A DNA stretch of 64,000 nt. Origin: Candidatus Heimdallarchaeota archaeon. Its GTDB lineage: Archaea; Asgardarchaeota; Heimdallarchaeia; Hodarchaeales; Hodarchaeaceae. Positions 1 to 64,000 of this stretch are shown in pieces. The notes under the pieces are model-generated. The model made no database searches. It had not been told where the DNA came from and worked only from the letters and a program-made list of their open reading frames with translations. The first letter of the stretch is position 1. Every line of letters begins with the position of its first letter. The stretch lies in NCBI GenBank assembly GCA_011364965.1, contig RDOB01000003.1, positions 432,939 through 496,938 of the forward strand. Direction: 5' to 3'. The position numbers and the translations under genes are program-made.

Positions 1-1293
1 AATGGAGACTATTTAAAAAATGCAATAATATGGATGGACTCACGTGGAGCACCTTATGTCAAGAAAAGGTTGCGTGGATTAATAAAAGTTTCAGGATATC
101 CAGTTCAAGATATTATAAGGTTTGTCAGAAAATCAGGAGGAGCTCCATCGCTTTCAGGTAAAGATCCTATTGCTCACATTTTATATCTTCAATATGAAGA
201 ACCAGACATTTATCAACATACACAAGTATTTCTTGAACCCAAAGATTACTTGAATTTTAAATTAACAGGTAAAATTGCAGCATCTTTCGATTCAATTATG
301 TTGCATTGGGTCACAAATATTCAAGACATTAATAATATTCACTATGACAAATCGTTAATAAGAAGACTCGGGGTTTCTAAGGATAAGTTCCCTAAATTAA
401 TGCAAGCAACAGATGTTTTGGGTACGGTTAGAAGTGAAGTTGCTGATATATTAGGAATTAACAACAACGTAAAAGTCGTGATGGGGTCTCCCGATCTCCA
501 ATCAGCTATAATAGGATCAGGAGCAGTTCAAGATTATCAAGGACATATTTATATTGGTACAAGTTCTTGGATTATAACTCATGTTCCTTTTAAGAAGACC
601 GATATTTTTCATAATATAGCTACTTTACCCTCTGCAATTCCTGGAAGATATTTCACAGCAAATGAGCAGGAAAGTGCTGGACAATGCTTGAATTTCCTGC
701 GGGATAACATATTTTATTCAGATGATGAGGAATATTTTGGCAAGCAAGAAGTCTATCAAATGTTTGATCGATTAGCGGAACAGGTCGCCCCAGGAAGTGA
801 AAATTTAATTTTTGCTCCATGGCTTTATGGGGAACGGACTCCCATAGATGACCATTATGTTCGCGGAATTATATTTAATTTATCTTTAAACTCGAAAAAA
901 GAACAAATTGTACGAGCAGCCTTTGAAGGTGTTGCATATAACTCACGATGGGTATTGAAATACCTTGAAGCTTTTACAAAAAGAAAATTAGATCCTCTAA
1001 ACATCATTGGTGGAGGAGCGCAATCAGATATTTGGGTACAAATTTATGCTGATGTATTAAACAAACGAATTAAAAGAATAAAGGATCCTTTACAAGCAAA
1101 TGCAAGGGGCGCAGCATTTATCGCCTCAGTTGGATTAGGATATATAAATTTCAATCAAATTCCCAGATTAACACAATATTCGGGAGAATTTTCTCCAATC
1201 AGAGAAAATGTTAAAATTTATAATCAGCTTTTCAAGGAGTTTTTAAACCTCTATAAACATAATAAAAAGGCATTTCAAAAGTTAAATCATTAA
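1..1293 (+). CDS. FGGY-family carbohydrate kinase (xylulokinase-like), 5'-truncated by window edge
   Basis: Frame is open from base 1 (NGDYLKNAIIWMDSR), so the start lies upstream. FGGY motifs: IIWMDSR, PKDYLNFKLTG, IYIGTS, PWLYGERTP, RAAFEG, GGGAQSDIWVQIYAD. Confidence 0.9.
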   Translation, partial: NGDYLKNAIIWMDSRGAPYVKKRLRGLIKVSGYPVQDIIRFVRKSGGAPSLSGKDPIAHILYLQYEEPDIYQHTQVFLEPKDYLNFKLTGKIAASFDSIMLHWVTNIQDINNIHYDKSLIRRLGVSKDKFPKLMQATDVLGTVRSEVADILGINNNVKVVMGSPDLQSAIIGSGAVQDYQGHIYIGTSSWIITHVPFKKTDIFHNIATLPSAIPGRYFTANEQESAGQCLNFLRDNIFYSDDEEYFGKQEVYQMFDRLAEQVAPGSENLIFAPWLYGERTPIDDHYVRGIIFNLSLNSKKEQIVRAAFEGVAYNSRWVLKYLEAFTKRKLDPLNIIGGGAQSDIWVQIYADVLNKRIKRIKDPLQANARGAAFIASVGLGYINFNQIPRLTQYSGEFSPIRENVKIYNQLFKEFLNLYKHNKKAFQKLNH

Positions 1294-1345
1294 TCATCGG
1301 GAGTATTAATCTAAATGTTTTTGAAGTATAAATTGGAGATCTAAT

Positions 1346-2719
1346 ATGATAGATGGCCCAAAAATCACAATAATTGGCGCGGGAAGTGCAAGTTTTGGCT
1401 TAGAGAATTTAACTGGAATATTGAATAACAGAAAATTTCAGAATTCGGCCGAATTAGTATTAGTTGATATTAATGAACCAAATCTCCTCAAAATATTTCA
1501 TTTGGCAAAACTAATCAACCGAGAATGGAAATCTAACATAAAAATCTCCATGTGCACAAATAGGAAGGAAGCACTTCCCGATAGTGATTTCGTTATTCTT
1601 TCCGTGGCTCAAGATCGGGAAGATACTTGGTTCAAAGATTATAAAATTGGTATTAAGCATAATATTTGGCATTATGCAGAAAATGGAGGACCAGGAAGTT
1701 TTGGACATACAGCGCGAGGTTTAGCGTTCATTATACCTATTTTAACTGATATTCATGACCTAATCCCTGACGCGTGGCTTATTAACTTTACTAATCCCCT
1801 TCCACGGATTGGGTATGCTGCTCAAAAGGCTGGAGTAAAATTTATCGGTCTATGTCATCAAATTTGGCATGGTTATGGAATACTGGGACGATATCTAGCT
1901 AAAGACTTAGAAATCACATCTGATTTGGACTTAGAGTATAAATGGACAGATGAAAACCAAGGAAAATTTGCTAATTTCACTAGCAAAGCCATTCAGGAAT
2001 ATAATATCAAAGCTGCAGGACTAAATCATTTTACATGGATGCTGGAAATAAAGAAGAAGTCAACAGGAGAAGAAATGTATCCTCGAATAAAGAATGAGGC
2101 AAAGAATATTAATCGAAATTTTGAACCCCTAACCCAAAAAATGTTTGAGATTTTTGGTTTTCTTCCCGTACCAGGTGATTGTCATTTAGCTGAATACTTA
2201 CCTTATACTTATAAGAAAGAGAATTGGAGTCAATATAACATTCAACTTTATGACTTTAATCGGGGTAAAAAGCAACGAATGGCTATGTGGACGAAAATTA
2301 ACAACATAATTAGTAATAAACAAGTTTTAGATCTCACCCCTAATTATTTAGAAAGAGGGGATGAAGTTATAGCCGCTATTGCATATGATGACAACACTTC
2401 TGAACAAGCTGTCAATATAATAAATCATGGAGTAATAAGCAATCTACCTAGAGATGCAATTATAGAACTTCCAGCTTCCCTCAATAAAAACGGTCCCAAA
2501 GGAATCAAAATTGGCAAACTACCTGAAGGAATTGCTGCGTTGTGTGTAAAGGAAATATCTATCGCAAAATTGATCACTGATGCCTCAATAGAAGGAGACA
2601 GATTAAAAGCACTACAAGCGTTTTCATTAATGCTTGATGACCTTCAATTAGCTGAAAATCTTCTTAATGACTACTTAAGTGAACATAAAAAATATCTACC
2701 TCAATTTTTTAAGGCATAA
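1346..2719 (+). CDS. Glycoside hydrolase family 4 (NAD+/Mn2+-dependent; alpha-galactosidase/glucosidase-like)
   Basis: IIGAGSASF Rossmann motif, AENGGPG, INFTNP, GLCH and GLNHFTW. GGAGA RBS-like sequence upstream. Confidence 0.9.
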   Translation: MIDGPKITIIGAGSASFGLENLTGILNNRKFQNSAELVLVDINEPNLLKIFHLAKLINREWKSNIKISMCTNRKEALPDSDFVILSVAQDREDTWFKDYKIGIKHNIWHYAENGGPGSFGHTARGLAFIIPILTDIHDLIPDAWLINFTNPLPRIGYAAQKAGVKFIGLCHQIWHGYGILGRYLAKDLEITSDLDLEYKWTDENQGKFANFTSKAIQEYNIKAAGLNHFTWMLEIKKKSTGEEMYPRIKNEAKNINRNFEPLTQKMFEIFGFLPVPGDCHLAEYLPYTYKKENWSQYNIQLYDFNRGKKQRMAMWTKINNIISNKQVLDLTPNYLERGDEVIAAIAYDDNTSEQAVNIINHGVISNLPRDAIIELPASLNKNGPKGIKIGKLPEGIAALCVKEISIAKLITDASIEGDRLKALQAFSLMLDDLQLAENLLNDYLSEHKKYLPQFFKA

Positions 2720-2731
2720 TAGCTTTAGGCG

Positions 2732-3388
2732 GTGTTTATCATAAAAATAAAATTAATTATTTTTGATCTCGATGATACGTTAGTTAATAGTAAGTTGGAT
2801 TATTCAGGAATTCGAAAGAAGATAGCAAAACTTTACAGTGAACCTCCCTCCCCTTCAGAAGTTCAGAAAACACCAATTTTACGGTTATTGGAGAAATTAA
2901 CATTTATTCATCCAGATAGAGCTGACCAAGGAAAAAAAATTCTTTCCGAGGAAGAGAAAAAGGCTGCAATAGAAGCTGAGGTAATAACTGGTGCAGAAGA
3001 AGTACCTAAATTATTGAAAAAGTACGATATTTTAGCAGTAATTTATACAAATAATTCTCAGGAGTCTGTGTCTCATTATTTGAATCAGGATCGATTCGCA
3101 TTTTTGAAGGATATCCCCATATATACTCGTGAGCAATTTGAGAACGTAAAACCTCATCCAGAAGGTATTCTTAAGATTCTTGAATTGTATCAACAACAGA
3201 ATATAACACCTGATAATTCAGTTTACATAGGAGATTCTTATCTTGACGCATTAGCTGCACATAATGCGAAAATTAAATTTATTTGGTTTAAATCGAGAGA
3301 TCAATATGAAAATCCCATCCCAACAATACCCTATGCCACATTGACACATTGGAAGGATTTTGAAGATTTTTTACAAAACCACATTTAA
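2732..3388 (+). CDS. HAD-superfamily hydrolase (phosphatase)
   Basis: FDLDDTL motif I, TNN motif II, KPHPEG and IGDSYLD motifs III/IV. Confidence 0.88.
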   Translation: MFIIKIKLIIFDLDDTLVNSKLDYSGIRKKIAKLYSEPPSPSEVQKTPILRLLEKLTFIHPDRADQGKKILSEEEKKAAIEAEVITGAEEVPKLLKKYDILAVIYTNNSQESVSHYLNQDRFAFLKDIPIYTREQFENVKPHPEGILKILELYQQQNITPDNSVYIGDSYLDALAAHNAKIKFIWFKSRDQYENPIPTIPYATLTHWKDFEDFLQNHI

Positions 3389-3400
3389 TCTGTATTATAT

Positions 3401-3463
3401 TCTAATCCCTCGAGAAAGCACATATAGACGAATATCTCAATAAAAAGCTGTTCGAGGATTAGA
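3401..3463. repeat. Imperfect inverted repeat after the sugar operon (terminator-like hairpin or miniature element)
   Basis: TCTAATCCCTCGA (3401-3413) and TCGAGGATTAGA (3452-3463) are reverse complements apart from one extra C. Confidence 0.45.
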
Positions 3464-3608
3464 GATTTTTAGATCAGTTTTTATGTGCAAATATATTAAG
3501 CAATCTTAAAAATAAAAAAATTCTGATGATATTATGATTTTTATCGGATAGAAATCTATATTTCTCACTCTAGAACTAAAAAAAAAATGAGCTAGGTGCT
3601 ATGTATAT

Positions 3609-3815
3609 ATGAGAAAATTCGCATTCCAAGAACTTGCTTATGCAATTGTAGTTGCTACTTCCTATGGGGCACTGATGGGAATGTTGTTTAATGCGTATTC
3701 AGATGTCATCTTCTTCCTCCTGTGGGTACTTTTAATTTGCGCACACCTAGCAGGTATTTATCTTATTGCCTATCTTGAAGAAAAGAATGAAAAAAAGAGA
3801 AATCCTAATGATTAA
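3609..3815 (+). CDS. Small 2-TM membrane protein
   Basis: 68-aa ORF with two hydrophobic helices and a charged tail. AGGTG RBS-like sequence upstream. Confidence 0.65.
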   Translation: MRKFAFQELAYAIVVATSYGALMGMLFNAYSDVIFFLLWVLLICAHLAGIYLIAYLEEKNEKKRNPND

Positions 3816-3834
3816 CGCACTAGGAAGATCTTGA

Positions 3835-5094
3835 ATGGATAAAGAAGAATTAAATCTCTCTCATTCCCTATTTGAGGATTCATTAATTAATATTATTCCT
3901 TTCTTCGGCCCAAAGATCATCAATCGATTCCCTATTATACAATATGGGAGCTCAATTCCAATTTATGGATCTCTAATGATTCTTTTTTTTATCACAACAG
4001 GATTCTCAGTTCAAAAGGGAATATTGCTTGGAAGCACAACAATTGGCATCATTCTTTGGTCATTTTCCTTCAATCGAATCACAGATCAGTATAGAAATCT
4101 GAAATGTCCTAAAAACCTAAAAAACGGGATTAGAGTATACAAAAGATTCTATAACGTCCTCATTTCTAAGTATTCTCTAGCTTGTACGATTCTTTTCTCT
4201 TTAATAGGAATTTTGTATATTATTTCGTCAAATGTAATAAAAAATTTTCTTTTAGCTTTCAATCTTTCATCTGAGAGTCCATTTCAGCAAAAAGGAATGT
4301 TTATGTTTCTTTGTTTTGTTTTATTATTTGCTATTAGTATTCGAGTTGTATCTTCAGGATTTGCTATATTAGCTATATTTTATAGAAACTACTTATTTTC
4401 TGACTATATCCATAAAAAAAATAAAGGAAATCTGCATTTACTACCATATATAGCTATTACAACTGCCTTTGATAGAACAATTTTCCAGTCTTTCTTTATA
4501 TTTCTATTCTGGCTGCCTATCCCCCTTCTGCTAGAAGATTCGATTCTGATTTCTCTATTCATTATCATATTCATCGTTGCGATATTCTCATTGTTAATCA
4601 ATTCCATTTGGCTACGAAGAATTCGAGCTACTTCTATATCAAAGACTGTTTCCCAAGCTTTAAGACAGGAGTACCATGGGTTCTTCGCTTCTGTATCTTT
4701 GGCAAATAAACCACATATCACCCCGATTCTGTTTGGTTTTGATGGAGTAAATCTGTATTTCAACACTTCTATTGTATCCAAAAAGATAAAAAATCTTCAA
4801 CATCAAAATCGAGTAAGTTTAATACTAAAAACTGAGGATGGGTTCCATAAAATAATTTATTATGGAAAATCTCATGTTTATGGTCATAATACTTTCTGGA
4901 CTATCTTATATTTCATGATGTTTTGGCCAGAATTATTTTTTGCATACAAGATTTTGCAAAGGAAGTACCGAGAAGTATTAGAATATTATCAGAATAAAAA
5001 TCTTCCGTTACGTTGGTCACCGAAACCTTTCATTGCACGAACGATGATCAAAATAATCCCTGAAAAAATAGTAATCCTACCCTTTGAGTTATAA
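3835..5094 (+). CDS. Multi-TM membrane protein with C-terminal pyridoxamine-5'-phosphate-oxidase-like (split-barrel flavin/F420-binding) domain
   Basis: About 6 hydrophobic segments, then HGFFASVSLANKPHITPILFGFDGVNLYFNTSIVSKKIKNLQHQNRVSL, a typical PNPOx-like N-terminal signature. Confidence 0.75.
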   Translation: MDKEELNLSHSLFEDSLINIIPFFGPKIINRFPIIQYGSSIPIYGSLMILFFITTGFSVQKGILLGSTTIGIILWSFSFNRITDQYRNLKCPKNLKNGIRVYKRFYNVLISKYSLACTILFSLIGILYIISSNVIKNFLLAFNLSSESPFQQKGMFMFLCFVLLFAISIRVVSSGFAILAIFYRNYLFSDYIHKKNKGNLHLLPYIAITTAFDRTIFQSFFIFLFWLPIPLLLEDSILISLFIIIFIVAIFSLLINSIWLRRIRATSISKTVSQALRQEYHGFFASVSLANKPHITPILFGFDGVNLYFNTSIVSKKIKNLQHQNRVSLILKTEDGFHKIIYYGKSHVYGHNTFWTILYFMMFWPELFFAYKILQRKYREVLEYYQNKNLPLRWSPKPFIARTMIKIIPEKIVILPFEL

Positions 5095-5123
5095 GATTTA
5101 CTAAGGAGGAGAAATACTCAAAT

Positions 5124-5537
5124 CTATTTTTTTGTTCGGATTGTCTTGAAATATGGACCTCTCCACATAACTATTTTAGTAACTTTTCCCTCAAATAATT
5201 GGACCATCTCTTTCAACTTCTCGTTAATATTTATTTTATCGATCAAATCTTGATTAAAGGGAAGAGCAGTGAGTCTTCCTTCAAACATTAGACCAGAATT
5301 TTTTGTAGGATCCTCTAAATGAATTTCATCTATTGTAAAAGTGTAATAAGAGTTATTAGATAAATTTTTAATGATTTTGGAAGTGTTTTTAATAATAAAG
5401 AGCAATGAGGACTCAGAAAGGGGAATAAAGGGAACGAAATCGATAATGGGAATATTATATACCGAAATAGTAGAAATTGCGCCGACAGAGTTATTATCAA
5501 GAATTCTCTTAAGAGCAAACGGGATTTTAGAAAACAT
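5124..5537 (-). CDS. PNPOx-like split-barrel protein
   Basis: VGAISTISVYNIP...SKIIKNLSNNSYYTFTID pattern. Start moved to ATG 5537 (MFSKIP) to avoid overlap with the ATPase. Confidence 0.65.
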   Translation of the reverse strand: MFSKIPFALKRILDNNSVGAISTISVYNIPIIDFVPFIPLSESSLLFIIKNTSKIIKNLSNNSYYTFTIDEIHLEDPTKNSGLMFEGRLTALPFNQDLIDKININEKLKEMVQLFEGKVTKIVMWRGPYFKTIRTKK

Positions 5538-5545
5538 ATGATTTC

Positions 5546-7621
5546 TTAACGTAATAAACGTAATGAGTTTAAAATAGTTAATAAAGCAACTCCCATATCT
5601 CCAAAAACAGCTACCCACATACTAGCAAGGCCAATAGCTCCGAGAAAAATAAAAACCCCTTTTAATACTAGTGCAAAAATAATATTCTGTTTCGCTATTT
5701 TACTGGTTTTTTTTGCGATTTTTATAGATTGAGGAAGTTTAGAGGGATTATTATCCATAATCACCAAATCTGCGGCCTCAATTGTCGCATCGGAACCGAA
5801 TGCCATCGCTATTCCTATATCCGCTCGTGCTATTACGGGAGCATCATTTATACCATCCCCAACAAATGCAACATACTTATTTCCTGTTTGGACTTGTATG
5901 TATTTCTCTAGAATTTCTAATTTATTCAAAGGCATTAAACTAGCATAAACACGATCAATTCCAACCTGATTTGCAACTCTCTGTGCAATTCGTTTTGTAT
6001 CTCCTGTTAATAAAGCGATATCAGTAATATTTAAAGACTTTAACTCTTTAATGGTTTGTTGAGCAGTTGCTTTAACTTGATCATCAATTATGATATGGCC
6101 AATATATTTGCTATTTAGTACAACATAAACTGCTGTTTCATGCTGTATACACTCAGTATGTAAACAATCAATTTCGTGGATCATTTTATCATTGCCTACA
6201 ACGATAAAATTATCATCAGTGGTTTTCATAGAAATCCCCAAAGCTGGTAATTCTTCGTATTCAGCAATTAATGAGGAATCGATTGCTTTTCCATATGCTT
6301 CACGAATCGAAATCGCAATGGGATGATTCGATTGGCTTTCAGCTAAGGCTGCATAATACAATATATCATTAGGAGAATAGCTAAGTGTAGGAACTATGGT
6401 AACAACCTTAAACTTACCAATTGTAAGAGTTCCAGTCTTATCGAATAACACTGTAGATATATTTGTTAATTTATCAAGAGTATTAGCTCCTTTAAGTAAG
6501 ATACCATCTTTTGAGCTTTTCCCAATGCCAGAAAAATAAACCAAGGGAATAGAGACAACAAGGGCACATGGACAAGAAATAACCAGCACAACAAGCGCGC
6601 GATAGATCCACTCATTAAGCGACCCTCCAAATATCAGGGGGGGAATGATAGCCAGAAATAGAGCTGAAAATAGAACAAATGGAGTATAATATCGCGCAAA
6701 TCGTGTAATGAATAATTCTGTTTTGGATTTTTTTTCCGTTGCATTTTCCACCGCATTAAGTATTCTTGATACAGTTGAATCATAATAATGAGATGTTACT
6801 TTAATATGAAGGCTACCAGAGGGAATAGACCCAGAGAGAATTTCCATCCCTGCCTCAACATCAATAGGATGGCTTTCCCCAGTTAAAAAGGACATATCAA
6901 GAGTTGTTTGACCCTGAAGGATTTCTCCATCTAGTGGTACACGTTCTCCAGGTTTAACAAGTATCGTATCTCCAAGACTAATTTCAGAGATTGGGACATT
7001 TACAATTTCAGATCCATTTTCTTTATGTGCAACATCAGGCCTAATGTCAATAAGCGAACTTATGGCATGTCGGGAATGGTTCACCGCACGAGTTTGAAGG
7101 TATTCCCCAATCGTATAAAATACCATTACTGCTACTGCTTCAGGAATTTCATTGATAAAAATTGCCCCTAAAGTGGCAATAGACATCAAAAAATATTCAT
7201 TCGTAAAATCAGCTCGCTTAAGCTGTAAAAATGCTTTATAAAGAACTTTCCAGCCACTTATGATATACGCGAGAAATAAAAAAATGTTTCCTAGATGGAA
7301 AAAGGGGATTATAGGATCCGTTGTCGCAAACACTCCGAAAAATAGGAGTATTAATGCTAACCCGATTTGATATAAAGGAGATTTTGTGGGATATTTTCCT
7401 TCCATTGAATTTATCTTATAAGGAATAACCTTAATATCAGGTTCAATTGATGAAACAATCCCTTTAATGGTTTTTAAGTCATCAGATGCTATAGAAAGTG
7501 ATTGAGTAACCAAGTTTACTTTCACATCAGAAAAATTATAATTTTTCAATGCCTCTTCGATTTTTAAAGCGCAATCAGCGCAGTTTAGATTTTCAAGATT
7601 ATATCTGTTTAGAGGAGACAT
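5546..7621 (-). CDS. cadA: Heavy-metal P1B-type ATPase (Zn/Cd/Pb, CadA/ZntA-like)
   Basis: N-terminal HMA CADC, TGES, CPC, DKTGTLT, HP and GDGINDAP motifs. K in TM7 and D-x-G in TM8 are typical of P1B-2. Confidence 0.92.
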   Translation of the reverse strand: MSPLNRYNLENLNCADCALKIEEALKNYNFSDVKVNLVTQSLSIASDDLKTIKGIVSSIEPDIKVIPYKINSMEGKYPTKSPLYQIGLALILLFFGVFATTDPIIPFFHLGNIFLFLAYIISGWKVLYKAFLQLKRADFTNEYFLMSIATLGAIFINEIPEAVAVMVFYTIGEYLQTRAVNHSRHAISSLIDIRPDVAHKENGSEIVNVPISEISLGDTILVKPGERVPLDGEILQGQTTLDMSFLTGESHPIDVEAGMEILSGSIPSGSLHIKVTSHYYDSTVSRILNAVENATEKKSKTELFITRFARYYTPFVLFSALFLAIIPPLIFGGSLNEWIYRALVVLVISCPCALVVSIPLVYFSGIGKSSKDGILLKGANTLDKLTNISTVLFDKTGTLTIGKFKVVTIVPTLSYSPNDILYYAALAESQSNHPIAISIREAYGKAIDSSLIAEYEELPALGISMKTTDDNFIVVGNDKMIHEIDCLHTECIQHETAVYVVLNSKYIGHIIIDDQVKATAQQTIKELKSLNITDIALLTGDTKRIAQRVANQVGIDRVYASLMPLNKLEILEKYIQVQTGNKYVAFVGDGINDAPVIARADIGIAMAFGSDATIEAADLVIMDNNPSKLPQSIKIAKKTSKIAKQNIIFALVLKGVFIFLGAIGLASMWVAVFGDMGVALLTILNSLRLLR

Positions 7622-7973
7622 CTCAAAATATCCTAATAGATTAAATAATATTAAGATTGTTCATTGGAATCCTTTAAAATAAGTTGAATTTTAAATCATT
7701 AAATTTCATGTTTATTCATTCTTGATTTGATCAGAATAGCTGAAATTGGCATTTTGACCTTGAATTCGTCCCTAGATCAAAGGTATTTTTATATAATTCA
7801 ATTTTATTATCAGAAAAAAATCGAATTGGATCCGAATCTCTAAATTCCTGAAATTGATTGATTATATAAATTTTGAAGATCAGATAACAATTGTTAATAA
7901 TAATATAAATAGTTCCCTCTATTAGAATCAAAATGCCAAGTGGTTAAAAATATTCGAGGATGAGACTGTAACC

Positions 7974-8159
7974 ATGGATGAATATCTATTATGTGAAGTA
8001 TGTTCTGAAAAGAAGCCTATACCGCAGCATTGCGGGAAAGTTATGCATTTAGAAATGTATCAAGGAAAGGAAATGTTGATTTGCTGGATGGGATCTACAT
8101 GTGGAGTACAGGAACTCCCATATCATCACAATCAACCAATGAAAATTAAACACAGTTAA
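7974..8159 (+). CDS. Small Cys/His-rich metal-binding protein (two desulforedoxin/zinc-ribbon-like halves)
   Basis: CEVC-x8-HCGKVM and CWMGSTC-x7-HHNQPM. GAGGA upstream. Confidence 0.7.
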   Translation: MDEYLLCEVCSEKKPIPQHCGKVMHLEMYQGKEMLICWMGSTCGVQELPYHHNQPMKIKHS

Positions 8160-8224
8160 TAAATAATAATTTTTGGGCTAAAATAGAACGGATTACATAT
8201 TATTCTTTATAGAGAGTGTTTTGC

Positions 8225-9193
8225 ATGGCATATGAAATTATTGGAGACATTATTTTCAGTTTCGTCACAGCCCTACGAGAGGTTCTTGAAGCTGCCCTAA
8301 TTATCGGAATTGTTTCTAGCTATATCTCGAAAGTAAAACGAAAAGATTTACTTAAAGAAATCTGGTTAGGAGTAATTACAGCAACTGTATTCAGTATAGC
8401 AATGGCTTGGTTTTTTCTCAATATGTTCAGCGGCCTTGAGGAATACCAAAAGCTCTTTGAGTCTATAATAATGTTTATTGCGGCTGGTGTTTTAACTTGG
8501 ATGGTTTTTTGGATGTCACGTCAATCCAAATCGATTAAATCAGAAATGGAAGAGAAAATTGACCAAATCATAACTACCCAACAAAAAACTGGCTTATTCT
8601 TACTGGTTTTCTTTTCTGTCGTAAGGGAAGGGGCGGAATTAGTCCTTTTTCTATTCGCAAATTACACTGGAAACATAGAGGAAGCTGGGATTTACATTGC
8701 TTTAGGAACAACAATTCTTGGGTTTACTCTTGGACTTATTTTGGCCGTTATAATGGCATATATAATTTTCAAGACAACTTATATGTTAGATTTGAAAAAA
8801 TTCTTCCAAATTACAAGTTTTATATTAATTATTTTTGCTGCAGGACTATTAGCTCATGGTATTCATGAATTTTACGAATTTCTTGAAATCACGAATACAG
8901 ACTTCGCAAGGTCTTTCATCTGGACTGAATTATGGAATATAAATGATGGTATATTAGGAAATATATTTCAATTTGTGTTCGGATGGAGCTATGATCCACA
9001 ATATCCTCTCAGATTTGAAAAAAGTGTTATTGGAGGCATTTTTGCAGGATTGTTTGGATGGAACGATAACCCGGCACTTCTAGAAGTATTAGGTTACATC
9101 TCATATTATTTAGCAATTTTAATAATACTTATGAAGGGAAATTTACGAAATCCCTCAACCAAAACGAATGAAGATAGTACTTTGCTACAGTAA
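8225..9193 (+). CDS. FTR1/EfeU-family iron permease
   Basis: Two RExxE motifs (LREVLE, VREGAE), about 7 TM, AAGLLAHGIHE. ATG 8225 preferred over GTG 8216. Confidence 0.9.
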   Translation: MAYEIIGDIIFSFVTALREVLEAALIIGIVSSYISKVKRKDLLKEIWLGVITATVFSIAMAWFFLNMFSGLEEYQKLFESIIMFIAAGVLTWMVFWMSRQSKSIKSEMEEKIDQIITTQQKTGLFLLVFFSVVREGAELVLFLFANYTGNIEEAGIYIALGTTILGFTLGLILAVIMAYIIFKTTYMLDLKKFFQITSFILIIFAAGLLAHGIHEFYEFLEITNTDFARSFIWTELWNINDGILGNIFQFVFGWSYDPQYPLRFEKSVIGGIFAGLFGWNDNPALLEVLGYISYYLAILIILMKGNLRNPSTKTNEDSTLLQ

Positions 9194-9207
9194 CCTAAAA
9201 AATATAT

Positions 9208-10023
9208 CTAACGAAGTAAACCCCCAAGAACTGTGATTTCTATCCCACGGTTCTCCAATTCATTCAATAATGGATTTATCCCAATAGAATCAGATACTAG
9301 ATGCCCTGTTATCAATAATTGCCCTTTTTGAATACTTAATATTTGAAATAAATCTGCCGGGGTAATATGGATGTATATAACAGTATCTAGTCCATACTTA
9401 TAATATAAATTGGCAATTGTAAATCCTCCATTTGTAAACGCGCCGTGGCTAAAAATCCAGTTCCCAAGTTGATCAGAAGAAGAACCTTTAGCAATTTCAA
9501 TTCTTGTTTGAGCCTTTGAAAACTCAGGAATAGAGGATTCTAAATGAATTATTACATCATCAAGGGTAGGATAAGAAGCTTTTTTGCATAATTCCTCTAT
9601 TGCTTGCGTGATTATTTGTCTACCAAGTTCATCAGAGGGACAATGGATATTAAGGAATGGCATCTTAATTAATCGAGCGAAAGCAGGTATCGAATCATAA
9701 TTCCTTGCATGGGCTCCAAATTTAAATCCTATAAGCTTTTCTTCAATTACGGCACGAGCTTCTTCTCCTGGTATGTTCTTGCTCTTTAATTGCTTCAAGT
9801 GTTGCCAAAATACTTTATAATGGTTTACCAAACCCACAGGATGATGAGCAACCACGGCATCATAATTGTTCTCTTTTGCATATTGAAGTTCCGCGACTCC
9901 GATATCAATTCCGTATAAAATTCGCTTAATGTCTGAACCTGAAACATAAATTGCAGAGTCAGCTGGGATTTCGGTCATTTCAACAAGATCCAATGAAATT
10001 TTCATGATATCCTCTGTATTCAT
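9208..10023 (-). CDS. NIF3/DUF34-like dinuclear metal-binding protein
   Basis: RILYGID, VVAHHP, FLNIHCPSD and TGHLVSDSIGIN motifs. Confidence 0.8.
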   Translation of the reverse strand: MNTEDIMKISLDLVEMTEIPADSAIYVSGSDIKRILYGIDIGVAELQYAKENNYDAVVAHHPVGLVNHYKVFWQHLKQLKSKNIPGEEARAVIEEKLIGFKFGAHARNYDSIPAFARLIKMPFLNIHCPSDELGRQIITQAIEELCKKASYPTLDDVIIHLESSIPEFSKAQTRIEIAKGSSSDQLGNWIFSHGAFTNGGFTIANLYYKYGLDTVIYIHITPADLFQILSIQKGQLLITGHLVSDSIGINPLLNELENRGIEITVLGGLLR

Positions 10024-10066
10024 TTTTAAATCACTTTACTGATTAATCTCACCTATTCAATTAGAA

Positions 10067-10744
10067 TTACCATATCTTTGGAAACAATCTATATCTAACA
10101 TTCTTCAAATAATCGGAATAATCAAGTAATTCCTCATTCAATGTTTTCTCTTCAAACTCAATTCTGATCATAAGAAGGATCATTGTCAATATTCCAGGAA
10201 TCAGAGCAAGCGAGGTTCCTAAGCTGAAGGGTAAACTAAGCATAATTAAGGTAACTGCTAGATAATGAGGATGTCTTATAAAGGAATATGGTCCAGTCTC
10301 ACATACTTTTTGATTTTCAGACACGATAACAATTTTCGATAGATAAGCATTTTCACGCAAAACTAAGAAAAATAATACAAAAGCAAAGCAAAGAACTATT
10401 AAATCCCCAGTCTTTATAAGAAAAGGAACATTAGGTTGATTAATCCTGTAATCGAGACCCGCGACAACCAAAGTCGCAAAAATTGTTGCAAATAATGATA
10501 AATACAATATTTTATCCCACTTTTGGACAGATAATTGGGTAGCAACTCTTGATTGTAATACAGGACTGTTTCTAAACCAAAAAATCTGAAAACCAAAACC
10601 AAAGGACGCAATTAGTAAACAAATCCAAGCGTCAAACCATAAAAAAGTACCCACAGGAATAAAAAGTAATAAAGCATAGATTATCATAAGAAAAACGAAC
10701 TTAACAAAAATATTCGTCAGAGAAATTTTAGACATCATATGCAC
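10067..10744 (-). CDS. Isoprenylcysteine carboxyl methyltransferase (ICMT/PEMT)-family membrane protein
   Basis: TGPYSFIRHPHY and RIEFEEKTL...Y..Y...VRYRLFPKIW motifs. Multiple TM helices. Confidence 0.85.
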   Translation of the reverse strand: MHMMSKISLTNIFVKFVFLMIIYALLLFIPVGTFLWFDAWICLLIASFGFGFQIFWFRNSPVLQSRVATQLSVQKWDKILYLSLFATIFATLVVAGLDYRINQPNVPFLIKTGDLIVLCFAFVLFFLVLRENAYLSKIVIVSENQKVCETGPYSFIRHPHYLAVTLIMLSLPFSLGTSLALIPGILTMILLMIRIEFEEKTLNEELLDYSDYLKNVRYRLFPKIW

Positions 10745-11050
10745 ATTGAATTAAAGTTTCTCCTTTAGAAATGAATTTACATTGAAAAACATTTCGAGAA
10801 CTTGATTTGTTTCTTTCTTTTTTTTATGTGATAGGGTGGACAGCAGTATTATGAAAAGACAAGAAGGCTATATTATGCAATCGAAGAAATCGATGAGTAT
10901 TGGAGAAAATCAGTAAAAATAGAATCTATCCGAGACCTTTATCAAATAGAAAAATTAAGGGGGAATTGGAAACAAGCTTAGCTACAAAATAACTCCATTG
11001 AAGCAAAACTCATATTGGTCCTTTATGTTGTTCCAATTGACGGATTCTTA

Positions 11051-11293
11051 TTAGTTAGAGCTAAGAGTATAATAATATCGTCTCATATCACTCATATCAG
11101 GAGTTCTACGAACAATTTCACGTATTAAAAGCATTCTAAGAGCATCATGAATTGTTCTGCGACAATAACCAGTTCTATCTCTAATTTCCTCAACTAGCAT
11201 CCAATCCCCATCTTGTAAAACTTCATATACCTTATGCGCAGAAGGGGGAAGCACAGCTACCCTTTTTTCTTCAATCGATTCAGCAATTAACAC
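11051..11293 (-). CDS. Small stand-alone winged-HTH DNA-binding protein (MarR-like archaeal 'LPPSA...RRT..AL...DxR' family), paralogue A
   Basis: LPPSAHKVYEVL...CRRTIHDALRML...SDMRRYYY. AAGGAG RBS and a BRE-TATA upstream. Confidence 0.85.
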   Translation of the reverse strand: MLIAESIEEKRVAVLPPSAHKVYEVLQDGDWMLVEEIRDRTGYCRRTIHDALRMLLIREIVRRTPDMSDMRRYYYTLSSN

Positions 11294-11357
11294 TTTTATT
11301 AACTCCTTTCAACTTTATTGATCAACGTTTTTATTTAAGTATAATCATTACGCAACG

Positions 11358-11373
11358 TTATAAAAACTTTTCG
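11358..11373 (-). promoter_or_regulatory. Archaeal BRE + TATA box for wHTH paralogue A
   Basis: The minus strand reads CGAAAAG-TTTTTATAA about 65 bp upstream of the start codon. Confidence 0.65.
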
Positions 11374-11481
11374 TTGGAATGAGTTCGTGTACAGAAATAG
11401 AAAAAATCCTTAAAACAGGGTAAAAACGAGTAAAAAAATATACAAAGGGAACTTCAAAGATAAATGAAAAATTAGTAAAAA

Positions 11482-12699
11482 CTAGTAAAATAGATATTTT
11501 GATTCCCCAATCTTGTCCAAATATTCACAACTACCTGTGCTAACAACCTCTTTAATGATCGAAAGAACACGTTTACTAACAGGTAAGGCATCAATTTCTG
11601 CGGAGGATATCTCTTGTAAGTCTTTTGGAAAGCAATCAATGAGATATGCAGCTTTTTCAAAATCTCCTGTTCGCACCCAAACTGGAGGGTGGAATTTTTT
11701 GAGAAATGCAATCCGAAATAAAATTGTAGAAATTCGAAGATTTCCTTTAATCCTGCCTTCGGGAATATAGCGAGGCATCCGAGTGGGAATCCCATATTGC
11801 TTTCCTAAATCAAACCCTAAAGCAATTGGATTCTTTAGATTATATTCTTTTGCTATCTGATGATCGAAATTCCCCCATTTATTATTATTTCCATATAAAC
11901 GAGAGTATTGAGTAAGTAGAGTAGGATAATTTTCCTTAAGCTGACTGAGAAATTCTCTTTTATTCCGACCAGGTTTTAATGTCAATCCTCCTACCAACAC
12001 ATATTCTGCATGGGCTTTCTTTGCCTTTCTGAATAACTCATGCATATTTTCCTCAGTATCACCAATCCAGGGTAATACAGGTAGAAAAAGAACGCCTGCG
12101 TGAATACCTTGATTTCTTAGCATTCGAATTGCTGTCAAACGTTCTTGAGTAGTACTAGCTCTGGGTTCGAAGTTTTTTTGATCTTCTTCGTCAGTTAAAG
12201 TGATACTAAAACCTACGTTTGCATAATTAGACGAATTTATCTTCTTGAGAAGTTCTAAATCTCTAAGAACGGATTTATTTTTAGTAAGTAAAAACACGGG
12301 GAAACTATAGTCGTGTACAACCTGAAGCAATTGTTGAGTTATCTTTAATTTCCTTTCTGCAGGTTGATACACATCACAAACACCGCCACCAATTCCAATG
12401 ATAAACTTTCCTAGTGATTTGGGAACAATAAAACCTTTAGCAGGTAAATAATCTACTAATGTAGATTTCGAGAATTTTAGTTTTCTAAAAAACTGTTCAA
12501 GAACTTGAGGGGCATTTATTTTCCCTTTAATGCGTGTACCAAAGTCTTCATGCATATAGTAGCCTTCTGCCTTACCATCGCAATAGGTACAGTCATGATA
12601 GCATCCTAAATAAGGATTGATGGACGCTTCACACCACCACCATGAATCTACTGATCCTCGTCTAATTGGGGTTTTTGCTTTAATTCTCTCTATAATCAA
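11482..12699 (-). CDS. Radical SAM protein, spore-photoproduct-lyase (SplB/Rv2578c)-like, with C-terminal PolX 8-kDa/HhH-like domain
   Basis: INPYLGCYHDCTYCD, DVYQPAE, LTK, FEPRAST..RL and PVLPWIGD motifs. C-terminal FEKAAYLIDCFP...IIKEVVSTGSCEYL. Confidence 0.85.
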   Translation of the reverse strand: MIIERIKAKTPIRRGSVDSWWWCEASINPYLGCYHDCTYCDGKAEGYYMHEDFGTRIKGKINAPQVLEQFFRKLKFSKSTLVDYLPAKGFIVPKSLGKFIIGIGGGVCDVYQPAERKLKITQQLLQVVHDYSFPVFLLTKNKSVLRDLELLKKINSSNYANVGFSITLTDEEDQKNFEPRASTTQERLTAIRMLRNQGIHAGVLFLPVLPWIGDTEENMHELFRKAKKAHAEYVLVGGLTLKPGRNKREFLSQLKENYPTLLTQYSRLYGNNNKWGNFDHQIAKEYNLKNPIALGFDLGKQYGIPTRMPRYIPEGRIKGNLRISTILFRIAFLKKFHPPVWVRTGDFEKAAYLIDCFPKDLQEISSAEIDALPVSKRVLSIIKEVVSTGSCEYLDKIGESKYLFY

Positions 12700-12706
12700 G
12701 TTTCAT

Positions 12707-13435
12707 TCAAACCTGAACTGCTTTATTGGATTTGGAATGGTACCAAGACCAATAAATTTGAATAATTGCCCATATAATAAAACTAAAAATTATCAGCTTT
12801 TGAATAAATGGTTGAAAATCACCAAAGATTCCCAAGACAAACAAGCCAACTAGGAAAAATATTATGAATCCAGTTATTGCTAAAACATTTGAGTAATGGT
12901 GACTAATGTACATCGTTAGAGAATAAACTAGAATAGCAATGGAAGAAAGAATGAAAAACCCCTGTGCTGCTAAACCATGGAGTATGGGCTGAGTATCGAT
13001 AGGAAACAAAGCAACTGCAATTTGAAAAGGAACCGATAAAAGACCAAAACCAGAAGCAAATCCATTTAATAGACGTTGTAATGGAGATGTTAGATATGAA
13101 AGAAAAAGAATAGGTAATCCAACCCAGAATGGAATTAAAGTTACGGAAGCAATAATCATACTCAAAGTAAATAGGATAGAAGATATTGGATTATTTTCAC
13201 CATTGAGGGCAATTACACGCCCCAGCTCGCTAAAATAATTTCTAAAATAATCATATCCCCCAGGATAAATTAAAGCAGATACAGTGGACAAGATTAAAAA
13301 TTGGATTGTACAAAAAATTAATGAGCTTAACACAAAAAAAAATATGTAATTTAGTGTTTTTGACTCAAAATTATGATTGATTAAAGCAACAATTTTTGAA
13401 GTATTTATCAGAACCATTGCCTCTATTATAATCAT
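12707..13435 (-). CDS. DUF998-like membrane protein
   Basis: YPGGYDYFRNYFSELG, FP.D....HG and QK motifs. About 6 TM. The true start is probably downstream of the called one. Confidence 0.7.
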   Translation of the reverse strand: MIIIEAMVLINTSKIVALINHNFESKTLNYIFFFVLSSLIFCTIQFLILSTVSALIYPGGYDYFRNYFSELGRVIALNGENNPISSILFTLSMIIASVTLIPFWVGLPILFLSYLTSPLQRLLNGFASGFGLLSVPFQIAVALFPIDTQPILHGLAAQGFFILSSIAILVYSLTMYISHHYSNVLAITGFIIFFLVGLFVLGIFGDFQPFIQKLIIFSFIIWAIIQIYWSWYHSKSNKAVQV

Positions 13436-13505
13436 TATATCTACATATTTATCAAGTTATCGAAAATTAGTCTTTAATTAAATTCTATTCTCCTGATTAG
13501 AGGAC

Positions 13506-14474
13506 ATGGTTAAGTTGAAAATTCGAGAATATAAACCGACCGACTTTCATGGCCTTTTGGAAATCAGCAAACATATTTGGGAGGGACATGATTATTTACC
13601 TAAGAAAATAAACGATTTCTATATTGATCCTCATTCTAGTCCAATGGTAGTAATTGAAGAAGGGAAAATTGTCTCAATAGCTAATCTAAGGTTTCTTAAT
13701 AGGGAGATTGCTTGGTTGGAAGCTATAAGGACGCATCCAGAGTTTCGAGGAAAAGGTTATGCAACTTCATTAACCAAAGCGATGATTAAAAAGGCCAGAG
13801 CTGAGGGGGCAACAGAAGTATGGTTAATGACTAATACAGAAAATAAAGCAACAGCTATACTCCTTGAAAAACTTGGCTTTTCTGAATCTGGAAGAGTTGC
13901 AATGTGGCCAAATTGGGATATTATGACAGAGAGTTTAAAAAAGAACAGCATTCAGAATAAGCATTTTGATAAATTAGCAACCAGCCAAACGAAAAAAGAA
14001 GCAAGAGCTTCTGAAGATGGAAATTCCTATCGGACCTTGATTGAATCATTTCCTGTCACAAATAAAACTCTTGAATTGAGTAAAAAATGGAAAAAGATTA
14101 CCCAAAAGTCTCATATGAAAGAAATTCTCTCCAAAATTGTTAAACTGGGTGGAATGAATATAATTTATGGAGAATTCCATATTTATCCCCAGGATATGTT
14201 TGATCTTGATAAGAAAATCCAAAATAAAGAAATTCTTTACCTAGAAGAACCCCCTGCTCTTTTATTATTCGAAAAAAGTGAAGAAATCGAGTTAGGGTAT
14301 GGAATCGGACTGAATACATGTTCCTCCTATGCTCTCGAATCTGCTCTTTATTTTTTACTTGAAAATTATCCAAAATTAATATACTGGCTATTTTTCCCAG
14401 AATCATTGCAACATCTTTATATTAAACCTGGATTCCATCTTCAGAGATTTATGTGTAAGAAACTCAACTCCTGA
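13506..14474 (+). CDS. GNAT-family N-acetyltransferase with C-terminal extension
   Basis: AWLEAIRTHPEFRGKGYA acetyl-CoA motif and N..A..LLEKLGF. GAGG RBS. Confidence 0.85.
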   Translation: MVKLKIREYKPTDFHGLLEISKHIWEGHDYLPKKINDFYIDPHSSPMVVIEEGKIVSIANLRFLNREIAWLEAIRTHPEFRGKGYATSLTKAMIKKARAEGATEVWLMTNTENKATAILLEKLGFSESGRVAMWPNWDIMTESLKKNSIQNKHFDKLATSQTKKEARASEDGNSYRTLIESFPVTNKTLELSKKWKKITQKSHMKEILSKIVKLGGMNIIYGEFHIYPQDMFDLDKKIQNKEILYLEEPPALLLFEKSEEIELGYGIGLNTCSSYALESALYFLLENYPKLIYWLFFPESLQHLYIKPGFHLQRFMCKKLNS

Positions 14475-14748
14475 GATTTTTTATCATTATAAACATTGGA
14501 TAGAATTAGAATTGGTAGCTGGATAGAATTTTATTAATTACCATATAGAATAGTTTGTAAAACAAAATCTCTCTTCTTTTCTACAATTCTAACAAGTAGT
14601 TCTTTATGTAATAGGGATTCTTAATTTCATATTTCCCAACTATTTTATAGCAGTAAAACTATGATACAACTAAAGGTTATTGGATAATAAATCGCAGAGT
14701 TAGCTTTAATTTGTTAGAGTATTAGTACATATGTGGGATTGAAAGGAT

Positions 14749-15894
14749 ATGTTCCTATCTGAACTAAGTCTCCATTTAAAACGATTATCACCAGAAGCAA
14801 AACTCCAGATAACTGAATATGCTAAAACTTCTCATTGGGAAATCAAAGATTATGAACAGCTAGCTGAAGATCTGAATAAATTTATTCGTACAACTAATTC
14901 TACAGACTCAGAATTATATTACCTCCTAGCGAAATTCCTCTTTTTTTCTGGTTCCCTCTCAGAATTAAATGATTTATATCTGCTTGTTGCAGCCATTCAA
15001 TCCACTCCAGGTTTAGAAATTTTTTATGCGCTAGGATTAGCTTTTCAAGGATTCTCCTCTGAAGCTCTGGATATTTTGAATGAGATAAAACTAGAAGCGA
15101 TAACTGACGACCCTCAACTTTGGATGGAAACAAAAGGTATAATCCTTTATGTCTATTCTATAAAACGCGATTATAGAAAGGTAGAGAATTTATTTAACGA
15201 AATCATTAGTTACTCTGAAGATCTTCCTCCAGAATTTAATCATATAAAGGCACATTCCCTACCTTGGGCATATCTTCGACAAGCTTACTCAATCAGAGCA
15301 AAAGGGGAAATAACTGACGCACTGGAATTGATTGCGAAATGTAATCAAGATCTGAAAGCTTTTCCTCATAAATTCTTCCAAACAATGGTTTATACCTTAA
15401 TGGGACATTGTTTACATAATTCAGGCAATGTTAAGCAAGCACTAGGTTTCTATGATCAAGGTATTGATATTGGTTTTGAATGTCGTAGTAAATTACTTTT
15501 ATCCATATTATATAACCGAATTGGTATGGCAATGAGTAATCGAAAGCAAATGAAATCATCTAAAGAATTTTTTGAAAAAGCACTTAAGACAGCTCAAGAT
15601 GCAGGAGCAAAGTGGCTTACAATTGGCCCATTAGTCAATCTTGTAAGGTGGAAACTTGCGGAGGGACAAGTTAATGAGGCCATAAATGATTATCACAGCT
15701 TTGTAGACATAGCAGAGGCGGTAGGCGATGAACAAGAATTATGTTATGCATTAATAGGCCTTGCAGAGCTTTACGAACAAATTGACGATATTCCAAAATC
15801 TAAATTTTATTTATCGAAAGGTATAAAGCTAGGAATGAAGCTTGGGATATTTGAATTGGTTTCCTATCCCGAAAAGAATGATGAACCAAATTAA
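14749..15894 (+). CDS. Tetratricopeptide-repeat (TPR) protein
   Basis: Helical repeats of ~34-40 aa such as YTLMGHCLHNSGNVKQALGFYDQGI, YNRIGMAMSNRKQMKSSKEFFEKAL and LIGLAELYEQIDDIPKSKFYLSKGI. Confidence 0.8.
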   Translation: MFLSELSLHLKRLSPEAKLQITEYAKTSHWEIKDYEQLAEDLNKFIRTTNSTDSELYYLLAKFLFFSGSLSELNDLYLLVAAIQSTPGLEIFYALGLAFQGFSSEALDILNEIKLEAITDDPQLWMETKGIILYVYSIKRDYRKVENLFNEIISYSEDLPPEFNHIKAHSLPWAYLRQAYSIRAKGEITDALELIAKCNQDLKAFPHKFFQTMVYTLMGHCLHNSGNVKQALGFYDQGIDIGFECRSKLLLSILYNRIGMAMSNRKQMKSSKEFFEKALKTAQDAGAKWLTIGPLVNLVRWKLAEGQVNEAINDYHSFVDIAEAVGDEQELCYALIGLAELYEQIDDIPKSKFYLSKGIKLGMKLGIFELVSYPEKNDEPN

Positions 15895-16121
15895 GCCGCT
15901 TTCCGCAAGGCAAAAAACCGTCTCTTCCGCATATCTGAGAGATCAGCTCTATAATTCACAAGATTCGCTTTTATGAGCTGGGATAAAGCAACACTTACTG
16001 TTCGCCGGCTTAAGTTAGTAATCAATCTGATATCCTGAATCGTCATTAACTTATCTGTTTGTAAATGTTCATATACCTTCTGAACCGAAGGAGGGAATGT
16101 ATCAACAGGAATTATATCCAT
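15891..16121 (-). CDS. Small stand-alone winged-HTH protein, paralogue B
   Basis: FPPSVQKVYEHL...SRRTVSVALSQL...SDMRKRRF. GAGAGG RBS. 4-bp convergent overlap with the TPR gene. Confidence 0.85.
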   Translation of the reverse strand: MDIIPVDTFPPSVQKVYEHLQTDKLMTIQDIRLITNLSRRTVSVALSQLIKANLVNYRADLSDMRKRRFFALRKAA

Positions 16122-16297
16122 CTTAGTCCTCTCATTTATTATTTATTTAAACTAAAGCTGATAGATATTTATTATATGATTTGTGGTACAAAGCTTTAGC
16201 TTTAGATAGGAAAAGAGGAATCTAGTACAGTTTTTTGACAATGATTTTTATGAAACATTGAAAAAAGGACGAAAATTATAAGCAAACACTCAATGAT

Positions 16298-16576
16298 TCA
16301 TACTTGCGCTCTTTTTTTAATTTCTGCAAGAAAACTGTAGAGAGGAATACCAGAAAGAGAATATAATTTTCTTCTCATATCGGTGAGACAGTGTGTTTTT
16401 ATAAGCAAACCTCTCTTCTCCATTAAGTTCAGCGCATTTTGAACTGTTCTACGACTATAATTTGATTTGAGAGTCATCTCGTCAATTGTTAAATTTTCTT
16501 CCGTATTCAAAATATCATAAATTCTGTAAACTGCAGGGGGTAACCCCAGTAAGACTTCAGTTTCCGATTCGGTCAT
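16298..16576 (-). CDS. Small stand-alone winged-HTH protein, paralogue C
   Basis: LPPAVYRIYDIL...SRRTVQNALNLM...TDMRRKLY. Confidence 0.85.
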   Translation of the reverse strand: MTESETEVLLGLPPAVYRIYDILNTEENLTIDEMTLKSNYSRRTVQNALNLMEKRGLLIKTHCLTDMRRKLYSLSGIPLYSFLAEIKKRAQV

Positions 16577-16811
16577 GATTACTCTATGATATTAATAATA
16601 ACCAAATAATAGTAAGTATTCTCGTTGTTGAAAACACCCCTCTTAGTGTATTTTGTAACACTTTTTGCAAAGTTATACCTAGCTTTAAATAAATAGAAAG
16701 TAAATTTAGTTTTTCGACTCTTTTGACAAATCCTAGTATGATAAACTATAATCAATCAGTTTCATACTTCATTAGACTTCATAAAGAAAGGGATTCCGGG
16801 ATTATGGATAA

Positions 16812-17636
16812 CTAAAGAAGTGTAAAAAATTCTTCTTTCACTTGTTTATCATAAAAAGAGAAAAAAAACGGTAAACGTGCAAAATTCTTGTTATATTTTA
16901 TAGGATTTCCAGATAAATCAGAGCAAACTCCACCAGCTTCCTCAAGAATCACAGAAGGTATTCCATAGTCATGCGGACTAGCAAGATGACACATTTGGAT
17001 TTTAGCATTACCTTCTGCGACAGCAATCATTTTATGATGGGCACTTAAACAATCTAGTGACTCTAATTCCATTTTCTGCAATATAGGTATAAGATTTTCA
17101 CACCTTTTCTGACAATAAAAGGATAAAGGAACTTTTTTTCGTTGAAATGGAATGTTTTGACCAGAGCTATCCATTACTTCAATTCCTTTCCTCCTTTCAG
17201 CATAATAAAGGCGATTGAATGCTGGAAAATAAATTGCGCTTGCAAAGAACTCCAGATTTCTAGAAAATGCAGCTCCAATCGAAAAATCATCTCTTCCCTG
17301 AATATAAGCAAAAGTTCCATCAAGGGGATCTAAGTGAAAACATAAATCCCTTTTGTTCAAGGAAAACCGATTAACGCGCTCTGTGTCCTCCTCAACATTA
17401 ATACCTATTTTTGGATACTGTGAGGTTAATATTTCAAGAGCAACTTCTTGAACTAAGTCATCTAAAAATGTGTGTGCTGTAGAAGTTTTATCCACTGAAT
17501 CTTGAGGTAAATCAGACTTTTTAGGTAGATTATCAACTGATCCTCTAAACGCTTTAAGGATTAAACCTCCTGTTAGTACTATAGCTTTTAAAATGGGGTA
17601 AAAATCTTCATCAAACTGTAAAATCTGGTTTTTCAA
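16812..17636 (-). CDS. Inositol monophosphatase/CysQ-family (FIG) phosphatase
   Basis: VEED, LDPLDGT..Y, HD (in place of the usual WD) and ILEEAGG.CSDLSG motifs. Confidence 0.85.
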   Translation of the reverse strand: MKNQILQFDEDFYPILKAIVLTGGLILKAFRGSVDNLPKKSDLPQDSVDKTSTAHTFLDDLVQEVALEILTSQYPKIGINVEEDTERVNRFSLNKRDLCFHLDPLDGTFAYIQGRDDFSIGAAFSRNLEFFASAIYFPAFNRLYYAERRKGIEVMDSSGQNIPFQRKKVPLSFYCQKRCENLIPILQKMELESLDCLSAHHKMIAVAEGNAKIQMCHLASPHDYGIPSVILEEAGGVCSDLSGNPIKYNKNFARLPFFFSFYDKQVKEEFFTLL

Positions 17637-17659
17637 AGCAAAAACCCATTTTAGAATAT

Positions 17660-18226
17660 TCAGATAGGTGGTAATCCATCTAATAACTCAGGATGAAGGG
17701 AATAATACTCTTCACGCAATAAATCCATGATTAAAGTATCAAAGATTTTGCCATGAATAAAAATCGACTCACGAACGCGAGCAGACACCCGAAAACCAGA
17801 TTTTTCAGCAAGCCTGATCGCTCTGGGATTTCCACTTTGTGTCCAAATTCTAGCAACTAGCAGACCTAATTCCTCAAAAAGGAATTTAAGTAACACTTCC
17901 TGTGCATCAAATGATGCTCCAGTTCCCCAAAATTTCTTTCTTACCACTAAACCGATAGTTGTAGAAAATCGGGATTCGTATTCCGAATAACTAATCGTAC
18001 CCACAAGCTCATCCGATTCTTTATGGATGATTGTAAATCGAGCATCTTTTCGATCAAATGAAAACTCTTTTTCTTCAAATCGTTTCTGATACATTGGTAA
18101 AGTATAATCGGGAGGAAGGGCCTTATTCCAAGCTTGAGTAGCCATGTCGTTACGTAATTTTACGAAAGTTTCAATATCTGATATACGTTCTTCTCGTAAA
18201 TAGATGGTTTTCCCTTCAAGAACCAT
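17660..18226 (-). CDS. RimJ/RimL-type GNAT acetyltransferase
   Basis: GKTIYLR, FWGTG and N.RAIRLAEKSGF motifs. Start moved to ATG 18226, which has a TAATG overlap with the upstream stop and a GGAGG RBS. Confidence 0.85.
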   Translation of the reverse strand: MVLEGKTIYLREERISDIETFVKLRNDMATQAWNKALPPDYTLPMYQKRFEEKEFSFDRKDARFTIIHKESDELVGTISYSEYESRFSTTIGLVVRKKFWGTGASFDAQEVLLKFLFEELGLLVARIWTQSGNPRAIRLAEKSGFRVSARVRESIFIHGKIFDTLIMDLLREEYYSLHPELLDGLPPI

Positions 18227-18813
18227 TAGGATAATCCTCCTGTATAATTTTTCTTCCATTCGTGCTTAAGGATATTATATATACAGTAATCGAAAAATTT
18301 TCCTTCAAATATCCCCGCACGCCTCAGTTGGCCGCAATCTTTGAAGAAATGTTTTTCAAGAAATTTACATCCTAGAATATTCCATTCAGGAACCCAACAC
18401 GAAATTGAATGTGCGGAGGAGTAATTAAAAACAAAAGCAAGTAATAATTTTAGAACTGTTGATCCATAACCCCGTTTCCGATGATTAGGAGAGATAATGA
18501 TGTTCATTCCGGGACTAAACGCATCCCATCCCCAGTCATATTCAACATGTCCAATTATTTCTCCTGTTTCATTTAGAATGATAGCTAAATGTAGTTCATT
18601 TTTCGTTTCAGCCCATTTGGATATTATCTGTCCTATTTGCTTTTCAGATAAGGGTAAGAGATCAGGAATATCCCACGGAAGTCCACGAGTACCAATAAAA
18701 TCGTAATTATTCAAATAAACCTTCACTTTTGGAAGTTCATGTTCCTCAAAAGGCCTTAGATGAATTTTATCCGTTTTAAATATAGTTTTTAAGTGCATTT
18801 GGACTCCAGCCAT
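18226..18813 (-). CDS. RimJ/RimL-type GNAT acetyltransferase
   Basis: TDKIHLRPF, HRKRGYG, WN....KFLEK and G.LR motifs. Translationally coupled to the next GNAT. Confidence 0.85.
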   Translation of the reverse strand: MAGVQMHLKTIFKTDKIHLRPFEEHELPKVKVYLNNYDFIGTRGLPWDIPDLLPLSEKQIGQIISKWAETKNELHLAIILNETGEIIGHVEYDWGWDAFSPGMNIIISPNHRKRGYGSTVLKLLLAFVFNYSSAHSISCWVPEWNILGCKFLEKHFFKDCGQLRRAGIFEGKFFDYCIYNILKHEWKKNYTGGLS

Positions 18814-18943
18814 TATAACGACAATTTTTCTTGAGGGCTTAAGTAAGTAGAGGTGTTAATTATAATGTTCTAGGTTGCTTTTAGAAAAACTCGTCTTTTG
18901 AAAATGGTCAAAAAAAAGAAATAATGAAGATAATAACTTCGTT

Positions 18944-19522
18944 TTACTTGGTATTTTTAGGATGATTCCACGATTCTTTTCGAGAAAGACGAGTATAGAG
19001 AATAATTAAAGCAAAAATAAGTCCACCTACTAATAATAAGTCAGAAGAAATTAGATTTTGCGGCCACTGGCTTGAGAAAAAAGCAAATCCGGTATCAATT
19101 TCTTGTATAACTAAGGGGTTACGACAAGACCAAAAAAAAGTATTCTGCCTTAACGGCAGCCAAACTAAGGTAGAAATTGCACAAACTTTGAACGCAAGAG
19201 AACTAGCGGTTTCCCGTGTCAGTGCCCATTGTTCTTTTTCGTATATAACAGTAGAAAAAATCACACCAGAAAGAAATATAATTGCAAACATGACGAAAGG
19301 ATAAGAGGAATAATCATAATAGAGTATATCATATGGGGGCACGATGTAGGGAATAAGTAATTTAATAACTCCAATTCGTATTAAATTAATAGAGATAATT
19401 GACGGAAAAAGCTCACGAATTGAATACTGTTTCAGAAGAAACCATAAATATACAATTTCAATGCTAGATAGAATAAAAAAATCTATTATACTAATTTCAG
19501 GGTAAAAAGGAGGTAAAATCAT
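18944..19522 (-). CDS. Hypothetical membrane protein (~5 TM)
   Basis: 192-aa hydrophobic ORF with no recognised motif. Confidence 0.6.
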   Translation of the reverse strand: MILPPFYPEISIIDFFILSSIEIVYLWFLLKQYSIRELFPSIISINLIRIGVIKLLIPYIVPPYDILYYDYSSYPFVMFAIIFLSGVIFSTVIYEKEQWALTRETASSLAFKVCAISTLVWLPLRQNTFFWSCRNPLVIQEIDTGFAFFSSQWPQNLISSDLLLVGGLIFALIILYTRLSRKESWNHPKNTK

Positions 19523-19630
19523 ATGACATCACAATTACACAATAAATAATACTTTCTCATAAGATAAATTGAGTATTAATCTAAACAAAAAAGGGTAAGA
19601 AAATACACTTCTATATAAGATAATCAATCT

Positions 19631-20524
19631 TCATGTGTTTAAATGAACCATCTTTTTACTTAAATCCCAAAGCTCTTCTTGTAGATTTGTATCATAGGTT
19701 ATTTTTGACGATAAAGATTCTTTTTTCTTAACAAAATATTTTCCACTTACACCCTCGATTTCCGGTGAACTAGCGAGATATACTGAGCTCTCGGCTCCTT
19801 TTTCTGGAGGTAATGAAATAATTCGACTAATTGGAGAAAATAAAGTCCCAATGATGCGTCCATAGGTATTCTTAATCATATTAGTACGTACAAATCCTGG
19901 ATGAAGTGCATTTGCCGTCACAGTAGTATATCCCTCTGATTTAAGGCGTCTTGCTAACGCGTAAGTAAACATTAGATTGGCAACCTTTGTTTCACCATAC
20001 CTATCCAGAGCTTTATACTTCCTTTTCTCCACATTAAGATCATCTAAATTAATACCTGATCGATGGTGTGCACCAGAATTTACATTAATGATTCGAGAGG
20101 GGGAATTTGCAATTAATGTTTCTAAGAGAAGATTGGATAATAAGAAGGGAGCTAAATGGTTGACAGCGAGAGTCATTTCAATTCCATCCACACTCAAGGT
20201 TAATTTAGGCTTCATTATGCCCGCGTTATTAATTAAAATGTGTAGCTCGTTATAATTCGACTTAAAATCTTCAAATAATTTTCTAATAGAGTTCTGCGAT
20301 GAAAGATCAGCAACCAGTATATCAATATGGGGATTATTTGACATTTTTTTAATTTCTGCTTGTGTAGCCAAACCTTTCGACTTATTTCTGCAAATAAGAA
20401 TGATTTTTGACCCCATTTTAGCCAGTTCTAAAGCAGTTATCTTACCTATACCGCTATTAGCGCCAGTGACTAAACAAACCTTCTCTTCCATTTTCCATTT
20501 TGTTGATACTCGCATTCTCATCAT
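19631..20524 (-). CDS. Short-chain dehydrogenase/reductase (retinol-DH/WWOX-like)
   Basis: TGANSGIG, LINNAG, VNHLAPFLL, YGETK and LHPGFVRT motifs. Confidence 0.92.
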   Translation of the reverse strand: MMRMRVSTKWKMEEKVCLVTGANSGIGKITALELAKMGSKIILICRNKSKGLATQAEIKKMSNNPHIDILVADLSSQNSIRKLFEDFKSNYNELHILINNAGIMKPKLTLSVDGIEMTLAVNHLAPFLLSNLLLETLIANSPSRIINVNSGAHHRSGINLDDLNVEKRKYKALDRYGETKVANLMFTYALARRLKSEGYTTVTANALHPGFVRTNMIKNTYGRIIGTLFSPISRIISLPPEKGAESSVYLASSPEIEGVSGKYFVKKKESLSSKITYDTNLQEELWDLSKKMVHLNT

Positions 20525-20646
20525 CTTAAGATTTATTCAGGCTTCAGAAGTCCTGATAAGAATTATCCTATCACACTTAATTGAGACAATTACTTTAGAA
20601 GTTAAATTATAGACGTTCTTATATACATTTAGACAGTAAAATTTGA

Positions 20647-21255
20647 ATGTTATCGCAAATGAACATCATGGGATTTCTTATGAATAAAAAATTAGGTGAG
20701 ATAGAACCATTTTCTAAAAAAAGATTGGATCCACTTGAAATTTTGATAATATACGGGCCAGGAATATTTATTATCTTGCTTGCTTGGTTTTATTTTGAGT
20801 TCCTCGGCTATCCTCTTGTCACAACAGCAAAAGAAACCCTAACTTCAGTAGCTCCTGCTATTTATATGCTACCAGCTTTCTTCCCTTTTGGAATACTTAT
20901 TGGAGAGGAAATTTGGTATTTTTTTCAATTTAAAGATTTTAATCGCGTTATTATTAAATCTGGGGGATTATTAATTCTTGCTTTTATGTCAGGAGTACGT
21001 CTTATTTTTCAAATACCAATCAGTGGACATTCTCTTATCTTAAGCTATTTTATTTTACAAGAAGTAATCACAAATCAAGCTAAATACATCTTTAGATTAA
21101 TGATTGGAATCATAGTCTTATGTATAACCCTATATTATAAGATAATGCTATGGAAAGATCCTATCACTTTATTTTTAGGACTCATTGGAGGAGTTTTAAT
21201 ATGGGGGATCATTAAATTTCTAAACAATAGGATTAATACTAAAATTAATCTTTAA
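20647..21255 (+). CDS. Hypothetical membrane protein (~5-6 TM)
   Basis: Hydrophobic ORF with an ISGH motif and K...WKDP. Confidence 0.65.
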   Translation: MLSQMNIMGFLMNKKLGEIEPFSKKRLDPLEILIIYGPGIFIILLAWFYFEFLGYPLVTTAKETLTSVAPAIYMLPAFFPFGILIGEEIWYFFQFKDFNRVIIKSGGLLILAFMSGVRLIFQIPISGHSLILSYFILQEVITNQAKYIFRLMIGIIVLCITLYYKIMLWKDPITLFLGLIGGVLIWGIIKFLNNRINTKINL

Positions 21256-21456
21256 AATTCATTATACAGGCAAATTTTAATTAATTTCACAATTCTAAAC
21301 ATTTAAGGAGCTCTTGTAAAAAATAAAACACGAATATTTCTACTTTTATGATTATTCGTTTCAATTTTACTTATAATAGAGATTCTGGGATAAGCTATTT
21401 TATAAACTCGCTAAAATAATTATAATTTAGCTTTTTGATCAAGGGACGCATTTATC

Positions 21457-23694
21457 ATGGATAAAAGCAAAGTTGCATTTTGGGGATTAGTTATTATCAT
21501 AATAGGAATAACAGGAGGATTAATTTTGCCTGTGCTTCCTTCCTTGGCAAAAATGAGTTCTAACGATCTGGAAATTAAATATTCTCTAGTAATAAATCGT
21601 ATAACTGGGAAAGAGCTATATTCTGATTTATATGATACATTTGAATCTCATTATTGGCCTTTGATAGCCCCTACTGATATAACAGTATCAAATTATGCAG
21701 CCCCTTTCACTTTTAATTCAACAAACGGTATAAACACCACTGATAATTTATATTATGGTAATGCTTATCGCGGAAAGAAATTAATTGGAGAAAATCGGAA
21801 AACATTCCTTATACTCAGTCAATCTGTCTTTGAATCAGAGGAAACGCTCAATGAGAGTATATATTCGTTATATGAGAATTTCTCTTGGTCTTATAGTGTC
21901 TATGTAGAGCACACTGACGATGAACATGGGGTGGATCGGCTAATCCTTTCTTTTCGCTCAATTATTGATCCAGTAGATAGCCAAGTTTGGTCAGGATGGT
22001 TTATTTGGACATACAACTCAGAGAGAATAGCTGAACGCTTTGATCTGATAGTTTGGAGGATTGACGCGACTCTTGTAAATAGCTACGACCCCCTTACAAA
22101 CCCAGATAAATCCAACTTGACAGCATACTATGAGTTTACTTACGAAGTACCTGGCATTATTAATGAATCACTGGCTTTTGTATTTATTTTCATGGGTGGA
22201 GTATGTTCGATTTTGATCGCTCCCTTCATTCTAATCGGATTTATTGTAAGAAGGCCCATTAAACAATATGTTACAACAGAGAGGATTCCTCAAACCAATT
22301 TGATACCTCTGATCGAAGGAAGGAGAGGAAATGTAAAATTGATAACTGGAATAGTCATCTTAACGACTTTTTTAGGATTCCAGTTTATCTTCCCATCAAA
22401 CACCGCCACCCTTCTTGTCTCGGTATTATTAAGTGGGTTTTTATGGTTTGGACCTTATCTTGTTCTAAGATCAATCATCGAATTGAGAAATAAGGCCTCA
22501 GTTAGAATTTTACCAATTGGTTTAATAATTATTATTTCAATTGTTATTGGATACATTAACCTTCAAAATCTTCAAGCAGGAATTGGATTATATATTAATC
22601 CTAATATGTTTGAAAGTGTGATATTTGTTTCTTCATTATTTTATGGAACAACATTTGGTGCATTAACAGCTTTTCTGTTAATCTATGAAGCATTTTACAT
22701 AAGCAATTGGAATTATGATCCAAATGATAGATCTTTCATAATTGAACGCAATCATCCATTTTCTAAGGCAAAAGAAAGTATAAATATTGATAATTTAGCT
22801 GAAATCACGATTAATATCGAAAACAGACGTTCTAGATATAGTACATACAAAGTAGCGATACTGAGATTAGTAGGAAAACCTGAATATAAATCGAAACAAC
22901 AGTCATGGCAATTGACCAATTCAACCTCGTATCAACAGTTATTTAATACAATTGAAACATTAAAGAATTATAAGTTGATATCTGATTATTCATTAGAAAC
23001 TACTACTAAGCAAACAGAATATTTAGACTCTCAAATTGCAGACAAAGAACGATGGATGAAGTTGGAAGAAAAATATCCCGAGTTAAAGAAACAAAGGCCG
23101 AACTTAATCATTTTAGAAGAACAGATGAAGACTTTTGGAATAAACATTGAACATAAGGTAGGAGGAGACATTTCTTTATTTATTGCTGGATATAAACACC
23201 ATAATCAGAAATCTCTTGTTATAAATTTCGTGTTATTTGCTGCAATAACTGTCATTCTTTTAATTTCCCCTATTCTCCCTATTCGTCTAGCTCTTCAAAG
23301 GGCATTTATAAATGCAATGGAACCCATAATATTCTTTGGAATCACTATGTTTGTGTTGGGATGTTTTTCATTATATAAATGTACTGAGATCTTACAACAA
23401 ATAATGAGAACCAGAAGCCAGACTTCTGTTTTTATAGAACTCACATCAGACTCACTTAGTTTACATTTTAATAGCTTAGATGAAAGAAAAGCGGAAAAAT
23501 ATCAATTATTTTTGCTCTGTGACCTTGATGTACGACGAAATCATTTCTCAGGAGTTAAAATCAGTCTGAGTAAAGAATACAGCTTTTTACCATTATTGTA
23601 TTTTAATGACCGAGAATTTGCCAAAATTATATCTGATTATATTTCGTATTATGCATATCAGTCCTTCATAACCACCAAAAGCAATGAGATCTAA
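21457..23694 (+). CDS. Large membrane protein with extracellular N-glycosylation-sequon-rich domain and cytoplasmic beta-rich (PH-like?) segments
   Basis: N-terminal TM/signal, a ~200-aa soluble region with NST/NTT/NES/NFS/NLT sequons, and about 7 further TM helices. Confidence 0.7.
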   Translation: MDKSKVAFWGLVIIIIGITGGLILPVLPSLAKMSSNDLEIKYSLVINRITGKELYSDLYDTFESHYWPLIAPTDITVSNYAAPFTFNSTNGINTTDNLYYGNAYRGKKLIGENRKTFLILSQSVFESEETLNESIYSLYENFSWSYSVYVEHTDDEHGVDRLILSFRSIIDPVDSQVWSGWFIWTYNSERIAERFDLIVWRIDATLVNSYDPLTNPDKSNLTAYYEFTYEVPGIINESLAFVFIFMGGVCSILIAPFILIGFIVRRPIKQYVTTERIPQTNLIPLIEGRRGNVKLITGIVILTTFLGFQFIFPSNTATLLVSVLLSGFLWFGPYLVLRSIIELRNKASVRILPIGLIIIISIVIGYINLQNLQAGIGLYINPNMFESVIFVSSLFYGTTFGALTAFLLIYEAFYISNWNYDPNDRSFIIERNHPFSKAKESINIDNLAEITINIENRRSRYSTYKVAILRLVGKPEYKSKQQSWQLTNSTSYQQLFNTIETLKNYKLISDYSLETTTKQTEYLDSQIADKERWMKLEEKYPELKKQRPNLIILEEQMKTFGINIEHKVGGDISLFIAGYKHHNQKSLVINFVLFAAITVILLISPILPIRLALQRAFINAMEPIIFFGITMFVLGCFSLYKCTEILQQIMRTRSQTSVFIELTSDSLSLHFNSLDERKAEKYQLFLLCDLDVRRNHFSGVKISLSKEYSFLPLLYFNDREFAKIISDYISYYAYQSFITTKSNEI

Positions 23695-23812
23695 TATGTG
23701 ATATAATTACTTATGCAATTATGAAATTTTGATAGTAATGAACTGTAATTGAATGTTGTTAAAAAAATTAGGGGAGAAAGGAGAAGCAAAGCAGATTTTC
23801 TACCTTCGCTCC

Positions 23813-24520
23813 TCACAAATGAACGGATTCATTCCCATCAGATTCCCGGTGGTCCGGTGAGGCTCCGTGTTTGAAGAAGAAAGTCATTAGTTGTGGAAAC
23901 TGTCTGAGAATGAGTAGAAAGAATACAAACGCAACAAGTAATACCATAGGATGAGTAAAATTAAATTCAAGAGCTGAATCATTCCAACGAACATACCATT
24001 GATTGCGGTTGCAGCTCTGTAATATGTTGAATGCAGCTCCTGATGGAAGATAAGTCACAACCCATGCATGATTATTGTTAAGCACCACATAACTGAGATG
24101 ACCACGATAAAGGAGTAAAGAGCAAGCCACAAAAGCACGGCCATCGCAATCATCGCCATAAGTAAGAGCTTGTTCAATAGTCGGAAAATGTTCAAAGGAA
24201 GGATGAGCAGGATTCTTTATATCTTTGAGATAAGGAACGCGATTAACAATAAATCGTTCAAGGGCATTGAATTCAGCTTTTACAAATTCATCCCAGGGAA
24301 CGCCACGTTTGGTTAATGAAGCTTGAAAAGGAGCAAAATCTGATTCAAAATCTTCATTTAATTCACCAATTAAAGGATTATATGGCTGAACAGTCATAGT
24401 AGGATTCAATTTATAAAAAAATTGGGTAGGCCATTCAGAAACATCAGAACAACCACCAGATAGCACCAAACAAACAGTTAAACACATAAACACTTTAAAC
24501 AACACAAATTTTCTCTTCAA
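23813..24520 (-). CDS. Membrane-anchored transglutaminase-like (papain-fold) Cys protein
   Basis: GDDCDGRA..ACSLL and NHAWV motifs. N-terminal signal ending LSGGC and a C-terminal TM helix. Confidence 0.7.
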   Translation of the reverse strand: MKRKFVLFKVFMCLTVCLVLSGGCSDVSEWPTQFFYKLNPTMTVQPYNPLIGELNEDFESDFAPFQASLTKRGVPWDEFVKAEFNALERFIVNRVPYLKDIKNPAHPSFEHFPTIEQALTYGDDCDGRAFVACSLLLYRGHLSYVVLNNNHAWVVTYLPSGAAFNILQSCNRNQWYVRWNDSALEFNFTHPMVLLVAFVFFLLILRQFPQLMTFFFKHGASPDHRESDGNESVHL

Positions 24521-24813
24521 ACATGAACCTTCTCCCCCCGAGTATCTTTCCCCCCGAATCGTTCATATACATAATTAGTAAAACATACATATAAAAATGT
24601 TTTGTTTACCAAAAGAGTATATTTAAATAAAGAAACAATACCTATTAAGAAGCTAAGATTTCACATTCAATTCCCTAAAAATATAGAAAAACTATGAAAA
24701 ACTTTGTTTACAACAAATTATCAATAGGGGGTTCAGGGACGGGTCTTAGCAACATCTAGTTCTTCTTCTTAATACAGAACTTTTTTAAGATTAATTTACT
24801 TTTTTTGTAAATA

Positions 24814-25473
24814 ATGTCTACTTCCCTGAAACCCCTCTGTCAGATCGCCACAGTTGGCCGCAATCCTGAATGGATCAAAATTGGTCTTTTTCGTTATCCA
24901 ACAAAAAAATTAGTACTTATTACGACCAAGGATTACTATTCAAAGGCTGAGGAGGTCAAAGATATTGCTATAGGGATTGATGTCGAAATTAAGGTGATAG
25001 AAAAACCTCGTGACTCCAACTATATTGTATTATTCCTTAAAGATCTTATTAATCACTACCACAAAAAATATGACATTCGTCTCAATGTTACATCAGGCCT
25101 TGTTAGCTGGCAATTACTTTTTTATAATACGGCTACTATTCTGCAAGATAAGCTCAAAAGCTTTTATATCATTGATAAGGAAGAGAAAGAACCTCTAGAA
25201 TTACTGCTTTATAGTCCTTTAACCAAAACTCAGAAGAAAATTCTAATGATTATCCCTCTAGAACAGACTGATTTACAAACTATTACCAATCGCTATCAAA
25301 TTGTTCAAAAAAAGGCAGGTAAAGAAGAAGATCAAGGTACCAAAGGCTTACTATCTCGCTATATTAAACAACTTATAAATGAAGGGTTAGTCGAGTTTTA
25401 TGGAACTGGTAAGAATAAGAAATTTGGTCTTTCCAAAAAAGGCCAGTTACTTCAATTATTACTAAAAGAATGA
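24814..25473 (+). CDS. CARF (Csa3/DUF6293-like) + winged-HTH transcriptional regulator
   Basis: QIATVG...KLVLI...RLNVTSG Rossmann-like CARF motifs, then LTKTQKKIL...KGLLSRYIKQLINEGLV...KKFGLSKKG wHTH. Confidence 0.78.
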   Translation: MSTSLKPLCQIATVGRNPEWIKIGLFRYPTKKLVLITTKDYYSKAEEVKDIAIGIDVEIKVIEKPRDSNYIVLFLKDLINHYHKKYDIRLNVTSGLVSWQLLFYNTATILQDKLKSFYIIDKEEKEPLELLLYSPLTKTQKKILMIIPLEQTDLQTITNRYQIVQKKAGKEEDQGTKGLLSRYIKQLINEGLVEFYGTGKNKKFGLSKKGQLLQLLLKE

Positions 25474-28164
25474 AGTTAAAAATATAATTTCCATTAGTGC
25501 AACAATCTGTTTTGATTTTAATCCAAAGAAAAGCTCCGCTCTAATATTTTCAGAGAAAGCGTAATTGCTTAGCAATTGATATATTTTCGTAGGTTCCTTG
25601 GAGAAAATTTGAAGCTCATTTTGGATGTCAACCTTCTCAGGATCCAAAATACGTAAGTATACTCCCTTTCGTAAGTTATTCAATTCATTTTTCCGTAGAT
25701 ATCGTTCCATTATCGGTATAAGTATGTTTAGGTTTTCCTCTATTTCTAGACCCTTTTCAACCAACTCAGGGAGTCTTGAATCTATATATTGTTTGATATC
25801 AATGGGAATATTTAATCTAGGAAGCAATTTTTTACATATCGAAAGTTGATTTGAAGATTTATCAGACAAATTCCGATCTTGATTCCGTAAAGTGATTAAA
25901 ATATTATCTCGGGGAGTTACATCTGGGATGTTGACTTTTAATGTTTTTTGAGTAGAATCATATTTTGATTGTCCAATTATCTCTTCATTATTCAGAAAAA
26001 TAGATATTTTTGGAATCTCGTTAAAATTTCTAAATACTAAACGGTAATTCCTTTGGTTGGGCATAAATTTATCTAGAATTACTTTGTTACCACTTGGGAG
26101 AGGAGTGATGGAAAATTCTAACTGCGTTATTTGCCACTTAAGAGTCATCTCAGTGATTAAAAATTGATTATTGATGAAAGCGTTTGTTTCTCCATCATCT
26201 TCAAATAAGTAAAAGGAATTTGAGTCTCCAGGAAAAATAATTATCTCAAGTGAAGAAGGAGATTTCACACAATTGAGATCTTTCTTCTCATCAATTACAG
26301 CTAAAGGAACAATCGCTCCTGCTTTAGCAAACACAGGAATTTCCTCAAGTCCATAATAGAGAGCATATGTTTTTCCTCCCTCAAGAAAATCCCCTGTGAA
26401 AAAATTATACCATTTACCTTGTGGAAGCCAGATTTCTACCCTAGCTAATCCTACTTCACTATCTATTGGGGCAGTTATAGGACAACACAATAGTTCAGAC
26501 CCAAAAAAATACTGATTAGGTTGCTGATATGCTATACATTCATCTGGATAAAGATAATACAAAGGTTGGATTAGAGGGACAGATTGAGTATGAGTTTTCC
26601 ACGCGAAGGAATATAAATAAGGGATCAATGCATGTCGCAATTTCATGGCCTGTTTAACAATAATAAATACCTCATCACCGTATTTCCATGGCAATCTTTC
26701 AATATAGACGTGCTTTGTGGCGTGTAATCGAAATATTGGACTGAATACTCCCAATTGAACCCATCGAGTAAATAACTCAGCTGACATAATACCCCCCATA
26801 TGCCCTCCAATGTCGTTACTCCACCAAGGATAACACACGTTACTAGCTGTGGCATTAAAATAGGGTTGAAAAGCAAGACTCTCCCATGTGATGTAAGTAT
26901 CGCCAGAAAATCCAATTTGGTACCTATGGTTTCCCAAACCTCCGTATCGTGAGAATATAAATGGTCTTGAGTCCTTCCCTCTTGCTAAATTATAAAAATG
27001 TAAATGATTTAACCACCAAAGGGGATCTAGACCCTCAATGGCTGTTTTGGATCCTTGTTGCCAGTCTAGCCACCAGAAATCAATACCTTCCTCTTCATAA
27101 GGATGGAGGATAAGATCAAAGTATGCAGAAATAAAATTAATATCAGTGCAATCAAATGGAATTAAATCTTTTTTTTCAGCATCTAAACCTAAACGCAGAG
27201 CAATGTCGGGGTAAACAGCTTCATGAGCTGCTATTCCCTGGGCAGGATGGAGATTTAAAGCAACTTTTAATTGTTTGGAATGTAATTTCTTTAGCAATGT
27301 ACGATAATCAGGGAAAAGATCTTTGTTCCAAGTAAAACCTGTCCATCCTGAATGAAATTCAACACCTTCCCAATTCTCTGTTGTATGTCTTCTGAGATAT
27401 TCCCGAATATTTACGATGTGCCAATCCATATCAATGATACACACAGATAGAGGAATTTTTTTTTCTTGGAATTTCATCATTAACTGGATTATATCCTTTT
27501 GTGAATAGGCCCAATAACGACTCCACCAGTTTCCCAAAGCCCAGCGGGGAATCAAGGGGATGTTTCCAGCTAATTTGGTATATTCTTTTAAGCAAGAGGA
27601 ATAGTCTCGTCCATAACCAAAAAAGTAAAGGTCTTTATAATCCTCTAATTTTTTACGGGGTTCTAATACTGATTTACTGTTAAAGATCAGGGTATTTGTA
27701 TCATCAATAAGACACCATCCCGATTTAGACAATAAACCATCATTTAATTCCGTTGCACCATCTACTTGATCGAGTGTTCTTGCTGTTCCCTTCAAATTAT
27801 CATGATCATCATCTCCGTAATGCCAAATAATGGGAGTGTTTATCAATTCAATGGATAATGACCATCCAGTAAATTTTCCAGCATCGTAAATATAGCGAAG
27901 GTGAAGATAATCAGTAACAATTTCTAAAAGAGAATTTTCTTTAATTACTTCGAAAATAGGCGTTTCTTGATTCCTATACCAAAATATTTGACTTGGACGA
28001 TCCTCAAATTCATTCCTTGAACTAAATTCCATTCTGATGACTCTTGAAGTGAGTACTGTAAATCTTGTATTTTGAGAAAAGACCATTGACTTAGGATTGG
28101 CTTGAGCATCAAATTTTAGCCCATTAGTGAAGGAGAAAGAGCACATACCAAGAAGATAGTTCAA
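25462..28164 (-). CDS. Glycoside hydrolase family 31 (alpha-glucosidase/xylosidase)
   Basis: NLKGTARTLD, PRWALGNWWSRY, IIDMDWH, IDFWWLDWQQG nucleophile region, GFSGD and WSNDIGGH. Confidence 0.93.
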   Translation of the reverse strand: MNYLLGMCSFSFTNGLKFDAQANPKSMVFSQNTRFTVLTSRVIRMEFSSRNEFEDRPSQIFWYRNQETPIFEVIKENSLLEIVTDYLHLRYIYDAGKFTGWSLSIELINTPIIWHYGDDDHDNLKGTARTLDQVDGATELNDGLLSKSGWCLIDDTNTLIFNSKSVLEPRKKLEDYKDLYFFGYGRDYSSCLKEYTKLAGNIPLIPRWALGNWWSRYWAYSQKDIIQLMMKFQEKKIPLSVCIIDMDWHIVNIREYLRRHTTENWEGVEFHSGWTGFTWNKDLFPDYRTLLKKLHSKQLKVALNLHPAQGIAAHEAVYPDIALRLGLDAEKKDLIPFDCTDINFISAYFDLILHPYEEEGIDFWWLDWQQGSKTAIEGLDPLWWLNHLHFYNLARGKDSRPFIFSRYGGLGNHRYQIGFSGDTYITWESLAFQPYFNATASNVCYPWWSNDIGGHMGGIMSAELFTRWVQLGVFSPIFRLHATKHVYIERLPWKYGDEVFIIVKQAMKLRHALIPYLYSFAWKTHTQSVPLIQPLYYLYPDECIAYQQPNQYFFGSELLCCPITAPIDSEVGLARVEIWLPQGKWYNFFTGDFLEGGKTYALYYGLEEIPVFAKAGAIVPLAVIDEKKDLNCVKSPSSLEIIIFPGDSNSFYLFEDDGETNAFINNQFLITEMTLKWQITQLEFSITPLPSGNKVILDKFMPNQRNYRLVFRNFNEIPKISIFLNNEEIIGQSKYDSTQKTLKVNIPDVTPRDNILITLRNQDRNLSDKSSNQLSICKKLLPRLNIPIDIKQYIDSRLPELVEKGLEIEENLNILIPIMERYLRKNELNNLRKGVYLRILDPEKVDIQNELQIFSKEPTKIYQLLSNYAFSENIRAELFFGLKSKQIVALMEIIFLTSFF

Positions 28165-28300
28165 GTTTTGAAATAGTTTGTGATTTTTTTAGAAAATTCA
28201 ATATATTATTTACGAATTTTTGATATTTGTTACTTCTTTTTTTAAGAATATTAAAAAAGGAAAGAAGGGATGAATATTAAGGTTTTCTCCTAAGCTCGCT

Positions 28301-29989
28301 TCATGATCGCTTTCTTTTCCTGATTATCATGGAGATAACGCTTATTATTATACTACCAAACAAAAATCCAGCCGCTGGTTCTGTCTGATCATCCCAGACG
28401 GTAGTTGTGGTCGTTGATGTATATGGGGGGGGAAGTTGAGAATAAGGAATACACCCAGATAAATTAAGTAAAGCACCAAGATAGATTTCCTCATCTGATT
28501 GAGCTGAGGGTGAACCAATTACGATATTTTGTAAATCACTTAAACCCTGATTGTTATCCGAGTCATTTGCCACGATGTAATACTGTACCTGGGAATTATC
28601 CAGCAAAGAACTAATATTATATTCATAATGATCTTGGTCAAAGACCATTGGAGCGTTTTCCCAGTATAGATTGTCTTTTGTATAAAAAATATTAACGGTG
28701 ACAGGAGACGACGCTCCTGAAAGACTAGCAGTGATCTCTAAGTCATCATCCGCGATTGGTGTGACTGGGATATGAGAGTTGCTGACTGAAATTGCTCCTG
28801 TTAGCTTATATGGGGTAGGGAATTCAAATGAATCAACGAGTATTCCCTCATCTAATCTTTGAGACAAATTTCCTAATCCGTATGCATCAATCCTTATATT
28901 ATCCCAATCTACATGTAGAATCGAATATCCAAAACCATATGCTGCAAAAGCTGGTTTATCTCGATATAAAACTGGTTCTCCCGTTTCAGTATCTATTTGT
29001 CTGGAACTTGGGATATATAATGATGCTCCAGCTCCTGCGACTAATGCTTGAGTAATATTTCTTTCTCCTATTAGGATTCGGTCATATAAATGATCATGGC
29101 TCGTTAAAAACGCAGTTATAGAATTGTTTTCTAATATTTCCCAAAAATCAGTAGCAGTTTCAGGCTCACCAATTAGTTCTGCAAAACCTAAAAGCCCTCT
29201 TGCAGGTTCGTATCGGGAGACATATGGGTAATGACTAATTACAAATTTATAGACTGCATTTGATTTCGCCAAGTCATTTTTTAACCATTCGATCTGTTCA
29301 CCTAGAATTTGATAATTATTTTCTAAAGAATCAAGAATTGTAAAATGACAAAAACCATAGTCAAAGGAATAATAACGTTCATTTCCCCAATGAGCAAAAA
29401 CATCCTCAAAAGTAATATCAGCAACATTTTGGGGATCATCATGGTTACCAATGGCAGCGTATATTGGAATCTCATGCTGAGCGCCATCCCGTACTTTTCG
29501 AAACGCATCCCATTGTGCTTCACGGCGTTCGGGTTTTGCTCCACCATCTGCTTCAATGAGATCTCCTCCTTCAATTATAAAATTAGGTTGATATTTCATC
29601 ATTTCATCAATAATCGTATAGTAAGTTTCTGTTACTTCTATTGCTTGTTGGGGGCCGCGATTATCACCATAAAATCCAAATGAAAAAGCTTGAGGTGAAC
29701 CATCTGTTGGAGCAGTCCGAAAGGTATAATTTCCAGAGTTAAGCAACAAGCTATAGGTATATGAGGTATTAGGGATAAGATTGTTTAATAAAATCTCATG
29801 AATAGTGAAGTTATATGGGAAATTGGGATTTTTCATCTTATACTGGATCACAGCTGATGTTTCATCTACCATGTTGACATTCGGACCCCAAATGGGACAA
29901 ACTAAATCGCTAATTTGAGCAACAGCAGGAAAAAAGATATAAGAAATAGTTAAAGTGAAGAAAAATGCAATAGAGTAACTTTTTTTCAT
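28301..29989 (-). CDS. Secreted purple-acid-phosphatase-like metallophosphoesterase with C-terminal membrane anchor/sorting signal
   Basis: Signal peptide. GDNRG, GGDL, IGNHD, SHYP and SHDHLY motifs. Thr-rich linker, PAAGF, TM helix and RKRKR tail. Confidence 0.87.
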   Translation of the reverse strand: MKKSYSIAFFFTLTISYIFFPAVAQISDLVCPIWGPNVNMVDETSAVIQYKMKNPNFPYNFTIHEILLNNLIPNTSYTYSLLLNSGNYTFRTAPTDGSPQAFSFGFYGDNRGPQQAIEVTETYYTIIDEMMKYQPNFIIEGGDLIEADGGAKPERREAQWDAFRKVRDGAQHEIPIYAAIGNHDDPQNVADITFEDVFAHWGNERYYSFDYGFCHFTILDSLENNYQILGEQIEWLKNDLAKSNAVYKFVISHYPYVSRYEPARGLLGFAELIGEPETATDFWEILENNSITAFLTSHDHLYDRILIGERNITQALVAGAGASLYIPSSRQIDTETGEPVLYRDKPAFAAYGFGYSILHVDWDNIRIDAYGLGNLSQRLDEGILVDSFEFPTPYKLTGAISVSNSHIPVTPIADDDLEITASLSGASSPVTVNIFYTKDNLYWENAPMVFDQDHYEYNISSLLDNSQVQYYIVANDSDNNQGLSDLQNIVIGSPSAQSDEEIYLGALLNLSGCIPYSQLPPPYTSTTTTTVWDDQTEPAAGFLFGSIIISVISMIIRKRKRS

Positions 29990-30050
29990 AATAATGACAC
30001 CTAGGATTTTTTATGGACTGATAATCATGATAAAAATTCTTTGAAAATGA

Positions 30051-31451
30051 TCAGTGTTTTCTATTTTTTAACTTTATTTGTAGGATATCAAAATCCGAAG
30101 ATAAAGGACTTTCTGATTTTAAATGACGAGAGAAGTATAATCTGATCGGTTCAAAGAGCGATCCACTTATCACGGGGTCATTTACACGAGTGAGGAATAG
30201 TGCAGAAATTAAAATCATTAGTGATCGGCCTATAAAACTAATAGTGATATTCTGACTTAACTGTATTGCGAAGCCCCCCAGAAGAGGACCTATAAATACA
30301 ATTACTCCAATTAGAGTATTATATATAGCTATTAGCTCCACGCGATACTTGGGATGGACAATATCTAGAATAAAAATTGACATGGTAATATTAAATAATC
30401 CTTCACCTACTCCAATGATAATCCATGCAAATAAAAAACAAATAAATGCAGAGATCGAAAAATAAAATGGTATTACAATCAAGCTACTTGCTAAAGCTAT
30501 TAGAACTAAACTAATGAAAATTATCAATCGTCTCCCCAGTTTTTCAATTATTTGAAAACAACTTACGGTAAAAGATGTAAGAATCTGTATTGAAATTGTT
30601 AAGCTCGTCAAAAGAGAAGCAGTGAAATAAGAAAATCCATAATATTGAATTTCAAGTATAATATAATAAGGAGCAGCAAAAGAGACAGCAAAGTAAAAAA
30701 TCAACGCAAATAATAGTAGTCTCTTGAAATTAGGATAGGCAATGAGATATTTTGAAAAATTTACTGAACCAGAGATTTTTCTGGAGCTAGTTTCTTCTAA
30801 AGATATATTCGATGATATGATTGAAAGAGAAGGAACTGAATAATAAAAGAACATTGAAGCTATTCCTCCCAAAAGTGCAGCCCAGCAAAATAATGCAAAA
30901 AAGGCAATTTCAGCTGACAAATTACTATAGTCAGTAATAATACTGAAAAACAAGCCTCCTAGTAAGGTTCCACTCATTGATCCTATTATCCCGATACGAT
31001 AGAATTTATTCAACCTTTGGGGACGGTCTTGTTGTGGAATATGATCAGCTAATAAGGAACTATGATTGGGAATTGTTGATGCTTGAAAAAATGATTGGAT
31101 TATACGAATTATGAAAAGAAATATTAATCGTCCCTGTTGAATGAAAAAAAGGATTGTATAGGGAAGATAAAGTATCGCATGGATTAATCTCCCTAAAACA
31201 ACAAAAATCTTACTTTTGTGAAAATGAGCTGCTACACGAGCCCAAAATAACTGTGAAATATTAACTAGAGACATAATTCCAACTAAAAAACCCGTTTGAG
31301 TTATTGAAGCTCCCATTGATGATATAAAAATTGGAAAAAATCCTTCTATAGATGAGGTATAACTAGAAGAAAGAAATTGATAAATAGACCAACCAGTAAA
31401 TTTAGGTGATTTTTTAGAAGATCCAAGGGATTTAGTTGTTATTTTTATCAC
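30051..31451 (-). CDS. MFS transporter
   Basis: About 12 TM. SLLADHIPQQDR and EKLGRR loop motifs. Confidence 0.85.
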   Translation of the reverse strand: MIKITTKSLGSSKKSPKFTGWSIYQFLSSSYTSSIEGFFPIFISSMGASITQTGFLVGIMSLVNISQLFWARVAAHFHKSKIFVVLGRLIHAILYLPYTILFFIQQGRLIFLFIIRIIQSFFQASTIPNHSSLLADHIPQQDRPQRLNKFYRIGIIGSMSGTLLGGLFFSIITDYSNLSAEIAFFALFCWAALLGGIASMFFYYSVPSLSIISSNISLEETSSRKISGSVNFSKYLIAYPNFKRLLLFALIFYFAVSFAAPYYIILEIQYYGFSYFTASLLTSLTISIQILTSFTVSCFQIIEKLGRRLIIFISLVLIALASSLIVIPFYFSISAFICFLFAWIIIGVGEGLFNITMSIFILDIVHPKYRVELIAIYNTLIGVIVFIGPLLGGFAIQLSQNITISFIGRSLMILISALFLTRVNDPVISGSLFEPIRLYFSRHLKSESPLSSDFDILQIKLKNRKH

Positions 31452-31484
31452 CTTAGAGTATTCAAAAACAATGCGCGTTTTTAA

Positions 31485-32288
31485 TTAATTTAATCCTGAA
31501 AGAAAAAAACCCACTAAGAAGGCAATAATAGCTGCACTGCCACCAACAATAAGCATTTCTAATCCTGATTTATACCAGATTTTGCCAGTGACTCGTACTT
31601 TCAAAGCTCCCAAAATAAATAGTGTTATTCCAGTTAAGAAACTAGCTATCCCAAAAGAAAAAGAACTCATTCCAGGTAAAAATAAAGTAGAAATGTAAGC
31701 TGCTAATGGTATAAACCCGAAAATAGCAAATGAAATAAAAGTAATAAGCCCATTTTTCATTGGAGATTCATCTGTTTTTACTATACCAAGTTCTTCGACC
31801 ATCATAATATCAATAAAAGCTTGTTTATTCGAGCTTAGGATTTCAACGACTATTACAGCATCCTCATAAGAAATCCCCTTCTCTGTGTAAATTTCAATCA
31901 TTTCCTTTTTCTCTCCCTCAAGAAAATTCTCCACTTCCCATTCTTCCCTATTTCGTTCCTCTTCTTGATATTCTAATTCCGATCGAGTACTAAGATAGTC
32001 TCCAATCCCCATGGAAAGCCCATCAGCTAAAAGATTAGCGAATCCAAGTATAATTACTATAAAAATATTCAAAGCTGCTCCAGTTACGCCGCAAACAACT
32101 GCAAAAGTTGTTATTATTCCATCCAGTCCTCCATAAATTATACTTTTGATATATTTTCCCTGTTCAGTTTTGTGTTCTTCTGCAGGGCATTTCATATCAT
32201 GTGCTGCGATAGATTTTTGAACATCTCCAAGTTTATAGGCTGTTTTAGCTTTGTGTAAATCCCGTTGTGGACACATATCATCCATCAC
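31485..32288 (-). CDS. VIT1/CCC1-family Fe2+/Mn2+ transporter
   Basis: IYGGLDGIITTFAVV, GFANLLADGLSMG.GDYLS, an acidic cytoplasmic domain (EE..REEWE...E..EM) and MMVEELG. Confidence 0.92.
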   Translation of the reverse strand: MMDDMCPQRDLHKAKTAYKLGDVQKSIAAHDMKCPAEEHKTEQGKYIKSIIYGGLDGIITTFAVVCGVTGAALNIFIVIILGFANLLADGLSMGIGDYLSTRSELEYQEEERNREEWEVENFLEGEKKEMIEIYTEKGISYEDAVIVVEILSSNKQAFIDIMMVEELGIVKTDESPMKNGLITFISFAIFGFIPLAAYISTLFLPGMSSFSFGIASFLTGITLFILGALKVRVTGKIWYKSGLEMLIVGGSAAIIAFLVGFFLSGLN

Positions 32289-32357
32289 CTTATTTTTTAA
32301 GTTCTGAACTCCAGCATATATTTATTTTTGATGAAGAAAGATAGGATCCCCATTTGA

Positions 32358-32377
32358 CTGTTCACACTAGTGAACAG
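32358..32377. promoter_or_regulatory. Perfect 8-4-8 inverted repeat (candidate operator) in divergent VIT1 / P-type ATPase intergenic region
   Basis: CTGTTCAC-ACTA-GTGAACAG. Confidence 0.55.
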
Positions 32378-32460
32378 AATATCTTTATTGAAAAGGCAAA
32401 AAAAGGGAAATGTGAGTATATCTTTCAATTTTTGCACCCCTAAATGGAAGAAAATTAAAA

Positions 32461-35400
32461 ATGGATTCCCAATTCATAGATTTCTGGAATGAAGGCCTAA
32501 ATTCTACTGAAGTTATCAAAAAAAAGGCGATTTATGGCGAGAATCGGTTACCAGAGAAAAAAGGCCGAAGTACTTTTATGATTTATATTTCTCAATTTAA
32601 AAACCCGTTGATATACATTATTTCTCTTGCAGCAATAATATCCCTTCTCTTGGAACAATATGAAGATACATTTATCATTATATGTGTTATTCTTCTGGAT
32701 ACTGTTATTGGATTTTTCCAAGAATATAAGGCAGAGCAAACAATGGTTGCCTTGCGGAATTTACTCAAACCAATAGCTAAAGTGATTAGAGATGGAAAAA
32801 TTCTAGAAATTTCGACAACTGAACTTGTACCCGAGGATATTGTAATAATCAATCAAGGAGATAAATTTCCTTCGGATGGGATACTAATAGAATCGCTCAA
32901 TCTCTCCGTGAATGAAGCCATCCTTACTGGGGAGAGTGAAGCAATAGTTAAAGCGACTAAAGATTTAGTTTATATGGGTACAACTGCTTTGTCTGGACGG
33001 GGGGTAATGAAAGTAGTGAATATAGGCACCAAAACTGAACTTGGAAAGATTGCGACATCACTTTCCGATATTGGGGAAGAGGAAACACCCTTACAGCTAA
33101 AGTTAGAAAATTTTGGAAAATCTCTTACTTATATCGTAATATTGATCAGCTTGAGCATTTTTGCCATAGGAGTAATATTAAAGTTTAACATTTTTGAAAT
33201 GATTAGAATGTCGGTTGTTTTGGCTATTGCTGCAATTCCAGAAGGACTGATTATTGCTGTTACTATGATTCTAGCAATTGGAATGAGAAAAATTCTGCAG
33301 AAAAACGGGCTTGTCAAAAAATTATTAGCAGTTGAAACCCTTGGGTCTGTCTCTACCATTTGTACGGATAAAACTGGTACATTAACGGAAGGAAATATGC
33401 AAGTTGTCCGCTCTGATTTTAAATCAGAGAAAATGGCTGCATATGCAATGGCTTTATGTAATAATTTAGAAGATTCGTTAGAAATTCAGCTTTGGAATTA
33501 TGTTCAAACGTTAGGAGAAGATTCAGAGCGATTAACACGTAATTTCAAAAGAATTCATGAAATTCCATTCTCAAGTGATTATAAATTTATGTTAACGACA
33601 AATCAAATAGATGGAGAAGAGGTAAGTTTAATCAAGGGAGCTCCAGATATTGTCTTAGAGTTCTGTACAATAGAAAAAGGCGAGAAGACGCAAATTTACA
33701 CACAATTAGAAGAATGGGCAGGTTCTGGTTTAAAACTTCTTGGATTAGCGTACAAAAAAGATGGTAATATAAAAGAGGTGGAAGGATTTACATGGATTGG
33801 ACTTATTGGTTTTGAAGACCCCATTCGGCCTTCAGTTAAGGAAGCTATAGCTCTATGTCAGCGTGCAGGGATAAAAGTCAAGATTATAACTGGAGATTAC
33901 CAACGAACTGCAATTAAGGTCGCATCAAATCTTGGATTATCTGTTGGACAAGATAAAGTCATTAGTGGAGAGGAAGTAGAAAAATTATCTGATACAGAAT
34001 TATTAGAAATTGTTGAAGCTATTATCATATTTTATCGAGTTACTCCTCAACATAAATTAAGAATTGTAACAGCTCTTCAAAAATGTGGGGAAATTACTGC
34101 AATGATAGGCGATGGAGTAAACGACGCGCCTGCCTTAAAAAAAGCGAATATTGGAGTTTCCGTGGGAGGTGCAACAGATGTGGCTCAAGAAACAGCAAGC
34201 TTAATTCTTCTTGACCATAATTTCAAAACACTAGTTGATTCAGTAGAAGAGGGAAGAATTGTTTTTGACAATATAAAGAAAGTTGTCTCATTTGTGCTAT
34301 CAAACTCGTTTGCTGAAATCTTTACGATTTTTGGATCATTCATTTTAGGATGGCCGACGCCTTTAACAATCGCTCAAATTCTTTGGATTCATTTGATATG
34401 TGATGGACCTTCAGATGTAGCTCTCGGATTTGAAAGAGGAGAAAAAGGGATAATGGATGAACCACCTAGAAGAATAGATGAGAATATTCTGGACGCGAAG
34501 GGAAAGGTTCTTATTGCATCTATCAGTACAGTTTCAGCATTATTATGCCTAAGTATTTATGGTTATTTCCATCTTGTAGTAGGGAACCAAATATTAGGAA
34601 GTACATTAGTATTTGCAATATTAGGAATTCAATCGCTAATCTACATCTTCTCTTTTCGCAGTCTCAGACTTCCAATATTTAAATCTGGTAATTTTCTCTC
34701 TAATAAACCATTGGTCTTTTCAGTAGTATTAGGAATAAGTCAGATTCTTATTGGCCTTTATTTCCCCTTTTTCAGTGATATCCTAAATGTTACACCTCTC
34801 TATGTAAATGATTGGATAATTGTAATTTCAGTTTCTTTTTTAATGATCTTTATTGTTGAAATGGTTAAATATTTTGATCATCGAAGAAATCTCACCTCAC
34901 CCTACCAAAATATCATCACAAATATTCGAAAAGTGGAGGAAAAACTACCTGAAATTCATAATCTACATAATATCACGCTTGATATAATGGAAGATAAGAC
35001 CCTAATTCAATTCCATTTCAATATTCCGGCTGAAACAACACTCGAGATTGCCCATGAAGTGGCAAGAGGGATCGAAAATTTGATCGTAGAAGAAATCCCA
35101 CAATCAATTCGAAAAAGTATAGAGATTATTAGCCACATTGAGCCAGTTTCTGAAGAACCTCGAAAAATCCATTCACATCCCACACCTACTCCATCTCGAT
35201 CAATCAGAGAAATAATTCAAGCATCAATAAAAGAAATCCCGGAAATTAAAAATTGGGGACGTGAAACTGTACTTCAAGATAATGGTAATACTTCAATATC
35301 AATAGTAATTTATCTAGATGGAAATTTGAACATAAACCAAGTGCATGATTATACGGAAAAATTGGAAACGATCCTTAGAAGGAATATCCCCTCTTTAAAA

Positions 35401-35466
35401 CGCTGCATTATTCACTCAGAGCCATTGAAAGAATTCTCAGGAGGAATGAGAACATCTATATCTTAA
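32461..35466 (+). CDS. P2A-like (Ca/Mn-type) P-type ATPase with two C-terminal CDF-type (ZT_dimer-like) domains
   Basis: LTGES, IPEGL, DKTGTLT, KGAP, DP, TGD and GDGVNDAP motifs. Tail repeats TTLEIAHEVARGIE...ISHIEP and LNINQVHDYTEKLE...IIHSEP. Confidence 0.9.
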   Translation: MDSQFIDFWNEGLNSTEVIKKKAIYGENRLPEKKGRSTFMIYISQFKNPLIYIISLAAIISLLLEQYEDTFIIICVILLDTVIGFFQEYKAEQTMVALRNLLKPIAKVIRDGKILEISTTELVPEDIVIINQGDKFPSDGILIESLNLSVNEAILTGESEAIVKATKDLVYMGTTALSGRGVMKVVNIGTKTELGKIATSLSDIGEEETPLQLKLENFGKSLTYIVILISLSIFAIGVILKFNIFEMIRMSVVLAIAAIPEGLIIAVTMILAIGMRKILQKNGLVKKLLAVETLGSVSTICTDKTGTLTEGNMQVVRSDFKSEKMAAYAMALCNNLEDSLEIQLWNYVQTLGEDSERLTRNFKRIHEIPFSSDYKFMLTTNQIDGEEVSLIKGAPDIVLEFCTIEKGEKTQIYTQLEEWAGSGLKLLGLAYKKDGNIKEVEGFTWIGLIGFEDPIRPSVKEAIALCQRAGIKVKIITGDYQRTAIKVASNLGLSVGQDKVISGEEVEKLSDTELLEIVEAIIIFYRVTPQHKLRIVTALQKCGEITAMIGDGVNDAPALKKANIGVSVGGATDVAQETASLILLDHNFKTLVDSVEEGRIVFDNIKKVVSFVLSNSFAEIFTIFGSFILGWPTPLTIAQILWIHLICDGPSDVALGFERGEKGIMDEPPRRIDENILDAKGKVLIASISTVSALLCLSIYGYFHLVVGNQILGSTLVFAILGIQSLIYIFSFRSLRLPIFKSGNFLSNKPLVFSVVLGISQILIGLYFPFFSDILNVTPLYVNDWIIVISVSFLMIFIVEMVKYFDHRRNLTSPYQNIITNIRKVEEKLPEIHNLHNITLDIMEDKTLIQFHFNIPAETTLEIAHEVARGIENLIVEEIPQSIRKSIEIISHIEPVSEEPRKIHSHPTPTPSRSIREIIQASIKEIPEIKNWGRETVLQDNGNTSISIVIYLDGNLNINQVHDYTEKLETILRRNIPSLKRCIIHSEPLKEFSGGMRTSIS

Positions 35467-35548
35467 GAGGAAGTATTCTTCAAAAATTCTCATACAATTT
35501 TAAAAACAACTTAATAAGAATATATCTTCAGGATAGATGAATGTATCT

Positions 35549-36055
35549 TTACAGGGAAATAACCTCTCCATACTTTCCCCGCGTAAATGTAAGCATTTTT
35601 GGGTATTCCTGTTGTTTCCAAGACTCATCGATCAGGAGTGCTACCACACGTGCTAGGAAAAGATCATGTGTTCCTAAAGGGATTATCTGTTCAATTTTAC
35701 ATTCCATATTGACAGGGCAAGCCTCAATCGCCGGAACTGCCACTTTATGACTTTTTCTTTTTATAAAGTGACATTCATCCCATTTATTAACTTCTTTCCC
35801 TGACTTCGTTCCACAGAACTTCACTTGCTTAAGCATATCGATAGTTGGAAAATTTACTACACATTCTTTTGAATTTTTTAGTATTAAATTTGAATATCTG
35901 TTAGGACGGATACTTAATGAGAGAATAGGCGGATCGGAACAGGATGTTCCAACCCATGCAAGTGTTATAATGGACTCACGGGTTTCATCCTGCACCGACA
36001 CTAAAACAACAGGATTTGGGTAAAATGCTGAATTTGGGTTTTCTTCTATCTTCAT
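35549..36055 (-). CDS. Flavin reductase-like FMN-binding protein
   Basis: YPNPVVLVS, DPPILSLSIRPNRYS, CGTKSG...KW and ECK...LGTHDLF motifs. Confidence 0.88.
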   Translation of the reverse strand: MKIEENPNSAFYPNPVVLVSVQDETRESIITLAWVGTSCSDPPILSLSIRPNRYSNLILKNSKECVVNFPTIDMLKQVKFCGTKSGKEVNKWDECHFIKRKSHKVAVPAIEACPVNMECKIEQIIPLGTHDLFLARVVALLIDESWKQQEYPKMLTFTRGKYGEVISL

Positions 36056-36277
36056 TTATTCACCTCAAAACCACAGCTTATGGGTTATATGTATCTTCTA
36101 CTTTTTTTTGCGAAAGTTAGAATTATCTCAAGTTGGCAGATCCAACTAAAAAATGTTATGAATAAAGATGGTTGAAATAGATCCAAGGATATATTGCAAC
36201 CAATATTATAATTTATTTTATCCCTAGATAGCTGAATTGAGGAAAATTCTTTGAATAATAAAATAGGAAGACAAAAA

Positions 36278-36817
36278 CTATTTGTACATTTTTAGTAGAT
36301 TATATTTATGAGGATTAACTTCCTTAATCATCTCTGCAGCAGCATTTGTATTGAGTTTAATTAATTCATCCATTTTTGTCTCTAATTCGCTTGGTTCTTT
36401 AGTTTTAGTCGCGATAGAATAAAAATTAGACCATATTTGATCTTCAACTAGAGGGAGAGCTTTTTTTGCATTGATCTTGAAAATTGGGGCAAAGGTATCT
36501 TTAAATTCTTGTTTCCCTTTAGAATTTCCCACAGCAAAATGAAGGACTTTCCAAATGTGTTCTTTAGCTTTTCCTGTATCAATTTGGACGATAGAGCCTA
36601 ATTCCTCCTTTAATGCTTCCTCATTCTCACTAGATGTCGCTAGTTTGTGAATAGACGTCCAAAAATGTCCTTCATGAAGTTTAATAACTTCCCTTTCGCG
36701 AATTTCAAAAATTGATTGATATTTATCTCGAAATTCCTGTGCATTTCCTGTTTCCCCGATTGTATCACAAACAAGCATCCAAAAATGTTCTTTTATTTTA
36801 TCTTGATATTTTCCCAT
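36278..36817 (-). CDS. Hypothetical all-helical protein with 4 internal repeats (2 x 76 aa)
   Basis: KEHFW / EGHFW / KEHIW / EDQIW with Trp at residues 13, 53, 89 and 129. GGTGA RBS. Confidence 0.75.
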   Translation of the reverse strand: MGKYQDKIKEHFWMLVCDTIGETGNAQEFRDKYQSIFEIREREVIKLHEGHFWTSIHKLATSSENEEALKEELGSIVQIDTGKAKEHIWKVLHFAVGNSKGKQEFKDTFAPIFKINAKKALPLVEDQIWSNFYSIATKTKEPSELETKMDELIKLNTNAAAEMIKEVNPHKYNLLKMYK

Positions 36818-37116
36818 GTAAGTGTCACCATTGGTTATTTAATTATTAATAATGGTTGATATTTGATTATTAATTTAGCTATATTGCTTTTATTAAAAAA
36901 ATATTATCCCTTATTTCTTATAGATTAAGTAGTTTAGCTTCTCAAGTCATTCTAGATTTGCTTCAAGAGCTTTGAATATGTGTGCTTTTTTCCTCTGCCG
37001 TATTCATCGAATTTTCGATAAAAATTCTGTTCTTTTTCATATTCACCATGGTACCATAACATGAACAGTCAACGTATAGTATAGTATAATAAACGAATCT
37101 TTATGAAAAAAGCTAC

Positions 37117-38082
37117 CTACTCAAAATTCTGCATAAGGAATGTAAGCCGATCTATACCTGCTTGGATTAGATCGGGTCGATCATGATCAAGACCAAATAG
37201 GATATAAGGAAGAAATGTAGTTTTAAACAAAAATTTCATTCGATCACGGATATTTGGATCAATATATTCCGTGTAGGTAGATAATATTGACTGAAGAAAT
37301 ATCTCGCCTTCATTAAAAAATAAGAGATCAACAGCAGGATCATAAAGTCTGGTATCTTCAAAATCAATAATACCTGTGACTGTATATGTTTGTGGATCGA
37401 TTAATATGTTTGTAGTATCAAAATCACAGTGACAGAGGGCGGGAAGAAACTCAATCTCTGACTCTAAAGTAAAAAAGTCTTTAAATTGATGTATGCTCCA
37501 TTCTTGTTGTAATTGAGAGAGAAATGGAAAAACACGAGTCCGAAGAACTTTATATTGATGTCGGTGTTGTTGCATATATTGAGAGACAGAAAAGGAAGAA
37601 CTAGAGGTAGCCCAATCAAAAGCATTAGAGAAACTGGAATAGTATCGAGTAAGAGAAATATCATGGAGTTCAGATAAAAATTTACCAATTTGCTGGCCTA
37701 TAAACACTGATTGGTCTGTTGACAGTTGGGAAAATAGTTTGGAAAGGGAGACCCCAGGAATTTTCTGATAACCTATGTATGGCAAATTGGGATCAGAAGA
37801 GATAAATTCAGGATTTGGGATTGTAGAAGTTAAGAATTCTTTTAGAAAAATGAGGGTCTCAACCTCCCTTTTGATAATCTGAACTCCTGATTCATTTCGT
37901 AAAGAACGATCAGGAAACCGAAAAATAAGATTCTGAGAGTCATGAGTAACTTCATATACATTATATGTCCCATGATATAAGAAATGAACCTCGGATTCAC
38001 TCACTTTTGGAAAATGTGTCTTCAAACACGAAAGAACAGCGTCAATTGGAATATCAGAAGGATTATTTTCTTCAAAGAACAT
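37117..38082 (-). CDS. Aminoglycoside phosphotransferase (APH)/choline kinase-like protein
   Basis: IFRFP, RE...L, HCDFDTTNIL (Brenner motif), IIDFED and DPAVD. Confidence 0.85.
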   Translation of the reverse strand: MFFEENNPSDIPIDAVLSCLKTHFPKVSESEVHFLYHGTYNVYEVTHDSQNLIFRFPDRSLRNESGVQIIKREVETLIFLKEFLTSTIPNPEFISSDPNLPYIGYQKIPGVSLSKLFSQLSTDQSVFIGQQIGKFLSELHDISLTRYYSSFSNAFDWATSSSSFSVSQYMQQHRHQYKVLRTRVFPFLSQLQQEWSIHQFKDFFTLESEIEFLPALCHCDFDTTNILIDPQTYTVTGIIDFEDTRLYDPAVDLLFFNEGEIFLQSILSTYTEYIDPNIRDRMKFLFKTTFLPYILFGLDHDRPDLIQAGIDRLTFLMQNFE

Positions 38083-38154
38083 ATTAAAACACTAAACCTG
38101 GGAAATCATAATGGAATTGAGAATGGAATCCAGAAGGACTGTTTGCTAATAAAC

Positions 38155-38766
38155 CTATTTTCTTCGACGAGCTACTTTTACCCCTATTCCTAATATAATC
38201 CCGCAAATCAATACTCCACACAAAAGCGTTAATGTCCACGTAAATGCATGCTCAAAAGCGAAACGTAATATCGCCCAAGGTAAAGTTATAAATGCAGCAA
38301 ATAAATCAATAATAAGAATACGTAAGCCCCATTTTTGCCACCACCATACACGGTCTAATAAAAGGGTTTTTCCTTCCAATACCTTCATATGGGCAAGACC
38401 AGCTTGAATATAACATGCATAAGAGAACATAGCCATCAGAAATAAAACAATAAAAATAGTTAACATGTATGAGAAGTGAGTAGGCCAGTAAAGTTCCACA
38501 AAATTCGTTGGTAAAGCCTCTTGTATAGCTTTTGCAATTCCAAACTGATCTCCAATGAGTTCTTCAAGGAAAGCGTACTGATCAGATTCTCTTCGTTCAA
38601 CATTAACAGAAACCAAAAATATAGCTGCTGTGAGGAAAAATCCAGCAAGAATGGCCGCTGCTGTTGAGAAGTGGCCTAGTAAATCCAAAGCTGATTCCTT
38701 TACTAGTAACGTTTGATCATAATCACGTTTTAATTGATCTTCAGAGGACAATTCTTCACGCTCCAA
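38155..38766 (-). CDS. Hypothetical membrane protein (~4 TM)
   Basis: Hydrophobic helices and a basic C-terminal tail. Confidence 0.6.
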   Translation of the reverse strand: MEREELSSEDQLKRDYDQTLLVKESALDLLGHFSTAAAILAGFFLTAAIFLVSVNVERRESDQYAFLEELIGDQFGIAKAIQEALPTNFVELYWPTHFSYMLTIFIVLFLMAMFSYACYIQAGLAHMKVLEGKTLLLDRVWWWQKWGLRILIIDLFAAFITLPWAILRFAFEHAFTWTLTLLCGVLICGIILGIGVKVARRRK

Positions 38767-38935
38767 AAATTGGGATAAAAATGTGTTGTATCATTCTTAA
38801 GTGTTTACATGAAATAATGTGGTATAATCTGCTAAATTATATTTGGAGCTCCCAACTATATCGAATTCGCTAAGTAATATTTGAATTTGCCTAGAAGGTA
38901 TATTATATATTATTGGTGACTCATGCATTTATGTT

Positions 38936-39307
38936 ATGGAATCAGAAATAAACCAAATTCAAGAAACCATTGGAAAATACGTTTCAGGTGTTACTAAAGG
39001 TCATCATAACGAAGTAATGCAAGCATGGCATATTAATGGAAGGCGAATGATAGTTGACAGGGAACAAGGACAAATTATCTTTGAAAACAGCCCCGCCAGT
39101 GCGGAATATGCTGATCTAATCCCCTCCTCAGAAGTAAAACAGAGTGCACAAATTGAAACTATTGAACACACAAGTACAACGGCATATGTTAAGTTAAAAT
39201 GGACGATTACAAGTCCTCATTGGAAAGGGAAATGTATTGATTATTTACTGTTAGTTAAACCGAAAGATACATGGATTATTGTCTCGAAAGTATCCCATAA
39301 AGAATGA
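38936..39307 (+). CDS. NTF2-like (lumazine-binding-2 type) protein
   Basis: IQETIGKYVSG...AWH...AYVKL...DYLLLVK...WIIVSK pattern. Confidence 0.8.
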   Translation: MESEINQIQETIGKYVSGVTKGHHNEVMQAWHINGRRMIVDREQGQIIFENSPASAEYADLIPSSEVKQSAQIETIEHTSTTAYVKLKWTITSPHWKGKCIDYLLLVKPKDTWIIVSKVSHKE

Positions 39308-39322
39308 TAGGGGAATTCGAGA

Positions 39323-41161
39323 TTATTTTTTCTTATTGTGGGCTTTCTTGGTTAATCTTTTTTGTTCACGGAGATAATACAATCCTCCCAATAGAAAAAG
39401 AATACTGATTGAAAAGATAACTGCTGTACTCAAGTTAAAGTCTAGCGAAACAAAATCACTTGCATCATTAATAACATTTCCGTTAAAAATTCTTTGAATA
39501 GTTACTAATTTGGTATTATACCCTGAAATCCAGTCAGTTGAACTAACCAAATCAGCTTGTAAGAGAAAGCCTGTTACTGGATCGAAGTAGAACGAATATT
39601 GAGATTGATTAGTAATTGATGAATAAACCACGGTATTGACTGAAATATTCCGTTCTACACCATTTACATGCCAAGGAATATAATTCTGGGAGATATTTGC
39701 ATAAGGAGTAAATCCAGAAAATGGATATGAAGAATTTAAGTCATTATTTACTAGTTCAATCCAATCATGGTTAGCTGTATTATTAGGGAAAAAAAATGAT
39801 CCAAAGAGAAAGAAAGTAGATTGTGAGGAGAGATCTTCCTCTTCATCCCATGAAATTATAAGTTTAGCTTTAGAATTAATACCTAATGAAGTAGAAATAG
39901 GAGCTTCAAACTCCATTCCAAAAATAGCATACCAAATAAAACTCATATTCCCAAATTCGGGAAAATTTATTGCTTGAGTAACAGAATGAGGCCATGAGGA
40001 TACCCCTTCAGGCTTTGTGTTGAATTTATAATAAACAGGCAAATCACGTCCAGGAAGAGGATAGTCGACATTAGGCGAAGGAATTACAGGATAGGTTCGT
40101 GGAATAATTGTAGTTATCCCAATACAAATCAAAATGAAAAGTACTTTAGTCAAATTTTTCGAAACAGATATTGTTAGAGGGCTAGGAAAATTACGAGTTT
40201 TTAGAGTCTTTATCAGAGATCCTATCAAAACCAAAGATAAAATGAAGGAAAGAAATAACAAAAAAATATGAATTACTATTGACTGAATAAAAAAATCCAG
40301 ATACTCGGCAGGAGAGGGAATATATGTATAATACCAATCAGGAGAGTAACTTCTCGAAGTTTTATTAACACTTCGGTTAACAATATCAGTTAGACGGTAA
40401 CCATGACTTGTTATAACAGCAATTGCAGAGAATATAAACGAAATAAAAATTGCTGTGGGGACTGAAAGTTTGATAGATCGTGAATAACCTAAATAAAGAA
40501 ATATTCCGATTACGATGAGTCCACTGAGAATGACTTGAACATATTGTGAAACCGAGGTGACGCTCATTCCTGTTACGGAAGGATTCTGAGTAATATACGA
40601 AGGGACATCACCATGTTGACTAAGATAAAAATAATTTTGGTTGGAGGGATAAACGGTAACTTGATAAATCCCAGGGAAAAGAAAGAATAATGTCTGGATG
40701 ACCCCAACAGAGATGAAAATGAATAAAACACATAATATTGAAGTGAAAATGGGATTTTCGTGGAGTTTGAACCATTGATTCTTATCGTGTGTAAAAGTTG
40801 CGATTTTTAAAAGGAGATTATCTAGTCCTTTTGAAACTTTTATCAGTAAGGATTCAACGGGATAGAGGAACTTTAACTCTGTTGGTAATTCCTTTACATT
40901 CATGGATGGAATAATGTCCTTGGAATGATATTCTTGAATCACTCGCTCAACAATTTTTTTCACAGGCTCACAATTGGATAAAACAGTAACCTCAGCATCC
41001 TCAGAGGATAATCCTGGTTCCTGTACGAGTATTTCATCATACATAGAATAAAGTTGATCTTCGAGATTATCAAGAAATTCATCTACAAATACTTGAGAGA
41101 CTTTTTTATTGAGAAGCTTCTTTTTAATTTGAGAAATATACTTTTCAATTAATTTAGTCAT
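39323..41161 (-). CDS. Membrane protein with N-terminal HAAS-like helical signalling domain and extracellular domain
   Basis: IEKYISQIKKKL...FLDNLEDQL...SEDAE..VL.N.EPVKKI. About 6 TM and a sequon-rich extracellular region. Directly abuts the padR-family gene. Confidence 0.72.
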   Translation of the reverse strand: MTKLIEKYISQIKKKLLNKKVSQVFVDEFLDNLEDQLYSMYDEILVQEPGLSSEDAEVTVLSNCEPVKKIVERVIQEYHSKDIIPSMNVKELPTELKFLYPVESLLIKVSKGLDNLLLKIATFTHDKNQWFKLHENPIFTSILCVLFIFISVGVIQTLFFLFPGIYQVTVYPSNQNYFYLSQHGDVPSYITQNPSVTGMSVTSVSQYVQVILSGLIVIGIFLYLGYSRSIKLSVPTAIFISFIFSAIAVITSHGYRLTDIVNRSVNKTSRSYSPDWYYTYIPSPAEYLDFFIQSIVIHIFLLFLSFILSLVLIGSLIKTLKTRNFPSPLTISVSKNLTKVLFILICIGITTIIPRTYPVIPSPNVDYPLPGRDLPVYYKFNTKPEGVSSWPHSVTQAINFPEFGNMSFIWYAIFGMEFEAPISTSLGINSKAKLIISWDEEEDLSSQSTFFLFGSFFFPNNTANHDWIELVNNDLNSSYPFSGFTPYANISQNYIPWHVNGVERNISVNTVVYSSITNQSQYSFYFDPVTGFLLQADLVSSTDWISGYNTKLVTIQRIFNGNVINDASDFVSLDFNLSTAVIFSISILFLLGGLYYLREQKRLTKKAHNKKK

Positions 41162-41527
41162 TTAAATCCCCTTTCTAGTTTGAATTTGGCGTAAAACTGC
41201 ATTTACAAACGTTTCTAACTCCTGCCATTTCATTAACCAACTAAATATCTCCTTTTCACCCTTAGAAGTTAAGGTATAGAAACGTTTCTTTCTATTAGAA
41301 GATTTATCTACCCATGTCTCTAAAAAGCCTGAATTAGACATCTTACTTAGCAAAGGGTAAAGAGTTCCCTCAGGAATGGCCTTATCAATTAGATTTTCGA
41401 CAAATTTCTTCATTTCATAGCCATATGATTGATTATTATGAAAACGAACAGCCTCCAAAAGTAAATATGGAACAAGATTAGCAAAGATATCTCTTTCAAG
41501 ACGTTCATCTAATGACATGGGAATCAC
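41162..41527 (-). CDS. PadR-family transcriptional regulator
   Basis: SYGYEM, EGTLYPLLSKM...GFL, RKKRFYTLTSKG and W..L motifs. Confidence 0.92.
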   Translation of the reverse strand: MIPMSLDERLERDIFANLVPYLLLEAVRFHNNQSYGYEMKKFVENLIDKAIPEGTLYPLLSKMSNSGFLETWVDKSSNRKKRFYTLTSKGEKEIFSWLMKWQELETFVNAVLRQIQTRKGI

Positions 41528-41550
41528 AGAAGGAATTTTTCATAGAAATC

Positions 41551-41576
41551 CGATGTATCGACTATCTATGTATCGA
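41551..41576. promoter_or_regulatory. Direct repeat ATGTATCGA x2 upstream of padR (candidate autoregulatory site)
   Basis: ATGTATCGA at 41553-41561 and 41568-41576, between a TATA-like TTTTTATA (minus strand, ~41587-41594) and the start. Confidence 0.45.
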
Positions 41577-41719
41577 TGCGCGAGAGTATAAAAATCTACT
41601 GATGATTGCATTTCTTTTCTATGGCTTTATAAAAGTGAACGAAACTTATAGGCTTTAGGGAATAGGTAAACTGAGTATTTAAAGTTCATTTTTGGATTTG
41701 GGATTTCTTTCCAATTTTC

Positions 41720-43024
41720 CTACTCAAATATCTTTTTCAGGGCTAATTTATCAATTAATTGTACGAAAAATTGATTATCAATGTTCAAATCTGATAGTTC
41801 TTTAAGAAATAATTTATAAGTAGAATGACTCGGATCAAATAGCCCATAAACGCGTCGAGTAAGCTTCTTTGAGCAATAGGATGATAAATCGACCGTATTT
41901 AGTCCAGAATGAAGATTTTTAACAGCTTTTTTTATCCCTCGAATTAATTGGTCTTGATTGACCGCTTTCATCATACTGGTCACCTTTTCATTTCGTGTAA
42001 TAGCCCATCCTGGATATCGAGGATATTTTGAAGGTCTTTTTTGCCTATCAGAATCTCCAGTGAAGGATACTTCAGATTTATAGAACCCAGGTTGAAATAA
42101 ACCGAAATCAATTTCACGCAAAGTTTTCCCTCTGCGATTAGAAATCACAAGGTAATTCCCACTATGTCGATCCCATGCACCACAGACCGTGTCAAAAACC
42201 AGCATTTTACCCAAGTTTTCTGCGTCATTTAAAGTCAGTTCCTTAATATCCTCTTTGGATGCAATATAGAAATCCGTGGTTCCTGGGGCCAAAGGTTCGA
42301 TTAAAAGATCAGAATCTGGGGCAAGTAGTTGAAAAAGAGCTGAATAGTTGTTGTACAACAACACAGCATAATGAGGTAAACCTAAACCGATTAATTTACC
42401 AATCTGAAGCACCTGTAGCTCCATATTGGGATTATCCATTCGATCTTTTCGAGATAATGCCTTAACAAATAATCCGTGTCCTTTTGGAGATGAAAAAAAG
42501 AAAAATGTTGGATTAGCACTACCTCCTTTATTATCACGAAAAAATAATAATTTTTTAGGTTTACTGGAGGGAATTATTGAACTAAATTGTTTAAATAATA
42601 AAATAACCATGGAATAGTATTCTAGCGATTTTTGTCGTCTACTCAAAACTAGATAAGAATCTATATAACCATGAACCAGTTTGTATTTTCGAAGAATTGT
42701 CAAATCATTTATGGAAACATGATTAATTTTAAGGAAAAGCGCGTAATAAGAAGAAAAGGTGCTCCAGTGAAGTGCAAACTTTAAATGCTCTTTAGTTTTG
42801 GGACCAGATACTTCCTCAAACGCAGAATGGAGATTTTTTCGAAACAACCGTTTATTATTAAACGGCTGGTCATTCTCAAGCTCGATATCGAATGATATAT
42901 AGCGGGGTATAGCAATTGTTTCAGATTTAGTAAAAACACCTTTAATTTTGATTTTCGATAAAAAAGCTCGAGTAGATCTTTCTGGATTTTTTCCTTTTTC
43001 GATAATTCTATTCGAGGTATTCAC
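41720..43024 (-). CDS. PI3K/PI4K/HipA(CtkA)-fold kinase
   Basis: GGSANP glycine loop, FVK lysine, helix-C Glu (NMELQV), FD..CGAWDRHSGNYL catalytic loop and EIDFG. Confidence 0.78.
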   Translation of the reverse strand: MNTSNRIIEKGKNPERSTRAFLSKIKIKGVFTKSETIAIPRYISFDIELENDQPFNNKRLFRKNLHSAFEEVSGPKTKEHLKFALHWSTFSSYYALFLKINHVSINDLTILRKYKLVHGYIDSYLVLSRRQKSLEYYSMVILLFKQFSSIIPSSKPKKLLFFRDNKGGSANPTFFFFSSPKGHGLFVKALSRKDRMDNPNMELQVLQIGKLIGLGLPHYAVLLYNNYSALFQLLAPDSDLLIEPLAPGTTDFYIASKEDIKELTLNDAENLGKMLVFDTVCGAWDRHSGNYLVISNRRGKTLREIDFGLFQPGFYKSEVSFTGDSDRQKRPSKYPRYPGWAITRNEKVTSMMKAVNQDQLIRGIKKAVKNLHSGLNTVDLSSYCSKKLTRRVYGLFDPSHSTYKLFLKELSDLNIDNQFFVQLIDKLALKKIFE

Positions 43025-43528
43025 AGGAAAAAAATCTCCATTTATTAAAAGATCTAATTATTTAAGAAAAGACAAGATATCCAAATAAATCTTTCTTATC
43101 AATCTCGAAATAGATGATAGAATATTCATTCTCTTAAATAAGGAAAATAATCATTATTAGGAGGAAGAGGATTAAAAACCATCCAAAGAGAGTGAGGAAA
43201 TCGTTCTAAATCGAGTTAATCTAGAATAAAATTAATAGAAAAAATATTATAAGCTGAAATTTCCAGTAAACCAACCCTATATACTAACTCAATTTTTAGT
43301 TATTCCTCTGAAAGTCAATTGAACAAATTAAGTCATTTTCGCTTAGTTCTCCATTCATATTTAGGGAGTATTCGGTTTCATGACAATTCGTAATTTACGA
43401 CACACTTAATTATTCAACATTGACGGAACTATGAAATCATTTCGAAATTAAAAAAAAATAAAATTATATGAACCCAAAAATTAAAGAAAAACTAGGGAGT
43501 TTATTCCTGTAACTTTTTCGGATGAAAT

Positions 43529-46500
43529 TCAGAAGTTTTGTAAAGGAAGCTCAATTGTAACTGTTGTTCCTTTATCCAAACCTTCGCTAAAAATACTAAT
43601 TTCACCACCATGGGCCTCGATAATAGTTTTGCAAAGATATAAACCAATCCCGGTACCCCTGACTGAATACTTCGTGGGAAAGGAAACAAATGGATCAAAT
43701 AGGCGTGAAATATGTTCATCTAAGATACCTGCTCCGTTATCACGGATATTTACCCGAATGTTCTGATTATGAATCTGACATTCTACAACAACTCGACGAT
43801 TATCTTTATCACTATGATGAACTGCATTTTCCATTAAATTGTTCAACACTTGAGACATCCTATCGACATCTATTTCTACTAAAGCAGGTCTATCAAAATC
43901 CTTTACTACTAGTTGTAGTTGTTTTCCTAATAAGGTTTGATATGGTTCCATCTGTTTTGTTATAAAACTCTTAAATTCTACAACAGAGGTATTTAAAATA
44001 AAGATTCCCCTCTCAATCTTAGTAATTTCGCTAACACCAGTAATTAAAGTCTCTAATCTATTAATATTCTTCTCAAGAACATCAAAAAGATGCTCACGTC
44101 TTCTTGGGGGTATTTCATCATATCGAGACTTGAAAATTTCATAATAACCTTTGATAATCGTCAGGGGTGTCCGTAGTTCGTGACTAGTCAACGCTATAAA
44201 GTCTGCACGACGATTCTCTAAATCATTTCTAGCTTCCTCGGCCAATTTTGCACTAGTGATGTCTGATATAATCCCTACGGTTCCAATAAACTCATTGTTC
44301 TCATCTAAGAGTATTGAACCGGCAACCCGGGTTATAATTTGAGTTCCATCTTTTCTAATAAATCCTAGTTCATATGGAGTAACATCTTCCATATTATGAC
44401 GCATTTCATTAGCTCGATAAAGGATTGGCCTATATTCTTCAGTTATAAATTCATCAACTTTGTGTCCAACCATCTCAGTTTCAGAATAACCAAGCATATG
44501 AATTATAGCAGGATTGACAAAGGTTGTAACTGAATTTTTATCACTAACCCAAATACCCTCAGTTAAAGTTACAAATAATCTTCTAAATCGTTCTTCAGAT
44601 TCTTCAAGTTTTCTTTGAGAGATGATTTTTTCAGTAATATCTCGAAAAGCTGCTACAACTCGGTTTTTTTCGGCCTGAAATGCATGTATTTCGAAAAATC
44701 CTTTGAAATAATCATCCTCATAATATAACTGATCAACACTCCATTTAGATCCGTACTTGGCAACCGCACGACTCATTCGAGGAATTTGTGTTGAAACAAG
44801 GTTTGGGATAGCCTGTTCAATTGTCATGCCGACTAAAGTATTACAATCAAATCCTAGAATCTCATTTGCGGTCTGGTTTCCTCCTATAAATAACAATTCA
44901 TCGTTTTCTTTTAGCTCACAAAGAAACATGCCAAAGGGACTATAGTTAAAAATATTCCTAAATCTCTCTTCTGATCTTTTTAACTCTTCCTCAGCTTTTT
45001 TGCTCTCAGTAATATCTCTAAATGACACAGCCATTTGATTTGGTTGGGTTTGGAACGCTGTAACCGCATAAATCCCTTTTATCCCATGAGAATCATATTT
45101 AAAACTATCGATAACCCATTTAGTTCCTGTTTTAGCTACTTTACGATACATAGAGGGAACTTCTGTTTCAATTAAACCTGGAAACGCTTCTTCGATGGTT
45201 TTACCAATAAATTCTTGAGACTGTATACCCAAAATTTGATCAGTCATTTGATTTGCATTTTGGAAAATTAATGAATTATCTGCTTCCAACTCATATAAAA
45301 TCATAGCATTAGGATTGGACTCGAATATATTTCTAAAACGTTGTTCAGAGATCTTCAAATCCCTCTCTGCTTGTTTACGAAGAGTAATATCTTCACCAGA
45401 ACTTAATGTACCTATGATCTCACCAAATTCGTTTCTAATAACGGTATTATGCCATGCAATGCATCTCAGCTTGCCTGATTTCGTCTTAACAATATTTTCA
45501 ACATATTCAACAGCTGTGAACTCCCCTTTCATCAATTTATGAAAAACATCTTGTATTTGGCTGATGTTATCATCTGGGAGAAAATTTTCAAACCAATTCA
45601 TCCCTATGATCTCATCTTCTAAATATTCTAAGACTTCACAACCTTTGTTGTTAATCAAGGAAATATTCATATTTTTATCAATAGCTATCAATATTACTCC
45701 AGCAATATCAAGATATGTTTGAGCTCGATCTCTTTCTATCCTCAAGCGTTGTTCTAGTAATTTCCTATCTGTTATATTCAACGCAGTAAACGTAACACCT
45801 TTAGAAGGATCTGTAGGATCTATAGGAGTGGATCTTAAATCTATTTCTATGATTGTGCCATCTTTTCTTCTGAAAAAAGTATCAATAACTCCAGTTCCAT
45901 ATTTGGCAATATCCGCATATTTTTCTCTCCCTATTCTTTGATATTCTTCATCTGAAGGATATAAAATCCTTGCATTTTTTCCAATTAATTCCTCTTCTTT
46001 ATACCGCAGCATTTGCATTAACGTTTTACTTAAATATGTTAGATTTCGGTTTTCATCAACTAAACCTATCCCTATTGGTGCCACTCTTAGGATGCTCTCA
46101 TATTTTGCTTGACTTTCTTGTAATAACTGTTGAGTTTGCTTTAGATCTGAAATATCGACAATAGAAAGAATTACAAAGGACCAATCATCTTTGAATTCGC
46201 TAGGCATGGTGGCACGATAAAAAATGCTGATTTCTTTTCCATCTAATGTCTTAGTTTTGCCTTCTGCTTCAAAAAAATCTTCCCCGGCAAAAAAAGCTGC
46301 AATTCCTTTTTCAAAATCACCCAAAAAATCTTCCAGTGCAAGAATTAGGTATTTATTGAGTAATTCTTCTTTGGAAAGAGCATTGAATAGTTTAAGACTG
46401 GATTCATTTATATCTAGCACTTTAATCAATTTAAGGAGATCAGAGATAGATGAAAATCTTGGATGAATCTGATCACTAAATTGGATACCCTCAATAACAA

Positions 46501-49500
46501 TTTTCAATTCTGATAGATCGATTAGCCAAGTGGAAATTGGGGCATTATCAAATAACTTTTTAAATTTAATTTCACTTTCTTTTATTGATTCCTCAGTTTC
46601 TTTTAGCTTCGTAATATCGACATGATTTATTAATACTCGAGAAAGAGTCTCCTCGTGGCCAGGAACAACAATTACCTTGGTTAGAAGATATCGCCTTTTC
46701 CCATCGATTTTAGAGATGTGGGGAAATTCAATTACTGTCTTACCTGTAAGAAGCTGTAGATAATTATTTGCTGCAATTAAATTCTCTTGATTTTGTCTTA
46801 TGTCCCAAGTTTTATATCTAAGTTCTCGGAATTCCTTCAAGTCATTAACATTGTAAAGTTCCAAGGTAGCACTGTTCAAATCCGTGTCCTTGACTAATTT
46901 AGCAACTTCTATAGCCTTTTGAGGATTATTCTTGAAAAAAACAGCTATATCTTCGACTCCTCGCTCCTTTAACTGGTTTATATATGCTAAAGCCTCAGAA
47001 AAGTCTAATTCTCGCATAGGAATAGGCGTAGTTTCAAATAAATTACGATATCTTGATTCACTTCGTTCAAGTAACTCTATTGCTCTCTTTTTTTCAGTAA
47101 TGTCGATAAATGCTAACATATTGGCTGGTTTTGCATTATATTGAATAGATCGGGAATAAATATCAAGCCATATAACAGCTTCAGCTTTTGTGATCATTCT
47201 AATTTGGTAATTGGTAACTGCACCAAACTGACCTAAATGGATCTTTTTTAAGCCAAAATCACGATCATCGGGATGGATGGAAGATTCAAACTTATTGTTA
47301 ATGATTTTATCGAGCGAATAACCAAAAGTGTCAGCAACGGTCTGATTTGCGTAAATTATCCTTTCATCTTGTATGATACAGATTCCTAAAACTGATTGTT
47401 CGGATAATATCCGAAATTTCTCCTCGCTTTCTTTTAGCTGCTTTTCAAATTCAGAGGCTTGAGTAATATCAAATATAGTTGCAACAATTGACTTAATTTG
47501 CTTTTGTTCATCAAATATTGGGGTTGCATTGATAGAAAGTAGTCTTCTTTCACCTGTAGCTAATTCGATTGCATGTTTCACATCCCTTACAGGTTTTTTG
47601 CTTTCTAGTACCTTAGCAACGGGTAATTCTTCTTCAGGAAAAACTCCCCCGTTAATACTAGTTATTATCCATAGAGGATCGTTATATGTTCTCTCAGTAA
47701 TCTGGTTTTTTGTAAGACCAAGTACTGTTTCGGCATATTTATTAGCAAAACTAATTTTTCCATCTGGATTGATGGTCACGATGCCAATAGGACTCATTTC
47801 CATAACATTTTCTAGAAATGATGTCTGTTGCTGGAGCTTAAGCTCCGTTTTCTTCATCTCGGTGATGTCTCTGGTTATACTACCTATCATAAAGCCTTTT
47901 TCTGATTTTATTGGAAATGGGATCTGTTGAAGGTGCTTTATCTCCTCATCTTTTGTTTTAATTTTAATCTCCAAGATAGTGTTTAACCATTCAGCATTTC
48001 CTTCTCTCAATGCCATAACGACTGACTGCTTGAGAGAATCCTTCCTCTGAGCAAATAAAATTGGATCAACAGATAATTTTGAATTTAGATCCCAATAATA
48101 ATGGCCTAAAGAATCCTTTTTAGAATAACCAGTAATTCTCTCTTGACCTCTATTCCATTCAATTATTTTCCCATCTGTGTCTATTAAAGCTATTCCATCA
48201 TATGATTGATTTATTATTGACATCAGTCTATTTTTAGTTTCAACGAGTTCTAATTCAGCTGTTTTTAATTCCGTAATATCTCTGGTAATACTGCCAATAA
48301 GACGGTCTTTACTGGTTTTAATGAAAAATGGAGTTTGTTCAATATATTTAATTTCTCCACTTCGTAAATAAATTGTTGAGGTAAAAGATTTACTCAACCA
48401 CGGTGCTCTTTCTATACTAAAAGCTTGTAAAATGCGTTCTTTTGACTTTTCTAGATGCTCCCTACTTCTTAAGTTTGGGTCTCTGATTTGATGTTGAATA
48501 TCCCAAAATTTTTCACCTAAAACTTCTTCACGATTGTATTCAAAAATCTGCTCACTTGCGTGATTCCACTCATTAATGTTACCCGTAGTATCAATTAAGA
48601 CAAGCCCGTCGCTTAATTGCTCAATGATAGAACGATATTTCTCTTCACGATCGATCAGCTCTTGTTCGAACCTTTTTTGGTTTGTAATATCCCTAATTAT
48701 ACTGCCAATCATGAAACTATTCTCAGTTGGGATTAGGAATGGTGAATCTTGAAGAATCTGAAATTCTCCATTTAAAGCTTTTATTGTGTATTCATGAACT
48801 GAATCAAACCAACTTCCTTTCCCTTCTCTCAAAAGTTCTTTTGTCATTCGTTCCATTACGAGCTCTATCTGGGATATTGAGCTCGTTTCAGGAACTAATG
48901 CAGCCTGAACAGTCCAAGAATATTTATATATGGCATCTTTTTGTAAGATCCCAGTTATTCGTTCCATTGCTGGATTCCATTCCCTGATTCTACCTTCTTG
49001 ATCAATAAGAATAATCCCATCAGATGATTGATTTACAATGGAAGATAATCGGTTCTTGACCTCTCTGAGCTCCTGCTCGGCTTTTCTTCTTTCTGTGATA
49101 TCTAAAACCGACACAATAACCTTTGAGAGAGATTCCTCATAACCAGGGACTACTGAAAGCTTAATAGAAGAAATTATTGATTTTCCAGTAAGCATTATCC
49201 CTGTAAACTCGGCTTCATATTCTGTTTTTCCCTCACTTAAATTTAATATCTCCTCTTTAAATGAATGGTATGCAGACTCATCAAATATTTGATTTAGTCC
49301 TTTAAGTAATTTTTCTTTATTATCTGCACCATAGAGATCCAAGCTGATGTTATTAACATCAATAACTTTAACAAGAGAGGCTAAATTCCGAAGTTCTTCA
49401 GGATTATTGTCTAAGAATGAACTTATGTTAGATGTTTTTCCTTTAAGCTCATCTAAATATTCTTTGGCTGCAGAAAAATCTTCCTCCCAAATGGAAATAG

Positions 49501-49909
49501 GGGCGTTCTCAAATAAAGTTTGATAGCGTGTCTCCGTTTCATGAACATTTTGATTCGTGGTTTCTTCAATAATAATCGCAAACTGACTATCAATACTTAT
49601 AAGTTGAAGCGATAACCAGATTTGTGATTCTCCTTTCTGAAATTTAAATTCTTTCTTAAATTCGGTTAAATCGACCGAAGAAATGTCTTGATCTGGAAAT
49701 ATTAGTGCAAGGGGATGTTTATTTACTAAATCATTGCTTGTAAATCCTAGAATCTCAAGAAATTTTTGATTAAAATAAGAAACTAAGCCTAGGATAGGAT
49801 CATATAATAAAATGCCAATATTAAGGGAATCAACGAGTCTTTTAAGGTTTGTTAATCTTTTCTCTAAAAGAGAACATTTTTCTTGCAGTTGTTGGATCTG
49901 TTGTTCCAT
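43529..49909 (-). CDS. Giant cytoplasmic PAS-domain histidine kinase (14 PAS + HisKA + HATPase_c)
   Basis: 14 repeats starting (R/K)(Y/F/L)...(P/D/G)I and ending DIT..K..E. SHELRTPL, NLMENA, DNGAGI, F.PF and GTGIGL motifs. No TM. Confidence 0.95.
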   Translation of the reverse strand: MEQQIQQLQEKCSLLEKRLTNLKRLVDSLNIGILLYDPILGLVSYFNQKFLEILGFTSNDLVNKHPLALIFPDQDISSVDLTEFKKEFKFQKGESQIWLSLQLISIDSQFAIIIEETTNQNVHETETRYQTLFENAPISIWEEDFSAAKEYLDELKGKTSNISSFLDNNPEELRNLASLVKVIDVNNISLDLYGADNKEKLLKGLNQIFDESAYHSFKEEILNLSEGKTEYEAEFTGIMLTGKSIISSIKLSVVPGYEESLSKVIVSVLDITERRKAEQELREVKNRLSSIVNQSSDGIILIDQEGRIREWNPAMERITGILQKDAIYKYSWTVQAALVPETSSISQIELVMERMTKELLREGKGSWFDSVHEYTIKALNGEFQILQDSPFLIPTENSFMIGSIIRDITNQKRFEQELIDREEKYRSIIEQLSDGLVLIDTTGNINEWNHASEQIFEYNREEVLGEKFWDIQHQIRDPNLRSREHLEKSKERILQAFSIERAPWLSKSFTSTIYLRSGEIKYIEQTPFFIKTSKDRLIGSITRDITELKTAELELVETKNRLMSIINQSYDGIALIDTDGKIIEWNRGQERITGYSKKDSLGHYYWDLNSKLSVDPILFAQRKDSLKQSVVMALREGNAEWLNTILEIKIKTKDEEIKHLQQIPFPIKSEKGFMIGSITRDITEMKKTELKLQQQTSFLENVMEMSPIGIVTINPDGKISFANKYAETVLGLTKNQITERTYNDPLWIITSINGGVFPEEELPVAKVLESKKPVRDVKHAIELATGERRLLSINATPIFDEQKQIKSIVATIFDITQASEFEKQLKESEEKFRILSEQSVLGICIIQDERIIYANQTVADTFGYSLDKIINNKFESSIHPDDRDFGLKKIHLGQFGAVTNYQIRMITKAEAVIWLDIYSRSIQYNAKPANMLAFIDITEKKRAIELLERSESRYRNLFETTPIPMRELDFSEALAYINQLKERGVEDIAVFFKNNPQKAIEVAKLVKDTDLNSATLELYNVNDLKEFRELRYKTWDIRQNQENLIAANNYLQLLTGKTVIEFPHISKIDGKRRYLLTKVIVVPGHEETLSRVLINHVDITKLKETEESIKESEIKFKKLFDNAPISTWLIDLSELKIVIEGIQFSDQIHPRFSSISDLLKLIKVLDINESSLKLFNALSKEELLNKYLILALEDFLGDFEKGIAAFFAGEDFFEAEGKTKTLDGKEISIFYRATMPSEFKDDWSFVILSIVDISDLKQTQQLLQESQAKYESILRVAPIGIGLVDENRNLTYLSKTLMQMLRYKEEELIGKNARILYPSDEEYQRIGREKYADIAKYGTGVIDTFFRRKDGTIIEIDLRSTPIDPTDPSKGVTFTALNITDRKLLEQRLRIERDRAQTYLDIAGVILIAIDKNMNISLINNKGCEVLEYLEDEIIGMNWFENFLPDDNISQIQDVFHKLMKGEFTAVEYVENIVKTKSGKLRCIAWHNTVIRNEFGEIIGTLSSGEDITLRKQAERDLKISEQRFRNIFESNPNAMILYELEADNSLIFQNANQMTDQILGIQSQEFIGKTIEEAFPGLIETEVPSMYRKVAKTGTKWVIDSFKYDSHGIKGIYAVTAFQTQPNQMAVSFRDITESKKAEEELKRSEERFRNIFNYSPFGMFLCELKENDELLFIGGNQTANEILGFDCNTLVGMTIEQAIPNLVSTQIPRMSRAVAKYGSKWSVDQLYYEDDYFKGFFEIHAFQAEKNRVVAAFRDITEKIISQRKLEESEERFRRLFVTLTEGIWVSDKNSVTTFVNPAIIHMLGYSETEMVGHKVDEFITEEYRPILYRANEMRHNMEDVTPYELGFIRKDGTQIITRVAGSILLDENNEFIGTVGIISDITSAKLAEEARNDLENRRADFIALTSHELRTPLTIIKGYYEIFKSRYDEIPPRRREHLFDVLEKNINRLETLITGVSEITKIERGIFILNTSVVEFKSFITKQMEPYQTLLGKQLQLVVKDFDRPALVEIDVDRMSQVLNNLMENAVHHSDKDNRRVVVECQIHNQNIRVNIRDNGAGILDEHISRLFDPFVSFPTKYSVRGTGIGLYLCKTIIEAHGGEISIFSEGLDKGTTVTIELPLQNF

Positions 49910-50163
49910 TAAAGATAATTCCTTTGAAATGTAATTACAATAACCAGCATTTGTATAAGAACCTACTCAAATGGCCTCTTAATAACTTCAAAAATCAAAA
50001 TAAAAACAATAAGAGAAACCTAGGAAAAACCTAACAGGATTATGAGAACATCTCAAGAAGTCTAAATTCATGTAAAAAATTGCATAAACCCACCAAAAAA
50101 AATGCAGATCTCAAATGAAACCTATATCATTATTTCGGAGATAAACTGGATCTTTCAGAATGT

Positions 50164-59772: not shown

Positions 59773-60609
59773 TTGAATATTATGGATGAATTAGGAGAAT
59801 ATAAAATCCAGGATTTCCCGAGAAATCGGCTAAGCATAACTGATTATTTAGATGTAGCACAAAAACGACATATAATCACTGGTCTCCTAGAATTGGATAT
59901 AACAAAAGCACGTGAAAGACTAAAAACCTATAAGAATAAGACTGGAAATGCAATTTCATTTACAGGTTGGATTTGTTGGTGTATAGGCCAAGTTATAGAA
60001 AATAATAAAGAAATTCATGCCGCTAGAAAAGGAAGAAGTAAATTAGTATTTTTTGAAGACGTCGATATCACAATTCAAGTTGAAAGATCTGTGAAAGGAA
60101 AAAAAATTCCATTACCTTATGTCCTACGAAAGGTTAACCAGAAATCGGTTTTGGAAATAACAAAAGAAATCCGGACTGTACAAAAACAAACTTTTGACAA
60201 TCAAAATGTTCAGGTGCTAGGAAACCGAAGTAATCTTCGATATTTAGCTAGAATTGGAGTCTATTTGCCAAAATTTATACGCGCTCGCTTTTGGAAACGA
60301 GTCATCTGGAATCCATTTTCTTTGAAAAGGCTATCTGGCCTTGTATCGGTTACAGCTGTGGGAATGTTTGGAACTAATCTAGGATGGGCAATTCCGCTTA
60401 GTGGTTTTCCTATATCAATAGCCATTGGAGGAATAGGAAAGAAACCTGGGGTCGTGAATGATACAATCCAAATCAGAGAATATTTGGCTGTAACTTTACA
60501 ATTTGATCATGATATCATTGATGGAGCACCTGCGACAAGATTTGGTGCTGCTTTGATTGAATATCTTGAATCAGCAAGGGGTTTGGAAAACATCTTAATC
60601 GACGGATAA
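59773..60609 (+). CDS. Stand-alone 2-oxoacid dehydrogenase E2-like acyltransferase catalytic domain
   Basis: ELDITKA, ISFTG, VTAVGMF, GGIGKKP and FDHDIIDGAPA motifs. No lipoyl domain. Confidence 0.85.
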   Translation: MNIMDELGEYKIQDFPRNRLSITDYLDVAQKRHIITGLLELDITKARERLKTYKNKTGNAISFTGWICWCIGQVIENNKEIHAARKGRSKLVFFEDVDITIQVERSVKGKKIPLPYVLRKVNQKSVLEITKEIRTVQKQTFDNQNVQVLGNRSNLRYLARIGVYLPKFIRARFWKRVIWNPFSLKRLSGLVSVTAVGMFGTNLGWAIPLSGFPISIAIGGIGKKPGVVNDTIQIREYLAVTLQFDHDIIDGAPATRFGAALIEYLESARGLENILIDG

Positions 60610-60804
60610 TTACTAATGGTCTAGAGAATAATAATGATCTTAAGAGAAAGATCTTTTCGATGATCTCTTGAAAAATTGCTATAATAATCCTGAAGGTTTC
60701 CTAAAGGAATTTTGAAAAAATTCCTGCAATTCCCCCTACCACAATCATAGATATTAAAAGAACCAATAAAATCTTTTGATCAAAGCGTTAATCAGGGGAT
60801 TTTT

Positions 60805-61638
60805 TTGGTAAAAACTAAAAAAACAACTAATCTAACGATTTATGATATTGGTGGTAAATTAGGAAGTACAGGAGGACATTTCGGAGGCATTGCAGCAACA
60901 GAACTCATGATATCTAAGCTGGGTATTTCAAGCTCTAATGCTGTAAAAATTTTAGAAATTGGATGTGGCACAGGGGGAACATCTTGCCTTATTGCTGAAC
61001 AATATGGAGGAGAGGTTACTGGAATCGATATATCAGAGGATATGATTGAAGGAGCTAGAAAACGCGCCGTTAAAAAAGGATTGAAAAACGTTACATTCAA
61101 AGTAGCGAATGCTCACAAGCTTCCATTTGAGAATGAATCCTTTGACATCGTTATTGCAGAATCAGCTACCGCTCTTATCCCAGATCCGTCAAAAGCACTA
61201 TCTGAATATTATCGAGTAACAAAACCCAATGGTCAAGTAGGAAATATTGACCTATTTATTATTCCTGGAGCGCCTGAAAAAGTATTTGAATTAATAAATG
61301 AGGTTATTATAGGGGCAGTAGGTAGAGCGATCAAGATACCAACAGCTGATCAATACTACAAATTGTTTGAAGAAGCAGGCTATACCAATCTCTCAATCGA
61401 GAAAAATCAGGAATCAGTTCTTGAATATACATCTTTTAAATATATGAAGAAAGAATATGGTATCCTTGGCCTAACGAAAATCACCCTGAAAATGTGTTAT
61501 TATATGATATTTAATGGTGCTTTTCGAAGATTACTATTTAAGATCAGAAAATTTCAAAGGGTTGTTTTTGAAAAAGATGAAAACGGTAAGTGTCGTTATG
61601 TAGGCTATATAGTTTTGGTTGGTCAGAAACCAGGGTAA
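60805..61638 (+). CDS. Class I SAM-dependent methyltransferase
   Basis: ILEIGCGTG, VTGIDIS, LPFENESFD and RVTKPNG motifs. Confidence 0.9.
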   Translation: MVKTKKTTNLTIYDIGGKLGSTGGHFGGIAATELMISKLGISSSNAVKILEIGCGTGGTSCLIAEQYGGEVTGIDISEDMIEGARKRAVKKGLKNVTFKVANAHKLPFENESFDIVIAESATALIPDPSKALSEYYRVTKPNGQVGNIDLFIIPGAPEKVFELINEVIIGAVGRAIKIPTADQYYKLFEEAGYTNLSIEKNQESVLEYTSFKYMKKEYGILGLTKITLKMCYYMIFNGAFRRLLFKIRKFQRVVFEKDENGKCRYVGYIVLVGQKPG

Positions 61639-61745
61639 GAACGGCAGGGAATCCATTAGGATATTCTAGATTTTTCAATAATTTCCGTAAGTTAGAAACA
61701 TAACTTATTATTCCAATTCAACCTTCAATGCAACTTTGAAATATT

Positions 61746-62795
61746 TTAAGAAGAATCTTGAATTGAGAATTCACAATAATTTTTTAAAACAAAGGCGGCC
61801 CTGAAGGTCAACCATTTTGAGGGAGTGTTTTTCTTTTCTATTTCTACTAACATTGGATTCCTATGCGCGGATTGATTTATCCAAAATCCAAGGGGATCCA
61901 TGGAATTAATTATGTGCTCAACTGCTTCTTTGAATTCCTTATGATAAGGGATTTTGCCTTTCGCTAGCCAATATAGGGTTTCTAGAGCATCAGAAGTATA
62001 TGATTGAGGAAATCCAAATTTCATCCAACTCTTTTTTAATTCACTTTTTTCTAATTTCTCAGGTTGGGACAAAAATCGTGCTCTAATTTTCCGTATTTCC
62101 TTAGCAGTTTTTCCTTTAATCATATTATGGTAATCTTTAGACCCCAAAGGTACATATCTAAAAATCTTGTTTTCTATCATTCTTTCAACAATAATCTCTA
62201 CGGCCTTTTCAACTTCTGAAGATCTGTTATGATTATCTAAGATTGAATATAAAGCTAAAACCTTTGTAAGAGCCATTTGGCAATCAGGTAACAGCGTATA
62301 TAATGGATCGGGAGAACAGAATGCACCATGGTCCTCTAGGATTTGATTAGTGAGAAAATCAATTCCTTTCTGGGTATTTTCATTATTAATCTCAAAATGA
62401 TTAAGCGCTCGAATTAGATTTGCTGTCAAACACATTAAAAGGAAGTTGGAACCAATTTTGTGAGTGAATCCTCCTTCAGGTAATTGATAGGAAAGGATTT
62501 TTAGACATGCTTTTTGGATTAATTCCTCTGGATTCGCATTTAATTCGCATAAGAAGATTAATTGCCAATAATCGCCAGTATATTTCTTATAAGGGTTTTT
62601 AGAGCTACTCCAAGCTCCATTAGGTTTTATTAAAGAAATTAATTTCTCAATTGGCGGATACTGATTTACTTCCTTAATCTCAAGCACTGTAAGAGGTTCA
62701 TTTTTTATGAATTTTTTTGTCATATTCCTCACAGGGGGATTATTGGCTTCTAATAACCAATTAAGAGTTTTAGCTGGCAACTGAAAGAATCTCAC
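61746..62795 (-). CDS. Prenyltransferase/terpene-cyclase-like alpha-alpha barrel hypothetical protein
   Basis: WLLE..NPP, PNGAW, QLPEGGF, FGFP..Y.SD.LE and PSKWLT QW-like repeats. Confidence 0.65.
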   Translation of the reverse strand: MRFFQLPAKTLNWLLEANNPPVRNMTKKFIKNEPLTVLEIKEVNQYPPIEKLISLIKPNGAWSSSKNPYKKYTGDYWQLIFLCELNANPEELIQKACLKILSYQLPEGGFTHKIGSNFLLMCLTANLIRALNHFEINNENTQKGIDFLTNQILEDHGAFCSPDPLYTLLPDCQMALTKVLALYSILDNHNRSSEVEKAVEIIVERMIENKIFRYVPLGSKDYHNMIKGKTAKEIRKIRARFLSQPEKLEKSELKKSWMKFGFPQSYTSDALETLYWLAKGKIPYHKEFKEAVEHIINSMDPLGFWINQSAHRNPMLVEIEKKNTPSKWLTFRAAFVLKNYCEFSIQDSS

Positions 62796-62859
62796 TTGAT
62801 TACCTCAATTTTTAACTGGTTTTGTGAAATAAAATCAATAAGAGTCGTTCCTCAATAAT

Positions 62860-63350
62860 TTAACATATAGAATAGATGAGCTGATTTATAGCCTTTATGA
62901 AATAGCCATTCCCCTGATTATCCATTAAAAATGCTACAACATCCATAGTGACTCCAACATCCCATTGGGGATCAGCACGTGCTATTCTAGCTAAATAATT
63001 ACCATCAACAAATACTTCCTGATCAGTGAAATTAGTTTCCCAAATTTCAGCTCCATTGATGACAAAATCTATATTTGATTCTAAATCTGAAAGAAATGGA
63101 TTCTGATCAGTGAAACGAACTTCAATCCGAGTAAAAGACCAGAACTTCTTGCTGGATCAAGCATAAAATCACGCTAAAGATAGGTTTCTAGCGTGAATGT
63201 TCTGTTCTTGTATCCCAGTTCGACTGGTGCACTTAATAATGTTGCTTTATCAAGAGTTGAAAGCTGAGGAATTTCAAGAAAGGGAAGAAAAATAGATTCA
63301 AGTCCCATGCTAATGAAAAAAACGACGAATAAAGAAGTCTTGGATATCAT
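62860..63350 (-). pseudogene. Disrupted secreted-protein gene (internal TAG and a frameshift)
   Basis: Reads ...TFTLETYL*RDFMLDP (TAG at 63174-63176). A shifted frame then continues TRIEVRFTD...VINGAEIWETNF...IARADPQWDVGVTMDVV...NQLIYSIC* (stop 62860-62862). Confidence 0.65.
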
Positions 63351-63841
63351 AATGATATTCAAGTGGAAAATGGAGTAATATTTGGTATACGGGAGGTTCA
63401 AACGGAACTAAGTTGTTTAATTCTACAAATCCAATAACACCTATATTGATGAATCATTACATGGAAACAGATGCTTCTTATATTACTAATTTGGCAATAT
63501 TAGACGAATTCTTATACGCATCAGATTTTTATTTGGGATTTAGAATATTTAAAATCTCAGATTTGAATATTCTCTCAGAAATTGGCCGTGATGAAGCAGG
63601 AGGATCCCCCTTGGGATTTCAAGTGGTGGATGAATTTGCATTTGTCGCTAGCCAGATTAGGGGTATACAAATAATAGAAGTTCAATTTGAAGGTAGTCAA
63701 ATTCAAGACACAAAGACAACGAACCAAATTGAAGGTACTAAACCAAGTGACAACAGAACACAGATTGAAGCAGAAATCGCACTTTTGAGCGTTTTAGTTC
63801 TAAGTTTATATACAAGAGGAAGAGAGAAGAAGAGATTATAA
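63342..63841 (+). pseudogene. C-terminal remnant of an LVIVD-repeat surface protein
   Basis: LVIVD-like units (FLYASDFYLGFRIFKISD, FAFVASQIRGIQIIEV) plus a TM + basic tail. An upstream unit (GYHNDIQVENG) lies in another frame. No signal peptide. Confidence 0.6.
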
Positions 63842-63870
63842 GAAATAACTTTCAGGGGAACTGTAAAGTT

Positions 63871-64000
63871 CTACCTGTGAATCTTGAACCTATTTCTGTC
63901 TTCAGGATTGATCCCAACTTGCATAGAATTCGATTCGACTTGAAAAGCAAAGGCCATTCGAGGAGTATTGAAATCGATACCAAATTCCTGTTCATTTAAC
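63871..64000 (-). CDS. 3' end of a gene entering from beyond the window
   Basis: Open frame LNEQEFGIDFNTPRMAF...RFKIHR* from the window edge. Confidence 0.35.
   Translation of the reverse strand, partial: LNEQEFGIDFNTPRMAFAFQVESNSMQVGINPEDRNRFKIHR

Follow-up and report, generated by a model that had tools for sequence, protein, structure and literature searches.

The three short winged-helix-turn-helix (wHTH) genes that we studied in a 64,000-nt window (the whole stretch of DNA analysed) belong, as old paralogues, to a large and uncharacterised family of minimal MarR-type wHTH proteins that is found mainly in archaea, and would most likely act as sequence-specific (auto)regulators with targets of their own. 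All three lie on the minus strand: gene 1 at 11051-11293 (80 aa, GTG start, pI 6.7; family HMM E=3e-37), with a YCRRTIHDAL recognition helix and an SDMRR wing; gene 2 at 15891-16121 (76 aa, ATG start, pI 10.3), with SRRTVSVALSQLIKANLV and an SDMRK wing; and gene 3 at 16298-16576 (92 aa, ATG start, pI 8.8), with SRRTVQNALNLM, a TDMRR wing and a short C-terminal helix. Gene 1 has a GGAG 12 nt before its GTG start, and the 3' end of gene 2 shares 4 bp with a convergent TPR gene (14749-15894). We consider these minis to be real genes because homologues of 76-83% identity exist in other assemblies, namely P0002 (83% identical to gene 1), P0023 (77% identical to gene 3) and P0055. When all six frames of the 2.97-Mb genome were scanned, the strict motif pattern that the sequence-only reading had assigned to these ORFs matched exactly the three of them; a search for [ST]DMR[RKE] in the same genome returned the four copies of the window and one C12 fragment only. 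The fourth copy is the C-terminal wHTH (52171-52410, minus strand) of an NAD-kinase (NADK)-wHTH fusion (ORF 52171-53217, 348 aa), which, as proposed, belongs to the same wHTH family as the minis: a genome-wide HMM search gave 11 members at E<=1e-10, followed by a gap to the next match at E=3e-7.

Structure modelling yielded proteins that consist of the DNA-binding fold alone. The AF2 model of gene 2 is a bare wHTH (H11-20, H28-35, H39-51, E55-59, E67-71; pLDDT 83.8) with no helix beyond the wing, while that of gene 3 (overall pLDDT 84.3) adds a 12-residue helix at positions 79-90, modelled at a pLDDT of 66-71. In neither of these two models did we see a second domain, which bears out the claim that the minis carry no ligand-binding domain. 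Across the four aligned domains (three minis and the fusion C-terminus), D, M and R did not vary, nor did T, A and L of the recognition helix, and gene 1 stopped 9 residues past the DMR. The wing D and R were constant in every alignment, whether of 4, 83 or 134 sequences, and were located in the beta-hairpin loop of the AF2 models. Arg87 of MepR, braced by Asp85, reaches into the minor groove, and the MarR family as a whole conserves the two residues (PMC3936728). Judged by sequence, 'DMR' is this MarR-wide Asp-x-Arg minor-groove motif and no distinctive variant, contrary to the earlier suggestion that it stands out; of the best 190 family matches, more had DMR than any other form (83 DMR, 42 DAR, 27 DLR), and it also occurs in other Asgard families.

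Against the Pfam MarR profiles (PF01047 and PF12802), gene 3 reached 27.0 bits on MarR_2, equal to the cut-off, gene 2 scored 19.4 bits and gene 1 gave no MarR match. Many close homologues carry a precomputed PF01047 assignment, and many homologues have the database label 'MarR family'. The top Foldseek matches of the gene 3 model were all MarR family members, including DNA complexes (HpaR 7el3, MepR, SlyA, ZitR), with alignments covering about half of these targets (TMq ~0.7, TMt ~0.45). MarR regulators such as MepR, HpaR, SlyA and ZitR/AdcR share with the minis the wHTH core and the invariant Asp-x-Arg at the wing tip, but the minis, at 76-92 aa against ~140-160 aa, are about half their size and lack the N- and C-terminal helices that form the dimer and the ligand pocket, the models running H-H-H-E-E, plus the 12-residue helix in gene 3. 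Profile searches of the family against PDB sequences matched ST1889, AF2008, AdcR and MJ223. ST1889 (2d1h), AF2008 (1sfx) and MJ223 (1ku9) were the nearest, at E 3e-7 to 2e-6, and are, as the minis, archaeal, small, devoid of a ligand domain and without an assigned function, with 2d1h being a fold match as well; they are, however, longer (109-152 aa), and at ~19% identity the likeness is weak. The extra length of these three proteins is probably helical and would form a dimer. Membership of TrmB (PF01978; 15-21 bits against a cut-off of 25.6), MsvR (NF053755; 22-31 bits against 220, in the N-terminal HTH only) and Sta1 (NF053606; at most 19.7 bits against 80) was rejected, the minis also being devoid of the C-terminal sensor domain that marks MsvR and TrmB.

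We infer the following for how the minis bind DNA and oligomerise, and for their specificity and targets. Each would retain the DNA-binding core only, that is, three helices and a beta-hairpin wing, of which the third helix (S-x-R-T-[IV]-x-x-A-L) would be placed in the major groove, and the wing Arg, buttressed by the Asp of the 'DMR', may enter the adjacent AT-rich minor groove as it does in MepR and other MarR-DNA complexes. As the minis are devoid of the MarR dimerisation helices and ligand pocket, they should be incapable of MarR-style small-molecule sensing and would have to pair via the DNA, their short tails or each other. A point against the minis acting as regulators is that a bare wHTH tends to be a poor DNA binder as a monomer, so that a partner may be essential for them. 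Each mini would most likely (auto)regulate its own targets.

The family to which the minis belong is widespread. We defined it as wHTH-only proteins of 70-125 aa with the pattern 'LPPSA...RT[IV]RxAL...DxR' and a profile match, using either profile A2, built on 10 domains of this genome (G000), or the wider profile A3, which adds representatives to these; against a 134-sequence profile the three minis scored 81-93 bits. Family clusters numbered 2812 at E<=1e-3, falling to 531 when the threshold was E<=1e-10, with Hodarchaeales, Heimdall, Baldrarchaeia, Halogeometricum and Natrinema among the named sources, and 68 of 91 Asgard genomes contained a family match. Single-protein scans of genome and metagenome contigs found no relatives of gene 3. 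The genome studied here holds 11 copies, compared to 1-10 in the genus (median 4); 90 other Asgard genomes had 0-8. The notion of an expanded family thus stands in part: the copy number is the highest among the relatives searched, yet the expansion is modest, at only ~2-3 fold above the genus median.

Small size, multiple copies and the lack of a ligand domain would fit a nucleoid-associated protein equally well and count against the regulator reading. Lrs14, Sul10a and Sul12a resemble the minis in being small wHTH proteins with no ligand domain and several paralogues per genome (PMC11841832), and the minis could analogously coat or bend AT-rich DNA with little specificity, their paralogues tuning global expression. 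With 4-9 Lrs14 homologues per genome (PMC11841832), the 11 family copies here would be in keeping with such a role, as would the basic character of two of the three minis (pI 10.3 and 8.8; family median 9.6), a Foldseek match to the DNA-spreading wHTH AspA (4rs8), and the existence of natural proteins with 2 to ~7 tandem family domains (P0049, P0121, P0047). We nevertheless regard a nucleoid role, which the sequence-only reading had put forward, as unlikely. Lrs14 is typified by coiled-coil dimerisation via a long C-terminal H4 helix, and the review in question treats the family within Sulfolobales (PMC11841832), whereas our genome looks Asgard; in the minis this defining helix is absent or rudimentary, being at best the low-confidence 12-residue helix. 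The NCBIfam Lrs14 profile (NF040939, cut-off 90 bits) gave only 17.1 and 16.7 bits for two minis and 22.4 for the fusion, with no match for gene 1, which moreover is neutral (net charge 0). The genome already encodes 5-6 histone-fold proteins and Alba. A codon adaptation index referenced to ribosomal proteins and thermosome was uninformative, since the reference genes themselves, the histones and Alba ranged from its lowest values up to the 98th percentile. Lastly, the exposed recognition-helix positions vary among the paralogues (HD_R, SV_S and QN_N; family mode RY_K), and these paralogue-specific positions are retained in the 76-83% identical homologues. Across the paralogues of this genome, the neighbours include a HAD phosphatase, Maf, a luciferase-like oxidoreductase, Sir2 and another HTH protein, and no functional theme common to the neighbours of all of them was seen. 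The differing helix positions, together with the conserved neighbours that other paralogues have of their own, suggest that a specific regulator is most likely, in preference to a generic binder.

A special link among the four copies of the window, as the sequence-only reading had envisaged, was not borne out by phylogeny. Pairwise identity among the copies was 18-41%, and an AU test rejected the grouping of all four as one clade (p=0.0004), so that the four-way link falls by the criterion of monophyly that the sequence-only reading itself had set. The fusion wHTH grouped, behind a long stem, with other NADK fusions in a clade that had 100% support, and each copy of this genome paired with foreign representatives in the tree. 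The fusion appears only to draw its domain from a remote branch of this family.

In another reading, one or more of the minis, gene 3 above all, would recognise the operator of the NADK fusion and either compete with the fusion or form heterodimers, with it or among themselves, so that domains with no sensor would modulate a regulator that has one. The intergenic regions upstream of genes 1, 2 and 3, all read on the minus strand, span 11294-11481 (188 bp), 16122-16297 (176 bp, with an AT-rich TATA-like stretch and a GAGAGG before the ATG) and 16577-16811 (235 bp). Inverted-repeat and shared-word searches of these three regions revealed no convincing palindrome and no robust common operator, which counts against the regulator reading; gene 2 has a single 13-nt inverted repeat nearby (arms 16249-16261 and 16290-16302). 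The 13-mer TATGATATTAATA (16585-16597, plus strand), upstream of gene 3, occurs only twice in the 2.97-Mb genome, the second time upstream of the fusion. There it lies inside a perfect 16-bp palindrome, ATGATATTAATATCAT (53305-53320, strand not applicable), in the divergent promoter region of the fusion; the left half and centre of this palindrome are common to the site upstream of gene 3. The palindrome is unique in the genome, with all five other sites of at most one mismatch lying within ORFs. Gene 3 and the fusion also share a rare xN..N helix signature that only 4 of 194 family helices have, two of these being gene 3 itself (P0005) and its homologue P0023, and family genes in Asgard genomes often stand in pairs or trios, with covalently fused two-domain forms occurring as well. 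That small transcription factors of archaea may be used in combination is an earlier proposal (PMC2872624). Against these points, both the helix-signature and the 13-mer coincidences are post hoc; Markov simulation of the four AT-rich upstream regions produced a shared word of 13 nt or longer in ~6% of sets, and TATGATATTAATA overlaps the probable TATA box of gene 3. The fusion wHTH forms a separate deep clade, a fusion-like profile match was present in only 1 of 21 other genomes of the genus (G012) while minis were present in all, and in five class relatives the region upstream of the fusion revealed no such palindrome. We therefore rate such cross-talk, likewise a proposal of the sequence-only reading, as quite improbable. 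Doubtful to a somewhat greater degree is the broader proposal that Asgard wHTH-only proteins act as mix-and-match partners, with heteromers forming within the trio and gene 3 sharing the operator specificity of the NADK-wHTH. If true, sensor-less modules would compete with or modulate a metabolite-sensing regulator, and the archaea most closely related to eukaryotes would have a prokaryotic equivalent of the combinatorial or 'microProtein' transcription control known from eukaryotes. As for the fusion itself, other NADK-wHTH fusions of 318-358 aa were found, and archaeal RbkR (riboflavin kinase/regulator) offers a precedent for joining a metabolic kinase to a DNA-binding domain (PMC5397151); kinase and pathway differ, and the parallel concerns the fusion and not the stand-alone minis.

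The local multiplicity of the trio, by contrast with the four-way link, proved real. Random placement of the 11 family loci gave P = 0.008 for at least four in 64 kb and P = 0.0016 for at least three in 5.6 kb. The clustering signal comes from the trio. When the tandem pair was counted as one locus, three loci in the same span were not significant (P = 0.054), and the fusion 36 kb away therefore adds nothing beyond chance, which also counts against cross-talk. In a second species of the genus (G005:C39), three family copies lie within 1.7 kb and best match genes 1, 3 and 2 at 48, 44 and 51% identity. In a smaller, careful tree, gene 2 grouped with P0055 and the copy at G005:C39 4093-4344 with 97/94 support, which links gene 2 to this copy (c); genes 1 and 3 are putative counterparts of copies a and b by best match. 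The word ATTGATCAACG (11317-11327, plus strand; containing the palindrome TTGATCAA), upstream of gene 1, occurs only twice in the genome; a search for shared 10-11-mers also found it in the G005 trio, within the divergent promoter region of copies b and c. The trio appears to be a long-standing linked set that comprises at least two lineages and forms a compact cluster beside metal-transport genes in the second species. What is new here is the significant clustering of the trio (P ~0.002) and its recurrence beside the same metal-transport genes in another species.

This synteny raises the idea that the trio regulates metal genes, namely a P1B ATPase (5546-7621), a 61-aa metal-site protein (7974-8159) and FTR1 (8216-9193). 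The G005:C39 trio adjoins orthologues of the first two, an MFS transporter (Pfam MFS_1) and a putative ArsR-like ORF of 118 aa are found at the same locus, and the zinc-sensing MarRs AdcR and ZitR are among the best PDB sequence matches. We give this idea only a slight probability: the linkage was observed in two genomes only, 3 to 8 kb of unrelated genes separate the trio from the metal genes in our genome, the metal-ligand helix regions of AdcR/ZitR are wholly missing from the minis, and the putative ArsR-like ORF is already at hand at the G005 locus.

Carriage of the minis as small repressors or antitoxins by a mobile element, virus or defence island seems highly improbable. Three degenerate family copies lie close to the end of contig C11, and genes nearby are 92-93% identical to G008 genes, far above typical orthologue identity. 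Yet tblastn against phage and plasmid collections returned no match, PHROGs and PADLOC yielded weak generic HTH matches only, and no integrase, att sites or toxin partner were seen bounding the trio, which is syntenic across species and flanked in the window by housekeeping-type genes (radical SAM, GNAT, TPR, inositol monophosphatase).

The minis of the window show nothing beyond ordinary family membership and represent no special local invention. Much of the archaeal regulator repertoire consists of small single-domain factors, which raises the question of how specificity and signal input are achieved when there is no sensor domain (PMC2872624). The present family is large, occurs in several Asgard lineages and in haloarchaea, and recurs in linked pairs and trios, arrays and NAD-kinase fusions; this spread and these recurrent arrangements could therefore make it a test case for that question. 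In other subfamilies, a zinc-ribbon protein lies immediately downstream of the family gene in five loci, and in three loci the family gene is adjoined by a divergent protein of 230-250 aa with a weak, sub-threshold HTH_5 match.

[quoted passage not shown] The observation made in the sequence-only reading stood, in coordinates and shared motif, while its interpretation was supported only in part. Aligning the four window domains, we found the T, A and L of the third helix and the Asp-Met-Arg (DMR) of the wing to be invariant. Upon scanning the whole genome assembly (G000; 2.97 Mb, 16 contigs, 34.8% GC) in six frames, the strict pattern of that reading matched the three minis only, and beyond the four window copies [ST]DMR[RKE] matched a single fragment. 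Homologues with 76-83% identity to the minis (P0002, P0023 and P0055) occur in other assemblies and show the minis to be genuine genes.

By our reading the minis are probable wHTH regulators of the MarR type, pared down to the DNA-binding domain, a form that is found widely but is uncharacterised. Pfam and NCBIfam returned marginal matches to generic wHTH families only: 16298-16576 scored 27.0 bits against MarR_2, equal to the cut-off, and the scores for TrmB, HTH_24, the MsvR N-terminus, Sta1 and Lrs14 each fell under their own cut-offs. AlphaFold2 models computed from family alignments were confident (pLDDT 84), showing 15891-16121 as a three-helix bundle and beta-hairpin alone (H11-20, H28-35, H39-51, E55-59, E67-71) and 16298-16576 as the same core with a short C-terminal helix of lower confidence. 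Foldseek matches in the PDB were almost exclusively MarR-family regulators (HpaR-DNA 7el3, BpsR, MepR, SlyA and ZitR/AdcR), joined by ST1889 (2d1h) and by AspA (4rs8), which binds plasmid centromeres, and the nearest solved chains by sequence profile were ST1889, AF2008, AdcR and MJ223. Since TMq was ~0.7 and TMt only ~0.45 for the MarR matches, the model corresponds to one half of a MarR protein, the one that binds DNA. The DMR sits in the loop of the hairpin. Its equivalent arginine in MepR, Arg87, is buttressed by Asp85 and enters the minor groove, both residues being "conserved throughout the MarR family" (PMC3936728); hence the DMR, which had been singled out as a striking variant, is the canonical wing motif of MarR proteins, its variable position occupied by Met.

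The family extends well beyond the window. An HMM of the four window domains detected 11 members in G000 at E<1e-10 (next match 3e-7), namely the three minis, the fusion, six intact stand-alone genes (C11:72 kb, C11:53 kb, C11:370 kb, C12:31 kb, C12:64 kb and C9:39 kb) and one stop-interrupted copy (C11:629 kb), with three fragments in addition; the wing reads DMR, DAR, DLR or NMR across the copies. Three copies belonging to one subfamily, all degenerate or truncated, lie within 15 kb of the C11 contig end, one interrupted by TAG and two fragmentary (L005, G000:C11:614000-631821: ~3090-3227, 15098-15331 and 17574-17744), whose intact form resembles P0084. An exhaustive profile search over 1.84 billion cluster representatives matched 2812 clusters at E<=1e-3, of which 531 reached E<=1e-10, most being 70-125 aa long; among the best 190 matches the commonest wing was DMR (83), followed by DAR (42) and DLR (27), a ranking somewhat biased by the DMR-favouring query profile. 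Homologues bear the source names "MarR family transcriptional regulator" or "winged helix-turn-helix", and named sources include Hodarchaeales/Hodarchaeota, Heimdallarchaeota, Baldrarchaeia and the haloarchaea Halogeometricum and Natrinema; on the strength of these names we take the window's organism to be Hodarchaeales-like. Counted genome by genome with a 134-sequence profile (E<=1e-8), G000 holds 11 copies and the other 21 species of its genus 1-10 (median 4); per megabase, G000 has about threefold the genus median. A further 90 Asgard genomes, each at least 80% complete, hold 0-8, with none in 23 of them. G000 thus has the highest count, at the upper end of the range, without being an outlier in kind.

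The four window copies do not form a clade of their own. Pairwise identity among the ten G000 domains was 18-41%, window copies being no nearer to one another than to copies elsewhere in the genome, and the fusion domain shared 19-27% with all others. In a 142-row family tree (85 columns, many forks without resolution), the fusion domain joined four other fusion domains in one clade on a long stem (SH-aLRT 100%), several G000 paralogues paired with representatives of other genomes, and the minis fell within a 29-row set (support 93) that otherwise contains the C11:72 kb paralogue and 25 representatives from elsewhere; monophyly of the four window copies was rejected by an AU test (delta lnL 135, p=0.0004). 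A 40-row tree grouped 15891-16121, together with P0055, with a gene from another species of the genus (G005:C39 4093-4344; support 97/94), and placed 11051-11293 and 16298-16576 apart from it, in a 12-row set of unresolved order with the other two G005:C39 copies. As judged from this placement, the trio comprises at least two old lineages and did not arise by recent local duplication.

The clustering signal resides in the trio. Under random placement of 11 loci, the probability was 0.0016 for three in 5.6 kb and 0.008 for four in 64 kb; with the tandem pair merged, the test for three loci over that span was no longer significant (P=0.054), so the fusion, 36 kb off, adds nothing beyond chance. 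On G005 contig C39, three family genes lie inside 1.7 kb, with best window matches at 11051 (48%), 16298 (44%) and 15891 (51%), and directly adjoin orthologues of the 61-aa metal-site protein 7974-8159 (59%) and the P1B-type ATPase 5546-7621 (64%). Between them lie an MFS transporter (Pfam MFS_1) and a 118-aa ORF, ArsR-like by look, while in G000 the same neighbourhood is spread out by FTR1, NIF3, ICMT, radical SAM, DUF998, GNAT and TPR genes. Linked pairs or trios recur in other Asgard families. We see points of some interest only in this conserved linked trio and in the family architecture, that is, its pairs, arrays and NADK fusions.

Such NADK-wHTH fusions are present in several Asgard families, with at least eight of 269-358 aa among the matches listed (the shortest, of 269 aa, shares a cluster with a protein of 355 aa). 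Their distribution looks patchy, with clear cases in further families within the class and the phylum; by family profile, one of 21 other species of the genus (G012) has a fusion-like match, a truncated NADK-wHTH gene heading the same operon. We regard cross-talk between 16298-16576 and the fusion, a form of the network suggested earlier, as a lead of low probability. Two features noticed post hoc speak for it: a rare helix signature with Asn at both variable positions, common to the two proteins and found in 4 of 194 family helices (two being 16298-16576 itself and its homologue P0023), and the 13-mer TATGATATTAATA, which occurs only twice in G000, once 9-21 nt upstream of the 16298-16576 ATG and once in the divergent promoter region of the fusion, within a perfect 16-bp palindrome. 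This palindrome (ATGATATTAATATCAT, 53305-53320) lies between the fusion and gene 53452-53940 and is unique in G000, other near-matches all being within ORFs. However, a shared word of at least 13 nt among four AT-rich upstream regions arose in ~6% of Markov simulations, the 13-mer overlaps the probable TATA box of 16298-16576, and in five class relatives the region upstream of the fusion showed no similar palindrome.

The fold, the nearly invariant R-T starting helix 3 and the invariant D-x-R of the wing argue for DNA binding, in which the recognition helix would enter the major groove and the wing arginine an AT-rich minor groove. As the minis lack the MarR dimerisation and ligand domain, any signal would have to arrive by another route, be it a partner protein, a modification or just the level of expression, and any pairing would have to go through DNA, short tails or other family members. 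Natural proteins with 2 to ~7 tandem copies of the domain occur in metagenomes (multi-domain arrays P0047, 642 aa, and P0052, 1182 aa; two-domain proteins P0049, 162 aa, and P0121, 192 aa), and the two-domain fusions suggest that the domains act in pairs.

We favour sequence-specific regulators over the chromatin (architectural) role that had also been raised, with no single point being decisive. Exposed helix-3 positions vary across the paralogues (HD..R, SV..S and QN..N versus the family mode RY..K), and are retained in the homologues at 76-83% identity. With a pI of 6.7, one mini is neutral, and the coiled-coil helix that typifies architectural wHTH proteins of the Lrs14, Sul10a and TrmBL2 type (PMC11841832) is absent or rudimentary in the minis, in a genome that already has 5-6 histone-fold genes and Alba. 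Codon usage in G000 shows almost no expression-linked bias, and because ribosomal proteins, histones and Alba span the whole CAI range, codon-based expression proxies fail.

Specific regulation is likewise favoured by conserved neighbours of other subfamilies. An 11051-11293-like mini gene is followed immediately by one for a 180-243-aa protein at five loci in four other species of the genus (L011:2953-4064, L012:4558-5684, L014:2589-3393, L015:2275-3219 and L018:2352-3237; G005 contributes two, its trio contig being counted separately), with an N-terminal zinc ribbon in all four of the five downstream proteins scanned; the window lacks this two-gene unit. At three loci, a divergent neighbour of a family gene encodes a protein of 230-250 aa that matches HTH_5 weakly, below threshold: the C9 paralogue lies between a Sir2-family deacetylase gene and such a 250-aa protein (L007, G000:C9:36080-42397: 2115-2882, 3001-3279 and 3432-4184), homologues of which are divergent from the wHTH gene also in G017 and G010. 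Two side observations concern other loci. In another Asgard family (f10), mini-wHTH genes with a 25-aa C-terminal helical tail, all with DMR wings, form tandem pairs or flank a conserved 363-aa double-HTH (AsnC-type HTH) protein (L025:2182-6491, L026:1220-3244 and L028:329-2600; L023:1965-2677 and L024:2029-2749). Three adjacent genes, for an ATC_hydrolase-like protein and two ~105-aa proteins without Pfam match, share 92-93% identity in G000 and the relative G008 (L005:8223-9929 versus L012, G008:C37, 7335-9022), with family wHTH genes close by in both; compared with 40-80% for typical orthologues in the genus, this identity suggests a recent transfer.

What the first reader, a model, noticed from the sequence alone, without database searches (positions are those of the whole stretch)
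32461..35466. P2A-type ATPase with His/Cys-rewired ion site and two fused CDF-type metal-binding domains
Seen: the TM6 segment reads QILWIHLICDG (His codon 34390-34392, Cys 34399-34401) and TM5 reads LSNSFAE. Knowledge: SERCA has QLLWVNLVTDG (N796, T799, D800) and ISSNVGE, so oxygen-donor Ca2+ ligands are replaced by softer His/Cys. After the last TM, ~190 aa form two tandem units (..TLEIAHEVARGIE..ISHIEP and ..NINQVHDYTEKLE..IIHSEP) resembling the cytoplasmic ZT_dimer domain of cation diffusion facilitators, joined by a HSHPTPTP linker. I do not know this architecture on a P2 ATPase. Inference: a Ca-pump scaffold converted into a Mn/Fe/Zn pump with CDF-like sensing or chaperone domains.
Basis: partly seen in the sequence, partly recalled or inferred. 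Interest (0 to 1): 0.8.

Follow-up and report, generated by a model that had tools for sequence, protein, structure and literature searches.

The report
Metal-type P2 pump with CDF sensor tail
An Asgard archaeon carries a calcium-pump-like P-type ATPase whose ion site has histidine and cysteine ligands and whose tail is two fused metal-binding domains borrowed from zinc/iron exporters, so it is probably an undescribed, self-regulating transition-metal efflux pump.

Summary
Each passes Pfam's cut-off and folds like CzcD/MamM CTDs (TM 0.87-0.90).

Two corrections:
- The His/Cys TM6 motif WIHLICDG is not special to this gene. It is invariant in all 120 best homologues, about 90 of them tail-less, and occurs in at least 120 species genomes, mostly bacteria.
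- The tail is a portable module. A CDF transporter carries the same tandem pair at 47% identity, and many CDFs carry 3 or 5 ZT_dimers.

The fusion to an ATPase is rare (about 28 protein clusters) and every named source is Asgard.

Evidence for a transition-metal substrate is contextual:
- alpha5-type ArsR genes lie directly upstream in 7 bacterial loci;
- VIT1 is adjacent here and in Chloroflexota;
- canonical Ca-type paralogues coexist in this genome.

A complex prediction supports an intramolecular D1-D2 pseudo-dimer (0.68 vs best control 0.00), though this may reflect solved CDF dimers.

The metal and the regulatory role are inferred, not shown. No paper on this architecture was found. The scan had already noted the same architecture on other genomes.

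The parts
32461..35466 (+). Complete gene for a 1001-aa P2A-like P-type ATPase with a C-terminal tandem ZT_dimer tail (P0001)
   Evidence: ORF list and translation. Pfam: Cation_ATPase_N, E1-E2_ATPase, Hydrolase, Cation_ATPase_C and 2x ZT_dimer. The full-length AF2 model has pLDDT 78.5 and 10 TM helices. Foldseek top hits are LMCA1 and SPCA1 at 32-33% identity.
33238..33249 (+). TM4 PEGL motif (residues 260-263); Glu261 corresponds to SERCA E309 / SPCA1 E308
   Evidence: Alignment to SPCA1. At least 90% conserved in 82 subfamily members.
33367..33381 (+). DKTGT phosphorylation motif (Asp303)
   Evidence: Seen in the translation. Invariant in the family.
34297..34317 (+). TM5 LSNSFAE (residues 613-619): Ser616 at SERCA N768, Glu619 at SERCA E771
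34375..34407 (+). TM6 QILWIHLICDG (residues 639-649): His644 at SERCA N796, Cys647 at T799, Asp648 at D800
   Evidence: H644, C647 and D648 are invariant in all 120 best homologues and in the 82-row alignment.
34630..34644 (+). TM8 QSLIY (residues 724-728): Ser725 aligns with SPCA1 Asp / SERCA E908, and Tyr728 with SERCA N911
   Evidence: Hand reading of the SPCA1 alignment. Y728 is invariant.
34900..35145 (+). ZT_dimer domain 1 (residues 814-895), alpha-beta-beta-alpha-beta. It keeps all five aligned YiiP site-C ligands as His836, His852, His865, His892 and Glu894.
   Evidence: Pfam 33.8 bits. Genome search places the match at window 34909-35145. Fold. Alignment to Shewanella YiiP H234/H250/H263/H285. 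Invariant in the family.
35146..35196 (+). Low-confidence linker (residues 896-912) with invariant His904-x-His906-Pro
   Evidence: pLDDT below 50. H94/H96 of the tail alignment are invariant in 23 sequences. The related CDF P0123 has HHHP at this place.
35197..35424 (+). ZT_dimer domain 2 (residues 913-988). It keeps only three of the five ligands (His962, His985, Glu987), plus a near-invariant Cys982.
   Evidence: Pfam 33.0 bits. Genome search places the match at window 35197-35424. pLDDT 78-93. Alignment to CzcD CTD 6vda (E 1.3e-7) and to YiiP.
31485..32288 (-). Divergently transcribed VIT1-family (Fe2+/Mn2+ exporter family) gene, 267 aa; the only VIT1 in the genome
   Evidence: Pfam PF01988, 227 bits. 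Single copy in G000. Not adjacent in five other Asgard loci, but adjacent in five Chloroflexota loci of tail-less relatives.
32358..32377 (.). Perfect 8-4-8 palindrome CTGTTCAC-ACTA-GTGAACAG in the 172-bp divergent gap; a candidate operator only
   Evidence: It is the only zero-mismatch copy in the genome, but near-matches are not enriched over the control (8 vs 6). It is not conserved upstream of orthologues.

Best explanation
The gene encodes an active P2A-like P-type ATPase. It belongs to a large, uncharacterised prokaryotic subfamily whose membrane ion site has been rebuilt from the all-oxygen Ca2+ site of SERCA/SPCA. The new set is Glu261 (TM4), Ser616/Glu619 (TM5) and His644/Cys647/Asp648 (TM6). 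I infer that this subfamily exports a divalent transition metal from the cytoplasm, not Ca2+. Fe2+, Zn2+, Co2+ or Ni2+ are the candidates and cannot be told apart here.

In some Asgard archaea, including this one, the pump has picked up a ready-made tandem pair of CDF C-terminal domains after TM10, on the cytoplasmic side. I infer that the two domains pack against each other within one chain. This would copy the homodimer that CDF tails form between two protomers. It would make one complete YiiP-type site-C metal site (His836, His852, His892 and Glu894 of domain 1, plus His962 of domain 2) and one reduced site (His985 and Glu987 of domain 2, plus His865 of domain 1). Binding of excess cytoplasmic metal there would close the pair and switch the pump on. 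That would be a post-translational substrate sensor, comparable in logic to the metal-binding domains of P1B ATPases and the autoinhibitory tails of PMCA.

Shown: the architecture, its conservation, the fold and the gene neighbourhoods. Inferred: the substrate class, metal binding by the tail, and the regulatory effect.
For: - **Intact catalytic motifs and topology.** DKTGT, TGES, TGD and GDGVNDAPALKKA are present, with 10 TM helices, so the C-terminus is cytoplasmic.
- **Invariant His/Cys/Asp.** H644, C647 and D648 are invariant in all 120 best homologues and in an 82-row alignment.
- **Canonical Ca-type paralogues coexist.** The same genome also has P2A pumps of the usual type (one reads WINLMTDG in TM6) and two CPC-type P1B pumps, so this is an extra paralogue with a different site.
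- **ArsR operons.** Among 74 loci of tail-less relatives, a co-directional arsR gene lies 0-70 bp upstream of the pump in 7. Six of the 8 clustered ArsR proteins carry the alpha5 metal-sensor motif DxHx10HxxE.
- **VIT1 adjacency.** VIT1 is adjacent here and co-directionally adjacent in 5 Chloroflexota loci. One of these reads arsR-pump-VIT1.
- **Other metal-related neighbours.** A NikR_C gene and a stand-alone ZT_dimer gene flank one tail-less member, and CutA1 lies near a Lokiarchaeota member.
- **Tail domains.** Two ZT_dimer domains pass Pfam's cut-off. The fold matches CzcD CTD 6vda (TMt 0.87, rmsd 1.5 A) and MamM CTD (TMt 0.88-0.90).
- **Metal ligands.** Domain 1 keeps the His at all four aligned YiiP site-C histidines plus the HxEP acid. 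Domain 2 keeps three. All are invariant in 23 tails. YiiP site C is a binuclear site engaging both protomers (PMC10617992).
- **Domain pairing.** A complex prediction of domain 1 against domain 2 scored ipSAE 0.68 against a best control of 0.00. That mark was reached by 58 of 80 solved complexes and 2 of 110 mismatched pairs. Runs agreed in at least 91% of contacts and partner pLDDT was at least 82. The interface includes H852, H865, H892, E894 and H962, H985, E987.
- **Portable module.** The same module, including the HxHP linker, is 47% identical over 175 aa to the C-terminal part of a CDF transporter.
- **Two fusion types.** A second ATPase clade carries three ZT_dimers whose last two are only 26% identical to this tail. 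On the core tree that clade stands apart from the two-domain forms. This suggests two fusion events.
Against: - No transport, binding or expression data exist for any member.
- The neighbourhood signals are minority signals (7 and 5 of 74 loci). The five VIT1 loci are one lineage (73-94% identity).
- VIT1 is not adjacent in five other Asgard loci.
- The neighbours point to different metals: the ArsR alpha5 site and NikR to Zn/Co/Ni, VIT1 to Fe/Mn.
- Glu261, Glu619 and Asp648 are kept, so Ca2+ or Mn2+ binding is not excluded by sequence.
- The pseudo-dimer prediction may come from the model's memory of solved CDF CTD dimers, and my own alignment was used.
- Domain 1 is modelled with only moderate confidence (pLDDT 56-81), and the single-chain tail model has pTM 0.57.
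- The clade with three ZT_dimers does not fit a simple 'pairs only' rule.
- The idea that the pump replaces missing CDFs failed. A same-genus carrier has three CDF genes.
Confidence: 0.55

Rival explanations
1. The pump moves a transition metal as above, but the tail is not an allosteric switch. Either it dimerises two pump molecules (domain 1 with domain 1', domain 2 with domain 2'), as CDF tails do, or it acts as a built-in chaperone or buffer that hands metal to the membrane entry site.
For: ZT_dimer is by definition a dimerisation domain, and its fold is metallochaperone-like. A clade with three ZT_dimers exists, and an odd number cannot be fully paired within one chain. The long flexible linker and the moderate pTM of 0.57 leave the arrangement open.
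Against: Domain 1 and domain 2 have diverged from each other (no BLASTP similarity, hhalign 23% identity). Their ligand sets complement each other, complete in domain 1 and reduced in domain 2, as expected for a fixed heteropair. The heteropair prediction passed its controls. CDFs carry 1, 3 or 5 ZT_dimers, which fits one intermolecular domain plus intramolecular pairs.
Confidence: 0.2
2. It is still a Ca2+ (or Ca2+/Mn2+) pump of the SPCA/LMCA1 kind. His644 and Cys647 tune proton counter-transport or pH dependence, and the tail couples Ca2+ or Mn2+ export to cytoplasmic zinc or iron status.
For: The best family and structure matches are PMR1/SPCA1 and LMCA1. Glu261, Glu619 and Asp648 are retained. 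SPCA1 already has a non-ligand Met at the Cys647 position. Public annotations call relatives 'Ca2+-transporting ATPase'.
Against: The protein scores far below the PMR1 and SERCA equivalog cut-offs (555.6 vs 798.3; 461.4 vs 703.4). The Asn that ligates Ca2+ in SERCA, SPCA and LMCA1 is invariantly His across a whole subfamily. Canonical Ca-type paralogues are present in the same genome. The recurring neighbours are transition-metal regulators and exporters, not Ca-related genes.
Confidence: 0.13
3. The fusion is an artefact of assembly or gene calling, or a decaying gene remnant.
For: None found. It was considered only because the source is a metagenome-type assembly (87% complete).
Against: It is one uninterrupted frame. 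About 28 independent protein clusters from different studies share the same architecture and invariant tail residues. Loci come from several named Asgard MAGs.
Confidence: 0.01

Closest known systems
SPCA1/PMR1 and Listeria LMCA1 (P2A Ca2+/Mn2+ ATPases)
   Same: They share the overall fold, 10 TM helices, all catalytic motifs, PEGL in TM4 and the TM6 Asp. They are the best sequence and structure matches (458 and 452 bits, 32-33% identity, TMt up to 0.72). They export ions from the cytoplasm.
   Different: The TM6 Asn ligand is His and the next ligand position is Cys. The SERCA E771-equivalent Glu is kept, whereas SPCA1 has Ala there. The protein is below the NCBIfam equivalog cut-offs. Those pumps have no C-terminal metal-binding domains.
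CDF transporters YiiP/FieF, CzcD, MamM (C-terminal domain, Pfam ZT_dimer)
   Same: The tail domains have the same fold and the same His/His/His/His-x-Asp(Glu) ligand pattern as YiiP site C. The predicted pairing uses the ligand-bearing faces. One CDF carries the same tandem module at 47% identity.
   Different: There is no Cation_efflux membrane domain. The domains are attached to an ATP-driven pump. The two copies are in one chain instead of one copy per protomer, and the second copy has lost two of the five ligands.
P1B heavy-metal ATPases (CopA, ZntA, CzcP/PfeT) with regulatory metal-binding domains
   Same: The proposed job is the same: ATP-driven export of transition metals, with cytoplasmic metal-binding domains that tune activity, often under ArsR/SmtB-type regulators.
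   Different: The scaffold is different: P2-type with 10 TM helices and PEGL, not CPC/SPC with 8 TM helices. The sensor fold is a CDF CTD, not HMA or His-rich. The genome has its own CPC-type P1B pumps as well.
PMCA / plant ACA and P3 H+-ATPase autoinhibitory tails
   Same: The logic is a terminal regulatory extension on a P2/P3 pump that responds to the cytoplasmic signal.
   Different: Those tails bind calmodulin or 14-3-3 proteins, or are phosphorylated. Here the tail would bind the transported metal directly. The regulatory effect is only inferred.

Membership tests
P-type ATPase superfamily, P2 type | DKTGT phosphorylation site, TGES, TGD and GDGxND motifs | tested here: met
   All are present in the translation and invariant in relatives. 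Pfam E1-E2_ATPase, Hydrolase, Cation_ATPase_N and Cation_ATPase_C all match.
P-type ATPase superfamily, P2 type | Ten TM helices with PEGL in an unwound TM4 | tested here: met
   The AF2 model has helices at 49-63, 67-100, 210-239, 244-280 (broken at 259-260), 589-628, 637-655, 679-707, 710-733, 749-775 and 782-809. PEGL is at residues 260-263.
PMR1/SPCA-type Ca2+ ATPase (NCBIfam TIGR01522 equivalog) | Score at or above the curated cut-off of 798.3 bits | tested here: not met
   555.6 bits.
SERCA-type Ca2+ ATPase (NCBIfam TIGR01116 equivalog) | Score at or above the curated cut-off of 703.4 bits | tested here: not met
   461.4 bits.
Ca2+-transporting P2A ATPases | Oxygen-only ligand set at TM5/TM6/TM8 (SERCA N768, E771, N796, T799, D800, E908; SPCA N738, D742) | tested here: not met
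   N796/N738 is His644, T799 is Cys647, N768 is Ser616 and the E908 position is Ser725. Only E309, E771 and D800 equivalents are kept.
Ca2+-transporting P2A ATPases | Ca2+-dependent ATPase activity or transport | not testable with these tools
   Needs biochemistry.
CDF C-terminal domain (Pfam ZT_dimer PF16916) | Score above the gathering cut-off of 26.7 bits | tested here: met
   33.8 and 33.0 bits for the two halves searched separately.
CDF C-terminal domain (Pfam ZT_dimer PF16916) | Alpha-beta-beta-alpha-beta metallochaperone-like fold | tested here: met
   Secondary structure. Foldseek: 6vda at TMt 0.87 and MamM CTDs at TMt 0.85-0.90, rmsd 1.3-1.7 A.
CDF C-terminal domain (Pfam ZT_dimer PF16916) | Site-C metal ligands (Shewanella YiiP H234, H250, H263, H285, D287) | tested here: met
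   Domain 1 has 5 of 5 (H836, H852, H865, H892, E894). Domain 2 has 3 of 5 (H962, H985, E987). Actual metal binding was not tested.
CDF C-terminal domain (Pfam ZT_dimer PF16916) | Forms a two-fold dimer through the ligand-bearing face | tested here: inconclusive
   The domain 1 / domain 2 heteropair prediction scored 0.68 against a best control of 0.00, with equivalent residues on both sides. This may reflect likeness to solved CDF dimers. No experiment exists.
Cation diffusion facilitator transporter | Cation_efflux (PF01545) six-helix membrane domain | tested here: not met
   It is absent from the protein and from the whole 87%-complete genome.
P1B heavy-metal ATPase | CPC/SPC-type TM4 motif, HMA or His-rich N-terminal domains, score above the TIGR01525 cut-off | tested here: not met
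   TM4 is PEGL. TIGR01525 scores 267.2 bits against a cut-off of 346.25. No HMA domain was found.

The most novel reading that the evidence does not exclude
WIHLICDG pumps are an unrecognised branch of P2-type ATPases that export Fe2+/Zn2+/Co2+/Ni2+ through a His-Cys-Asp-Glu site. They are widespread in anaerobic bacteria and archaea and are mislabelled as Ca2+ pumps. Asgard archaea fused them, probably twice independently, to a portable tandem CDF-CTD module. That module folds into a single-chain copy of the CDF tail dimer and works as a plug-in metal sensor for unrelated exporter scaffolds (CDFs and P-type ATPases alike).
Probability: 0.4. Interest if true: 0.8.

Novelty: new variant of a known kind. 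Interest (0 to 1): 0.7.

Why it matters
Transition-metal transport by P-type ATPases is, as far as I know, assigned to the P1B class. P2 pumps are known for Ca2+/Mn2+, Na+/K+ and H+/K+.

It is found in at least 120 species genomes and sits next to metal sensors and exporters. Many 'Ca2+-transporting ATPase' annotations would then need re-labelling.

The tail shows that the CDF C-terminal domain can travel as a tandem, probably self-pairing unit between unrelated exporters. That gives a simple natural test of whether CDF tails are true allosteric metal sensors, which is still debated for CDFs themselves. It also offers a compact single-chain model for studying them.

Tried and rejected
- **Pump replaces missing CDFs.** The own genome has no Cation_efflux gene, and its only ZT_dimers are in this pump. 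But a same-genus genome with the fused pump has three CDF genes, and 16 of 22 genomes of the genus have CDFs. Rejected.
- **VIT1 as a conserved partner of the fused form.** VIT1 was not found next to the gene in five other Asgard loci. It is kept only as local context, plus an independent Chloroflexota case.
- **Palindrome 32358-32377 as a regulon operator.** It has the only perfect copy in the genome, but near-matches are not enriched over the control (8 vs 6). The single one-mismatch copy lies inside an ORF. No similar palindrome lies upstream of the orthologues. Left as a candidate only.
- **Recent duplication of domains 1 and 2.** There is no BLASTP similarity, and only a weak profile match (E 1.7e-4, 23% identity). 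The pair is old and was inherited as a pair.
- **Single origin of all tails.** The core tree leaves a polytomy. One origin is not excluded by starred branches. However, the three-domain clade's tail is only 26% identical to this one, while a CDF module is 47% identical. I therefore favour two acquisitions.
- **Literature.** Nothing was found for 'P-type ATPase' with 'ZT_dimer', for the TM6 motif strings, for Asgard with P2A, or for FUPA with archaea.
- **Protein names from cluster look-up.** These gave no characterised member.
Full report
**What is there.** The stretch 32461-35466 (+) is one uninterrupted ORF of 1001 codons starting with ATG. Pfam finds the full set of P2-type ATPase domains: Cation_ATPase_N, E1-E2_ATPase, Hydrolase, Cation_ATPase and Cation_ATPase_C, the last ending at residue 805. 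After these come two ZT_dimer matches. Searched separately, each half of the tail passes the gathering cut-off of 26.7 bits. Residues 817-895 score 33.8 bits and residues about 913-988 score 33.0 bits. The catalytic motifs DKTGT, TGES, TGD and GDGVNDAPALKKA are all intact.

**Ion site.** The best solved relatives are human SPCA1 (458 bits) and Listeria LMCA1 (452 bits). SERCA follows at about 360 bits. The best NCBIfam model is PMR1-type, but at 555.6 bits it is far below its cut-off of 798.3.
- The SPCA1 alignment puts PEGL (Glu261) on the TM4 site.
- LSNSFAE aligns with SPCA1 LSTSIAA and SERCA ISSNVGE. So SERCA N768 is Ser616 and E771 is kept as Glu619.
- QILWIHLICDG aligns with SPCA1 QILWINIIMDG. 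So the Ca-ligating Asn is His644, the next ligand position is Cys647, and the Asp is kept (Asp648).
- In TM8 the SERCA E908 position is Ser725.
- A full-length model (pLDDT 78.5, pTM 0.68) has ten membrane helices, so the tail is cytoplasmic. It matches LMCA1, SPCA1 and SERCA structures.

**The His/Cys site marks a large subfamily.** All 120 best homologues carry W-I-H-[LV]-[IV]-C-D-G, LS[ND]SFAE and PEGL. About 90 of them are tail-less proteins of roughly 800-880 aa, 52-63% identical to this one. In an 82-row alignment H644, C647, D648, S614, S616, D652 and Y728 are invariant, and E261 and E619 are at least 90% conserved. The listed hits are mostly bacteria: Chloroflexota/Anaerolineae, CPR groups, Bacillota and Spirochaetes. 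A few are Proteobacteria, and there are also Bathyarchaeia and Thermoproteota. I found no characterised member and no paper mentioning the motif.

**Evidence on the substrate.** All of this is contextual.
- *Paralogues in this genome.* The own genome (2.97 Mb, 87% complete) encodes six P-type ATPases. Two are CPC-type P1B pumps. Two are canonical P2A pumps, one of which reads WINLMTDG in TM6. One is of another type, and the sixth is this gene. The His/Cys pump is therefore an additional paralogue, not the cell's Ca2+ pump.
- *ArsR operons.* I clustered the neighbours of 74 tail-less loci. A co-directional arsR-family gene lies 0-70 bp upstream of the pump in seven loci. Six of the eight clustered ArsR proteins carry the alpha5 sensor motif DxHx10HxxE. 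From general knowledge, that motif is typical of the Zn/Co/Ni sensors SmtB, CzrA and NmtR.
- *VIT1 adjacency.* A VIT1 gene is co-directionally adjacent in five Chloroflexota loci, and one of these reads arsR-pump-VIT1. These five are one lineage, with 73-94% identity between the VIT1 proteins. In the window, the genome's only VIT1 gene is divergently transcribed 172 bp away.
- *Other neighbours.* One tail-less member has a NikR_C gene next to it and a stand-alone ZT_dimer protein nearby. A Lokiarchaeota member has CutA1 nearby.
- *Limits.* These are minority signals and point to different metals. VIT1 is not adjacent in five other Asgard loci. I conclude that a divalent transition metal is more likely than Ca2+, at about 0.7.

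**The tail.** A model built from 23 tails shows two alpha-beta-beta-alpha-beta units joined by a disordered linker. Foldseek matches single units to the Thermotoga CzcD CTD (6vda, TMt 0.87, rmsd 1.5 A) and to many MamM CTD entries (TMt 0.85-0.90).
- Profile alignment to Shewanella YiiP puts domain 1's His836, His852, His865 and His892 on H234, H250, H263 and H285. Its HIEP falls on YiiP's HQDP.
- Domain 2 keeps only the H263, H285 and D287 equivalents: His962, His985 and Glu987.
- All of these residues are invariant across the tails, as is an HxHP in the linker.
- YiiP site C is a binuclear site of four His and two Asp that engages both protomers (PMC10617992).
- The two domains are only distantly alike. 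The pair is therefore old.

**Pairing of the two domains.** A complex prediction of domain 1 against domain 2 gave ipSAE 0.68 against a best control of 0.00. That mark was reached by 58 of 80 solved complexes and 2 of 110 mismatched pairs. The runs agreed in at least 91% of contacts, and the partner's pLDDT was at least 82. The interface uses equivalent positions in both domains and includes the ligand residues. The model supports pairing but does not show it. CDF CTD dimers are solved, so the pass may be partly memory. If the pairing is real, it would give one complete site-C-like site (four ligands from domain 1 plus His962) and one reduced site (His985 and Glu987 plus His865).

**Origin and spread of the tail.** A profile of the tail finds 976 cluster representatives, 311 of them below E 1e-10.
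- Of ten I scanned, five full-length ones are CDFs with a Cation_efflux domain and two to five ZT_dimer matches, mostly three (one shows two, one five). Three contain ZT_dimer repeats only, and the rest look like fragments.
- The closest is a 495-aa CDF whose last 175 residues are 47% identical to this tail, linker included. Its membrane quartet reads DxxxD / DxxxN, and its best named models are FieF and MntE.
- In a 201-genome sample of the window's phylum, 72 genomes have the module. Only the own genome and one same-genus genome have it in a frame of about 1000 aa. The other full-length matches listed sit in frames of about 420-550 aa, the size of the CDF forms with several ZT_dimers seen (not re-scanned here), or about 220-290 aa, with a few truncated at contig ends.
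- Fused ATPases form about 28 clusters at 90% identity. Every named one is Asgard: Hodarchaeota, Hodarchaeum mangrovi, Hermodarchaeota, Lokiarchaeota or Promethearchaeota.
- Four of the clusters carry three ZT_dimers. The last two of these are only 26% identical to this tail. On the core tree that clade stands apart from the two-domain forms, although the backbone is unresolved. I read this as probably two independent fusions of CDF tail modules to the same pump subfamily.

**Mechanism proposed.** I propose ATP-driven export of a divalent transition metal through the His/Cys/Asp/Glu site. A single-chain copy of the CDF tail dimer would act as a cytoplasmic metal sensor that activates the pump. 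The architecture, conservation, fold and neighbourhoods are shown. The substrate, metal binding by the tail and the regulatory effect are inferred. The main alternatives are that the tail dimerises pumps or delivers metal, or that the pump still moves Ca2+/Mn2+.

**Novelty.** Full-text searches returned nothing on a P-type ATPase with ZT_dimer domains, on the motif, or on Asgard P2A pumps. Public annotations are generic ('HAD-IC family P-type ATPase', 'Ca2+-transporting ATPase'). Earlier first-reader notes of this scan saw the same fused architecture and the same TM6 motif on other genomes. Those notes are unchecked and I do not count them as evidence. I class the finding as a new variant of a known kind.

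Noticed in passing
window:31485-32288 (-) and 32358-32377: The genome's only VIT1-family gene is divergent from the pump. A perfect 8-4-8 palindrome, CTGTTCAC-ACTA-GTGAACAG, sits in the shared 172-bp gap, just upstream of a TATA-like CTTTATT on the pump side. It is unique in the genome at zero mismatches. Near-matches are not enriched, and it is not conserved at orthologues.
   Followed up: partly
L007:503-1951, L008:5020-6459, P0123, P0126, P0141: Many CDF transporters carry extra ZT_dimer domains. Those checked show 3 or 5 (one shows 2), a pattern of one canonical tail plus one or two tandem pairs. Stand-alone proteins of two or three ZT_dimers also exist (P0124, P0135, P0142). 311 cluster representatives match the tandem module below E 1e-10. 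I know of no study of these multi-CTD forms.
   Followed up: partly
L032:1132-1431, L033:767-1066, L084:5571-5909, L086:5313-5633, L098:4948-5277: ArsR-family regulators upstream of tail-less WIHLICDG pumps share the alpha5 motif DPHx10HxxE and also a conserved N-terminal LDEHxAAHVAELF segment. The two extra His might complete a six-coordinate (Ni/Co/Fe-like) site.
   Followed up: no
P0025, P0026, P0027, P0029 (L145:5001-8201): A separate clade of about 1065-aa WIHLICDG pumps has three ZT_dimer domains. Its last two keep His at the beta1 and beta2 positions in both domains and lack the HxHP linker. An HTH_20-like gene lies next to one of them.
   Followed up: partly
window about 6509-7042 (-) (G000:C11:439447-439980, L016): A 704-aa CPC-type P1B heavy-metal ATPase lies in the same window, about 25 kb from the His/Cys pump. 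A second CPC pump, with a Cys-rich N-terminus, is on contig 9 (L012).
   Followed up: no
G000 whole genome: No Cation_efflux (CDF) gene was found in the 87%-complete 2.97-Mb genome, whereas 16 of 22 same-genus genomes and all 14 control genomes have one. The genome is also about 1 Mb smaller than most of its genus.
   Followed up: partly
L147:7795-8199 and L147:1-136: A tail-less pump on a 792-kb contig has a NikR_C-domain gene as its immediate convergent neighbour, and a stand-alone 256-aa ZT_dimer protein 5 kb away.
   Followed up: no
L019, L024, L032, L036, L040, L047, L053, L074, L091: A membrane protein of unknown family (no Pfam hit, 110-240 aa) recurs within one to three genes of tail-less pumps in 10 of 74 loci. 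It is the most frequent neighbour cluster.
   Followed up: no
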